64,000 bases of DNA. Origin: Squalus acanthias. Lineage: Eukaryota. Shown one piece after another: positions 1 to 64,000 of the stretch. Both the position numbers and the translations under genes were made by a program. The first letter of the stretch is position 1. Each line of letters starts with the position of its first letter. The stretch covers positions 98,396,001 to 98,460,000 of the forward strand of contig CM059431.1 of the NCBI GenBank assembly GCA_030390025.1, in the 5' to 3' direction. The notes under the pieces are model-generated. The model searched no databases, was not told the origin of the DNA, and saw only the letters and a program-made list of their open reading frames with translations.

Positions 1-786
1 CCCCACTTCCTTGTTGTCTGTCACCAACATCCCTCTCATGGGTCAGCCCCACTTCAGAGCTAGCAAGTGGCTTGACAGCACCTTGCTGCACTTCAGGGGG
101 GCCATGAGGACCCGTTTCTACACTGGAAGTCCTACTCCAGAGGACTTCCATGAAGGTCTGGTTTCTATGCTCAATAGATGACCATTGCTGCTCAAGAGAT
201 GCCAGTCTATTCTGAACAATGACCATGTTTTCAACACTCTGGTGACTTAGCTTCTCCATGGCCGTAGCCATCCCCTCCTCTACCGTAGCCATCCTTTCCA
301 CGGAGGTTGCCATCCTTTCCGTGGTGCTGCGTTCATGCGCCAACGCCTCCACAAAGGCTCTGCTCATGTTCGCGATGGACTCCTCCATTCGCTCCTCACT
401 CGCAGCGACCCTGGAGACAAAACCTGCAAGAGCCTCCTGCACCTGTTCCTGGAGTTCCAGCACCGCTCTCCTTCTGGATGGACCCGGAGGCACAGGGTCG
501 ACATGCAGCTGAGCCGAGCTGGGAGAGTCCTGCGCCCTCTGACTCGGACTCTCCACTGCTGTCCCTGTCTCTACCATCTGCTGATGCTCACTTGTGAGCT
601 GTGATACACCAGGTGACAACACTACTCTATCTCGCGAAGGTCCCACCGAGGTGTGAGTGTCTGCGCTGGTGCTGGGTGCGCTGAATTCTGCTGACGTTAC
701 GCCCTCAGAGGTTGCAGCTTCCTCTGAGGAGTCTGGAAGCTCAGGCTCTTCCTCCTGGACAGTGGGGACGGGGGCTTTCGATGGTC
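1..786 (-). CDS. Harbinger Myb/SANT-like protein, exon 3 (open to the window edge)
   Basis: Polypyrimidine tract and cccccacag|GA acceptor in phase with exon 2. No stop codon from 786 to 1. Acidic/Ser-rich linker followed by a coiled-coil-like segment (ERMATSVERMATVEEGMATAMEKL). Confidence 0.7.
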
Positions 787-942
787 CTGTGGGGGAGTAA
801 AGGAAAGAGTTAGACATGTGAGGTAAAGGTTGCATGCACATTGAATTGTGCAGATGATCATAAGTCAATCTGTTAGAGCATTAGAATCATTATCAGTCAC
901 TCATGCAATGTCAATGAGAGAGATGCCAAACTATTCTGTCAC

Positions 943-1102
943 CAGCTTGCTGTGATGCGCCCGTCTGTCCGTCCCCCACTTGCGAATCTTCCTCAACACC
1001 GGCGATTTCCAGGGCCGCCTCCTCCGAGGTGGTGAGCTGGGCTACTGAAGGTGGCCCTCCTCCTGTCCTCGCTCTTTCCCTCTTATTGTGGGCTCTCTTT
1101 TC
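943..1102 (-). CDS. Harbinger Myb/SANT-like protein, exon 2
   Basis: ttgcag|GAA acceptor; EKRAHNKRERARTGGGPP carries the TGGG motif that follows the Myb domain in Harbinger ORFs; G|gtgaca donor (phase 1). Confidence 0.75.
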
Positions 1103-1421
1103 CTGCAATGAGGGACACAAGTGGAGTTTAAGTGAGAACGAAGGAGTGAGTGTAGAGAATCCATAGCATAGATGCTTAGAAGGAGACAAAGGGCCCTCCC
1201 TGTGTGTTGTAAGTTGTTGTCATTGCATCACAGTGATAGGGAGTGTGAGGGCTGCATGGTCGAATAGTTAAGTGAATGTGACCATAGAGAGAGAGGGAAT
1301 GGGTAAGGGTGCAGGGATCTAAGTGTCAAGTGGGATGTGGAGGAAGAGGTTGGCAAAGCTGAGTGCTGGTGAGGAGAGGCGATGGGGATCAGATGGAGGG
1401 TGATGGGAAAGTCAAACTCAC

Positions 1422-1661
1422 TTTTCCTGTGCGGAGAAGGTCATGAAACCTCTTCCTGCATTGTAGCCAGATTCTGCGGCACATAGACATTGAGTTGACC
1501 TCCTGGGCCACTTGCAGCCACACAGCTTTAGTCTGCTGGGGAGGCTTTTTCCTCCATGAGGAAGGGAAGAGCACCTCCTTATTTGCTCTTGCTCCCTCCA
1601 CCAGAGCTTGCAGGGCGGCGTCATCGAACCTTGGAGCACACTTTGGCCTACTGCTGGACAT
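1422..1661 (-). CDS. Harbinger/PIF transposon Myb/SANT-like DNA-binding protein, exon 1 (80 codons)
   Basis: MSSSRPKCAPRFDDAALQALVEG...AVWLQVAQEVNS...RIWLQCRKRFHDL has the Myb/SANT-like (NAIF1/MSANTD-type) pattern. It ends at AAA|gtgagt donor (phase 0). Confidence 0.85.
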
Positions 1662-1942
1662 AGTTGCTGAATGAAGCGATCACAACAATGGCCATAAAGT
1701 TTGCAGTCTCCAGAAGAAGCAATGCTGCTTGCAGGCCTTAAATCCTGCAGCACTGATGACGTCATCGGAGGCGACTTTCAGGATGAAAACACTAATTGGG
1801 CCAGGGGTTTCCACACGCTGGAAATCAAGTGCCCAATTAGGGGAAAATCGCACTTTTTTCCCACTTCACATCGGAGTCAGGATCCTGACATGAAAACCAC
1901 CTGACACGCCCCCAACCCGCCCCCAATGGCAAAATCTAGCCC

Positions 1943-2440
1943 TCTATCTCTTTCATCATCCAGGGATCTCTGACTTTAGTTGCCCTGCCTTTCCCCTTAG
2001 TGGGAATGTACCTCGACTGTACCCGAACTATTTCCTCTTTAAAGGCAGCCCATTGTTCCATTACAGTTTTGCCTGCCATTCTTTGATTCCAGTTTACCCA
2101 GGCCAGATCCGTTCTCATCCCACTGAAATTGACCTTCCCCCAGTTAAACATTTTTACTCCAGATTGCTCCCTGTCCTTTCCCATAGCTAATCTAAACCTT
2201 ATGATACTATGATCACTGTTCCCTAAACATTCACCTACTGACACTTGCTCCACTTGACCCACCTCATTCCCCAGAACCAGATCCAACAATGCCTCCTTCC
2301 TCATTGGGCCGGAAACGTACCGATCAAGAAAGTTCTCCTGAACACACCTCAGAAATTCTTCCCCTTCTCTGCCCTTAACACTATTGCTATCCCAGTCTAT
2401 ATTAGGATAGTTGAAGTCCCCCATTATCACTCCTCTATAG
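1943..2440 (-). mobile_element. CR1 LINE ORF2 fragment (endonuclease C-terminus/linker)
   Basis: Translation VIMGDFNYPNIDW...LLDLVLGNE...LGNSDHSIIRF matches APE-type endonuclease motifs of CR1. Confidence 0.9.
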
Positions 2441-2670
2441 TGAACCGATGATGGGGAAGAGTGCAGTAGATGCAGTGTGATTGGACAATTCAAGGTCCCA
2501 CAGTGGCAAGGGATGTAGAATGGTCGAATGTTCCAGCACAGAAACAGGCCATTTGGCCCTTTGAGTCTGTACTGGTCTTTCTTCTCCACATGAGCCACCC
2601 AGTCTAATCCCGCTCACTCCCCAGAACCTTTACTATTCATCCTTTATTCTCCCTAAGTCCCTTTTAAAAT

Positions 2671-2890
2671 AAATGTGAGAAGTCGCACAACACCAGGTTA
2701 TAGTCCAACAGCTTTATTTGAAATCACAAGCTTTCGGAGCGCTGCTCCTTCGTCAGGTGAAGAGATGTCTTCACTTCACCTGACGAAGGAGCAGCGCTCC
2801 GAAAGCTTGTGATTTCAAATAAAACTGTTGGACTATAACCTGGTGTTGTGCGACTTCTCACATTTGTCCACCCCAGTCCAACACCGGCCT
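2671..2890. mobile_element. Penelope-like element terminal repeats in inverted (palindromic) arrangement
   Basis: Arms 2671-2762 and 2774-2865 are reverse complements with one mismatch. The same sequence occurs at 3738-3865 and at 4441-4530 next to a GIY-YIG fragment. Confidence 0.8.
2776..2812 (+). ncRNA. Minimal type I hammerhead ribozyme motif (Penelope-associated)
   Basis: UCAC-CUGACGA-a-GGAGC(agc)GCUCC-GAAA-GCUU-GUGA: intact core, stems I and II pair, palindromic stem III. A mirror copy is on the minus strand at 2724-2760. Confidence 0.65.
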
Positions 2891-3737
2891 TGTAAAATAA
2901 TTGATGGATGCAGATAATTCCACATTCTAACCAGCCTCTGCGTAAAGTCATGTTTCTAACCTCTGCTTTTAATTGTTTTAATTGTCTGAAAGTTGTCTCA
3001 CTGATCAGTGGGAATAATCTACCTCCATTTACCTTCTCAAAATGGTGAAGACCTGCACTGAATCCTTGCCCTTCTCAGCTGGAGCGAGTAACTGTGACTC
3101 CGCTCATCTCGAAGAGCAGCTGATGAGGGAGCTCAGGGAGATTTGTGATTCACAAATTGGGGCCGGAAGGGGGACCGTGGGCTCATCAGTTTGCGTTTGT
3201 TTTCGACCAAACTCGTACTCATTTGTAGGATTCGGCGGTTGTCCATTTCTATGAGGTTTCGGGTGGAGTGGAGTGTATATGTTGTCAGACGCAAGGTATG
3301 GCGATTGTGTGGGCCAGGCTGGATGGACCAGAGGCTCTTTTCCTGTCCGTCATTGCTCGTATGTTTGTAAATATTTCCAGCTGTGCTCAGTATGGGGAGA
3401 GATTCCATGGACCCTTCCGGGTGCACTGGGATCGCACCTTGCAAAATCCAGCTCAGCCAACCCATAATCTTCAATCCATAAAATGTAATAGATGGAAACC
3501 CCGGTCTGGGAGTGGGCTACCTTTGTGATATGGGCCTTACAGGGAGCTGTGTATCGGGACTTCTGCCCCGAAGTGTTTGCAAGTTAACTCGTCGGGATTT
3601 TAGCTTCTTGTTTATTTCCCTTCTCGAGCTCCACATTCGAGTAACGGCAGGTGGTGATTGACAGGAAAGTGTAGCTTTAATGGGATGGATTTGGTGCCAA
3701 TTCAATCAGGAACAGACACGGATATTTACCTGCTAAC

Positions 3738-3865
3738 TTACCTGACGAAGGAGCGAACTGCTTCGAAAGCTTGTAAAATTAAATAAATCTGTTGGACTAT
3801 AACCTGGTGTTGTGCGACTTCTCATTTTTGTCCACCCCAGTCCAACGCCGGCATCTCCACATCAT
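3738..3865 (+). mobile_element. Penelope-like terminal repeat copy with hammerhead motif (3738-3776)
   Basis: UUAC-CUGACGA-a-GGAGC(gaacu)GCUUC-GAAA-GCUU-GUAA followed by the same gttggactataacctggtgttgtgcgacttctca sequence as the 2.7-kb copy. Confidence 0.75.
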
Positions 3866-4110
3866 GACGGATATTTACGTTATTGGTTCACGGCTTCTAA
3901 CGACTCGATTGCCAGGGGATATTTGTTGGAGTTTTCCTGTTTATAAAACAATGTTATTTTTGATCCGAATCGAAGCTTTTTTTTTAGCCCTGTGTTACTC
4001 TCCCATGTGTTTGCCAAACTGAGAACAGTAGAGGTCTTAACGGAAACTCTTGGAACTGAATAAAGATTTGCGGTTTTCAAATATTTGGTTCCATTCCTTT
4101 GTGATTCAGT

Positions 4111-4132
4111 TGAGAGAGAGAGAGAGAGAGAG
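4111..4132. repeat. (GA)n microsatellite
   Basis: Direct run of gagaga. Confidence 0.9.
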
Positions 4133-4440
4133 CGTGAGAAGGAGACACTGAGATACTTCATGTCATAGTTCTCTGGGAGAATCATTTTATAATCCGGTCC
4201 TCAGTAAGCACAGACAATGAGATGGTCAGTGAGAAGGGGGTAGAGTAGGGTTGTGGTTAAACGGGAGGTCAAATCCACCCATGGCAGTTTGAGAATTTGA
4301 ATTCAGTTTTTTTTTAAATCTGGAAATAAAAAGCTGACACAGTCCTCACCGCTCCCGCCATCCCCACTTACCCCAGACAACCGCCTATAGCGGGCAAATG
4401 GCGCTGACTGCTTCTCATCACCACAGGCCTCAATTATAAA

Positions 4441-5002
4441 AGTGAGAAGTGGCACAACACCAGGTTATAGTCCAACAGTTTTATTTGAAATCACAAGCTT
4501 TCGGAGCTGCTGCCCCTTCGTCAGGTGAAGTGAAGGAATACGAATCGGCAAAGCATATATAGACAGAGAACAATGCATGTGTAACGTACAATGTCAGATG
4601 ACTACATTTAATCCTCCTAACTGCCTTTCGTCACACCTCGGCAGAGAAACAATCAGGTCAGCCAGGAAGGCACCACATCAAAGACATAGCAAGATACAAC
4701 TGAGACAATGAGGTGGGGTTATAGGGGGTCTAATGTGTCAAATGCTGCAGTCTGTATGGAAAACCATAAACTTTAAAATTTTTACCTTTTTTTTAAACTG
4801 GAAATCACATCTGTGAACAAGCCAACGACAACTCGAGTCTGGATGACTCTACGTCATGTAGCGTGACATGAACCCAAGATCCCGGTTGAGGCCGTCCTCA
4901 TGAGTGCGGAACTTGGCTATCAGTTTCTGCTCGATGATTTTGCGTTGTCGTGTGTCTCGAAGGCCACCTTGGAGAACGCTTACCCGCAGATCCGAGGCTG
5001 AA
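4441..5002 (-). mobile_element. Penelope-like retroelement 3' fragment (GIY-YIG endonuclease C-terminus, downstream repeat, hammerhead motif at 4491-4528)
   Basis: ASDLRVSVLQGGLRDTRQRKIIEQKLIAKFRTHEDGLNRDLGFMSRY* fits the E...GLN end of PLE GIY-YIG domains, followed on the same strand by the terminal repeat. Confidence 0.8.
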
Positions 5003-5539
5003 TTATAAAGGCGCCACTTAAACCGTATTCGGCTCACTGGCTTTCAGGCATTTCAAGCAGCTATTCGCACCTCGTTAAAGTGCGAATGCTAATCCCCCCC
5101 CCCCCCCACCGCCTTCAGTCACCACCCCGCCCACCCATCCTTACCCGGTCCGGCATATATGTGACTCCAATCCCACACCAACGTGTTCATTAATAGAAAG
5201 AAAACAGAGTTAAACAATAGGCGACTGGACAAGTTTTCTACACAGAGCAAGAAAGTTCCTGGTTTGATCGCAGGTCCGTGCCCACAGGGTCAACACTGCT
5301 GGGTTAGGGATGGTGATGCCTCTGTAGTCAAACAGCCCTCTGAGCCTCACTGTCAAGACTAATGATGGGATGGTGGCCACTTGGGCAAGGTACTGGAGGC
5401 AGTGCCCAAGGACCCCTGCCCCAGCAAGGAGACAACACCTTCCGGATACTGGGGAAGGGCCATGGGCAAGGCAGCAAACCTAACTCTGCCAATGATGTGT
5501 GAGAGTCTCCTAACGGTGTCCGTGTTTTATCTCCCACAG

Positions 5540-5599
5540 GCCTGCCATGGATGTACATCCAGTTCCAAGTGCGACTGCAGTGGTGTGAAAGGAGAAAAG
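5540..5599 (+). CDS. COL4A5: Collagen alpha-5(IV) exon 2 (7S domain) ACHGCTSSSKCDCSGVKGEK
   Basis: cag|...|gtaag, 60 bp; Cys pattern matches the alpha5(IV) N-terminus (human [20 protein letters not shown]). Confidence 0.92.
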
Positions 5600-7076
5600 G
5601 TAAGAGTGACATTTAGCAAAGCAAATGCAGGATGATCTACTGTCCTCTCAGCGGGCAAAACAGACCCTCCACATATCAGGTGCCTTCGACATCGGGCTGG
5701 ATTTTCATCTTCAGGGTCTCCTTTGGCCCGAATCGGTGCTCCCGCCGGGTGGAGCTCCCCACCAGGAGGCCGTGGCTGAAACTCTAGGTCACTGTGTTGC
5801 TGTAGTAGAGATTCACCAATCCCGTGCTCCCAGAGGAGCCACACGCAAAGACAGTGTGGGTCAAGGTATTGGCACTACAAGACATTGGCACTACAAGACA
5901 TTGGCACTACAAGACTGCGGCACTTCTACAACCCACGCTCCGACTGGGCCTGGCTCACACCCCCCGTCTGTCACACCCCCCGTCTGTCACACCCCCCGCC
6001 CAAGCCTGATTGTTCCTTCCGTTGAATATTACACCCCATGAGTCAGAAATACAATTCCCCTCCCCTTTACTGATGGGAGGTTAAGTAAGTGCCCGCATTC
6101 CACTAAACCATCTGTGGGCGAGGGTTAGGTATCGGGCCCCAAAGGTGCTGGGATTCTGATGGGGTTTGAAAAGGGGTAAAACCCTGGCAGTTTGAAATTC
6201 TGTGCCCCCCTCCCACTGCCTGTGTTTTAGAAAACAATTTTCTCCAGGCCCCCAGAATCTCAGGGACCACAAGTTTAATTTCACACCATTGCTGAATTTG
6301 TGTCATGTTACGGACTAACCGGAGTTCAGTGCACGGTAAGCGAGACGCCAAGCTGGACCAGCAGCACTACTGTTGGCCTGCGAGGGCAGCTTTTAACCCT
6401 CCGCTCTGATCAACTTTGAAGATCGAGTTACTGTAAGCTGTTCAACACAAAGTGCAGGAGGTCGACTGGAACACTGAGTAAAGTACAAGGCTAACCTCTC
6501 AATGAAACCTCTGGCACTGAAACACAGGAAGCCCGCGGGAGGTAGCGGGAAGTGGAATGTTGCCCCTTCCAGGTGCTTTATTTGGTGTAAGCACGTGGTC
6601 TGGAGCTGTGAGTGAGAGCATGGAAGCGGAGGATGTGATTCCTCTTCACCTGGAGCCAACAGCCCTGTTTCCACATTCCTGCTCATTTGGCCGACTCCAA
6701 ACATCTGGAAGCGATTATTGTTGCGCAAGCTGATTAGCCACAGTCTCCGCTCATCTGCTCTTGTCGCAGAGTATTTGTAACATTCCCCAGTAAACAAAAC
6801 ACACGGGGCTCAGGGATTGAGTTAAGGTCAGACTGACCAGCAGACGGGCACGCAGCAGCTTACACCAGTAACCTTCCCTCAGTGCTGTCGCCGCTCTGAC
6901 AGTGCCAACTCACGCACACCTCGAACCATTTCATTCCATGGTGATCTTTCCCAGAGTGGAATGTACAGGCACAGAACACTCCGGGTCAGAGAGGGGTTAG
7001 GGCCCATGTTTCACTTTTAAAGTGGAAATTGACTTCATAAAAATGTGCTTGTCAAAAAATTTCTGATTGGTTTATA

Positions 7077-10000
7077 AACACACGGCGCAATAGACAACAC
7101 ACGACGCAATAGACAACGCACGGGGCAATAGACAACGCACGGGGCAATAGACAACGCACGGGGCAATAGACAACGCACGGCGCAATAGACAACGCACGGG
7201 GCAATAGACAACACACGGTGCAATAGACAACGCACGGCGCAATAGACAACACACGGCGCAATAGACAACACACGGCGCAATAGACAACGCACGGGGCAAT
7301 AGACAACACACGGTGCAATAGACAACACACGGCGCAATAGACAACGCACGGCGCAATAGACAACGCACGGGGCAATAGACAACACACGGTGCAATAGACA
7401 ACGCACGGCGCAATAGACAACACACGGTGCAATAGACAACACAAGGCAATAGACAACACACGGCGCAATAGACAACACACGGCGCAATAGACAACACAAG
7501 GCAATAGACAGCACACGGTGCAATAGACAACACGCGGCGCAATAGACAGCACGCGGCGCAATAGACAGCATGCGGCGCAATAGACAGCACGCGGCGCAAT
7601 AGACAGCACGCGGCGCAATAGACACGGTTCAATAGACAACACACGGTGCAATAGACACGGTGCAATAGACAACACACGGCGCAATAGACAACACACGGTA
7701 CAATAGACAACGCACGGTGCAATAGACAACGCACGGCAATAGATAACACACGGCGCAATAGACAACGCACGGCAATAGACAACGCACGGTGCAATAGACA
7801 ACGCACGGTACAATAGACAACGCACGGTGCAATAGACAACGCACGGCAATAGATAACACACGGCGCAATAGACAACGCACGGCAATAGACAACACATGTA
7901 CAATAGACAACACACGGCGCAATAGACAACACACGGCGCAATAGACAACACACGGCGCAATAGACAACACACGGCGCAATAGACACGGTGCAATAGACAA
8001 CACACGGCGCAATAGACACGGTGCAATAGACAACACACGGCGCAATAGACAACACACGGTACAATAGACAACGCACGGTGCAATAGACAACGCACGGCAA
8101 TAGATAACACACGGCGCAATAGACACGGTGCAATAGACAACACATGTACAATAGACAACGCAGGTACAATAGACAACACACGGCGCAATAGACAACACAC
8201 GGCGCAATAGACAACCCACGGCGCAATAGACACGGTGCAATAGACAACACACGGTGCAATAGACAACCCACGGCGCAATAGACACGGTGCAATAGACAAC
8301 ACACGGTGCAATACACACGGCGCAATAGACAACACACAGCACAATAGACAACGCACGGTACAATAGACAACACACGGCGCAATAGACACGGTGCAATAGA
8401 CAACACACGGTACAATAGACAACACACGGTGCAATAGACAACACACGGTACAATAGACAACACACGGTACAATAGACAACACATGGTGCAATAGACAACA
8501 CGGTACAATAGACAACACGGTACAATAGACAACACAAGGCAATAGACAACGCACGGCACAATAGACAACGCACGGCGCAATAGACAACCCACGGCGCAAT
8601 AGACAACCCACGGCGCAATAGACAACCCACGGCGCAATAGACAACCCACGGCGCAATAGACAACCCACGGCGCAATAGACAACCCACGGCGCAATAGACA
8701 ACCCACGGCGCAATAGACAACCCACGGCGCAATAGACAACACACGGTGCAATAGACGGTGCAATAGACAACACACGGTGCAATAGACACGGTGCAATAGA
8801 CAACACACGGTGCAATAGACAACACACGGTGCAATAGACAACACACGGTGCAATAGACAACACACGGTGCAATAGACGGTGCAATAGACAACCCACGGTG
8901 CAATAGACAACACACGGTGCAATAGACAACACACGGTGCAATAGACGGTGCAATAGACAACACACGGTGCAATAGACACGGTGCAATAGACAACACACGG
9001 TGCAATAGACGGTGCAATAGACAACACACGGTGCAATAGACGGTGCAATAGACAACACACGGTGCAATAGACGGTGCAATAGACAACACACGGTGCAATA
9101 GACACGGTGCAATAGACAACACACGGTGCAATAGACGGTGCAATAGACAACACACGGCGCAATAGACAACACACGGTGCAATAGACACGGTGCAATAGAC
9201 AACACACGGTGCAATAGACGGTGCAATAGACAACACACGGTGCAATAGACACGGTGCAATAGACAACACACGGTGCAATAGACGGTGCAATAGACAACAC
9301 ATGGTGCAATAGACAACACACGGTGCAATAGACAACACACGGTGCAATACACACGGTGCAATAGACAACACACGGTGCAATAGACAACACACGGTGCAAT
9401 AGACAACACACGGTGCAATACACACGGTGCAATACACAACACACGGTGCAATACACACGGCGCAATAGACAACACACGGCGCAATAGACACGGCGCAATA
9501 GACAACACACGGCGCAATAGACACGGCGCAATAGACAACACACGGCGCAATAGACACGGCGCAATAGACAACACACGGTGCAATAGACAACACACGGTGC
9601 AATAGACACGGTGCAATAGACAACACACGGTGCAATAGACAACACACGGTGCAATACACACGGTGCAATAGACAACACACGGTGCAATACACACGGTGCA
9701 ATAGACAACACACAGCGCAATAGACAACACACGGCGCAATAGACAACACACGGCGCAATAGACAACACATGGTGCAATAGACAACACACGGCGCAATAGA
9801 CAACACACGGCGCAATAGACAACGCACAGCGCAATAGACAACACACGGCGCAATAGACAACACACGGCGCAATAGACAACACACGGCGCAATAGACAACA
9901 CACGGCGCAATAGACAACACACGGCGCAATAGACAACACACAGCGCAATAGACAACACACGGTACAATAGACAACACACGGTGCAATAGACACGGCGCAA

Positions 10001-10268
10001 TAGACAACACACGGCGCAATAGACAACACACGGCGCAATAGACAACACACGGCGCAATAGACAACACACGGCGCAATAGACAACACACGGCGCAATGCAC
10101 AACACACGGCGCAATAGACAACACACGGCGCAATGGGCAATGGACAACACACAACACACGGCGCAATAGACAACACACAACACACGGCGCAATAGACAAC
10201 ACACGGCGCAATACACAACACACGGCGCAATAGACAACACACGGCGCAATAGACAACACACGGCGCAA
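7077..10268. repeat. Minisatellite, 19-bp unit GCAATAGACAACACACGGC with 12-17-bp deletion variants
   Basis: Periodicity read directly; about 3.2 kb. Confidence 0.97.
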
Positions 10269-10609
10269 TGGCAAAATGCATGATTGTGCCACTTAAGCAT
10301 GATCTGATAAAATGATAGCAGCTTTTTTTTTTCCAAATAGAGAGGATTGTTGACACTTTTTGCAAACGATTTGAAGAGTTTACCTTTAGGGAGTTAGAAA
10401 CACAGCTTGTGATTTGCAATTGTCCCCAACATAGCTTCGAAGCTGTCCGTGTGAGTTGCATTGCGTCCTCCTAAATGTTTTGTTTTCTAATGTAAAGCTG
10501 ATGGAACATCTGAATTCCTTTATGACATTAGTCTTTACCAGTTTAAGGGCAAATTAACCTAAACAGTTAATAACTCATAACTCCTAAAGAAATAACTTGT
10601 AATCATACA

Positions 10610-11000
10610 GCCTCAGGACATCACAGACAACGTTTAAAGTGTAGTCACTGTTGTAATGTAGGAAACACGGCAACTGATTTACGCACAGCATGATCCCACA
10701 AACAGCAATGAGATAAATGTCCAATTAACTATTTAGTGATGTTGGTTGAGGGATAAATATCGGTCAGGGGAGAACTCCCCTGCTCTTCTTCGAAATAGTG
10801 CCCGTGGGATCTTTTACATCAACCTGAGAGGGAAGACGGGGCCTCGGTTTAACGTCTCATCCAAAAAATAGCTCATCTGACAGCACTCCCTCGGTACTTA
10901 ATTGAAGTGTCGCCTAGATTTTGTGCTCAAGTCTCTGGAGTGGGACTTGAACCCACAACCTTCATGACTTAGAGGCAAGAGTGCTATTGAGGTTGACACT
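10610..11000 (-). mobile_element. tRNA-derived Deu-domain SINE (SacSINE1-like), no internal array
   Basis: Contains rc of gagacgttaaaccgaggcccc...gatcccacgggcactatttcgaagaagagcaggggagttctcccc and a B-box-like head; homologous to the 23.8-kb and 62.4-kb copies. Confidence 0.75.
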
Positions 11001-11013
11001 AGCAGCAAACCAG

Positions 11014-11255
11014 TATAGGAACATAGGAACAGGAGGAGGCCATTCAGCCCCTCAAGCCTGTTCCGCCATTCTATTAGATCATGGCTGATCTGTATCGGAA
11101 CTCCATTTACCCGCCTTGGTTTGGTAACCCTTAATACCCTTACATAACAAAAATCTGTCAATCTCAGTTTTGAAATTTTCAATTGACCCCCCAGCCTCAA
11201 CAAATTTTGGGGGAGAGAGTTCCAGATTTCCACTACCCTTTGTGTTAAGAAGTTC
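11014..11255 (-). mobile_element. CR1 LINE 3' end
   Basis: TQRVVEIWNSLP ORF2 end, 3' UTR and short octamer tail (ataggaac)2. Confidence 0.85.
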
Positions 11256-11304
11256 ACTGGCTTTTTAGTGATTTCTGTACACAAACCCCTAAATCTCTCT
11301 GCTC

Positions 11305-12596
11305 TGTAGGGGGTGGAGTGGTAGGGGTCAGTCTCACCTCTGACTCAGTGAGCGGTTCGAATCGCTCCCATGCCCCTGGTTCGAGACCTTGGACTGATTT
11401 AGGGGTTGTGAACAAAGATGCAGTAGACAACAGGTTCTGATGAAAGAATTTTGACTTTATTAAAAGAAAAAGGTAACAAACTTAAAACACACTTAACACT
11501 TAAACACAGGTTGGGGAACATGCGGTACAGGCGAGGGAAATAACATTAGAAGAATACTTCACCCCTCCCAATCCCACTTCACTAGCTAGGTTGAACTCTG
11601 GAGAACCAGGGATAATGCTCACCAAACGAATCCTTGACAGTTGAGAGTTAGGGTTTAGAGCCTTTTGAGTAAAAGGTTTCATAAGGCCCTTGTTGCCGCG
11701 AGGTGTCCGATGGTCATTGAGGCAGTCGCTCTGGTTTCTTCTTGCGTGTCGGTCTGCTTGTGAAGTTGTTGGCCTTCTTTGTTGAACTTCTTGCTGTAAC
11801 TCTGCCTCTGTTTAAACTGTCTTCTTCCGAGCTGTGGAACTGCCTTCTTGTCCTGAACTCTGTAACTCCAGCACTGACTTCTGCTGAACACAGGCTTTTA
11901 AAATTGAACTGCAGAACTGCCTTGTGTTGAACTTGAACTGTTTTTCTGGAGAACTCGAACTTGTAACTGTTTTAACATCAACTCTTGTAACTGCTTGATG
12001 GGCCTTCAATTATACTAAATTGAAGTGGCCTTGTCAAAACCAAATCAAATCCTGGTCATTGTAAGACCTCGTTAACAGTAACGATTTTACTAAGTGTCAA
12101 ATGGCTTGCGTCCTGTCGATCTCTTCGGTTGATTACAGGTGATTGGTGGGGTAATGGATGTACTGGATGTTTTATTGTTTTCAGGCTTCTAGCATCCTGT
12201 TTGGGCCTGGGGATTTCAAAAGGGGTCTTGGATTATTCATATTTGGATGTGTATGTGAGGTTTTGGGTGAGGCTCTTCCTCCCTGGTTGAATTGCAGTGC
12301 AAACATTTCCCAGACAGCTTGACTGGGCCTCAATACCCAAAAGCTGTCCACTGCCTCACCACACCCTTTCTTGCAGCCTGTGGAGTTTCTATGAAAGGTG
12401 TTTTTCCCAATAGTAAATATCCAAAGTCATTTCCCTCAGGAGTTTTCTTCCCTGATCCTTAAGAATGTCCAAAACTGAGGTTTTTACCTCAAATCACTTC
12501 ACTTAGGTCCCATCATCCCAAATTTGTATGAAAAATCCAAAAATCACCCCTTTTAGGGTTCTATTCGAGTTTCTGGGGGATTTTGCGAAGCCTACA
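11305..12596 (-). mobile_element. Solo LTR (about 1.3 kb) with 4-bp target-site duplication
   Basis: TGTAGG...CCTACA termini flanked on both sides by GCTC (11301-11304, 12597-12600); minus-strand AATAAA at 11456-11461; interrupts an older CR1-like fragment. Confidence 0.75.
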
Positions 12597-13474
12597 GCTC
12601 CTCGACAGTTCCCAGTGTCTCACCATTTAGAAAATACTCTGGTCTATCTTAGGCCCAAAGTGGATGACCTCACATTTCCCTACATTGAGCTCCACACACT
12701 GATTCTCTCACACACTGTACACACGGCATTAGTGACTACACAGGGTGACTCTATTGATATAGAGAGTTGGGCTGGAGGTCTAAAAAGTATTGCTACCTCC
12801 ATCAGCATGAATCTTTAGGGTTTGCATTACCCAACGTGTAGTATTTTAGCAAGTTCTTCAATTTATTTTAAATAAGATGAACAGAAGCTATATGTTGTAC
12901 CTTGAATCCTTCCAATTCCCCCTTTTACATAACATTTTCTAAAATGATTCCCACCTCCCTTAGATCCAATTTTGTCTCGCTGGCTTAGTCTGAGGTATAA
13001 CTGTAGGAGTGTTTTGTATCTTCTTTTTATTCTGATTTAGCAGTAAATGTAATTCTTAACATTACTGTGATTCTTATGCCATCTTTATTGTTTTTTAAAA
13101 TACAAGTTGATCTCTCGGGAGTCAGGACCTGATATCATCTTGAGGTGATATGTGGTTAGTGGGCGGAGGATAATTGGAGCTGGGCGTGTAGAAATAATTC
13201 AATCCCCACTGTAAAGCAATCAGTTCTGTCTTTATTTTGATATATTACCAGTATAAACTCCTATGTCAACAGTTATGTTGGAAACTGGCTATGTAAACTT
13301 GTCACGCTACACTGCAGCGCCTCCACTGGGAGGACGGTGTCATTACAGTGAAACTCCACCCGCAGAGTGCGAATTTGTAAAATTTGCACTCAGATTTTCG
13401 TCATTTGTTGATTCGCTCTAAACTCTGCAATATTGATTATTAATTAATGAATGTTTGTATTTATTTATTTTCAG

Positions 13475-13564
13475 GGTGCAGCAGGTTTGCCGGGTTTTGC
13501 AGGGCCTCTGGGAATGCCAGGATTCCCGGGAGTTGAAGGTCCTGTCGGCTCTGTTGGACCAAAG
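13475..13564 (+). CDS. COL4A5: COL4A5 exon 3 (90 bp) GAAGLPGFAG...VGPK
   Basis: AG/GT boundaries, perfect Gly-X-Y. Confidence 0.95.
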
Positions 13565-13651
13565 GTAATTGCAGTCAACTTATCCAGAGGTTTGTTTCCA
13601 AACAGTGTGTTTGGCTGCATTTTGTAACAAAACGCCTGCTTTATATTTCAG

Positions 13652-13696
13652 GGTGACAGCGGTGAACCGGGTCTAGTGGGGAAGAAAGGAATCCGG
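13652..13696 (+). CDS. COL4A5: COL4A5 exon 4 (45 bp) GDSGEPGLVGKKGIR
   Basis: AG/GT, Gly-X-Y, ends KGIR as in human alpha5. Confidence 0.95.
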
Positions 13697-14026
13697 GTAT
13701 GTATTGCTGACAACCCATAGTTGGGTCTAATTGATGGCCCCAGGCTTCAGCCGCTGAAGCCCCTATCAGATGGGCTGTGTTCATAAAATCTTTTAAAAAT
13801 TAAATGAAGGAAATATCAAGGCAGCCCTGTGATATGATCAAAAAGTCAAATATCACAGCTGCCGGCAATCTGAACCAAAAGTAGAAAATGTAGGAAACGC
13901 AGAGCCAGTCAGTCAGAGTCTGGGGAGAGATGGTCAAAATGTTCTGGGTGCAGACAATGTGTCAGAGCTGGGAGAAATTACCGATGAACAGTGTTTAAAA
14001 AGGAACAAGCGGGAATGGGAAAAGCT

Positions 14027-14250
14027 CATACATGCACCGCACACACAGATTTACAGACACGGACACACAGGCACACATTCGCACACTCACACACACAAAC
14101 ATGCACCGCACACACAGATTTATAGACGCAGACACACAGACACACATTCGCACACTCACACACACAAACATGCACGCACACTTGTATGCAAACTCAAACA
14201 CACACACAAACACGTGCACACGCTTGCACAAACGCACGCTCACACATCAA
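14027..14250. repeat. CA-rich low-complexity repeat with an internal 70-bp duplication
   Basis: catgcaccgcacacacagattta occurs twice 70 bp apart. Confidence 0.8.
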
Positions 14251-14727
14251 CATGGTGCTCCTACCCTCCCCACCATGGCCACGGCAGGATATGCAATCGA
14301 ATTCTACTCCCTCCCCTCCCGTGCAATAACAAAAACCGTGTGGCAGGAACACATGGTGGGCTATTCTGGACCTGACATTACAACAGATTCTTGGCCAATT
14401 CTTCATGTTCCCCTCACCCCCAACCACCCCACCGCCCTTCCCTCAACCCCCTGCCCCACCCCGGCTGAAGTTATTCCAGGGAGCTGGACTTACGCTGGAG
14501 TATATTGGCCTGACCGTTGTTTGATCTTAACTACAGTTTTACTAATCTTAACGCCATGCTGTTCCAGTGCTGGTGAAATGGCTACAGTCTGGTTATCAGC
14601 AGCACCATCTCCTCTCCCACTCTCATAATTTCCGTGCATTTACAGAAATATTGGGGGTAGAATTTCCGTGGGGATTCTCCCCGATCTCCTGCTGTAAATT
14701 TGCCGGACACTGATGCACAGAATCATA

Positions 14728-15301
14728 GGGGGCTAAATTAGGTTGATTTGCGCCTCCCGTCATCGCCGTGCGCAGCGCCCCGCTCACACCCCGGCTGTAA
14801 TATTGGGTGTCACCCCCTGACTTACTGCCGGACGTGATGTCCGCCGGCGTCAGGGAGGCCCACCTGCGGCCGGGGCGGTGCTAGTTAAAGGGGAGGTGGT
14901 GGGCGGCCATTTTTGTTGCAGGCCGTCTGCCAGCACCTGCCCCCGTTGCTGTCCCTGGCCCCCGTGAAGCCCCCCACCGCGGGGTGCCGGCTCCTCTCCT
15001 CTTGAGTGCCGGGCTCATTTGCCGGCACTCCCGATCCCTGGTGGCCCAGCTGGGCGCTGGGGCACGCTGCGCCAGGCCCCTCCCCTTTAATAAGGGGAGG
15101 AAGGCCTGCAGTGACGCGATATTGGCTGGCAGCGCCCCAAGAGAGACGCGGGGTGCTGCCAGTAGCGCCCCTCCTCCCTCTCGGGGCACTACCTGGAAAA
15201 ATCGGCCGCGGGGGCGCGAAATTTTTCGGGGAGCTAAAATTAGCACCCCGGCGAAAGTAGCGCCCAAAGGGGGCGGGGGTGTGCTTCCCAATTTTTACCC
15301 C
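14728..15301. mobile_element. GC-rich non-autonomous DNA transposon (Harbinger-like MITE)
   Basis: Termini GGGGGCTAAATT / AATTTTTACCCC, ATA(G) duplicated at both flanks; sits within a CR1 catagaat tail. Confidence 0.65.
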
Positions 15302-15850
15302 ATAGAATCTTACAGCACAGAAGGAGGCCATTCGGCCCATTGTACCTGTGCCGGCTCTTTGAACGAGCTCTCCAATTAGTCCCACTCCCCCTGCTCTTTC
15401 CCCAGAGCCCTGCAAGTTTTTCACTTTCAAGTATTTATCCAATTCTCTTTTGAAAGTTACTATTGAATCTGCTTCCACCGCCCTTTCAGGCAGCGCATTC
15501 CAGATCACAACAACTCGCTGCGTAAAAATAAATTTTCCTCATCTCCCCTCTGGTTCTTTTGCCAATTGCCTTCAATCTGTGTCCTCTGGTTACCGACCCT
15601 CCTGTCACTGGAAACAGTTTCACCTTATTTACTCTATCAAAACCCTTCATGATTTTGAGCAACTCTATCAAATCTCCTGCACTGGAAGGAGAACAACCCC
15701 AGTTTCTCCAGTCTCTCCACATAACTGAAGTCACTCATCCCTGGAACCATTCTAGTAAATCTCCTCTGCACCCTCTCCAAGGCCTTGACATCCTCCCTAA
15801 AGTGCGGTGCCCAGAATTGGACACAATACCCCAGCTGGGGCCTAACCAGG
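15302..15850 (-). mobile_element. CR1 LINE 3' fragment
   Basis: LVRPQLGYCVQFWAP...IWNALPERAVEA ORF2 C-terminus plus 3' UTR, frameshifted. Confidence 0.9.
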
Positions 15851-16080
15851 GAATTATAAATTGTATACCGTCTCCCTGGAGTGTCCACCAATCTTATGGC
15901 AAAGTTACGACAGAACATTGGGGAAACCCCCACAGGGATTGGAGCCAACTGTCTTGGAAAATGAAAGAGAGGACGTGAGCTACGACCAAACAGGATTGTT
16001 AAAGGAAAGTAACTGAGATATTTCCCACTGTTAGAAGCACTTTATTAATCAGATGTTTTATTGCAATATTAACAACACAG

Positions 16081-16125
16081 GGTCCAGCTGGGTCACCAGG
16101 ATTCCCAGGAACCCCAGGACTACCT
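16081..16125 (+). CDS. COL4A5: COL4A5 exon 5 (45 bp) GPAGSPGFPGTPGLP
   Basis: AG/GT, Gly-X-Y. Confidence 0.95.
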
Positions 16126-16220
16126 GTAAGTATTACATCTACAATTACTGAATGATTCACGTTTAAAACACTAAAGTGTTTCTAACAGAAAGAAACCGTT
16201 TGGGAATTCTCTTCACTCAG

Positions 16221-16283
16221 GGGTTACCAGGACAAGATGGACCTTCAGGACCAGGAGGAATCCCAGGATGCAACGGTACAAAG
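16221..16283 (+). CDS. COL4A5: COL4A5 exon 6 (63 bp) GLPGQDG...GIPGCNGTK
   Basis: Contains the conserved type IV 7S GCNGTK Cys/N-glycosylation motif; AG/GT. Confidence 0.97.
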
Positions 16284-16421
16284 GTAACCCTTGATCTCAG
16301 CATCGGATTAATCTGCAATTGATACACGTTTATAGAATGTTCCAGCACAGAAACCGGCCATTCAGCCCATCCAACCCATGCAAGCCTTTTTCTCCATTCT
16401 CCTACACGCTCTCCATACCTT

Positions 16422-19400
16422 GTAATATCCCACCCAGCCTAATCCCACTCTCCTGCTCATTCCCCGTACACTTTAATATCCCACCCAGTCTAATCCCACT
16501 CTCCCCCTCACTCCCCGTACCCTTTAATATCCCACCCAGTCTAATCCCACTCTCCTGCTCACTCCCCATACCCTTTAATATCCCACCCAGTCTAATCCCA
16601 CTCTCCCCCTCATTCCCCGTACACTTTAATATCCCACCCAGTCTAATCCCACTCTCCTGCTCACTCCCCATACCCTTTAATATCCCACCCAGTCTAATCC
16701 CACTCTCCCTCTCACTCCCCGTATCCTTTAATATCCCACCCAGTCTAATCCCACTCGCCCCCTCACTCCCTGTACCCTTTAATATCCCACCCAGCCTAAT
16801 CCCACTCTCCTGCTCACTCCCCATACCCTTTAATATCCCACCCAGTCCAATCCCACTTTCCCCCTCATTCCCCGTACACTTTAATATCCCACCCAGTCTA
16901 ATCCCACTCTCCTGCTCACTCCCCATACCCTTTAATATCCCACCCAGTCTAATCCCACTCTCCCTCTCACTCCCCGTATCCTTTAATATCCCACCCAGTC
17001 TAATCCCACTCGCCCCCTCACTCCACGTACCATTTCATATCCCACCCAGTCTAATCCCACTCTCCCCTCACTCCCCGTACCCTTTAATATCCCACCCAGT
17101 CTAATCCCACTCTCCTGCTCACTCCCCGTACCCTTTAATAACCCACCTAGTCTAATCCCACTCTCCCCCTCACTCCCCGTACCCTTTAATATCCCACCCA
17201 GTCTAATCCCACTCTCCCCCTCACTCCCCGTACCCTTTAATACCCCACCCAGTCTAATCCCACTCTCCTGCTCACTCCCCGTACCCTTTAATATCCCACC
17301 CAGTCTAATCCCACTCTCCCCTCACTCCCCTTACCCTTTAATATCCCACCCAGTCCAATCCCACTCTCCCCTCACTCCCCGTACCCTTTAATATCCCACC
17401 CAGTCTAATCCCACTCTCCTGCTCACTCCCCACACCCTTTAATACCCACCCAGTCTAATCCCACTCTCCTGCTCACTCCCCGTACCCTTTAATATCCCAC
17501 CCAGTCTAATCCCACTTTCCCCCTCATTCCCCGTACACTTTAATATCCCACCCAGTCTAATCCCACTCTCCTGCTCACTCCCCATACCCCTTAATATCCC
17601 ACCCAGTCTAATCCCACTCTCCCCTCACTCCCCGTACCCTTTAATATCCCACCCAGTCTAACCCCACTCTCCTGCTCACTCCCCACACCCTTTAATATCC
17701 CACCCAGTCTAATCCCACTCTCCCCTCACTCCCCGTACCCTTTAATATCCCACCCAGTCTAATCCCACTCTCCCCTCACTCCCCGTACCCTTTAATATCC
17801 CACCCAGTCTAATCCCACTCTCCCCTCACTCCCCGTACCCTTTAATATCCCACCCAGTCTAATCCCACTCTCCCTCTCACTCCCCGTACCCTTTAATATC
17901 CCACCCAGTCTAATCCCACTCGCCCGCTCACTCCCCACACCCTTTAATATCCTACCCAGTCTAATCCCACTCTCCTGCTCACTCCCCACACCCTTTAATA
18001 TCCCACCCAGTCTAATCCCACTCTCCTGCTCACTCCCCGTACCCTTTAATATCCCACCCAGTCTAATCCCACTTTCCCCCTCATTCCCCGTACACTTTAA
18101 TATCCCACCCAGTCTAATCCCACTCTCCTGCTCACTCCCCATACCCCTTAATATCCCACCCAGTCTAATCCCACTCTCCCTCTCACTCCCCATACCCTTT
18201 AATATCCCACCCAGTCTAATCCCACTCGCCCTCTCACTCCCCACACCCTTTAATATCCTACCCAGTCTAATCCCACTCGCCCCCTCACTCCCCACACCCT
18301 TTAATACCCCACCCAGTCTAATCCCAGCTCCCCCTCACTCCACGTACCCTTTCATATCCCACCCAGTCTAATCCCACTATCCCCTCACTCCCCGTACCCT
18401 TTAATATCCCACCCAGTCTAATCCCACTTTCCCACTCACTCACCGTATCCTTTAATATCCCACCCAGTCTAATCCCACTCTCCTGCTCACTCCCCGTACC
18501 CTTTAATATCCCACCCAGTCTAATCCCACTCTCCTGCTCACTCCCCGTACCCTTTAATATCCCACCCAGTCTAATCCCACTTTCCCCCTCATTCCCCGTA
18601 CACTTTAATATCCCACCCAGTCTAATCCCACTCTCCTGCTCACTCCCCATACCCCTTAATATCCCACCCAGTCTAATCCCACTCTCCCTCTCACTCGCCA
18701 TACCCTTTAATATCCCACCCAGTCTAATCCCACTCGCCCTCTCACTCCCCACACCCTTTAATATCCCACCCAGTCTAATCCCACTCTCCCTCTCACTCCC
18801 CATACCCTTTAATATCCCACCCAGTCTAATCCCACTTGCCCCCTCACTCCCCACACCCTTTAATACCCCACCCAGTCTAATCCCAGCTCCCCCTCACTCC
18901 ACGTACCCTTTCATATCCCACCCAGTCTAATCCCACTCTCCCCTCACTCCCCGTACCCTTTAATATCCCACCCAGTCTAATCCCACTTTCCCACTCACTC
19001 CCCGTATCCTTTAATATCCCACCCAATCTAATCCCACTCACCCCTCACTCCCCGTATCCTTTAATATCCCACCCAGTCTAATCCCACTCTCCCGCTCACT
19101 CCCCGTACCCTTTAATATCCCACCCAGTCTAATCCCACTCTCCCCTCACTCCCCGTACCCTTTAATATCCCACCCAGTCTAATCCCACTCTCCCCTCACT
19201 CCCCGTACCCTTTAATATCCCACCCAGTCTAATCCCACTCTCCCCTCACTCCCCACACCCTTTAATATCCCACCCAGTCTAATCCCACTCTCCCGCTCAC
19301 TCCCCGTACCCTTTAATATCCCACCCAGTCTAATCCCACTCTCCTGCTCACTCCCCACACCCTTTAATATCCCACACAGTCTAATCCCACTCTCCCGCTC

Positions 19401-20050
19401 ACTCCCCATAACCTTTAATATCCCACCCAGTCTAATCCCACTCTCCCCTCACTCCCCGTACCCTTTAATATCCCACCCAGTCTAATCCCACTCTCCCCTC
19501 ACTCCCCGTACCCTTTAATATCCCACCCAGTCTAATTCCACTCTTCCCTCACTCCCCGTACCCTTTAATATTCCACCCAGTCTAATCCCACTCTCCCCCT
19601 CACTCCCCACACCCTTTAATATCTCACCCAGTCTAATCCCACTCTCCCCTCACTCCCCGTACCCTTTAATATCCCACCCAGTCTAATCCCACTCTCCCCT
19701 CACTCCCCGTACCCTTTAATATCCCACCCAGTCTAATCCCACTCTCCCTCACTCCCCACACCCTTTAATATCCCACCCAGTCTAATCCCACTCTCCCCTC
19801 ACTCCCCGTACCCTTTAATATCCCACCCAGTCTGATCCCACTCTCCCCTCACTCCCCGTACCCTTTAATATTCCACCCAGTCTAATCCCACTTTCCCACT
19901 CACTCCCCGTATCCTTTAATATCCCACCCAGTCTAATCCCACTCTCCCCCTCACTCCCCGTACCCTTTAATATCCCACCCAGTCTAATCCCACTCTCCCC
20001 CTCACTCCCCACACCCTTTAATATCCCACCCAGTCAAATCCCACTCTCCT
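16422..20050. repeat. Minisatellite, 50-51-bp unit TAATATCCCACCCAGTCTAATCCCACTCTCCCCTCACTCCCCGTACCCTT
   Basis: Periodicity read directly; about 3.6 kb, roughly 70 units. Confidence 0.97.
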
Positions 20051-20185
20051 GTTTATATTAAACACTCCAATGAATATAAATTGCTGGGAGAGAATGGCCG
20101 AATCTGATCATTAGGTGTGTGTCAGTAAGGATGGGCCATTAATGTACATGGAATGCGAAGACTGACCCACTATTTTTTGATGTAG

Positions 20186-20239
20186 GGTGAGAAAGGTCCA
20201 CTGGGACCCCCGGGATTCCCAGGTCTACAAGGCCCCTCG
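20186..20239 (+). CDS. COL4A5: COL4A5 exon 7 (54 bp) GEKGPLGPPGFPGLQGPS
   Basis: AG/GT, Gly-X-Y. Confidence 0.95.
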
Positions 20240-20347
20240 GTGAGTATCTGTAAATTAGATTTGCCTTTGTGATTTCACAGTAATAGAGGTGTGCAATGGT
20301 GCAGCATCGGGATTATATTTTCACACTGCTGTAATGTTGTTTTTCAG

Positions 20348-20374
20348 GGTCAACCAGGGATTCCAGGGATGAAG
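20348..20374 (+). CDS. COL4A5: COL4A5 exon 8 (27 bp) GQPGIPGMK
   Basis: AG/GT; matches human GPPGIPGMK. Confidence 0.95.
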
Positions 20375-20534
20375 GTAAGAAACAAAACTGTTTCTCAATT
20401 GCTTTTCAAAAGTTCAACAAAGTGTAAAGAACCAGTCAGGGTGATTCCGAGCTGCCATTGTAGCCGTGGTTCTCCGTCCCGTTCTCCCATCGAGTGCAGG
20501 CTCCACACTGGAAGCTCAGGATGGCAGAATCACC

Positions 20535-21078
20535 GGAGCAGGAGGAGGCCATTCGGCCCCTCGAGCCTGTTATACAGGAACAGGAGGAGGCCCATTCAGC
20601 CCCTCGAGCCTGTTACACAGGAACAGGAGGAGGCCATTCAGCCCCTCGAGCCTGTTATACAGGAACAGGAGGAGGCCCATTCGGCCCCTCGAGCCTGTTA
20701 CACAGGAACAGGAGGAGGCCATTCAGCCCCTCGAGCCTGTTATACAGGAACAGGAGGAGGCCATTCAGCCCCTCGAGCCTGTTACACAGGAACAGGAGGA
20801 GGTCATTCAGCCCCTCGAGTCTGTTATACAGGAACAGGAGGAGGCCATTCATCCCCTCGAGCCTGTTACACAGGAGCAGGAGGAGGCCATTCAGCCCCTC
20901 AAGCCTGTTACACAGGAACAGGAGGAGGCCATTCAGCCCTTCGAGCCTGTTATACAGGAACAGGAGGAGGCCATTCAGCCCCTCGAGCCTGTTACACAGG
21001 AACAGGAGGAGGTCATTCAGCCCCTCGAGCCTGTTATACAGGAACAGGAGGAGGCCATTCAGCCCCTCAAGCCTGTTC
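20535..21078. repeat. Tandem array, 42-bp unit derived from a CR1 3' terminus
   Basis: About 13 copies of acaggaacaggaggaggccattcagcccctcgagcctgtt.. running directly into a CR1 3' UTR (to about 21200). Confidence 0.92.
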
Positions 21079-21471
21079 CGCCATTCAATGAGATCATGGC
21101 TGATCTGCGACCTAACTCCATATACCTGGTCCATATCCCTTAATAACTTTGGTTTACAAAAATCTACCAATCTCCGATTTAAAATGAACAATTGATCGAG
21201 CATCAGAATCAGCATCAAACCAGCAAATAAGGAATGTAAGTACAAATCAGACTGAGATGCTTGGGTTTCGTGGGGTAGACCGCTGGTCTCGGGGGCAGGG
21301 GAGCTTGCTGTGGTGCATGAGCTGTTATTTAGACACTTTCGGATAGAGGCTGAATAAAAACTATACAGAGCAGCAGCTACTGGAGCGAGGCAGTTTGATC
21401 TTGCGTGTAACAGAGGGTGCGAGTACAGCCCGAAAAAATATCACCCTGCAATTTGCATTATTAGGTGAAAG

Positions 21472-21972
21472 TCATAGAATCAAATCTTACAGCACAGAGG
21501 GAGGCCATTCGGCCCATCGTGCCTGTGACGGCTCTGTGAACGAGCTCTCCAATTAGTCCCACTCCCCCCTGCTCTTTCCCTACAGCCCTGCAAATTTTTC
21601 CCCTTTTAAATATTTATCCAATTCCCTTTTGAAAGTTACTATTGAATCTGCTTCCACCGCCCTTTCAGGCAGCGCATTCCAGATCACAACAACTCGCTGC
21701 GTAAAAAATATTCTCCTCATCTCCCCTCTGGCTCTTTCACCAATGACCTTCAATCTGTGACCTCTGGTTACCCACCCTCCTGCCACTGGAAACAGTTTCT
21801 CCTTATTTACTCTATCAGAACCCTTTGTAATTTTGAACACCTCCATTAAATCTCCCCTTAACCTTCTCTGCTCTAAGGCGAACAACCCCAGCTTCTCCAG
21901 TCTCTCCACATAACTGAAGTCCCTCATCCCTGATACCATTCCAGAAAATCTCTCCACCCTCTCCAAGGCCTT
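21472..21972 (-). mobile_element. CR1 LINE 3' fragment
   Basis: SYVERLEKLGLFALEQRRLRGDL...FFTQRVVVIWNALP plus 3' UTR. Confidence 0.92.
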
Positions 21973-22079
21973 GTACTTCAGACTTACGTTTTAGGAAAAG
22001 TCTTGAAGAAAGATGTAAAGTAAAGATCTGTTTCCCACTACCGGTAAATTAATACTCTGATGATTTTGTTTCAAAACAG

Positions 22080-22154
22080 GGAGACCCAGGTGAAGTAATT
22101 GATATTTCGGTATCGAAGGGGGAGCGAGGATTCCCAGGACCACCGGGAAAAGTG
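22080..22154 (+). CDS. COL4A5: COL4A5 exon 9 (75 bp) GDPGEVIDISVSKGERGFPGPPGKV
   Basis: AG/GT; includes the first helix interruption. Confidence 0.92.
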
Positions 22155-22249
22155 GTGAGTTTTTGTCTCTGGGAACACTCACTCTACAATGGTCTGAGCA
22201 TCTCCCCCATTCCCTCAGTTCTAAGCCATTCCATCTCTTTTAACCGCAG

Positions 22250-22312
22250 GGTACACCAGGGATATCCGGACCGATTGGACCCCCAGGTCCATCAGGCTAC
22301 CCCGGCCCTTCA
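22250..22312 (+). CDS. COL4A5: COL4A5 exon 10 (63 bp)
   Basis: GTPGISGPIGPPGPSGYPGPS; AG/GT. Confidence 0.95.
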
Positions 22313-22662
22313 GTAAGTCTCTTTATTCTCATCTCTCACTCAAAAAGGTTTCTAGTTAAAATTGTATTTTTAGTTTCGAGTGAGCGTAACTTGGAGTGAA
22401 TCAGGCGCGGAGGAGCTGGAACTGGTGACACGGAGAGAGAGTAGATACCGAATAACCCAGGGCTCTGATTCCAAATCCTGAAATGGTGAACTGCACATCC
22501 AATTCTCTATAGAGGGCCGATTCGGTGACATGGCACTGCCAGTGGGGTGTCTCACCAGCCCGGAGTACGTATCGGAAATGTACCGTGGAAAGTCAATCAT
22601 GCCCAAATTTCAGATTTGTGCTCCCAGCAAGCATTGCTACTCGCCATCACCAAAGGATCCAA

Positions 22663-23256
22663 ACATCATCCCTCGGGCAAGGAATCCCATTGGACATCAC
22701 CCCTCGGGCAAGGAGTCCTATTGGAGATCACCCCTCGGGCAAGGAATCCCATTGGACATCATCCCTCGGGCAAGGAATCCCATTGGACATCACCCCTCGG
22801 GCAAGGAGTCCTATTGGACATCACCCCTCGGGCAAGGAGTCCTATTGGACATCACCCCTCGGGCAAGGAATCCCATTGGACATCATCCCTCGGGCAAGGA
22901 ATCCAATTGGACATCACCCCTCGGGCAAGGAGTCCCATTGGACATCACCCTTCGGGCAAGGAATCCCATTGGACATCAACCCTCGGGCAAGGAATCCCAT
23001 TGGACATCACCCCTTGGGCAAGGAGTCCCATTGGACATCACCCCTCGGGCAAGGAGTCCTATTGGACATCACCCCTCGGGCAAGGAGTCCTATTGGACAT
23101 CACCCCTCGGGCAAGGAATCCCATTGGACATCATCCCTCGGGCAAGGAATCCCATTGGACATCACCCCTCGGGCAAGGAGTCCCATTGGACATCACCCCT
23201 CGGGCAAGGAGTCCTATTGGACATCACCCCTCTGGCAAGGAGTCCCATTGGACATT
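22663..23256. repeat. Minisatellite, 31-bp unit GGACATCACCCCTCGGGCAAGGAATCCCATT
   Basis: About 19 copies read directly. Confidence 0.95.
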
Positions 23257-23767
23257 AACCCTTTGTTCCAACTCTTGAACACATCTTTCACATGTCCCTG
23301 GGATCCTTTGCACTCCAATGACAGCACATGAGTCCAGGTGTGCAACCACGATCCTGTGTTTCCAGGAAACATGCAGAGAGCTTTTCACTGGGGAATGGGT
23401 GGGTGAAGATTTGTCTGCATGTAGAAAAGGTTTATCTTAAGTCAGATCCGCTGAGGTTGTTTTTGAAGCGTGTTTGCTCCGTATTTCCCCTTTTGGTCTT
23501 CAGTTGTCTGCACCATTGCCCAGCCACCAGATAGCTGCCAGCTCTCTGCCTGAGCCACGGGACAACGGGCTGTTGGGAGATACACAGTAGGAGCCCAGTG
23601 AGCCTCTTCCTCAGGTTTTACCTCCAATCTAAAGGGGAATTGTACGTCCTCGATTCAGTGCCTCCTCAAAGCAACGTATCAAAGACAAGGAATCCCCATC
23701 ACATAGGGAATTATGGGTACAAACCCATGGTCGAACCTCCTCATCACTCAAGTTGTTATAAGTCTGG

Positions 23768-24095
23768 CAAGGAAACGCAGCAGCCAATTTGCACACAGCA
23801 AGCTCCCACAAACAGCAATGTGTAAAATGACCAGATTATCTTTTTTTAGTGATGTTGGTTGAGGGATAAATATTGGCCCAGGACACCGGGGAGAACTCCC
23901 CTGCTCTTCTTTGAAATAGTGCCTTGGGATCTTTCGCGTCCACCTGAGAGGGCAGACAGGGGCCTCGGTTTACAGTCTCATCCAAATAATATCTCATCTG
24001 ACAGCACTCCCTCGGTACTTAACTGAAGTGTCAGCCTAGTTATTGTGCTCGTGTCTCTGGAGTGTACCCACAACCTTCTGACTTAGAGGCAAAAA
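23768..24095 (-). mobile_element. Deu-domain SINE copy, no internal array
   Basis: Colinear with the 10610-11000 copy. Confidence 0.75.
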
Positions 24096-24577
24096 TGTTA
24101 TCGAGGCTGGGATCTTTTAGGTCCACTCCATGTCTGGTCATTCTGTGGTGCAGTACATTGGAACATCAATGGGTAATTGCCACTGCACTACCTAATGCTA
24201 TTTGTAGATCTACAGCAAGCAACGCTACTGATTATCTCTTAGTATTGTGCAGGTGAGCTAAAGGCTATAAACAAAACCCAACGCGGCCAGGTTTGTAAGC
24301 GCGCGACCTCCTTTATTTCAAATCACAACATCTCTGCCATCCTATAATTTTCTCTCTCAGGCTTATAATGGTTTGAGTCAAGAAATAAGTGAATGACAGA
24401 GGACACGGTTATGAAATGTCGGTGCTGGTGGGGAGCTGCATATCGGGCACATTGGAGTGTGCCGGAATTTCCGATGTGTGCTTTCGGTGGGTGAGGCTAT
24501 GCATCGGCACCAAATTCCCATAAAATTAGCCCTCACGCTCCAGCAACGAGGCAGAGGAGATGGTAGCAATTTCCTTT

Positions 24578-24831
24578 GCTCCACCATTGGTGGCCGTCCC
24601 TTCAGATGCCGAGGCCCTAACCTCTGGAATTCCCTCCCTAAACCTCTCCACCTCTCTCTCCTCCTTTAGGACGCTCCTTAAAACCTACCTCTTTGACCAA
24701 GCTTTTGGTCACTTGTCCTAATATCTCCTTATGTGGCTCGGTGCCAAATTTCTGTCTGATAATCGCTCCTGTGAAGCGCCTTGGGACGTTTTACTACATT
24801 AAAGGCGCTCTATAAATACAAGTTGTTGTTA
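24578..24831 (+). mobile_element. L2-like LINE 3' end
   Basis: LWNSLP ORF2 end, UTR ending aaggcgctctataaatacaagttgttgtt. Confidence 0.75.
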
Positions 24832-24859
24832 ACAATATGCATTTATTTTGTTGTTCCAG

Positions 24860-24895
24860 GGTCCCCCAGGTATCCCTGGCCTTCCAGGACCAAAG
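24860..24895 (+). CDS. COL4A5: COL4A5 exon 11 (36 bp) GPPGIPGLPGPK
   Basis: AG/GT, Gly-X-Y. Confidence 0.95.
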
Positions 24896-24984
24896 GTAAA
24901 CTATTCCATTCAGTCACAGGATTGATATTACTGAACCTCATGGTTGACCAGCTCAAATCATTCCTTTCTTTCTTTTGTCAACAG

Positions 24985-25026
24985 GGAAATATGGGGGTGC
25001 AGTTTTATGGACCAAAGGGTCAGAAG
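24985..25026 (+). CDS. COL4A5: COL4A5 exon 12 (42 bp) GNMGVQFYGPKGQK
   Basis: Matches human alpha5 GNMGLNFQGPKGEK; AG/GT. Confidence 0.95.
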
Positions 25027-25232
25027 GTGAGAAGTCATCAACCCCAAATGTATTTAGATTCTCTTTACAAACAAGCTGATTTATCCAATTAAACACAAAT
25101 TAATATGCATCAATCAATCTAGATACTATTAAAAAGCTCGTGCATGCCAGTACTTCCTGTTCAACGTCCTGTTGTAACTATTTTTGGTCACACTCTTATG
25201 CCAACATTTAATAGTGAATCTGTTGTAGATGG

Positions 25233-25853
25233 AGTTTATTACAAGAGGATTTGAATATAAGAGTAAAGACATCTTACTGCAATTATATAGGGCCCTGGTG
25301 AGACCACACCTGGAGTATTGTGCACAGTTTTGGTCTCCTTACCTAAGGAAAGATATACTTGCCATAGAGGGAGTGCAACGAAGGTTCACCAGTCTGGTTC
25401 CTGGGATGGGGAGATTGTCCTATGAGGAGAGATTGAGTAGACTCGGCCTCTACTCTCTAGGGTTTAGAAGAATGAGAGGTGATCTCATTGTAACATACTA
25501 AATTCTTACAGGGCTTGACAGGGTAGATGCTGGGAGGATGTTTTCCCCTGGCTGCGGAGTCTAGAACCAGGAGTCACAGTCTCAGAATGAGGGGTCGGCC
25601 ATTTAGGACTGAGATGAGGAGAAATTTCTTCACTCAGAGGGTGGTGAATCTTTGGAATTCTCTACCCCAGAGGGCTGTGGAGGCTCAGTCGTTGAGTATA
25701 TTCAAGACAGAGATCGATAGATTTTTGAATATTAAGGGAATCAAGGGATATGGGGATAGTGCAGGAAAGTGGAGTTGAGGTAGAAGATCAGCCATGATCT
25801 TATTGAATGGCAGAGCAGGCTCGAGGGGCCTAATGGCCGACTCCTGCTCCTAT
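25233..25853 (+). mobile_element. CR1 LINE 3' fragment
   Basis: LYRALVRPHLEYCAQFWSP...WNSLPQ, in-frame stop, 3' UTR. Confidence 0.92.
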
Positions 25854-26703
25854 GTAAACAGTTGAATGTAACGATCTAGCTGCAGCATCTGGCCAGTGGA
25901 TGATGCTATCTGAAGTCTCTCATAGAATCATAGAATCATAAAATTATAGAATCATAGAATCATAGAATGGTTACAGCACAGAAGGAGGCCATTTGGCCCG
26001 TCGAGCTCATGCCAGAGAGTTTCTCCCAATACTGCCACCATCCCTTTTCTTTTAATCCCTTCTCAGGATGTGGGCGTCGCTGGCAAGGCCGGCATTTATT
26101 GCCCGTCCCCCAGTTGCCCGTGAGAAGATGATGGTGGGCCTTCTGCTTCAACCTGGATATGAAAGGAACATATTCATCAAACAACTGTGGGCAACACCAG
26201 GGCAATATACTAGAGCAGTCAATCTCCCGGGGTGTTGTACATGGGTAGTCAAGGACATGCGAGGTTAGAGAGTGGGAGATAGTTAGGCGGGGATGCAGAC
26301 GTGACTCATTCCCCATTTTAAAGTTATACATTCTGTCCATGTTCTTTTATTTTCATTATAAATACTTATGTCAACATTTATAATGGGAAATGCCTATGTA
26401 AACTCGTCACACTGTAATTCTATCATTCTGTGCTGCAGCGCCACCACTGGAGCGAGGTGTAATTAGAGCACCTAACAGAAACTTGGGGGAATGTCCTCCA
26501 AGCAATTTTCTGCCCATTATAAAAATTGTGGAACATTGTTGGCGGGGTTGGAGTGGTGTGGGGCGAGGGGGAGGGGACGGGGAGGGGAGGATTTCTCAAA
26601 TTCCCGATATGAGCTCCCGATGGTTAAGGCTCTGTGTCGGGAGCTGCACTGTGTGCGGACAGAATTAGTTATTCTGATGTACATGTTATTTGTATTTTCA
26701 CAG

Positions 26704-26793
26704 GGTGAGCAAGGTGTGCGAGGACCTCCGGGAGCGCCTGGTCCAGGAGAGCATACCAGCAGCCCAGAAACAAAAGTCCAGAAAGGAGAAAAG
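26704..26793 (+). CDS. COL4A5: COL4A5 exon 13 (90 bp) GEQGVRG...ETKVQKGEK
   Basis: AG/GT; interruption ending QKG as in human. Confidence 0.95.
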
Positions 26794-27096
26794 GTTTGTT
26801 CGAAAGTTGCTTCTTTGGATCATTTTGTTACTTTCTTTTCTGAGACGGTCAAATCCAGATCAGAGCTTACCTCATAACTTGGGAGTCATCAAAACTGGTG
26901 TGATTCATTTCTAGCTAGAGCTGTTTACAAGTAAAGCTTTCCACTGCACAAATCAATGCCATTATCTCCCCAGGGAGCCTGTTCCATAGATTGACCACTC
27001 ACTCACTGAAATATTGGTCCGGAGGTTCCTGAAACAATAATGCTGTGTTAACGTAAATCGGCCAGCAAGTTCAGGGGATGAAGAGACACACCATGA

Positions 27097-27857
27097 GCGT
27101 CTGTCTGAGGCTGAACCAGACTGTTCGCAACCTTGGTGTCATATTTGACCCCAAGATTCGCTTCCAACCACATATCCGCGCCATCACTAAGACCGCCTAT
27201 TTCCACCGCCGTAACATCACTCAACTCTGCCCTGCCTCAGCTCATCCACTGCTGAAACCCTCATCCATGCTTTTGTTACCTCTAGACTTGACTATTCCAA
27301 CACACTCCTGGCTGGCCTCCCACATTCCACCCTACGTAAACTTGAGGTCATCCAAAACTCAGCTGCCTGTGTCCAATTCGCACCAAGTCCCGTTCACCCA
27401 TCACCCCTGTGCTCGCTGGCCTACATTGGCTCCTGGTTAAGCAACGCCTTGATTTCAAAATTCTCATCCTTGTTTTCAAACCCCTCCATGGCCTCGCCTC
27501 GCCCCTCCCTATCTCTGTAATCTCCTTCAACCCCACAAACCCCCGAGATCTCTGTGCTCCTCCAATTCTGGCCTCTTGAGCATCCCTGATTTTAATCGCT
27601 CCATCATTGGCGGCCATGCCTTCAGCTGCCTGGGCCCTAAGCTCTGGAATTCCCTCACTGAACCTCTCCGCCTCTCTCTCCTCCTTTAAAACGCTCCTTA
27701 AAACCGACCTCTTTGATCAGGCTTTTGGTCACCTGCCCTAATATCTCATTATGTGGCTCGGTGTCGAATTTTGTCTGATAATCACTCCTGTGAAGCGCCT
27801 TGGGACGTTTTACTATGTTAAAGGCGCTGTATAAATACAAGTTGTTGTTGTTGTTGT
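27097..27857 (+). mobile_element. L2-like LINE 3' fragment
   Basis: VRNLGVIFDP ORF2 motif, frameshifted, (TTG)n tail. Confidence 0.82.
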
Positions 27858-28502
27858 GAGTTGCAAATCTCCAGAACTCGCTGGTGGATTTACGTCGCTC
27901 CGCTGTTTGATTCGCACAAATGGCATCTCGCCCTCAGCCTCCCCGTTATTTTTAAGAACTTGCTGGATTTGCACATTAATTACCCCTTAAATTCGCCACA
28001 GAAAGTTAGAGCTGGTAATTAACGGCATAAGGACCCTTTTAATGAGGAGATTTATGATCCTGCAATGTCGCTCAACCTCTCTGGCCCAGAAAGGGAACAA
28101 TTGAAACTGGGGAGTCTCATTCCTGCAGGTAGTCAATTATTCTTCGAGATTTAAAAAAAAATTAATTTAAAAAATGTTCTTACATTTTCTTTCTGTCCCT
28201 TTTTTTCTCTCTCTCTTAATCCAATCTTTCCCTCTCTTTATTTCTCTCTCTCTACCTGATTTGACTCTAATTCGCCCGATTTCCTTCTCCGTCGTTCCTC
28301 TGTTTCTTTCTCAATCCTTTAATCTCATTGGTTAAGGAGATCGACTGTTGGTCCCGTCGTTCACTGAGGTCGCTCGCTGCGCATTTATCACTTCGCACTC
28401 CCAGCGAGTTACAGGACACAACATTTTTGAGCTGAAGGGCGAGGGGAAAGGTCTATCTAACCGGGCATGCCACGAGATGCCCCACTCCAGCAAGATCTGG
28501 TC

Positions 28503-28700
28503 TAATGTTTCCGCAGATTAGTTTTGAATTTCCCTCCTTCAAGTGCAGGCCGTGTCCTCTGGTTCTGCTGTTCTGGGCACGATGAAACAGCTCGTCACGG
28601 TCGACGTTATCCAGTCCCTTTAGAATCCTAAAAATAGCAATCAGATCACCTCCCAACCTTCTCTTTCCCCGTGAGAACATGCCCAATTTATATAATCGCT
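28503..28700 (-). mobile_element. CR1 ORF2 fragment
   Basis: FEERLYKLGMFS...RRLGGDLIAIFRILKG...RTRGH. Confidence 0.75.
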
Positions 28701-28964
28701 CCTCAAACCTTGTTATTTCCTCTCCAGTTGGGAGAGAGGGAATGGTGTGTATTTCCAAGCTTTCTCAGCTGTCCCTCGCTCCCAGTTCCTGATCAGTGGA
28801 AATATTATCCTCTCTCCTGTTGTGACCCTGACTGCCCTGTTCTATTAGATGCGCACAATGTAATTCACCAATAATGACAGGAGTGAGGAGAGGCTGTCTT
28901 GTATTACACAGAAGGCTGGGATTACGAGCTGGCACCTTCCAGCCAGGAGCCGCTATCGCTACAG

Positions 28965-29461
28965 GAAAACTCTGCTGTCCGTGTCCCAACTCGCACCAAG
29001 TCCCGTCACCCATCACCCCGTGAGCTCACTGACCTTCATTGGCTCCTGGCCCGGCAATGCCTCGAATTTAAAATTCTCATCCTTGTTTTCAAATCCCTCC
29101 GTGGCCTCGCCCCTCCCTATCTCTGTAACCTCCTCCAGCCCCACAACTCCCCGAGATCTCTGCGCTCTTCCAATTCTGGCCTCTTCAGCATCCCTGATTT
29201 TAATCGCTCCACCATTGGCGGCCGTGCCTTCTGTTGCCTGGGCCCTAAGCTCTGGAATTCCCTCCCTAAACCCCTCCGCCTCTCTACCTCTCTCTCCTCC
29301 TTTAAGACGCTCCTTAAAACCGACCTCTTTGACCAAGCTTTTGGTCTCCTGTCCTAATATCTCCTTATGTGGCTCAGTGTCAGGTTTTGTTTGCTAATCG
29401 CTCCTGTGAAGCAGCTTCAGACATTTTACTACATTAAAGGCGCTATATAAATGCAAGCTGT
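28965..29461 (+). mobile_element. L2-like LINE 3' fragment
   Basis: LHWLL...FKILILVFK...LWNSLP...FKTLLKT; nearly colinear with the 27097 copy. Confidence 0.85.
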
Positions 29462-29529
29462 TATAGTAATAAATATATTTTTTAAAGACACAAATACTGA
29501 TAACGTCCTTCTAACTGATTTATTTTCAG

Positions 29530-29583
29530 GGTCAAAAAGGAGATCACGGCCTACCGGGAGCAAAGGGTTTTCCTGGTAGCCCT
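29530..29583 (+). CDS. COL4A5: COL4A5 exon 14 (54 bp)
   Basis: GQKGDHGLPGAKGFPGSP; AG/GT. Confidence 0.95.
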
Positions 29584-29800
29584 GTAAGTATTACGATTAC
29601 ACTGCTCTACTCATCTATTATTGTCTGAAAAATCTTGTGTATATGTGCACCTCCTACCAACAAACTTCAGATCCTGTTGTCACGATTTTTGTTCATGCTT
29701 TTTACGTCAACATTTAGCAATGAAAACACCATTTGAATCAGTTATAATGGGAATTTACTATGTAAACAGGTTTCTGTGACGCTGGGGTTGCAGGCTGCGG

Positions 29801-29814
29801 CCACTAGGTGGTGC
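29801..29814 (+). promoter_or_regulatory. Candidate CTCF site
   Basis: CCACTAGGTGGTGC is close to the CTCF core consensus, with an upstream TGCAG. Motif match only. Confidence 0.4.
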
Positions 29815-30342
29815 TGTAGCTCCACCGTGTCCTTTACCACTGCATCCTCTGCCACACTGTGAGCAATGCCAAGGAAGATCGATTAGTAGAGAGCGACGAT
29901 TATTTAGCGAATTGTCCACACTTCCCCTCCCCTCCCCCTCCCCCAGTACTCTGAGGAACCTGAGGGAGCTCCTTGCTATAAGTGTCCCCTTTACATGTAC
30001 AGATCCTCCAGTAATCTCACCTAAGATAAGTCGGAGGCAGCGTGTTGGGGATTTTCCGATACCTGCTGTCGGCCTCTAACATCCTGTGGGATCTTGGAAT
30101 GTTTCCCGAGATGGTTCTGGAGGCACAGCCCTGGGTGGAGGGGTGTGGGTCTGGAGTCTCTGACAGTGCTGGGGGCCACTGCTCAGTGCAGTTTGCTGAC
30201 CCTCCCTCAGGCTGTGTCCTGCGAGGTGAACTTTACCCTCGATCCAAGAGCAGATTGGGCAACTGAGTAAAAGTTACCTCAGTTGTCCAGTCAAGAGAGC
30301 GAGGTGACCGAGCCGCTTGGTGTCAGGGCTGTATTGGAATCC

Positions 30343-30592
30343 GTACGAGCAATGACGGACAGGTAAAGACTCTCTGATCCATCCAGCCTGTCCCACACAA
30401 TGGCCATGTCTTGTGTATCACAATATATACACGCCCCACCCCACCCAAAACCATGGGATCCCCTGGGAGAGGCGAAAAACCAGATTAAAAATCTCAGGCC
30501 AAATTGGGAGAAAAGAGATCTGGGAAATTCCTCTCTGACCCCCACCCCCTTAGGTGATGGAAACTAGTCCAGGGGATCACTCTGGCCCTGCA
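30343..30592. mobile_element. Unclassified interspersed repeat
   Basis: Homologous in reverse orientation to 3250-3365 and partly to 38690-38810. Confidence 0.55.
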
Positions 30593-31210
30593 GTACCTAC
30601 TTCTTGTACAAGGTGATCGTCTCCCCAGCCAGAAACAGCCCAGCTCTCGCTTTGAAGGCATTGATTAAGACGAGTATGAGACAAGAACTCATTGGCCCTC
30701 TCTCTAATTTCCACTCCTCCACCATGGGAAGAGTCACATTGCTGCTCAATACATTCTCTGAGCACAGGGACAAGGCTGGATCAAGCCCACCATGCTCAGT
30801 CTGTGTTTAGGACCGTGCCATGGAGCCACCTGAAGGATTATTTTGCCTCCATGTCTTGGCCGATCTCTAAATAAACGTCAGAACAGCAAGTGATGATAGG
30901 ACAAAGATATAATCATCTGGATACATTTTGGGAGTGAGTGCTCCCAGCAGAGAGCTTCTGGTGACGGGGACTCGTATCAGGAATTCAGGACCAGAGCTCC
31001 CCAGACCTGTCTAGTGCATTGATTTTCAAACCATTTATTCTATAATGGATGAAGTGTGCAGTGAATCGCGCACTGACCCCCATGCCTGAATTGCCGATAT
31101 GTGCTCCGGTCATTACAAAGCTTTGCGTTGGGAGCCTGCATCCCATGGGGTGGTGTAGAAGTAACAGTAGCTGTTTGATTGAGATGCTTAACCAACAATC
31201 TCCACCATTA

Positions 31211-31413
31211 ATAAAAACAGAAAATGCTGGAAACACTCAGCAGGTCAGGCAGCAACTGCGGAGAGAGAAACAGAGTTAACAATTCTGACGAAGGGTCATC
31301 GACCTGAAACGTTAACTCTGATTCTCTCTCCACAGATGCTGCTTGACCTGCTGAGTGTTTCCAGCATTCTCTGTTTTTATTTCAGATTTCCAGCACCCGC
31401 AGTATTTTGCTTT
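31211..31413. mobile_element. Palindromic Penelope-derived-type element with hammerhead-like core in the loop
   Basis: Arms 31211-31280 and 31311-31380 are reverse complements; CTGACGA...GAAAC core at 31285-31310. Confidence 0.65.
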
Positions 31414-32163
31414 AGTCACAACCATTAATCAAGCTTCTTCGAAAGTGAGCACGAGAGAATTTCCCAGACACCATGAGTGCTTGGGATAATGTAATGGTAA
31501 ATTCAACAATCTCACAATCAATGTATCCTCTCATTTTTTTTCCCGTGTGCGTTCCCTTTAAATTTGCTGCGCGTTATCTTCCAGCGGCCACAGCTTGTGA
31601 GCGGCCTGCGCGGGACCTCCCAATCGATGCGTGGCCGCACGCTCGCACACCTTGTTGCTCATAATCCCAGCAAGCACTTCGAGAATGGGCTCCACAGTGC
31701 TGTTGCACTATCTCCCACTCACGTTCCCTTCGACTGAGGCTCCCAGCTTGGGATCACTGAATTTGCTGTGTAATTTTGCAGTATGAAAGAGTGGGCTAAT
31801 TTGCTCACAGGTTGTGCGCGTGTCACTGAGAGTTCTTGACTGAATGGCCAGTGCCTTGACTCAAAAAAAAGACCAACCATTTAGTTTGAAATGATGTTCA
31901 TCAACACAATCACCATGGCCTGAGCTTTAATGCGAAAACCAAATCTGCCTCCACCGGAACACGCCAGTATTTCTTGTTATGAGATGTGAACGCGGTCAAT
32001 CGCCAACACACACACACTGAAAACAATGCAACATTTAAAAGACTCTTTAAAAAAAGGGGTTTGCAAAATGAAACTCCCAAAAGGCGAGCACGTTCTTCGA
32101 GAGTCTTGGTTGTCCAATTTTGTAAATGTTACTGACCTCAAGTGACTATTTCTACATCTACAG

Positions 32164-32223
32164 GGACATTCTAGTATCGGAATGAACGGTGACAAAGGAG
32201 AGCTGGGAGAACCTGGGAAACGC
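32164..32223 (+). CDS. COL4A5: COL4A5 exon 15 (60 bp) GHSSIGMNGDKGELGEPGKR
   Basis: AG/GT; ends GEPGKR as in human alpha5. Confidence 0.93.
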
Positions 32224-32261
32224 GTGAGTATGGTGCAGCGTGGTTATTTATTGTTTAATTC

Positions 32262-32535
32262 ATTCTGGGGATGTGGGCGTCGCTGGCAATGCTGGCATTT
32301 ATTGCCCATCCTTAGTTGCCCTGAGACGGTGGTGGTCGGCCTTCTCCTGCAGCAGTTTGATACAAACTGAATGTCTCGCTCGGCCACTGCAGAGGGCAGT
32401 TTAGTGTCAGCCACGTTGGGTGGGTCTGGAGTCACATATCGGCCAGACCGGGTAAGGACGGCAGATTTCCTTCTCTAAAGGACATTAGTGAACCAGTTGG
32501 GTTTTTACGACAATCCAACAGCTTCACGGTCAGTT
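32262..32535. mobile_element. Unclassified retroposon-like repeat
   Basis: gggatgtgggcgtcgctggc...atttattgcccatcc is also present at 26065-26150 and in reverse at 41170-41375. Confidence 0.6.
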
Positions 32536-32859
32536 TTTCTGTTCCCTCTGGGAGCTCCGCCCTAAACTGGGAGCACCAGATTCCAGGAACAGCCCTTGGG
32601 AAAGTTGAGGGTAGAGTTGACAAGTCTGGTTTTCCAGGCTCAGATTCAGCAACTTGACCCCGAAGGATGGAAAATCCTACCGGAGCCCGAACCTCCCTCC
32701 CAATCCATAAAACCACCCCTTTGTGAAAATGCTCGTAAAGTTCTCCCTTTGCTGATTGTTCGACAATGGTGCAGAAAGCGTTTGTGCCCTAAGAATTGGC
32801 CGCCTGTTTCTTTGACGCAGTTTTGTACCTAAAGCAATGTCGTTTAACCAACTTCACAG

Positions 32860-32904
32860 GGTAAACCTGGCAAAGACGGTGATCCAGGATTCCCAGGACG
32901 TGAC
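32860..32904 (+). CDS. COL4A5: COL4A5 exon 16 (45 bp) GKPGKDGDPGFPGRD
   Basis: AG/GT; conserved GKPGKDG. Confidence 0.95.
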
Positions 32905-33436
32905 GTAAGTACTTTTTGTATCGTAACCTGATCGCAGCCTCTCATCAGACCCAAGTTCTAGACTAACCCATAACGCCTACAGACTGACTGTGTTCACTGG
33001 AACTGAAACCATCAGCCCTGCACCCAACGGGCCTGCCCATTAAGGCCCTTTGATCCTGGTGTTCAGGGGAATGTTTGTGCTACCAGTTCCCGGTAACCTG
33101 GGTCTTCCCAGCGGCAGGACTGAGCGAGTCGAGAGGTTTGCATTAGTGTCATCACCAGCTGAGTGAAACACTCGCTTCGAGAACCAAGAGCGTAAAGCCC
33201 TGCCCCAACAGACGTCAGCGTAGAAGGGTCTTATTCTGCACCAGCCAGCCAAGTGTTGGCGGCAGTTTAAGAGTGAGGTGGGCAGGAGCTGTGGTACATT
33301 GTGGGTCTAGGCAGGGAGATAGGGAACATGTTCTCAAACACACGCAGAGTGCTCCTGACAGACTCCAACCACAGCTGATGTCTTTAATGACTGAACTAAT
33401 CCACCAAAGCTAAAGTTCACGAGGCAATTAGATATT

Positions 33437-34230
33437 GGGCTGGATTTTGCCGGGTCCCACCGGGAACCCGGGAGACGGCGGGAAACCCAGAAGTTCGGGA
33501 TTCCCGGCACCCTGTGGAGTTTTAACTCCAGTGTGTGTGCGCGCAACATCAGGGGCGAGTTCCCCGCCCGGAAGTCAGCTTGATTAACAGGCTGTCTTCC
33601 ACTCGGCGGGGAACGCGGACAGGGCGGTCACAGGACCAGGTAGGTGCTGGCCCAGGATGGGGGTGGTGTGGGGAGTCTAAGCTCGGGGGGGGGTCCGATC
33701 CCCTGACCCCCGACCCCCGACCCCGGGGCCAAGTCGAGCTCCTGGGGGGGATGTTCCAGGCCGGGAGGGAGGGTCCGATCCCAGGGGGGGGTCCGATCCC
33801 CGACCCCGACCCCTGACCCCCCCGACCCCGGGGCCGGGTCGAGCTCCTGGGGGGGATGTTCCAGGCCGGGAGGGAGGGTCCGATCCCGGGGGTGGGGGGT
33901 CCGAACCCTGACCCTGTGGAGGGCCAGGCTGATGCTGGTGGAGCTTGGGGTGCTGGGAGGAAGCACTCCTGCTCCTCCCGGCCCACAAGCATTGCTCCCC
34001 GAGCCTGAGGCCCCCCGAGCTCCAGAATCCCCGGCCACCTGAAGTGAAATCTGCAAAGCAGGTTAAAGCAGAGGCTTCAGGCCTCATTATAATATTTAAA
34101 TGACCAACCCGCCTCCTGAGTTAAAGGTGAAAGTGGGCGGGTTGGGGTCGGAGGGGGTTCACGTTTTTTCAACTGTCACTCCCCCCCCACGGCTCCAACC
34201 CGCCCACTCTTACCTCAGAAAATTCCGGCC
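33437..34230. mobile_element. GC-rich Harbinger-like MITE with an internal duplication of about 100 bp
   Basis: GGGCTGGATTTT...AAAATTCCGGCC termini; ATT(G) at both flanks. Confidence 0.65.
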
Positions 34231-34479
34231 ATTGTGCGGGGGAAGGGAGGTTACTGCGGCAGGCGATGGGGACACCTCACAATTCCGGCTGTTTCAATCC
34301 CCAAACATTGACTGGCAGCTTACCAAACCTTTAGAAACACCTGCTTCACAATGTTCTGACTTCTGTGGATTGGACTTAGTTGTTGGCGAAAAAAATCAAT
34401 TTCAAAGATGTTTCTGGAACTTTATGTCGGCTGTTGATGAACAGGGAGAAAATTATTCTTTGTTTTGTTTAACTTACAG

Positions 34480-34533
34480 GGTCAATCAGGTTACCCAGGT
34501 GAACCAGGGTTCATCGGTCAGGATGGCCCCAAG
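34480..34533 (+). CDS. COL4A5: COL4A5 exon 17 (54 bp)
   Basis: GQSGYPGEPGFIGQDGPK; AG/GT. Confidence 0.95.
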
Positions 34534-34569
34534 GTAAAGAGTTTCATTTTAATTGACTTTTTCATCAAA

Positions 34570-35158
34570 TGAATGGATGGAGGGATGGAGAGAGAGATGG
34601 GTGGAGGGAGAGAGAGATCGAGGGATGGGTGGAGGGAGGGATAGATGAGTGAGTGGGTGGGGGGAGGGAGGCAGAGATGGGTGGAGAGAAGGAGGGAGGG
34701 AGGGATAGATGGATGGAATGAAGAGGTGGATGGGTGGATGAGTGGCGGGAGGGAAGGGAGGAGGGATGGATGGGTGGGTGAGAGAGGGAGGGAGAGATAG
34801 GTGGCGGGAGGGAGGGAGAGAGAGATCGAGGGATGGATGGGCGGAGGGAGGGAGGAATGGATGGGTGAGTGGGTGGAGGGAGGGAGAGAGAGATCGAGGG
34901 ATGGATGGGTGGAGGAAGGGAGGAATGGATGGATGAGTGGGTGGAGGGAGGGAGCGAGAGATCGAAGGATAGATGGGCGGAGGGAGGGAGGAATGGATGG
35001 GTGAGTGGGTGGAGGGAGGGAGAGAGAGATCGAAGGATAGATGGGCGGAGGGAGGGAGGAATGGATGGGTGAGTGGGTGGAGGGAGGGAGAGAGAGATCG
35101 AGGGATGGATGGGTGGAGGAAGGGAGGAATGGATGGGTGAGTGGGTGGAGGGTGGATG
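34570..35158. repeat. Purine-rich (GGA/GGAT) complex repeat, about 68-bp period
   Basis: gagagagatcgagggatggatggg...gaggaatggatgggtgagtgggtgga recurs. Confidence 0.9.
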
Positions 35159-35610
35159 GCTCCGTAGGTCGGTTTACGACGAGCATTCAGTGCTGCAGAA
35201 TATGGGAGAGAATTTCCATGGCGGCTACCCAATTTCGCGCCCTAACTTTTGCATGAGATAGCGGAAGCCCTGGGAGATTGGTGTAACGGCCATTTAGTCA
35301 GTTCTCTGGTGTTTCCGCCAAGGTTATGACAGGAGATCGGGAGAACCCTTCGGCAATTGCTGCCACATGTCTCCAGTGCTCATTCTCTCCTGGCCTCCCA
35401 TAGCTGGCTTGCCCAGGACTCTTACAGTCAGCACCAGAGGAGCAAGATTCAAATATTGGCCACAGAGAGAGACGATTAGATTTTCAACCCCCTGCACCAG
35501 CCAGTCTCTAAAACCGTCCCATTAATGTCTGACCGTCTGTAAATTAACTTCAGTTCCATTGTCCTACTTCGTGCTGCCTTGAAAATAACAGCCAGATATT
35601 CTTTCTCTAG

Positions 35611-35652
35611 GGAGAGAAAGGCAATCGTGGCATTGATGGTCCGCCTGGTGTT
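35611..35652 (+). CDS. COL4A5: COL4A5 exon 18 (42 bp) GEKGNRGIDGPPGV
   Basis: AG/GT, Gly-X-Y. Confidence 0.95.
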
Positions 35653-35751
35653 GTAAGTATTTGAAAACAAGCTCGGCAGTGGTAATTAGAATCTGTATTT
35701 AATGAGATTTTACCATCTAAAATGCTTCAGATTTCTGTTGGCAATATAATA

Positions 35752-36921
35752 CATGGAATCAAAGAATGTTGCTGCACAGAAGGAGGCCATTCGGCCCATC
35801 GTGCCTGTGCCGGCTCTTTGAACGAGCTCTCCAATTAGTCCCACTCCCCCTGCTCTTTCCCCAAACCCTGCAAATTTTTCCCCTTCAAGTATTTATTCAA
35901 TTCCCTTTTGAAAGTTACTATTGAATCTGCTTCCACCGCCCTTTCAGGCAGCGCGTTCCAGATCACAACAACTCGCTGCGTAAAAACAATTCTCTCATCT
36001 CCCCTCTGGCTCTTTCGCTAATTATTTTTTAAATAGAGTATTTTTTAAATGGTGAGAGATTGGGAAATGTTGGTGTCCTTGTACATGAATCACTGAAAGT
36101 TAACATGCAAGTACAGCAAGCAATTAGGAAAGCAAATGGTATGTTGGCCTTTATTACAAGAGGATTTGAGTATAAGAGTAAAGACGTCTTACTACAATTA
36201 TATAGGGCCCTGGTGAGACCACACCTGGAGTACTGTGTAAAGTTTTGGTCTCCTTACCTAAGGAAGGATATACTTGCCATAGAGGGAGTGCAACGAAGGT
36301 TCACCAGACTGATTCCTGGGATGGGGGGTTTGTCCTATGAGGAGAGACTGAGTAGACTAGGCCTATATTCTCTGGAGTTTAGAAGAATGAGAGGTGATCT
36401 CATTGAAACACACAACATTCTTACAGGGCTTGACAGGGTAGATGCAGGGAGGATGTTTCCCCTGGCTGGGGAGTCTAGAACCAGGGGTCACAGTCTCAGA
36501 ATAAGGGGTCGGCCATTTAGGACTGAGATGAGGAGAAATTTCTTCACTCAGAGGGTTGTGAATCTTTGGAATTCTCTACCCCAGAGGGCTGTGGAGGCTC
36601 AGTCGTTGAGTATATTCAAGACAGAGATCGATAGATTTTTGGATATTAAGGGAATCGAGGGATATGGAGATAGAGCAGGAAAGTGGAGTTGAGGTAAAAG
36701 ATCAGCCATGATCTTATTGAATGGCAGAGCAGGCTCGAGGGCTGAATGGCCGACTCCTGCTCCTATTTCTTAATTATCTTAAATCTGTGTCCTCTGGTTA
36801 CCGACCCTTCTGCCACTAGAAAGTTTTTCTTTATTTACTCTATCAACACCTCCTGTTAACCTTCTCTGCTCTAAGGAGAACAACCCCAGCTTCTCCAGTC
36901 TATCCATGTAACTGAAGTCCC
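35752..36921 (-). mobile_element. CR1 3' fragment split by a nested CR1
   Basis: 35752-36025 and 36771-36921 join into one copy of the family seen at 21472. Confidence 0.85.
36026..36770 (+). mobile_element. Nested CR1 LINE 3' fragment (open 210-aa ORF2 C-terminus)
   Basis: ORF 36060-36692; flanked by TAATTAT duplication. Confidence 0.92.
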
Positions 36922-37479
36922 TGTAAATTTAAATCACATTTAAAAAAATAGATTCTTATTCCTTTTGCACATGGAGCTGAATAGTTCCTGCCTTTATTGG
37001 GATGTTTTTGGGGTAATTTTACAAACTCACACTCCCGGTTCAGCGCATCTCCCACCTGGAGTCTGGACGCTGCTCGCCACAATTCTACATGGTGGAACCA
37101 GTGCCCCAATTCCCATTAAGCTCTCTCTCTGGGCAGGAGTGCGAATTGATGAAATGACCACGGCGATGAGCGTGGATTGCACCACAGCCTCAGATTGGCA
37201 GTGCTGTGGAACGCACGGTGATTGTATTGCAGAGAGGGTCCCTCCTCTGCACTGCAGTAGAAAGTACCTCCACTTGTGGAGCTGTCTCTTCACATATTCC
37301 CGAGAGTTTGGGTTTCACTGTTGGGTCAGTACAGCATTAAACTGTTCTAAACTTTGTACTTCAATTCATTGAATATTTCGCTGTATTTGCTAGATATCCA
37401 GTCAAACTAATGGGACTCGCACTTTGTTTAAAACTAATCCAAATTTATCTCTTTGGCTGCCCTTTGTCACCAAAACCGT

Positions 37480-38126
37480 GGGAACAATTCGTTAGCGACC
37501 ATTTTGAGTCGCTAACATCGCCTGGGCGTTAAATTTAGCGCCCGGTGAAAAATAGCGCCGGCGATCGCTAAATTCAGCTTTAGCGCCCCTAGAGGGAGGT
37601 GGAGCACTAATTCAAGCGCTCCACTTCCTTCTTAGAGCGCTAACCCTGAATATCGGGGCGGTGCGTTCTGCAGCGCTATGCACTGGGCCACGTAGCCAAG
37701 AGGAGTGCCGGGCTTCCAGATCGCGGCACGGACCTCGCGTTGAAAGAGGCAACGGGCCGTGACCAGTAAGTCGGCTGATTTTTTTTCCCACCCGCCACCT
37801 CCCCTTTACTTAGCGCCCCATGAGCCTCCTGCCGCTCCGTTCCCACCCCCTGAATCGGTCGCTGTCATCGCCCGGCGCAGATTCAGGGGGCGCCCGCCCA
37901 ATTTTGCAGGCGGGGCAAAAACGGGGCGCTGCGCACGGTGATGACTTCGTCATCGCCTGTGCAGCAGAGCGGGGAGCTACCGGTTACCGCCGTCGCTAAA
38001 CCCCCGCTGAATTTAGTGGGAGTTTTGCCGGCACCGCGCCCGGGTGTAAAGTCATTTTCGCCCCGTTAGCCCCCCCCCCCTCCCCAGGGCACTAACAGAG
38101 GCGCAAATGCACCGAATCTCTAGCCC
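37480..38126. mobile_element. GC-rich Harbinger-like MITE
   Basis: Right end gaggcgcaaatgcaccgaatctctagccc is the reverse-complement homologue of the left end of the 14728 element. Confidence 0.6.
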
Positions 38127-38993
38127 TTGGTCTTGTCTAGGACTCTCTCAGAATTGTCTCAATGCATTTTACATTGTGCTATCGGACTCCCCAGGCAGAC
38201 AGCAAGCAAAATGTAAAATGGCCAGGATTCATCCAGACCCAGTGGAACATGGGAGCAGGAGGAGGCCATTCAGCCTCTCGAGCCTGTTCCGCCATTCAGT
38301 TAGATCATGGCTGATCTGTATCTTATCTCCAGCTACCCGCCTTAATTCCGTAACCCTTAATAGCCTTACCCGACAAAAATCAATCAATCTCAGTGGCCCA
38401 AAAGATTCCTTAAAAACAGGTCTCTCCAGCAGCTGTGATACTTCCATGTTTGACTGACTATCCTACAATGATACAGAAGGACAGGAAAGGAATTTTCCAG
38501 TGTATTTTTCCCTTATTGCCTCTCAAGAGATTCCATGTCTGCTAGAGGTTAGGAAGTGTCTAGTCATGGTGCTGCGGCCCCCGTGATGTACCAGCAGCTC
38601 TTTTCCTGCACGTCATTTTCATACGTTCCTGTGAAACGATCAGCTGGTCCCCGAGCTTGCCCCGTCGAACCCATGCGACCCCCTCCCCATCGCCCAACCC
38701 CCACCACAGCCTCACAGTCTCCTGGGAGAGTCAAAGGAAAATCTTTGGCCTGTTTAGGAAATTCCTCTCCAGCCCCCGCCAGTACTGAAGCAACCCTGGG
38801 AGATCTCCATTACCGATACCACCAGCCCATCATCCCACCGAGCTCCTATAACCGGCGGTGCCTTCCACCGGAGACTCGCAGCCGGCTGGGCAGCAATGAA
38901 TAACTTTGGCAAAGATTATCTGACTGGACACTGACTCCCCCAGCCACGCCAACAAGAATCTGCCGTTCACTAAACACCATCTTTGTTCTATAG

Positions 38994-39087
38994 ATTATTG
39001 ATTCAGACGGACAGGCTATTTATGGCACGCAAGGTGAGCCAGGTAGCCCAGGCCCTCCTGGGCTAAAAGGTGAACAAGGCCCTTCAG
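38994..39087 (+). CDS. COL4A5: COL4A5 exon 19 (94 bp) IIDSDGQAIYGTQG...GPS(G)
   Basis: tag|ATT...CAG|gtgagt; starts with an interruption; phase 0 to 1. Confidence 0.92.
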
Positions 39088-39218
39088 GTGAGTGCACCTG
39101 ATCTGACATTTGGTTGTGTTATTAATGCCAACATTCAGCATAAGTGGAAATCAATTGAAAAATTACCAACATAAATAAAACACTTCCTCCTTTTTCTCCA
39201 CTCCCTCCCCCCTTCCAG

Positions 39219-39254
39219 GCCCCCCAGGACTTGCAGGAGTAGCAGGCCCGCCAG
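39219..39254 (+). CDS. COL4A5: COL4A5 exon 20 (36 bp) (G)PPGLAGVAGPP(G)
   Basis: Strong polypyrimidine tract; AG/GT; phase 1 to 1. Confidence 0.92.
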
Positions 39255-39439
39255 GTAAAGAATGTGAAGCTTCTGTGGCGAAATAGCGATTGGCACCGAG
39301 CTTGACCTAGACTGACCAGCAAGCAAACAAGGCTAATTATAAACAACTTTACAGAGAGGATTTGCAGAGTAGTCACAAAGATTCCTATTTTAGAGATAAA
39401 AGGGTAGATCTTGCAAGGCTCTTCACCCAGTGAAGAGTA

Positions 39440-40065
39440 TCACACACCTGGACTACAGGTACACCTGGGATCACACACCTGGACTACAGATACACCTGGG
39501 AACACACACCTGGAGTACAGGTACACCTGGGAACACACACCTGGAGTACAGGTACACCTGAGATCACACACCTGGAGTACAGGTACACCTGGGATCACAC
39601 ACCTGGACTACAGGTACACCTGGGATCACACACCTGGAGGACAGATACACCTGGGATCACACACCTGGAGTACAGGTACACCTGGGATCACACACCTGGA
39701 GTACAGGTACACCTGGGATCACACACCTGGACTACAGGTACACCTGGGATCACACACCTGGAGGACAGGTACACCTGGGATCACACACCTGGAGGACAGG
39801 TACACCTGGGATCACACACCTGGACTACAGGTACACCTGGGATCACACACCTGGAGTACAGGTACACCTGGGATTAGACACCTGGAGTTCAGGTACACCT
39901 GGGATCACACACCTGGAGGACAGGTACACCTGGGATCACACACCTGGAGGACAGGTACACCTGGGATCACACACCTGGACTACAGGTACACCTGGGATCA
40001 CACACCTGGAGTACAGGTACACCTGGGATTAGACACCTGGAGTTCAGGTACACCTGGGATCACAC
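39440..40065. repeat. Minisatellite, 31-bp unit CACACACCTGGAGTACAGGTACACCTGGGAT
   Basis: About 20 copies read directly. Confidence 0.95.
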
Positions 40066-40755
40066 AGCTAGCTCCTAAAGGACAATGTAAATCATGAGAT
40101 TTCTAATTAACATCAGTTAAATATCTACAGGTGGGCAAACATCCGACTGTAGTTTAGTCACCTGAATTTTTCTTTTTCTATAAAAGTAGAATTCCTCTCA
40201 AAAGATTTGCATTTCAACAAAAAATATGCCAAAAATTGCAGATCTTGGTGAGAGCAGGATGAGGATGAGGATCGGGATCGGGATCGGGATCAGATTAAGG
40301 AAAAGGATCAGGATAAGGAGTGGAGATACAGCGGGAGAGTGGGATTACCTTGACTCTGGATGGAGACTCAGTTCTGGGGGATCCATGTGGCGAGGACTAC
40401 TCGATACTAGTTATTGAACCATTGCTGCCGGGTAGATATGAGGGCCTAGAAACTGGTCCGCACAGTGCCCGTCTTTCCACTACTCGCACCACTAGGCCCC
40501 AATGTGGCGGGCCGGAATCGCGCTCACATTTGTCAGGAAGTGTCATGTTGGGTAGCGACAGTAATATTCGTCCTTTACCCAGGCCTAAAACAGGGGTTAG
40601 GCCCCTTTGCAGAGGCAAATAATGGGCCCAATGGCCCTCTCAAGCTCCATCTTTGCACCTCTGACCAGTTTCTTGGCCTTCTTTTGCTTATTGTTACAGA
40701 TCTTTCTATCCACAAATGTACAAATTAATTCATATTTTCTTTACTTACAATCTAG

Positions 40756-40911
40756 GTTTGTCACAGCAAGGTGAGAAGGGTCTCCCAGGATTCACAGGTG
40801 AACGAGGTCAGAAAGGTGAGAAGGGGGTTCCAGGATTATCGCTGTCGGGTTCGCCAGGAAGAGATGGTCAATCGGGTTTACCTGGTCCTCCTGGTCCACC
40901 TGGACCTCCAG
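40756..40911 (+). CDS. COL4A5: COL4A5 exon 21 (156 bp)
   Basis: [24 protein letters not shown]...; conserved GERGQKG; AG/GT. Confidence 0.93.
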
Positions 40912-41394
40912 GTAAGTCGATCTTTGTGATGGAGCTACCGTCTCGTCTCTGTACTGTCCTCTGAGGAGAGATGTGATCATCATTTAGGAGATAAAACGTG
41001 TTCTTAGAAACATTTTGCCGTGCGTAAAGTAAGAACTGCAACATTGCACAAAATTAAGATGATTCTGAAATGAGGTACAAAACCTATTTAGTCCAACAAG
41101 CTCCTCCGTCTACAGATCAGCTCTAGAACTGCAAGACTCCTGCTCCTCTTCAATAGGGACGCAGATCCTTCCCCAGTCTGGGCCTATATGTGAATCCAGT
41201 CCCGCACCAACGTGGTTGACTCTGAACTGTCTTCTCCAGTGGCTGAGCGAGATCCTCAGCTCCTTCACCACACGGACTGCAGCAGTTCAAGAAGGTGGCT
41301 CAACACCACCTTCTCAAGGGCAACTAGGGATGGGCAATAAATGCTGGCCTCACCAGCGACGCCCACATCCTGAGAATTAACAATCATATAAAAA

Positions 41395-41735
41395 CTGTCG
41401 GAGGGGCAGTACTGAGGGAGCGCCGCACTGTCGGAGGGGCAGTACTGAGGTAGTGCTGTACTGTCGGAGGGGCAGTACTGAGGGAGCGCCGCACTGTCGG
41501 AGGGGCAGTACTGAGGTAGTGCTGTACTGTCGGAGGGGCAGTACTGAGGGAGCGCCGCACTGTCGGAGGGGCAGTACTGGGGGAGCGCCGCACTGTCGGA
41601 GGGGCAGTACTGAGGTAGTGCTGTACTGTCGGAGGGGCAGTACTGAGGGAGCGCCGCACTGTCGGAGGGGCAGTACTGAGGGAGTGCCGCACTGTCGGAG
41701 GGGCAGTACTGAGGGAGCGCCGCACTGTCGGAGGT
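41395..41735 (+). repeat. 33-bp SINE-derived minisatellite (CTGTCGGAGGGGCAGTACTGAGGGAGCGCCGCA), about 10 units
   Basis: Followed, after a small MITE, by degenerate Deu-SINE body (to about 41975). Confidence 0.95.
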
Positions 41736-41737
41736 GC

Positions 41738-41876
41738 GGGGTGTGAAATTGGTCTTAAGTGGTAGCACAGAACGAGCGATAGAAAATTGTTAGAAAATCG
41801 GTCGGGCGGGTGTAAAACCGGCTAGCGATTCACTTTCACCCATTTTGCGCCAGCACCACAGATCAATTTCATCCCC
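41738..41876. mobile_element. 139-bp hairpin MITE
   Basis: GGGGTGTGAAATTGGTCT...AGATCAATTTCATCCCC imperfect terminal inverted repeats interrupting SINE sequence. Confidence 0.65.
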
Positions 41877-42156
41877 GCTGTCCTTCAGCTCAGACATTAA
41901 GCCGAAGCCCTGTCGGATGTCAAAGATCCTACTTGAACAAAACTCGGGGAGTTCTCCCTGGTGTCCTGGGCCACAATTTATTACACAGGATTACATAGGA
42001 TATACGGCACAGAAACAGGCCATTCGACCATTCGCTAGTTCTTTGTTTATGTAGAGGTAGTAATGGATATTTGGCCGATATTGGTTATAAAGACAGAAAA
42101 TGCAGTAGATTTAGAGCAGGATTAGTTTCTAATTGTTTTACTTTGTGTTGTTTCAG

Positions 42157-42240
42157 TGTCTGCGGCAGATTGTAACAGTATACCTGGGCCGCCCGGAGCT
42201 GCTGGGCCACGAGGATTCCAAGGAGAAACTGGACTGAAAG
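42157..42240 (+). CDS. COL4A5: COL4A5 exon 22 (84 bp) (V)SAADCNSIPGPPG...GLK(G)
   Basis: AG/GT; Cys-containing interruption. Confidence 0.93.
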
Positions 42241-42416
42241 GTGAGTTTGTATTTGGTTGCAAGGCTCTTTCTGTAATGGCAGTAGATATGAGGCATCAAG
42301 CACTGGGACCAAGGCAGGGATATGCTGTCTTTCACTGTGTCTCTTCAGACACAAGCGTTCATACGCTGCCATCTTAAGTAAAACCTTCTCAGCTTATTTG
42401 CCTCTCATTGCAAACT

Positions 42417-42860
42417 GAATCGTAGAATGATAAAGCACAGAAGGAGGCCATTCGGCCCATCCTGTCTGTGCCGGCTCTTTGAAAAAGCTCTCCAATTAGA
42501 GCTATCCCAAGCTCTTTCTCCATAGCCTTGCAAATTTGTCAAGTATTTATCCAATTCCCTTTTGAAAGTTATTATTGAATCTGCTTCCACCACCCTTTCA
42601 GGCAGCGCATTCCAGATCACAACAACTCGCTGTGTAAAAAAATTCTCCATCTCCCCTCTGGTTTTTTTGCCAATGACCTTCAATCTGTGTCCTCTGGTTA
42701 CCGACCCTCCTGCCACTGGAAACAGTTTCTCCTTATTTACTCTATCAAAACCATTCATGATTTTGAACACCTCGATTAAATCTCCCCTTAACCTTCTCTG
42801 CTCTAAGGAAAACAACCCCAGCTTCTCCAGTCTCTCCACACAACTGTAGTCCCTCATCCC
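42417..42860 (-). mobile_element. CR1 LINE 3' fragment
   Basis: ERLEKLGLFSLEQRRLRGDL...WNALP. Confidence 0.92.
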
Positions 42861-42949
42861 TTGGATAGGGAGTATTGAAGATATGAGGAGTTGGAATTCA
42901 CGAATGATACTGTTCTAAGATACAGCCAGCAACTGTGGCGAAGCAGAAA

Positions 42950-43790
42950 GATTCAGGGGTCCAAGTACAGAAATCACTAAAAGCTAGTGGCCAGATACAA
43001 AAAATAATTAAAAAGCGAATGGAATGTTGGCCTTAATCTCGAGGGGGTTGGAATACAAAGGGTGGAAGTTATGTTGCAGTTTATATAAAGCTCTGGTTAG
43101 ACCCCATCTGGAGTAACTGCGTTCAGTTCTGGGCCCCCGCACCTCAGGAAGGATATAGGGGCCTTGGAGGGAGGGCAGCGCAGATTCACCAGAATGATAC
43201 CGGGGCTAAAAGGGTTAAATTACGAGGACAGGTTGCACAGACTGGGCTTGTATTCCCTCGAGTTTAGAAGATTAAGGGGTGATCTAATTGAGGTGTTTAA
43301 GATGATTAAAGGAGTTGATAGGGTAGAGAGAGAGAAACTATTTCCTCTGGTGGGGGGAGTCCAGAACAAAGGGTATGGGGAGAGAGTGGGAATATGGTAT
43401 TGAGATAGAGGATCAGCCATGATCATATTGAATGACGGAGCAGGCTCGAGGGGCCGAATGGCCGACTCCTGCTCCTATTTTTCTATGTTTCTATGTAACA
43501 AGGGGGCATAACCTTAAAATTAGAGCCAGGCCGTTCAGGGGTGATGTCAGGAAGCACTTCTTCACACAAAGGGAGTGGAAATCTGGAACTCTCCCCCAAA
43601 AAGCTGTTGAGGATGGGGGTCAATTGAAAATTTCAAAACTGAGATTGATAGATTTTTGATAGGTAAGGGTATTAAGGGTTACGGAACCAAGGCGGGTAGA
43701 TGGAGTTGAGATACAGATCAGCCATGATCTAACTGAATGGCGGAACAGGCTCGAGGGGCTGAATGACCTACTCCTGTTCCTATGTTCCTG
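42950..43790 (+). mobile_element. CR1 3' fragment containing a nested short CR1 tail (43369-43496)
   Basis: ORF2 motifs; insert ends in (ttctatgt)2 and is flanked by AACAA. Confidence 0.85.
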
Positions 43791-43842
43791 CAAGAACCAC
43801 AATAATCTAGATGGGTCTTTAACAGTCTATATTTCCTTACAG

Positions 43843-43926
43843 GTGCCAAGGGAGATTACTGCTTCCACTGCAACTTCACGCTGTCACCTGGACCAGCAGG
43901 TCCCCAAGGACCTCCCGGTAGATCAG
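43843..43926 (+). CDS. COL4A5: COL4A5 exon 23 (84 bp) (G)AKGDYCFHCNFTLSPG...
   Basis: CxxC interruption like human alpha5 GDTCFNC; CAG|gtgagt. Confidence 0.93.
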
Positions 43927-44089
43927 GTGAGTGGCCACACAGAGCACCAACAGTGGAGCTTAAATCTCGACACGGGCCAGTAAAACAATGCTCTTCTGAA
44001 AAGATTCACCCCCCACCCCCCACCCCCACCCCCCTCGGGCATACTGAAACGTGTTTTATCCAAATTGCCTTGTTCCCCATGTTTCGCAG

Positions 44090-44160
44090 GTGATCCCGGA
44101 ATTCCAGGGACCAAGGGAGACCATGGACCACCAGGAAGAGTGGGATTCCCAGGCCAGACT
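44090..44160 (+). CDS. COL4A5: COL4A5 exon 24 (71 bp)
   Basis: AG/GT; phase 1 to 0; Gly-X-Y. Confidence 0.95.
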
Positions 44161-44277
44161 GTAAGTGTTTCTGATGTTCAAACTACTGTAGCAGGCTTGG
44201 GTTCCTGTATAGAATGATCCTCGATGATGCAGACCAGCTGCCTCGTGTCAGGGCGGATACCAAGAAAAATTCTTTAC

Positions 44278-44740
44278 AATGATACCAGAACAGAGGGTCT
44301 ACCTATCAGGAAAGGCTGGGGCTCTTTTCTCTAGAAAACAGAAGGCTGAGGGGTGACCCGATAGGGGTCTTTAAGACTGTGAAAGAGTTTGATAGGGTAG
44401 ATGTGGAGAAGATGTTTCCACTTGTGGGGGAGACCAAAACTAGGAGCCATAAATATAAAATAATCACTAATAAATCCAATAGGGAATTCAGGAGAAATTT
44501 CTTCACCCAGAGAGTGGTGAGAATGTGGAACTCGCTACCACAGGGAGTGGTTGAGGCGAATAGGAGAGATACATTTAAGGGGAAGCTGGGTAAACACATG
44601 AGGGAGAAAGGAATAGAAGGATATGCTGATAGGGTGAGATGAAGAGGGGTGGGAGGAGGCTGGTGTGGAGCACAAACACTGGCACGGACCAGTTGGGCCG
44701 AATGGCCTGTTTCTGTGCTGTACATTCGATGTACTTAATG
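44278..44740 (+). mobile_element. CR1 LINE 3' fragment
   Basis: FDRVDVEKMFPL...FFTQRVVRMWNSLP plus UTR. Confidence 0.88.
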
Positions 44741-45170
44741 TAAAATTAGGAGGTACAGTTAATTCCTTGATCCACAATGATCTTCGCAATGATTCACAAG
44801 GTGGGAGGGGGGTCGCAAAAGGGACATGGTGGGGTCTTGGGGTGAGGGAGGGTCATGGAGGCAGGAGGGGGAGAGGGCTAAACAACAACAGGCAAAAGTG
44901 AAGGGAAAAGAAAGTCTCTGTGCGGGCCCGGGTCCCCAGGGGAATGGCGGAGCAGCACCTCACCCAGTCGCTGTCTGACCTCTGCTGGCAATGATTGTGT
45001 CCCTCTGTCGCAATCCACAGTCCACCCACATAGGTCAGCAGTGGCCGTGCCTGGCAGGAGCTCGAGCTAAGGTGAGAGGTCACAGCTGACCAGTATTGTC
45101 ACTGGCTGTGCCAGCCCTGTGCTGCATAGTAACTGCAGACTCGAGCCCATAATCCAGGCTGACATCATCA

Positions 45171-48106
45171 GTGCAGGACCGAGGGAGCGCTGCACTGTCA
45201 GAGGGGCAGTACTGAGGGAGCGCCGCACTGTCAGAGGGGCAGTACTGAGGAGCGCTGCACTGTCGGAGGGGCAGTACTGAGGGAGCGCCGCACTGTCAGA
45301 GGGGCAGTACTGAGGGAGCGCTGCACTGTCAGAGGGGCAGTACTGAGGGAGCGCCGCACTGTCGGAGGGGCAGTACTGAGGGAGCGCCGCACTGTCAGAG
45401 GGGCAGTACTGAGGGAGCGCTGCACTGTCGGAGGGGCAGTACTGAGGGAGACTGCACTGTCGGAGGTGCAGTACTGAGGGAGCGCTGCACTGTCAGAGGG
45501 GCAGTACTGAGGGAGCGCCGAACTGTCGGAGGGGCAGTACTGAGGGAGCACCACACTGTCGGAGGGGCAGTACTGAGGGAGTGCCGCACTGTCAGAGGGG
45601 CAGTACTGAGGGAGCGCTGCACTGTCGGAGGGGCAGTACTGAGGGAGCACTGCACTGTCGGAGGGGCAGTACTGAGGGAGCGCCGCACTGTCAGAGGGGC
45701 AGTACTGAGGGAGCACTGCACTGTCGGAGGGGCAGTACTGAGGGAGCGCTGCACTGTCGGAGGGGCAGTACTGAGGGAGTGCCGCACTGTCAGAGGGGCA
45801 GTACTGAGGGAGCGCTGCACTGTCGGAGGGGCAGTACTGAGGGAGCGCCGCACTGTCGGAGGGGCAGTACTGAGGGAGCGCTGCACTGTCGGAGGGGCAG
45901 TACTGAGGGAGCGCTGCACTGTCAGAGGGGCAGTACAGAGGGAGCGCCGCACTGTCGGAGGGGCAGTACTGAGGGAGCGCTGCACTGTCGGAGGGGCAGT
46001 ACTGAGGGAGCGCTGCACTGTCGGAGGGCAGCACTGAGGGAGTGCTGCACTGTCGGAGGGGCAGTACTGAGGGAGCGCTGCACTGTCAGAGGGGCAGTAC
46101 TGAGGGAGCGCTGCACTGTCGGGGGGCAGTACTGAGGGAGAGCTGCACTGTCGGAGGGGCAGTACTGAGGGAGCTCCGCACTGTCAGAGGGGCAGTACTG
46201 AGGGAGCGCCGCACTGTTGGAGGGGCAGTACTGAGGGAGCGCCGCACTGTCGGAGGGGCAGTACTGAGGGAGCGCCGCACTGTCGGAGGGTCAACACTGA
46301 GGGAGTGCCGCACTGTCAGAGGGGCAGTACAGAGGGAGCGCCGCACTGTCGGAGGGGCAGTACTGAGGGAGCGCTGCACTGTCGGAGGGGCAGTACTGAG
46401 GGAGCGCTGCACTGTCGGAGGGGCAGCACTGAGGGAGTGCTGCACTGTCGGAGGGGCAGTACTGAGGGAGCGCTGCACTGTCGGAGGGGCAGTACTGAGG
46501 GAGCGCCGCACTGTCGGAGGGGCAGTACTGAGGGAGCGCCGCACTGTCGGAGGGTCAACACTGAGGGAGTGCCGCACTGTCGGAGGGGCAGTACTGAGGG
46601 AGCGCCGCACTGTCAGAGGGGCAGTACTGAGGGAGCGCTGCACTGTCGGAGGGGCAGTACTGAGGGAGCACTGCACTGTCGGAGGGGCAGTACTGAGGGA
46701 GCGCTGCACTGTCAGAGGGGCAGTACTGAGGGAGCGCCGCACTGTCGGAGGGGCAGTACAGAGGGAGCGCCGCACTGTCGGAGGGGCAGTACTGAGGGAG
46801 TGCTGCACTGTCGGAGGGGCAGTACTGAGGGAGTGCCGCACTGTCGGAGGGGCAGTACTGAGGGAGCGCCGCACTGTTGGAGGGTCAACACTGAGGGAGT
46901 GCCGCACTGTCGGAGGGGCAGTACTGAGAGAGCGCCGCACTGTCAGAGGGGCAGTACTGAGGGAGCGCCGCACTGTCGGAGGGGCAGTACTGAGGGAGCG
47001 CCGCACTGTCGGAGGGGCAGTACTGAGGGAGCACCACACTGTCGGAGGGGCAGTACTGAGGGAGTGCCGCACTGTCAGAGGGGCAGTACTGAGGGAGCGC
47101 TGCACTGTCGGAGGGGCAGTACTGAGGGAGCACTGCACTGTCGGAGGGGCAGTACTGAGGGAGCGCTGCACTGTCAGAGGGGCAGTACTGAGGGAGCGCA
47201 GCACTGTCGGAGGGGCAGTACTGAGGGAGCGCCGCACTGTCGGAGGGGCAATACTGAGGGAGCACCACACTGTCGGAGGGGCAGTACTGAGGGAGTGCCG
47301 CACTGTCGGAGGGGCAGTACTGAGGGAGCGCCGCACTGTCAGAGGGGCAGTACTGAGGGAGCGCTGCACTGTCGGAGGGGCAGTACTGAGGGAGTGCCGC
47401 ACTGTCAGAGGGGCAGTACTGAGGGAGCGCTGCACTGTCGGAGGGGCAGTACTGAGGGAGCGCCGCACTGTCGGAGGGGCAGTACTGAGGGAGCGCCGCA
47501 CTGTCGGAGAGGCAGTACTGAGGGAGTGCTGCACTGTTGGAGGGGCAGTACTGAGGGAGCGCTGCACTGTCAGAGGGGCAGTACAGAGGGAGCGCCGCAC
47601 TGTCGGAGAGGCAGTACTGAGGGAGTGCTGCACTGTCGGAGGGGCAGTACTGAGGGAGCACTGCACTGTCGGAGGGGCAGTACTGAGGGAGCGCTGCACT
47701 GTCAGAGGGGCAGTACAGAGGGAGCGCCGCACTGTCGGAGAGGCAGTACTGAGGGAGCGCTGCACTGTCAGAGGGGCAGTACAGAGGGAGCGCCGCACTG
47801 TCGGAGAGGGCAGTACTGAGGGAGTGCTGCACTGTCGGAGGGGCAGTACTGAGGGAGCGCCGCACTGTCGGAGGGGCAGTACTGAGGGAGTGCCGCACTG
47901 TCGGAGGGGCAGTACTGAGGGAGCGCAGCACTGTCGGAGGGGCAGTACTGAGGGAGCGCCGCACTGTTGGAGGGGCAGTACTGAGGGAGCGCCGCACTGT
48001 CGGAGGGGCAGTACTGAGGGAGTGCTGCACTGTCAGAGGGTCAGTACTGAGGGAGCGCCGCACTGTCGGAGGGGCAGTACTGAGGGAGTGCTGCACTGTC
48101 GGAGGT
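45171..48106 (+). repeat. 33-bp SINE-derived minisatellite, about 2.9 kb (roughly 90 units)
   Basis: Preceded by SINE sequence ataatccaggctgaca; same unit as the 41395 and 62667 arrays. Confidence 0.97.
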
Positions 48107-48171
48107 GACAGAGAATGGGTGAATCATGGGTAGCTCTTGCATGATGCTGACATATTCTTGTTTTATTCCAG

Positions 48172-48363
48172 GGTGCTACTGGTGTCCCAGGGCCAATGGG
48201 TATTCCAGGACCCAAAGGTGACCCAGGTGATATCCAAACTTTACCTGGACTGAAAGGAGATCGAGGTGACTCTGGTTCCCCGGGTACTCCAGGCGTGCCT
48301 GGCTTGGATGGATTACCCGGCAAAGATGGCTCTTCCGGCTTCCCAGGACCCAAGGGTGAATCA
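48172..48363 (+). CDS. COL4A5: COL4A5 exon 25 (192 bp)
   Basis: [16 protein letters not shown] resembles alpha5 KGEPGDILTFPGMKGD; AG/GT. Confidence 0.96.
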
Positions 48364-48629
48364 GTAAGTGCCAAGATGTGGAACTGTTCAGCGAGTGATT
48401 GAGGGGTTGCCTATGGGACACTAATATCAGGAGGGCAGAGACGATGTCGCTCAATAGACAGCACACAGTCAGTGATTTCAGATTCCTTGATCTCAATCTG
48501 GCTCAGCTCCTCAAACTATTTCAACACATTGCAATCTTGTGATTGACTGTCACAGAACAACAAAGTCTAGGCCGTGTTCCCTCTGAAATTCAACATTTTG
48601 GGGCAAATCGTCACATTATGACCCCCCAA

Positions 48630-48778
48630 CATCGGGACTTATCCCAGCACAGAAACTCACCCCAGCAGATAGACTTATCCCAGCACAGAAACTCACCCCA
48701 GCAGATAGACTTATCCCAGCACAGAAACTCACCCCAGCATCGAGACTTATCCCAGCACAGAAACTCACCCCAGCAGAA
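48630..48778. repeat. Short tandem repeat, 36-bp unit x4
   Basis: gacttatcccagcacagaaactcaccccagcagata. Confidence 0.9.
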
Positions 48779-49334
48779 AGACTCATCTACAGGGAAAGCA
48801 TATCAATCTTCTCTCTCCCTCTGCTATTGTCCCTTCATTTCCTCTCTCCCTTTGGTATTGTGGATTTTATTGATTAATTAAATTCTCATTTAAACACTAA
48901 AGGGCAGAACTTTGCAGGGCTCTGGGGACAGGGCAGGGATGAGTGGGACTAATTGGAGAGCTCTTTCAAAGAGCTGGCACAGGCACGATGGGCCAAATGG
49001 CCTCCTTCTGTGCCGTACGATTCTATGACATTGCAAGGCTTCACTGCCAGCTAGGATGAGGATGTGAGTTGGAGAAAGTTTGTAAGCTGAATTCTGTGCT
49101 GGGGGCTTGTGTCTATGCGGCTCCTTACTGGCAGCAGATTCTGCAACTTCTACCCTGAGATCAAACAGAACGCTGAATATAGCAACAGTATTTGCAAAGG
49201 TAGTACTCCTTGGGATCAACGTAGGAAGAGAACGTTGGATAAACGTTGGTTCTATCAGCCAGTGTAGGCCATAGGTTGCTAAGGGAAGGGCGTAGCATCT
49301 TGTGAACTGTTAACTGTCATCTCTAACTGTTCAG

Positions 49335-49503
49335 GCAACCATCGGCTTCAAAGGTGATCCAGGTATCCCTGGAACTCCAGGTTTACATGGAGCACCAGGA
49401 GATCAGGGACCTCCGGGACTTCCAGGAGTGGGTGAGCCAGGCTTTCCGGGTGAAAAGGGCAGCCAAGGATTTCCAGGTCGTCCAGGAATACCTGGTACAA
49501 CAG
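49335..49503 (+). CDS. COL4A5: COL4A5 exon 26 (169 bp) [10 protein letters not shown]...
   Basis: AG/GT; phase 0 to 1. Confidence 0.95.
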
Positions 49504-51107
49504 GTAAGTTCTGGTCCAGCACTCCGTCTCTTAGCCAACCTTCAGTGCAATGTGGATTCGCGATACACCATCCGAATCCCATCCGTTAACGGATGGAATA
49601 TCCTGCGCGGCTCACAGATCTGTGCACCTCTATTCTAAATATGCATTAAATGGTTGTGGATGAGAAACAGAAGCACAACTTGTAAAGATGAAACCACTGG
49701 CCCACATATTTTGTGACTCTCTCGATCAGTGACAAAGGCAGTCCTTCGGATCAGCGAGGATTGTGCGAGAATGCTTAACCTGCTCGTGTAGGAGCCGGTT
49801 TGAACGCAAGCCTTAACTTAGAGCGTTCCACACTGCCCGCTGGTGGACTGGTCAGTAAGAAAGTTCCGGGGCTTCCTCTCCGTCCCCCTCTCTCAGGAGA
49901 TTGCGTGAACGGGGAGAGTGCGTTGGCATCGAGGTATTGGGGTATGTAGCTTGCTCCATGTCGGGATGGGACAAGGCTTGAGATGCCAACTGGTTTGTGC
50001 CTCTTCACATATTCATAAGAAAAAGGAAGGGAGACAAGAGGCAGAGAATAGTGGAATGTAGACAGTCTGATCGCTCCTGAACAGAGAGTGGAGGCTGTGT
50101 CATTCTGGTTGTGTTGGTCTCACACCCTCACCACAGCACCAAAACAAAACTAGTGGCCACCACAACCCGGGAAAATAAACCCGCACCAAAAACACAGAGA
50201 GTTACAGCTTTGGTCGCAATCGCCGCTCCGGGGGCAAACTGCGCCCAAAATTGCGCTCGTTTGAGAAGAGATTTTTTTCCCCTCAAGTTTCCGCTCAAAC
50301 TCATTTGCATATCGCCGAAGGCAGAATCTTCCCTGAACCAGCACAATCGGGTCGCGTTTCAGCACGTAATATATTTTTTAAAATGTATTGCTTTAAAATT
50401 ATTCCTTGATGTATTTAAGAGCAGTAACCTGGTGCAGGTTTATTAATACAGCTGGAAATGGGCTTATCACAAAAAATAAGCATTTTTAATCAGAGTGTCT
50501 CCTCCACCAGTGAGTAACCCGATTTTAAATACCTGAAAATGACTTAAAAGAACTAAACAGAGCCAGTTGCTAGTTATATTGGTCTACAGATGTCAGTTTT
50601 TAGTAAATTAAAAATAAATTATATTCAAAAGCTTTTAAAATGTATCTATTAGTGTTCTTGTGCCCAAAAGAACCGGCTTAATTTTAAGAGCCTCCTCGAA
50701 CTCCCGCAAACGGGCGCAACTAGCAGCAGCTCGCCACGGTGATGACTTCGATCCGGGGCCGTGGCCAGGTTTGTGGGCGGGGCTGGCTTCCAGCGCGATG
50801 TATTTTAAACCAGCGCAAAAGATGGCGGAAACTCGCTTTACGCTGAACGTAACTTGTGATTAAAATTCCTCCGTCTTTTGCATAGATTTCGGGCGAATTG
50901 TGCTGAAAAAACCAGCGCAGCGAACGGAAGGTCCAGGCCTCCAACTTCCACTGACTTTCTGAGTTTAGAATAAGAAAGAAATAGGAGCAGGAGTCGGCCA
51001 TTCAGCCCTTCGAGCCTCCTCCGGTAGATTTACTCGAATATATTAATTCGCGATCGCTACTGTTTCATGTGACTCTAATTGTTCTGTCAACTGTTTCCTT
51101 GCTACAG

Positions 51108-51200
51108 GTCAGAAAGGTGAATCAGGCAACGGCATAAGTAGACCGGGATCCCCAGGTCTGCCCGGGACTCAGGGTTTGAGAGGCGAGCCGGGAGGTCGAG
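51108..51200 (+). CDS. COL4A5: COL4A5 exon 27 (93 bp)
   Basis: (G)QKGESGNGISRPGSPG...; AG/GT. Confidence 0.95.
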
Positions 51201-51370
51201 GTAAGTTCACCTGTCGGCCCAACCGTCAGCGGGAAATGTGGTAAATACATTAACCAACTGAGCCGAGTTAATCTTCCAGATCCTGATCTTCATCCTTGTC
51301 TATATTAACAGATACTTCACCGGCTAAGGTCTTTTTCTGAATGAATGTTTGTTGTCTTTCTGCCCAATAG

Positions 51371-51475
51371 GTGACCCCGGGCTGCCAGGGGCCCCTGGCG
51401 TGCAAGGTGCTGTCGGACCGAAAGGTGATCCCGGTCCAACTGGGATAGGATTTCCGGGACCAACTGGTGTTAAAG
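51371..51475 (+). CDS. COL4A5: COL4A5 exon 28 (105 bp)
   Basis: (G)DPGLPG...[11 protein letters not shown](G); AG/GT. Confidence 0.95.
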
Positions 51476-54400
51476 GTAACCGTACTCATAAACCACACCG
51501 TGACCGTACCGTACTCATAACCCGCACCGTAACCATACCGTACTCACAAACCGCAACATAATCATACCGTACTCATAAACCGCACCATAACCATACCGTA
51601 CTCATAAACCACACCGTGACCGTACTGTACTCATACACCACACCGTAACCATACCGTACTCATAAACCACACCGTGACCGTACTGTACTCATACACCACA
51701 CCGTAACCATACCGTACTCATACATCACACCGTAACCATACTGTACTCATAAACCGCAACGTAACCGTACCGTACTCATAAACCACACCGTGACCGTACT
51801 GTACTCATACACCACACCGTAACCATACCGTACTCATAAACCACACCGTGACCATACCGTACTCATAAACCACACCGTGACCGTACTGTACTCATACACC
51901 ACACCGTAACCATACCGTACTCATAAACCACACCGTGACCGTACTGTACTCATACACCACACCGTAACCGTACCGTACTCATAAACCACACCGTGACCAT
52001 ACCGTACTCACACACCACACCGTAACCGTACCGTACTCATAAACCGCAACGTAACCATACCGTACTCATACACCACACCATAACCATACCGTACTCATAA
52101 ACCACACCGTGACCATACCGTACTCATAAACCACACCGTAACCATACCGTACTCATAAACCACACCGTGACCATACCGTACGCATACACCACACCGTAAC
52201 CGTACCGTATTCATAAACCGCAACGTAACCATACCATACTCATACACCACACCGTAACCATACCGTACTCATACACCACACCGTAACCATACCGTACTCA
52301 TAAACCACACCGTGACCATACCGTACGCATACACCACACCGTAACCGTACCGTATTCATAAACCGCAACGTAACCATACCGTACTCATACACCACACCAT
52401 AACCATACCGTACTCATACACCACACCGTAACCATACCGTACTCATAAACCACACCGTGACCATACCGTACTCATAAACCACACCGTAACCGTACCATAC
52501 TCATAAACTGCACCGTAACCGTACCGTACTCATAAACTGCACCGTAACCGTACCGTACTCATACACCACACCATAACTGTACCGTACTCATAAACCGCAC
52601 CATAACCATACCATACTCATAAACCGCACCGTAACCGTACTGTACTCATACACCACACCATAACTGTACCGTACTCATAAACCGCACCGTAACCGTACTG
52701 TACTCATAAACCACACCGTAACCGTACCGTACTCATAAACCGCACCGTAACCGTACACATACACCGCACCGTAACCGTACTGTACTCATAAACCACACCG
52801 TGACCGTACCATACTCATAAACTGCACCGTAACCGTACCGTACTCATAAACTGCACCGTAACCATACCATACTCATACACCGCACCGTAACTGTACCGTA
52901 CTCATACACCTCACCGTAACCATACCATACTCATACACCGCACCGTAACTGTACTGTGCTCATACACCGCACCATAACCATACCGTACTCATACACCACA
53001 CCGTAACCATACCGTATTCATACACCGCACTGTAACTGTACCGTACTCATACACCGCACCGTAACCATACCATACTCATACACCGCACCGTAACCATACC
53101 GTACTCATAAACCACACCATAACCATACCGTACTCATACACCACACCGGAACCATACCATACTCATACACCGCACCGTAACCGTACCGTACTCATACACC
53201 ACCCCGTAACCATACCGTACTCATACACCACACCGGAACCATACCATACTCATACACCGCACCGTAACCGTACCGTACTCATACACCGCACCGTAACCAT
53301 ACCGTACTCATACACCACACTGTAACCGTACCGTACTTATACACCAGACCGTAACCATACTGTGCTCGTACACCACACCGTAACCGTACCGTACTCATAC
53401 ACCACACTGTAACTATACCGTACTCATACACCAGACCGTAACCATACTGTGCTCATACACCGCACTGTAACCGTGCCATACCCATGCACCACACCGTAAC
53501 CATACCGTACTCATACACCACACCGTAACCATACCGTACTCATAAATCGCACCGTAACCGTACCATACTCATACACCGCATCGTAACCATACCATACTCA
53601 TACACCGCACCGTAACTGTACCGTACTCACTCATACACCACACCGTAACCATACCGTACTCATACACCGCACCGTAACTGTACCGTACTCATACACCGCA
53701 CCGTAACCATACCATACTCATACACCGCACCGTAACCATACCGTACTCATACACCACACCGTAACCATACCGTACTCATACACCGCACCGTAACTGTACC
53801 GTACTCATACACCGCACCGTAACCATACCATACTCATACACCGCACCGTAACCATACCGTACTCATACACCACACCGTAACCATACCGTACTCATACACC
53901 ACACTGTAACCGTACCGTACTTATACACCAGACCGTAACCATACTGTGCTCGTACACCACACCGTAACCGTACCGTACTCATACACCACACTGTAACTAT
54001 ACCGTACTCATACACCAGAACCGTAACCATACCGTGCTCATACACCGCACTGTCCTCACCGTGACCATACCGTACGCATACACCACACCGTAACCGTACC
54101 GTATTCATAAACCGCAACGTAACCATACCATACTCATACACCACACCGTAACCATACCGTACTCATAAACCACACCGTGACCATACCGTACTCATAAACC
54201 ACACCGTAACCGTACCATACTCATAAACTGCACCGTAACCATACCATACTCATAAACTGCACCGTAACCGTACCGTACTCATACACCACACCATAACTGT
54301 ACCGTACTCATAAACCGCACCATAACCATACCATACTCATAAACCGCACCGTAACCGTACTGTACTCATAAACCACACCGTAACCGTACCGTACTCATAA

Positions 54401-55820
54401 ACCACACCGTAACCGTACACATACACCGTACCGTAACCGTACTGTACTCATAAACCACACCGTGACCGTACCATACTCATAAACTGCACCGTAACCGTAC
54501 CGTACTCATAAACTGCACCGTAACCATACCATACTCATACACCACACCGTAACTGTACCGTAACGTCATACACCAGACCGTAACCATACTGTGCTCATAC
54601 ACCGCACTGTAACCGTGCCATACCCATGCACCACACCCGTAACCATACCGTACTCATACACCACACCGTAACCATACCGTACTCATAAATCGCAACCGTA
54701 ACCGTACCATACTCATACACCGCATCGTAACCATACCGTACTCATACACCGCACCGTAACTGTACCGTACTCATACACCACACCGTAACCATACCGTACT
54801 CATACACCGCACCGTAACTGTACCGTACTCATACACCACACCGTAACCATACCGTACTCATACACCGCACCGTAACCATACCATACTCATACACCGCACC
54901 GTAACCATACCGTACTCATACACCACACCATAACCATACCGTACTCATACACCACACTGTAACCGTACCGTACTTATACACCAGACCGTAACCATACTGT
55001 GCTCGTACACCACACCGTAACCGTACCGTACTCATACACCACACTGTAACTATACCGTACTCATACACCAGACCGTAACCATACTGTGCTCATACACCGC
55101 ACTGTAACCGTGCCATACCCATGCACCACACCGTAACCATACCGTACTCATACACCACACCGTAACCATACCGTACTCATAAATCGCACCGTAACCGTAC
55201 CATACTCATACACCGCATCGTAACCATACCATACTCATACACCGCACCGTAACTGTACCGTACTCATACACCACACCGTAACCATACCGTACTCATACAC
55301 CGCACCGTAACTGTACCGTACTCATACACCGCACCGTAACCATACCATACTCATACACCGCACCGTAACCATACCGTACTCATACACCACACCGTAACCA
55401 TACCGTACTCATACACCGCACCGTAACTGTACCGTACTCATACACCGCACCGTAACCATACCATACTCATACACCGCACCGTAACCATACCGTACTCATA
55501 CACCACACCGTAACCATACCGTACTCATACACCACACTGTAACCGTACCGTACTTATACACCAGACCGTAACCATACTGTGCTCGTACACCACACCGTAA
55601 CCGTACCGTACTCATACACCACACTGTAACTATACCGTACTCATACACCAGACCGTAACCATACTGTGCTCATACACCACACTGTAACCGTGCCATACCC
55701 ATGCACTACACCGTAACCATACCGTACTCATACACCACACTGTAACTATACCATACTCACACACTACACCGTAACTGTACCATACTCATACACCACGCTG
55801 TAACCGTACCGTATCCATAC
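51476..55820. repeat. Minisatellite, 29-bp unit CGTAACCATACCGTACTCATACACCACAC (about 4.3 kb)
   Basis: Periodicity read directly; starts at the splice donor. Confidence 0.97.
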
Positions 55821-57140
55821 ATAAGAACATAAGAATTAGGAGCAGGAGTCAGCCATTTGGCCGCTCGAGCCTGCTCTGCCATTCAATAAGATCATGGCTG
55901 ATCTTCGACCTCAACTCCACTTTCCCGCACTATCCCCATATTCCTTAATTCCCTTAATATCCAAAAATTCTATCGATCTCTGTCTTGAATATACTCAATG
56001 ACTGAGCCTCCACAGCCCTCTGGGGCAGAGAATTCCAAAGATTCACAACCTTCTGAGTGAAGAAATTTCTCCTCATCTCAGTCTTAAATGGCCGACCCCT
56101 TATTCTGAGACTGTGACCCCTGGTTCTAGAAGCCCCAGCCAGGGGAAACATCCTCCATGCATCAGTCTAGTGAACCTTTGTTGCACTCCCTCTATGGCAA
56201 GTATATCCTTCCTTAGGTAAGGAGACCAAAACTGTACACAATACTCCAGGTGTGGTCTCACCAGGGCCCTATATAATTGCAGTAAGATGTCTTTACTCTT
56301 ATACTCAAATCCTCTTTTAATAAAGGCCAACATACCATTTGCTTTCCTAATTGCTTGCTGTACCTGCATGTTAACTTTCAGTGATTCGTGTACAAGGACA
56401 CCCAGGTCCCTCTGAACACCAACATTTCCCAATCTCTCACCATTTAAAAAATACTCTGCTTTTCTATTTTTCCTACTAATGTGGATAACTTCACAGTTCT
56501 CCACATTATATTCCATTTGCCATGTTCTTGCCCACTCACTTAGCTTGTCTATATCCCCTTGAAGCCTCTTTGCATCCTCCTCACAACTTACATTCCCACC
56601 CAGCTTTGTATCATCAGCAAACTTGGATATATTACATTTGGTCCCCTCATCCAAATCATTGATATAGGTTGTGAATAGCTGAGGCCCAAGCACTGATCCT
56701 TGCGTCACCCCACTAGTTACAGCTGCCAACCTGAAAATGACCCATTTATTCCTACTCTCTGTTTTCTGTCCGTTAACCAATCCTCAATCCATGCTAGTAT
56801 ATTACCCCAATCCCATGAGCCCTAATTTTGTTTAATAACCTCTTGTGTGGCACCTTATCGAATGCCTTCTGAAAATCCAAATACATCACATCCACTGGTT
56901 CCCCCTTATCTATTCTGCTAGTTACAACCTCAAAAAACTCTAACAGATTCATCAAATACGATTTCCCTTTCATAAATCGTGTTGACTCTGCCCAATCCTA
57001 TTATTATTTTCTAAGTGCCCTGTTACCACGTCCTTAATAATAGATTCTAGCATTTTCACTACTACTGATGTCAGGCTAACTGGTCTGCAGTTCCCCGTTT
57101 TCTCTCTCCCTCCTTTCTTAAATAATGGGGTTACATTTGT
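55817..57140 (-). mobile_element. CR1 LINE, 5'-truncated (RT domain to 3' tail), internally deleted
   Basis: GVTQGSVLGPQLF...FADDTKL...LVRPHLEYCVQFWSP; (cataagaa)2 tail. Confidence 0.95.
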
Positions 57141-57276
57141 TCATACACCACACTGTAACCGTACCGTACCCATACACCACTAATGCATATTTATGGCTAG
57201 TTTGATTGAAATAAGTTTGTAGTTTCGATGTGGTTCTGGTGATCTTGCACTCTAACTTCAGCAGAAAATCGGCCGA

Positions 57277-57410
57277 ACCCCCCCAACCCAAACCCCCCCA
57301 ACCCAAACCCCCCACCAAACCCCCCACCGAACCCAAACCCCCCACCAAACCCCCACCAAACCCAAACCCCCCCAACCCAAACCCCCCCCACCCAAAACCC
57401 CCACCCACCA
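57277..57410. repeat. C-rich low-complexity repeat (cccaaacccccc)
   Basis: Read directly. Confidence 0.85.
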
Positions 57411-57885
57411 ACGCGGAAACAGGCCATTCAGCCCATCCAGTCCGTGTCAGAGTTTACCCTCTACACAACCAAATGGTCCGAATCACATTGACCCGCCCTG
57501 TGCCCCTATCCCTTCCTCCCCCTTTCCAATCTAACCTCGAGTGTTGACACTGTTTCTGCCTCAATCACTAACCCTGGGAGTGAATCCACAGCCTCACAAC
57601 TCTGTGTGAAGAGGTTTCTCCTACCCTCTGTCCTAAATCTCTTGCATTTGTTCTTGTATCTGTGGCCCCTCGATCTAGACCCTCCACTACTGGGAACAGT
57701 CGGCTTCTATCCACCCTTCCATCATTTTAAACACTTCTATCGTATTGCCCTGTAATCTGCGTCGTGCTATCGAAAAAAGACCCAATATTTTCAAGTCTTT
57801 CCTCCTGTTTGTATTACCTTACACCAGGCAGCATCCCGGTGAATCCGAAGTCATTCACATACAGTACATCCTTTCTATCTCACAG

Positions 57886-57983
57886 GTGTGCAAGGAATTC
57901 CAGGACAGTCAGGACCTCCTGGTCTTTCAGGACAGCCAGGGTATGATGGCCTCCCAGGCCAGCCAGGCACCCCAGGGATAAAG
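57886..57983 (+). CDS. COL4A5: COL4A5 exon 29 (98 bp)
   Basis: AG/GT; phase 1 to 0; Gly-X-Y. Confidence 0.95.
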
Positions 57984-58061
57984 GTCAGCAATTAAACCCG
58001 ATGTACAATGACATTTGACTCCAATGCATTTCTTTCTTTTTTACTTTCCTTCTAATCCTTG

Positions 58062-59085
58062 TTACTAATGACCTGGACTTGGGTATACAGTGATGTTCCC
58101 CAGGGGTCGGTGTTAGGACCACTGCTCTTTTTGATATGTATTAATGACCTGGACTTGGGTATACAGATCATCATTTCAAAGTTCACGACAGGAAACAGTG
58201 AGGAGGATAGGAACAGACTTCAGGAGGACGTAGACAGACTGGTAAATGGGCAGACACATGGCCGATGAAATTTAATGCAGAGAAGTGTAAAATGATACAT
58301 TTTGGTAGGAAGAATGAGGAGAGGTAATAGAAACTAAAGGGTACAATTTTAAAGGGGGTGCAGGAACAGAGAGACCTGGGGGTGTACATACACAAATCTT
58401 TGAAGGTGGCAGGATAAGTCGAGAAAGTTGTTAAAAAAGCACATGGGATCCTGGGCTTATTACTAGAGGCACAGAGTACAAAAGCAAGGAAGTGATGCTA
58501 AATCTTTATAAATCACTGGTTAGGCCCCAGCTGGAGTATTGTGTTCAATTCTGGGCACCGCACTTTAGGAACATTTTCAAGGCGTTGGAGAGGGTGCAGA
58601 GGAGATTGACCAGAATGGTTCCAGGGATGAGGGACTTCAGTTATGTGGAGAGACTGGAGAAGCTGGGATTGTTCTCCTTAGAGCAGAGAAGGTTAAAGGG
58701 GAGATTTAATAGAGGTGTTCAAAATCATGAAGGGTTTTGATAGAGTAAATAAGGAGAAACTGTTTCCAGTGGCAGGAGGGTCGGTAAGCAGAGGACACAG
58801 ATTGAAGATAATTGGCAAAAGAACCAGAAGGGGAGATGAGGAGAAATGTTTTTCTACGCAGCGAGTTGTTGTGATCTGGAACGCGCTGCCTGAAAGGGCG
58901 GTGGAAGCAGATTCAATAGTAACTTTCAACAGGGAATTGGAGAAATACTTGAAGGGAAAAATTTTGCAGGGCTATGGGGAAAGAGCAGGGGGGAGTGGGA
59001 CTAATTGGAGAGCTCATTAAAAGAGCCGGCACAGGCACGATGGGCCGAATGGCCTCCTTCTGTGTTGTAAGATTCTAGGATTCTA
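58062..59085 (+). mobile_element. CR1 LINE 3' fragment (degenerate RT)
   Basis: VPQGSVLGPLLF...LVRPQLEYCVQFWAP...WNALP with frameshifts. Confidence 0.92.
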
Positions 59086-59111
59086 ACCGACTAATTCTTT
59101 ACTGAATTCAG

Positions 59112-59262
59112 GGACAAGCAGGAGTGGGACTCCCAGGCCCCCAAGGACTCCCAGGCACCCCAGGTTTCGATGGAATACAAGGAGCTAAAGGCGACCCAGG
59201 GCTCCCTGGCATACCTGGAGGGCCAGGCCGCCCGGGCTTACCTGGCTTCCCAGGTGAAAAAG
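59112..59262 (+). CDS. COL4A5: COL4A5 exon 30 (151 bp)
   Basis: [12 protein letters not shown]...GEK(G); AG/GT. Confidence 0.95.
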
Positions 59263-60233
59263 GTAAGCAAAAGGTCAACTCCAACGAAAGTTACAAAGAA
59301 TGGACTTCAAATCTACCTTTAAAATGAGTGTTAGAAAGAAAACTAGAATTTGCAATTCTATAGCGCCTTTCAGCACCTCCAGACGTCCCAAAGAGCTTCA
59401 CGGCCAATGAGGTTATTGTTTTAATTAACGAATTGTAGTCACTGCTTCAATGGAAGGTTAAAGCTAGTCGCAGTTAGCTAGCGATGCACAGATTGATCGA
59501 GGGGGCGACCCCATCAGCTACCATTCCATGTCATAAAATAGCAACACGCTGCCCACAGGTGTCGGATCTGGGCTGGCAGGAGACGAGTTTCCCCACTTCC
59601 CCGGCGCGTACTCACAAATTAACTCCCAGTCAAATTATTTTTTTTAATTACAAAGCTGAAAAATGTACTTTCTTAATTCTCTGGTAGACACTTCACAAAT
59701 CTGCGCGTTGTTACGGTTTAGGGTTTTGGTGGTTTCCCCAGTTACTAGCAGCGTTGCCCAGAGGGATTCCTGTCCTGACAATACAGCAATCTGACCTTCG
59801 TCGAGATGACTACCCCAAGTTCCCTGCTTGCAGTGATCGGCTCACTGCAGTAAACGCAGTGCACACTGCACAACCAAATGCTCTTTGAATTTACGCGTGT
59901 TAACCGTAACCTTATGAATTCAGACCCTCTGGTGTGGAGTCTTGCCTGCTGAGGGCACATGGCAGGAAATGGCCAGCTGACTTTCTATTAATGATGGAAC
60001 GCGGCTGCAATTTCCTGATATGAATTCCCAACGGCTGAGACTTTGAATCTGGCGAGCGCACTAGTGGAGAATCGCCACAATTGTCCCAAGTTTTTACAGA
60101 AAATGGTAGTCATTTGGAATTAAGTAATGATAAGAAGCAAAAAGACTAAAATGTACAAAGTATCTCAAGATACGGGGAAGAAAAGAAGTCAGTAATGGGT
60201 CAACTGTCCTACTTAGGATTTTGGAAGCAATAT

Positions 60234-60605
60234 AGGTGTTCAAAATCATGAGGGGTCTGGACAGAGTCGATAGAGAGAAACTGTTCCCATTGGCGGAAGG
60301 GTCGAGAACCAGAGGACACAGATTTAAGGTGATTGGCAAAAGAACCAAAGACAACATGAGGAAAAACTTTTTTACGCAGCGAGTGGTTAGGATCTGGAAT
60401 GCACTGCCTGAGAGGGTGACGGAGGCAGACTCAATCACGGCTTTCAAAAGGGAATTGGATAAGTACCTGAAAGAAAAAAATTTGCAGGACTACGGGGAAA
60501 GGGCGGGGGAGTGGGACTAGCTGAAGTGCTCTTGCAGAGAGCCGGCATGGGCTCGACGGGCTGAATGGCCTCCTTCTGTGCTGTAACCATTCTATGATTC
60601 TATGA
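60234..60605 (+). mobile_element. CR1 LINE 3' fragment
   Basis: FKIMRGLDRVD...WNALP; (attctatg)2 tail. Confidence 0.9.
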
Positions 60606-61654
60606 CAATTTTTCACGGCTCACTGAACATATTTCTGATTTCTGGCAAAGCCAGTGTGTTTTGTCGTATTGTATAGTGTAACATGTTGAACAGAGCATGG
60701 AAAGGAATCATTCATCTAATCACAATCCAGGTTTGGAAAGAAGTGCTAAAGTGAAGCAACCTTCAACGTTTAGCTTCTCACTGGTTAAAGCTCAGCCTCT
60801 GTGCGACTTCTTTCAAAGTGAAGTTGTCTCATGAGCTTAAATGACCTTACATTCGTTTACTTCCTGTAATTGTCACACTTACTTCCTGTCACACTTCAGA
60901 TGTCACATTTTGTTGGTTGGCTCAAGTTGAAAAGGCAACAAATCAGAACTGAGGGAGTAGGCGGCATACAAATCAAAATTCAGGAAAGGGGATAAGAAAG
61001 TCAATGGACTGTGCGTTACTTAGCGTGAGAAGCCTATTATAAACCAGCACATCCTGGGCATCGCCACAGGGTTCTGCTAGCACAGGTGAAAATGTCAAAT
61101 ACAAATAAATACATCACGCAAGTGCAGAGCTCATCAGGATTCGCTCAATTAGCAAATCCCCACCAATCAATGAACTAACCAGTTTACAAAGTATTTACAG
61201 CACAGAAACAGGCCACTCGGCCAGACAGGTTCCTGCCGGTGTTGGTGATCCACACGAACCTCCGCCCAGTTTGATCCTTAAGTCAGAAGATTGCACCAGA
61301 GGAGCCACTCTCCACATTGGCTCCCCCCGGTGTGGAGTTTCGCAATATTTGGATATTGACAAATCGGGATCACGCTTCCCCAACAGAAAATCATGGGGAG
61401 ACCGTCGACAGTTTCCGAGCGTTCACTTCTAGCAGACGGAAAATCGGAAACGCGCCTGTAATTTTCCGACATGTGCTCCCAGCAGGTGATGCTCCGCATC
61501 GGGAGTTGTCCTTAAGAGGATCGTCCTTCTGCTCTGTCAGGCAGATCATTGAGGGTTCCTAAATTTGGTCTTGTATCGACGGCACAGCACGGGAACTAAG
61601 ACGAGTACAAACCAAATAAAATGAATTGAATTGAATCTTTGGGGGGAGAGAGCA

Positions 61655-62065
61655 ATTTACACAGACTGGACTCATACTCCCTCAAGTATAGAAGATTAAG
61701 AGGTGATCTAATCGAGGTGTTTAAGATGATTAAAGGAGTTGATGGGGTAGAGAGAGAGAAACTATTTCCTCTGGTGGGGGGAGTCCAGAACAAGGGGGCA
61801 TCACCTTAAAATTAGAGCCAGGCCGTTCAGGGGTGATGTCAGGAAGCACTTCCTCACACAAAGGGTGGTGGAAATCTGGAACACTCTCCCCCAAAAAGCT
61901 GTTGAGGCTGGGGGTCAATTGAAAATGTCAAAACTGAGTTGGATAGATTTTTTTAGGTAAGGGTATTAAGGGATACGGAACCAAGGCGGGTAAATGGAGT
62001 TAAGATACAGGTCAGCCATGATCTAACTGCTCAAGGAGCTGAATGGCCTCCTCCTGTTCCTATGT
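61655..62065 (+). mobile_element. CR1 LINE 3' fragment
   Basis: Colinear with the 42950-43790 copy but without its nested insert. Confidence 0.85.
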
Positions 62066-62229
62066 CACAGCAATGAGGTGATCAAGGCTTTGTCCCGGAA
62101 TGGCTTCTGATGGGTAATCAGGAAGGTGCAGAATTGGACTTCCACTCTGATCATTTTGAGGATTGACCGTGGATTTATAACAACGGGCGTGAGACATTTC
62201 GGATACACATTTGGCTCTTTGTTCTTCAG

Positions 62230-62343
62230 GCAGCCACGGTCTAGTGGGCGTGCAGGGCCCCGTGGGACCCCCTGGACCTCCAGGAATCGGTGCACCAGGA
62301 CAAGTAGGCAATCCAGGACCACAAGGACCGTCCGGCCTTCCAG
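62230..62343 (+). CDS. COL4A5: COL4A5 exon 31 (114 bp)
   Basis: (G)SHGLVGVQG...GIGAPG...; AG/GT. Confidence 0.95.
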
Positions 62344-62371
62344 GTATGTTCAAGACACTTCTTAGTAAAAA

Positions 62372-63593
62372 AAAGAAACTTTCACAACCTCAGAACATCT
62401 CAAAGCGCTTCACAGCCAATGAAGTATTTTTGAGGTGTAGTCACTGTTGTAATGTAGGAAACGCGGCAGCCAATTTGCGCACAGCAAGCTCCCACAAACA
62501 GCAATGGGATAATGACCAGATCATCTGTTTCAGTGATGTTGATTGAGGGATAAATATTGGCCCCAGGACACCTCCCCTACTCTTCTTCGAAATAGTGCCA
62601 TGGGATCTTTTAGGACCACCTGAAAGGGCAGATGGTTTAACGTCGCATCTGAAAGACAGCACCTCTGACAGTGCAGCACTCCCTCAGTACTGCCCCCCCG
62701 ACAGTGCGGCGCTCCCTCAGTAGCGCCCCTCCGACAGTGCAGCGCTCCCTCAGTACTGCCCTTCCGACAGTGCAGTGCTCCCTCAGTACTGCCCCTCCGA
62801 CAGTGCAGTGCTCCCTCAGTACTGCCCCTCCGACAGTGCAGCGCTCCCTCAGTACTGCCCCTCCGACAGTGCAGGGCTCCCTCAGTACTGCCCCTCCGAC
62901 AGTGCAGGGCTCCCTCAGTACTGCCCCTCCGACAGTGCAGCACTCCCTCAGTACTGCCCCTCCGACAGTGCGGCGCTCCCTCAGTACTGCCCCCTCCAAC
63001 GGTGCAGCACTCCCTCAGTACTGCCCCTCCGACAGTGCAGCACTCCCTCAGTACTGCCCCTCCGACAGTGCAGCACTCCCTCAGTACTGCCCCTCCGACA
63101 GTGCAGCGCTCCCTCAGTACTGCCCCTCCCACAGTGTGGCGCTCCCTCAGTACTGCCCCTCCGACAGTGCGGCGCTCCCTCACTACTGCCCCTCCGACAG
63201 TGCGGCGCTCCCTCAGTACTGCCCCTCCGACAGTGCAGCGCTCCCTCAGTACTGCCCCTCCGACAGTGCAGCGCTCCCTCAGTACTGCCCCTCCGACAGT
63301 GCAGGGCTCCCTCAGCACTGCCCCTCCGACAGTGCAGCGCTCCCTCAGTACTAACCCTCCGACAGTGCAGCGCTCCCTCAGTACTGCCCCTCCGACAGTG
63401 CAGCACTCCCTCAGTACTGCCCCTCCGACAGTGCAGCGCTCCCTCAGTACTGCCCCTCCGACAGTGCAGCACTCCCTCAGCACTGCACTGGAGTGTCAGC
63501 CTGGATTTTTGTGCTGAAGTCTCTGGAGTGGGACTTGAACCCACAACCCTCTGACTCGGAGGCGAGGGTGCTGCCCACTGAGCCACGGCTGAC
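62372..63593 (-). mobile_element. Near full-length Deu-domain tRNA-SINE with expanded internal 33-bp array (62667-63487)
   Basis: A-box TGGCTCAGTGG and B-box GGTTCAAGTCC in the head, about 25 repeat units, then Deu domain and L2-like tail. Confidence 0.85.
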
Positions 63594-63861
63594 AGAGGTG
63601 AAAGCAACAAAAAGAGTGAGAAAAGGAAGCAGAAAAAAATAGAGTTGGAACAAAACAGAGACACAGCTAAAGAACGGATAAGAAAAAGGAATAATATAAT
63701 AAAGACAGAGAAATGGGATTGAGAGTGAATAGGTCGCATTGGATCGGCAGTGATGGGCTGTACTTTCTACGATTTTATAAGTGACAAATTTTTTCTTTTT
63801 CCCTGTGCAAAAAACCCAACAATTCAATGTTTCAATATATAATATTCTTTTTATAATGCAG

Positions 63862-64000
63862 GATTCGCGGGGCCCCCAGGAGCAAAGGGTGACCCTGGCT
63901 ACCCAGGCCTGGACATTCCAGGTCCGCAGGGAGAGCAGGGTCGACAGGGATCCAAAGGTCACCCTGGACCCCCAGGTTACCCAGGCCCAATTGGGCAACC
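63862..64000 (+). CDS. COL4A5: COL4A5 exon 32 (partial; runs off the window)
   Basis: [17 protein letters not shown] resembles alpha5 KGDPGPPGLDVPGPPGE; cag acceptor. Confidence 0.92.

Follow-up and report, generated by a model that had tools for sequence, protein, structure and literature searches.

We find that the window, the whole 64-kb stretch of Squalus acanthias DNA analysed here, contains four motifs whose sequence and surroundings support their assignment as minimal type I hammerheads (min-HHRs) of the kind carried by Penelope-like elements (PLEs). They lie on three separate insertions, all of which are 5′-truncated copies of one retroelement family. It is very probable that the motifs are PLE min-HHRs, delivered to a collagen intron by these three insertions, and that the fragments are passengers at the locus. 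Nothing indicates that the collagen transcript is cut.

Four motifs upstream of a collagen exon

A pattern search of the whole window with CTGANGA-N(8-30)-CGAAAGCT gave exactly four matches, at 2729-2756 on the minus strand (copy A), 2780-2807 and 3742-3771 on the plus strand (copies B and C), and 4496-4524 on the minus strand (copy D). The mean expected by chance is 0.01, and none of 100 dinucleotide shuffles reached four. With their stems, the motifs span 2724-2760 (copy A, minus), 2776-2812 (copy B, plus), 3738-3776 (copy C, plus) and 4491-4528 (copy D, minus), and all four contain the core CUGACGA...CGAAAGCU. Copy C stands apart in stem I, with UUAC/GUAA where copies A, B and D have UCAC/GUGA. 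For stem II, copies A and B have GGAGC/GCUCC, copy C has GGAGC/GCUUC and copy D has GGGGC/GCUCC, the last two with one G•U pair each. An earlier sequence-only reading of this DNA had given the same positions and stem sequences, and these agree with ours. Because GAA is followed by AGCU and then by U17, the cleavage triplet is CUU; cleavage is predicted after 2808 in copy B and after 3772 in copy C on the plus strand, and after 2728 in copy A, read on the minus strand.

Downstream of the cluster, a type IV collagen-like exon of 60 nt lies at 5540-5599 on the plus strand, with a Cys-rich 7S-type ...KCDCSGVKGEK motif and AG/GT borders, and Gly-X-Y exons follow on the same strand from 13475 to 63992. 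The position of the 60-nt exon places the cluster in an intron or upstream, with copies B and C in the sense orientation; the cluster lies just upstream of an apparent exon 2.

The motifs share with the min-HHRs of metazoan PLEs, as described by Cervera & de la Pena 2014 (PMC4209133), a type I topology, the CUGANGA...GAAA core, an extra unpaired nucleotide between A9 and G10.1, a G10.1-C11.1 pair and a 4-bp helix I. In both there is no helix III hairpin but only a palindrome at 15.1-16.1/15.2-16.2, and the cleavage triplet is of the NUH type. The likeness extends to the location near the 3′-end or in the pseudo-LTR of an element that encodes a reverse transcriptase, to the many solitary and opposite-strand copies with pairs 100-700 bp apart, and to consensus families distinguished by compensatory changes. 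All of the min-HHR sequence features published there, together with the element context, are thus found here, which upholds the proposal that these are minimal type I hammerheads of the PLE kind. There are also differences. Helix II has 5 bp in the Squalus acanthias family as opposed to 7-8 bp in the Schistosoma min-HHRs, the family is far more uniform within its genome than the ‘extreme variability’ described in PMC4209133, and its host group is not named in the available portion of that paper.

Curated-model confirmation of the hammerhead motif is absent. A search with hammerhead models had been suggested alongside the sequence-only reading, and it came back empty: the Rfam hammerhead families (type I, II, III, HH9 and HH10) have no match at the gathering score anywhere in the window, and none of them is among the eight Rfam matches at E ≤ 10 on 2600-4650. 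This miss is expected, as the motif lacks a helix III hairpin.

Insertion anatomy and the parent retroelement

Copies A and B form one head-to-head insertion. Copy A (2671-2767, minus strand) is its inverted, 3′-short arm, and copy B (2768-2889, plus strand) is the direct arm, with a 3′ ‘tail’ of ~28 nt on this side only (2862-2889). The two arms make an inverted repeat that is near-perfect over 97 bp and folds at −179.2 kcal/mol (z = −27.6). The target-site duplication, TT(T/G)TAAAAT, is imperfect, its left copy (2662-2670) and right copy (2890-2898) agreeing at 8 of 9 positions. Copy C (3730-3866, plus strand) is a 137-nt 5′-truncated PLE 3′-end of the UUAC/GUAA subfamily with a full tail, bounded by an exact 12-nt duplication, ACGGATATTTAC, at 3718-3729 and 3867-3878. 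An empty site for this copy is present in record 3 of DNA run X1, a contig with the same organism label, which joins 3717 directly to 3867 and keeps one copy of the 12-nt duplication. Contigs of three further runs that may be RNA or DNA (X8, X9 and X16) do not cover the unique sequence of the intron. Copy D (4441-5003, minus strand) is a 5′-truncated PLE copy of ~560 nt with a short form of the 3′-end that has no tail. It retains the last ~50 codons of an RT frame with a putative EN part (4852-5003, minus strand, with the stop at 4849-4851), its hammerhead motif lies in the 3′ untranslated part, and its duplication, AATTATAAA, is found at 4432-4440 and 5001-5009.

Reading of the flanks shows that A/B, C and D each have their own target-site duplications with unique DNA between them, and there is no tandem array over 2600-5100. 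The four-copy cluster proposed from the sequence is real as a set of motifs, but the copies are not independent, since they go back to three insertion events (A+B, C and D). Similarly, the stem I covariation noted earlier exists, but it belongs to the retroelement family rather than to the collagen locus: the single compensatory change in the window separates two repeat subfamilies and does not reflect four independent lineages.

The repeat around the motifs has 47 scored matches elsewhere in the genome, and the 30 best of them match positions 1-122 of the 124-position copy B query at 89-98% identity. The 482 nt upstream of the copy D motif, used as a genome query, yielded 2,621 first-look candidates; scoring 40 of these gave 43 matches, among which 39 are other near-full-length copies that match query positions 8-482 at 97% identity. 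The longer genomic copies have ~2.5 kb in common. In one of them, a single open frame of 716 aa, whose C-terminus is the one that copy D keeps, contains a reverse transcriptase domain (Pfam RVT_1, E = 2.6e-8, 34.3 bits, cut-off 29.6). Copies of the family are 5′-truncated to variable extents and head-to-head inverted partners occur at other loci too, as in A/B; ~60 of the first 100 motifs listed, out of 78,604 in total, sit in minus/plus pairs by hand count, and a 3′ extension of ~40 nt is found on one arm only of such pairs.

This insertion anatomy of 5′ truncation, an inverted 5′-truncated partner, a one-sided tail (30-40 nt in the published elements) and target-site duplications is typical of PLEs according to PMC8557442 and PMC11167929. 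The canonical EN+ PLEs described there (Penelope/Poseidon, Neptune and Nematis) likewise have one long frame with an RT domain and a hammerhead near the 3′-end. However, canonical PLEs are defined by a GIY-YIG endonuclease, and profile searches recovered none in the present family: no Pfam family matched the C-terminal 219 aa at E ≤ 10, and a PDB sequence search gave only two irrelevant matches at E = 1.7. By eye, the frame includes a GIY/YIG-like stretch, VVYLIRC...WYIGET...R..H. The three long 9-kb loci examined contain no upstream direct hammerhead of the kind that a pseudo-LTR would carry. Same-strand pairs of identical motifs lie 3,046 and 3,136 nt apart among the matches listed, and these spacings of ~3.05-3.14 kb may reflect direct pseudo-LTRs.

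Animal non-LTR retrozymes, which are hammerhead-bearing, PLE-related non-autonomous sequences, have been reported from one cartilaginous fish among 31 vertebrates (PMC7229834; bioRxiv 10.64898/2026.07.22.740005). As these sources describe it, a retrozyme consists of short units repeated head-to-tail in tandem, from which circular RNAs arise. We rejected this identity for the window copies, which are separate insertions with their own duplications and unique DNA between them.

Taken together, these features suggest the following course of events. A Penelope-like retroelement with a min-HHR in its 3′ untranslated or pseudo-LTR region has amplified to tens of thousands of copies, and three target-primed insertions within 2.3 kb of the collagen intron have very probably left the head-to-head pair of short 3′ fragments (A/B), the 137-nt 3′ fragment (C) and the 560-nt 3′ fragment (D). 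In the life cycle of the element, as the literature leads us to expect, two identical motifs on tandem units of one long transcript, or on two transcripts, may pair via the AGCU palindrome into a double hammerhead, in which helix III and both stem I helices would form between the copies and each strand would be cut after U/C17. Cleavage by min-HHR dimers has been described by Lunse, Weinberg & Breaker (RNA Biol 2016/17, via PMC6765202), and the importance of the dimer cleavage step for PLEs is itself debated. Nearest-neighbour energies give the double hammerhead no advantage (−19.1 kcal/mol for B+B as opposed to −28.9 kcal/mol for the dimer MFE). At the collagen locus itself, the fragments would be dead-on-arrival passengers.

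Pairing constraint across the genome

Exact pattern counts over the 3.7-Gb genome give 78,604 copies of the motif, compared with 384 for a reversed control. This is about ten times the 4,000-9,000 that PMC4209133 calls remarkable for the coelacanth and Xenopus. The stem I pair that differs between the two subfamilies of the window, 2.3/1.3, is C-G in 43,493 genomic motifs and U-A in 25,167; it is U•G in 2,170, most of which are of a single coherent sequence type, and a C/A mismatch in 449, which are scattered over types. Thus, the U•G class is an amplified intermediate lineage and the mismatched combination never amplified, and the genome-wide counts support selection on stem I. In essence, the covariation in stem I comes down to a single evolutionary path that amplification has multiplied.

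An alignment of 23 distinct variants, chosen with the core fixed and without the junction-truncated L014, extends this to the rest of the fold. In it, 98.0% of the cells at paired positions are paired, a level reached by none of 500 shuffles, as against 32-46% in slid controls, and two pairs show double changes. The core C3 U4 G5 A6 N7 G8 A9 ... G12 A13 A14 is invariant in all 23 variants of this core-selected set. The G10.1-C11.1 pair (columns 16-33) is G-C in 23 of 23, the unpaired column 15 between A9 and G10.1 is A in 22 of 23, and U or C directly follows AGCU in 22 of 23. A second sample was anchored on the tail, with no selection for the core, and leaves out seven loci that overlap one another or the window; 61 of its 85 copies have the exact motif, while ~10 of the others are cut by an insertion junction and the rest differ by point changes.

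Outside the fixed positions there is considerable freedom. N7 and loop II vary freely (N7 is C in 39, G in 44, A in 14 and U in 3 of the first 100 motifs listed, by hand count), and stem II is kept while loop II changes in both length and sequence. G8 deviates in 1,343 copies, mostly by the CpG transition ACGA>ACAA, and position 15.2 in 490; elsewhere in the core, and in the AGCU palindrome, changes do not rise above random decay. These results bear out the expectation of excess pairing and core conservation across genomic copies, with catalytic nucleotides that vary at the decay level only. They do not extend to covariation of helix III or of the C3-G8 pair. None of 100 listed variants at 15.2 is compensated and no alternative palindrome occurs among them, and a U3-A8 core lineage was not found, the double variants amounting to 17 scattered copies genome-wide; what supports the dimer helix and the active-site pair is therefore conservation and not covariation. 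Moreover, a downstream stretch of ~80 nt is conserved among subfamilies at least as well as the motif, so conservation by itself does not single out the ribozyme. Three loci considered as an amplifying ribozyme-less lineage with a broken core (L011, L012 and L013) are one locus represented three times, 99.3-99.7% identical over 3.1 kb.

Competing readings and what the family adds

The strong conservation of the downstream region raises a different interpretation, namely that the fold is kept as a structured, non-catalytic element, either as a 3′ RNA module for the RT/endonuclease or as a DNA form, with self-cleavage having no role in vivo. We regard this as possible but rather doubtful. The motif is contiguous with the even more invariant ~80-nt 3′ module, helix III and C3-G8 do not covary, and none of the 47 scored genome matches begins at query position 41, where cleavage is predicted. 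Published observations point the same way: for one PLE reconstituted in vitro, Anolis PAc, PMC11167929 reports that ribozyme mutants insert normally and that no RNA-seq reads start or end at the site, and Naiad and Chlamys, which are PLEs that lack hammerheads, flourish nonetheless (PMC8557442). However, lineages differ from one another only where a hammerhead tolerates change, that is, at N7, in loop II, at H17 (U or C) and in stem pairs that wobble or are compensated, whereas the catalytic nucleotides vary at the decay level only. A generic protein-binding hairpin would have no need of CUGANGA...GAAA, and other PLE hammerheads cleave in vitro, with C3/G8 rescue (PMC11167929).

The near-perfect 97-bp A/B pair could instead function at this locus as double-stranded RNA, a long hairpin on which editing or small-RNA pathways, for instance, might act. 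The pair scores with several Rfam microRNA-precursor models, but far below gathering (95 as opposed to 249 bits for MIR821, a plant family). These sub-threshold matches arise from the A/B inverted repeat and are generic long-hairpin matches to unrelated families. In addition, the same kind of pair in ~60 of the first 100 listed family motifs marks the hairpin as a by-product of the insertion mechanism, and we consider a function for it improbable.

Far less credible is a ribozyme switch at the level of the host, in which the sense copies B and C would pair via AGCU in the pre-mRNA, cleave intron 1 and modulate collagen expression. The sequence-only reading had put forward this dimerization and cleavage, and our results go against it. 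Both copies are sense to the plus-strand gene, lie 962 nt apart and have an intact core and NUH triplet, and conserved intronic hammerheads are known in amniote genes (RECK, CTCL and DTNB; de la Pena & Garcia-Robles 2010, via PMC6155905). But the near-perfect inverted repeat means that copy B would be double-stranded once transcribed, sequestered with copy A in the 97-bp hairpin at −179.2 kcal/mol. In a dimer held by AGCU, strand continuity brings each cleavage site and 3′ stem I strand to the core of the partner; as B and C come from different stem I subfamilies, one of the two stem I helices would then contain a C•A mismatch. The B+C double hammerhead is accordingly weak in calculation, at −8.8 kcal/mol compared with −19.4 for two monomers and −23.4 kcal/mol for the best dimer fold. 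The DNA contig with the same organism label lacks copy C, which is thus neither fixed in the gene nor a conserved part of it, and the copies are ordinary members of the 78,604-copy family with no sign of locus-specific conservation. Furthermore, published min-HHRs are inactive in vitro as monomers and have low activity as dimers (PMC4209133), and a 2026 preprint reports that Xenopus introns are depleted of related retrozymes (10.64898/2026.07.22.740005).

The amniote ribozymes themselves are a limited precedent. They are likewise type I motifs in introns, sense to the host gene, and are thought to derive from retroelement ribozymes, but their fold includes a helix III hairpin with loop-loop contacts besides, they are active as monomers, and they are conserved at orthologous sites across classes (PMC6155905). 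The window motifs have neither the hairpin nor the contacts and lie in a young repeat, with one of them absent from an allele. A domesticated intronic hammerhead was rejected on the absence of copy C from the DNA contig and the lack of a helix III hairpin.

We give similarly little credence to a variant in which copy C, a solitary sense copy, pairs in trans with abundant transcripts of its own PLE subfamily, so that the type IV collagen pre-mRNA would be cut in carriers only. If true, copy C would be a ribozyme insertion that segregates naturally and affects a collagen gene of the basement membrane; if true more widely, ~78,600 motifs, many of them intronic, could tax host transcripts depending on transposon expression. 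Finally, a chance resemblance to hammerheads would fit the missing Rfam hammerhead match but is practically inconceivable given four motifs where 0.01 are expected, 78,604 copies as opposed to 384 in the reversed control, and the combination of min-HHR features with a PLE context.

In the reading that we favour, of PLE min-HHRs inserted three times, the copies are ordinary transposon fragments and the finding is without importance for the collagen gene. The motif is the standard min-HHR of a very abundant PLE family. The value of this family as a resource is modest and lies in an unusually large, young population of PLE min-HHRs in one genome. Its copies are ~97% identical, and at least one insertion is missing from another DNA contig. 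Within this population the path of stem I is cleanly resolved, from C-G through an amplified U•G intermediate to U-A. Because the U•G path amplified and the mismatch did not, this constitutes direct, population-scale evidence that pairing is under selection in active elements, and it bears on whether PLE hammerheads serve the element at all.

Four minimal hammerheads and their parent retroelement

The 64-kb window contains the pattern CTGANGA-N(8-30)-CGAAAGCT four times, against a mean of 0.01 in shuffles of its sequence; the four-motif observation is real and non-random. The matches are A (2729-2756, minus strand), B (2780-2807, plus), C (3742-3771, plus) and D (4496-4524, minus), and four flanking bases on each side complete units of 37-39 nt, as the sequence-only reading had accurately described. 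Stem I of each unit has 4 bp, with UUAC/GUAA in C and UCAC/GUGA in the other three, and the unit runs from CUGACGA through one unpaired A and a 5-bp stem II with a 3-5-nt loop to GAA, the palindrome AGCU and U17 in its 3′ portion. The two forms of stem I and the wobble pairs that C and D have in stem II had likewise been read correctly, and the cleavage sites predicted on the plus-strand copies, after 2808 (B) and after 3772 (C), agree with the sequence.

Minimal hammerheads were defined in the flanking repeats of metazoan Penelope-like elements (PLEs) (Cervera and de la Pena 2014, PMC4209133). That paper describes a type I topology with a short helix I (4-5 bp), an additional unpaired nucleotide separating A9 from G10.1, a conserved G10.1-C11.1 pair and no helix III apart from the palindromic 15.2-16.2; it also describes numerous solitary copies, opposite-strand pairs 100-700 bp apart, consensus families rich in compensatory changes, and occurrences in several fishes, coelacanth (~4,000), Xenopus (~9,000) and reptiles. 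Every published sequence feature is present in our motifs. Across the whole window all Rfam families stay below their gathering scores, and no hammerhead is among the eight Rfam matches at E <= 10 in 2600-4650, so the covariance-model check proposed earlier returned no hammerhead in either search; the best of those matches are sub-threshold microRNA-precursor models responding to the long inverted repeat.

A 19-nt stretch lies 3′ of each motif, and it too has exactly four occurrences in the window. Copy B (124 nt) has 47 matches in its own 3.7-Gb assembly, the 30 best at 89-98% identity and many with an adjacent opposite-strand partner. The 482 nt 5′ of copy D's motif, ribozyme not included, gave 2,621 first-look candidates, of which 40 were scored to yield 43 matches; 39 of these are other near-full-length copies at 97% identity. 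The extension upstream of the motif differs by copy, from 49 to >1,500 nt, and is 5′ truncation. Three 9-kb loci have ~2.5 kb in common, ending at one shared 3′ end, and contain a long open frame, of 716 aa in one copy, with a match to Pfam RVT_1 (E = 2.6e-8; 34.3 bits, cut-off 29.6); copy D still encodes C-terminal residues of this reverse transcriptase (RT) frame (4852-5003). The motif lies ~320 nt past the stop codon, 54 nt before a short 3′ end and ~95 nt before a long one. A GIY/YIG-like stretch in the C-terminal 219 aa was recognised by eye only; these residues have no Pfam family at E <= 10 and no meaningful PDB match, and the endonuclease is therefore not confirmed. PLE copies are often nested in other retroelements: other RT-type repeat frames flank or host them at two family loci, L032 (213-955, 2209-2688) and L063 (3408-3680), with a FADD-type RT motif region and recurring GHRFK/GHQYM frames.

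Together with the published sequence features, the RT-frame context bears out the earlier assignment to PLE-type minimal type I hammerheads. Our literature searches found no description of the present family; related retrozymes appear in one cartilaginous fish, according to a 2026 preprint (10.64898/2026.07.22.740005). The ribozyme-bearing parts are also covered by contigs from a run under a different organism label, with 2-8 differences for every ~80 nt; more than one species label therefore has the family.

Three insertions, one of them probably polymorphic

Family loci with clear borders have target-site duplications and a head-to-head inverted partner; the junction of the inverted pair varies in position by locus, at times falling within the ribozyme, and a ~40-nt 3′ extension is found on one arm only. 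The window contains three insertion events: A (2671-2767, minus) and B (2768-2889, plus) form one, flanked by TT(T/G)TAAAAT; C (3730-3866, plus) has an exact 12-nt duplication at its flanks; and D (4441-5003, minus) is flanked by AATTATAAA. These traits agree with those of PLEs in Craig et al. 2021 (PMC8557442), where 5′ truncation is high, the 5′ end bears an inverted copy that is itself 5′-truncated, and one end has a 30-40-bp tail. In vitro work from 2024 (PMC11167929) traces the tail to two internal reverse-transcription start sites. In a hand count over the first 100 genome-wide motifs listed, about 60 stand in minus/plus pairs; A/B is therefore the kind of pair that the family usually produces, and nothing peculiar to this locus. 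The window motifs are thus the known PLE minimal hammerhead, as three dead-on-arrival insertions.

In a DNA run with the same organism label, a 658-nt contig connects 3717 directly to 3867; this is the exact empty site of C, retaining a single duplication copy, at unique-flank depth. Some chromosomes therefore lack copy C, or it was assembled from only one haplotype. Copy C inserted recently, is no conserved component of the collagen gene, and looks like an insertion polymorphism (3718-3878).

The intron around the PLE copies is a patchwork of repeats. Summed DNA-run contig depth is very high beside them (2400-2680, 3246-3433, 4186-4440, 5126-5200), so these stretches belong to other repeat families.

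The proposed cleavage of collagen pre-mRNA

A type IV collagen-like gene on the plus strand has >30 short Gly-X-Y exons (13475-63992) and, upstream of them, a 60-nt Cys-rich exon with AG/GT borders (KCDCSGVKGEK, 5540-5599). Exon sizes of 90, 45, 45, 63 and 54 presumably mirror the start of vertebrate COL4 genes. The cluster had been placed in intron 1 of this gene: B and C are indeed sense to it and intronic or upstream; exon 1 was not found. The gene also holds long arrays: a 29-nt tandem array (51352-~55400; ~140 copies, roughly 90% identity) that starts beside or over a Gly-X-Y frame at 51370-51450, and intronic minisatellites at 7077-10269 and 16418-20000+, one with a 19-nt unit (~179 copies), the other with a 51-nt unit (at least 70 copies). 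Arrays in a ~33-nt register at 45466-48105 are inverted copies of 62695-63486 (92-94% complementary, up to 792 nt); the same satellite therefore lies in both orientations within the gene.

The sequence-only reading proposed that B and C dimerise and cleave the collagen pre-mRNA. Three independent lines of evidence disfavour this, and the proposal is not supported. First, A pairs with B over 97 bp into a hairpin of -179.2 kcal/mol (shuffles -53.5 +/- 4.6, z = -27.6), and A is transcribed before B, so B would be paired on emerging. Second, stem I would be mismatched in a B+C dimer. In a dimer held by AGCU-AGCU, U16.1 of one strand would abut the core of the other, and nucleotide 17 with the 3′ stem I strand of the first would pair with the 5′ stem I strand of the second. 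This geometry, inferred from antiparallel pairing, agrees with the double hammerhead that PMC4209133 cites from Forster et al. 1988; stem I would thus be intermolecular and need partners of the same subfamily, and one B+C helix would read U-A, C.A, A-U, C-G. Nearest-neighbour energies of the double hammerheads (B+B -19.1, D+D -19.9, C+C -11.1, B+C -8.8 kcal/mol) are all less favourable than alternative dimer folds (-22 to -29), and are indicative only because the model ignores tertiary contacts. Third, C has an empty site.

Published work describes minimal hammerheads that are inactive in vitro as monomers and weakly active as dimers (PMC4209133), PLE insertion in vitro unimpaired by ribozyme mutations and no Anolis RNA-seq reads ending at the cleavage site (PMC11167929), and hammerhead-less PLE clades that proliferate well (PMC8557442). 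No sequencing run annotated as RNA includes this sequence; contigs of three runs guessed to be RNA contain repeat parts only and are silent on transcription or cleavage.

Compensatory change across the genome

Retroelement copies decay neutrally after insertion, and selection is therefore visible only in what active lineages carried. The genome contains 78,604 exact motifs (reversed control, 384). At stem I pair 2.3/1.3, pattern counts give C-G in 43,493 copies and U-A in 25,167, both in large lineages; U.G (2,170) is mostly one sequence type, often in inverted pairs, and is an amplified lineage, and the C/A mismatch (449) is scattered over all types, as decay predicts. Stem I thus covaries, as claimed, although the change is essentially one evolutionary path. 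Deviants at position 15.2 (490 copies) are at a comparable decay level, all 100 listed being uncompensated, and those at G8 (1,343) are mostly ACGA>ACAA, a CpG transition; the genome-wide variant counts contain no covariation in helix III or the C3-G8 pair. N7 is C in 39, G in 44, A in 14 and U in 3 of the first 100 motifs listed (hand count), and loop II spans 3 to 9 nt in many sequences.

In an alignment of 23 distinct variants from fetched loci, one junction-truncated variant left out, pairing holds in 98.0% of stem cells (32-46% in slid controls; none of 500 shuffles as high) and two pairs have changes on both sides. The ~80 nt 3′ of the motif are more invariant than the ribozyme. The exact motif is present in 61 of 85 copies found via this 3′ module, and in 31 of 38 copies found via the upstream coding part (loci L032 onward).

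Three copies with a common broken core (L011, L012, L013) at first resembled a spreading lineage lacking the ribozyme, but they are a single locus in triplicate, with 99.3-99.7% identity over 3.1 kb. Some hammerhead pairs recur with identical spacing ~64-104 kb apart on C1 (2938218/2938395 with 3041806/3041983; 6982754/6984870 with 7046593/7048709), which suggests segmental duplications that slightly inflate copy counts.

The empty site of copy C suggests that this PLE family was active recently. To the literature on minimal hammerheads, our results add the family's scale (~78,600 motifs), its youth and a clean genome-wide compensatory path in stem I.
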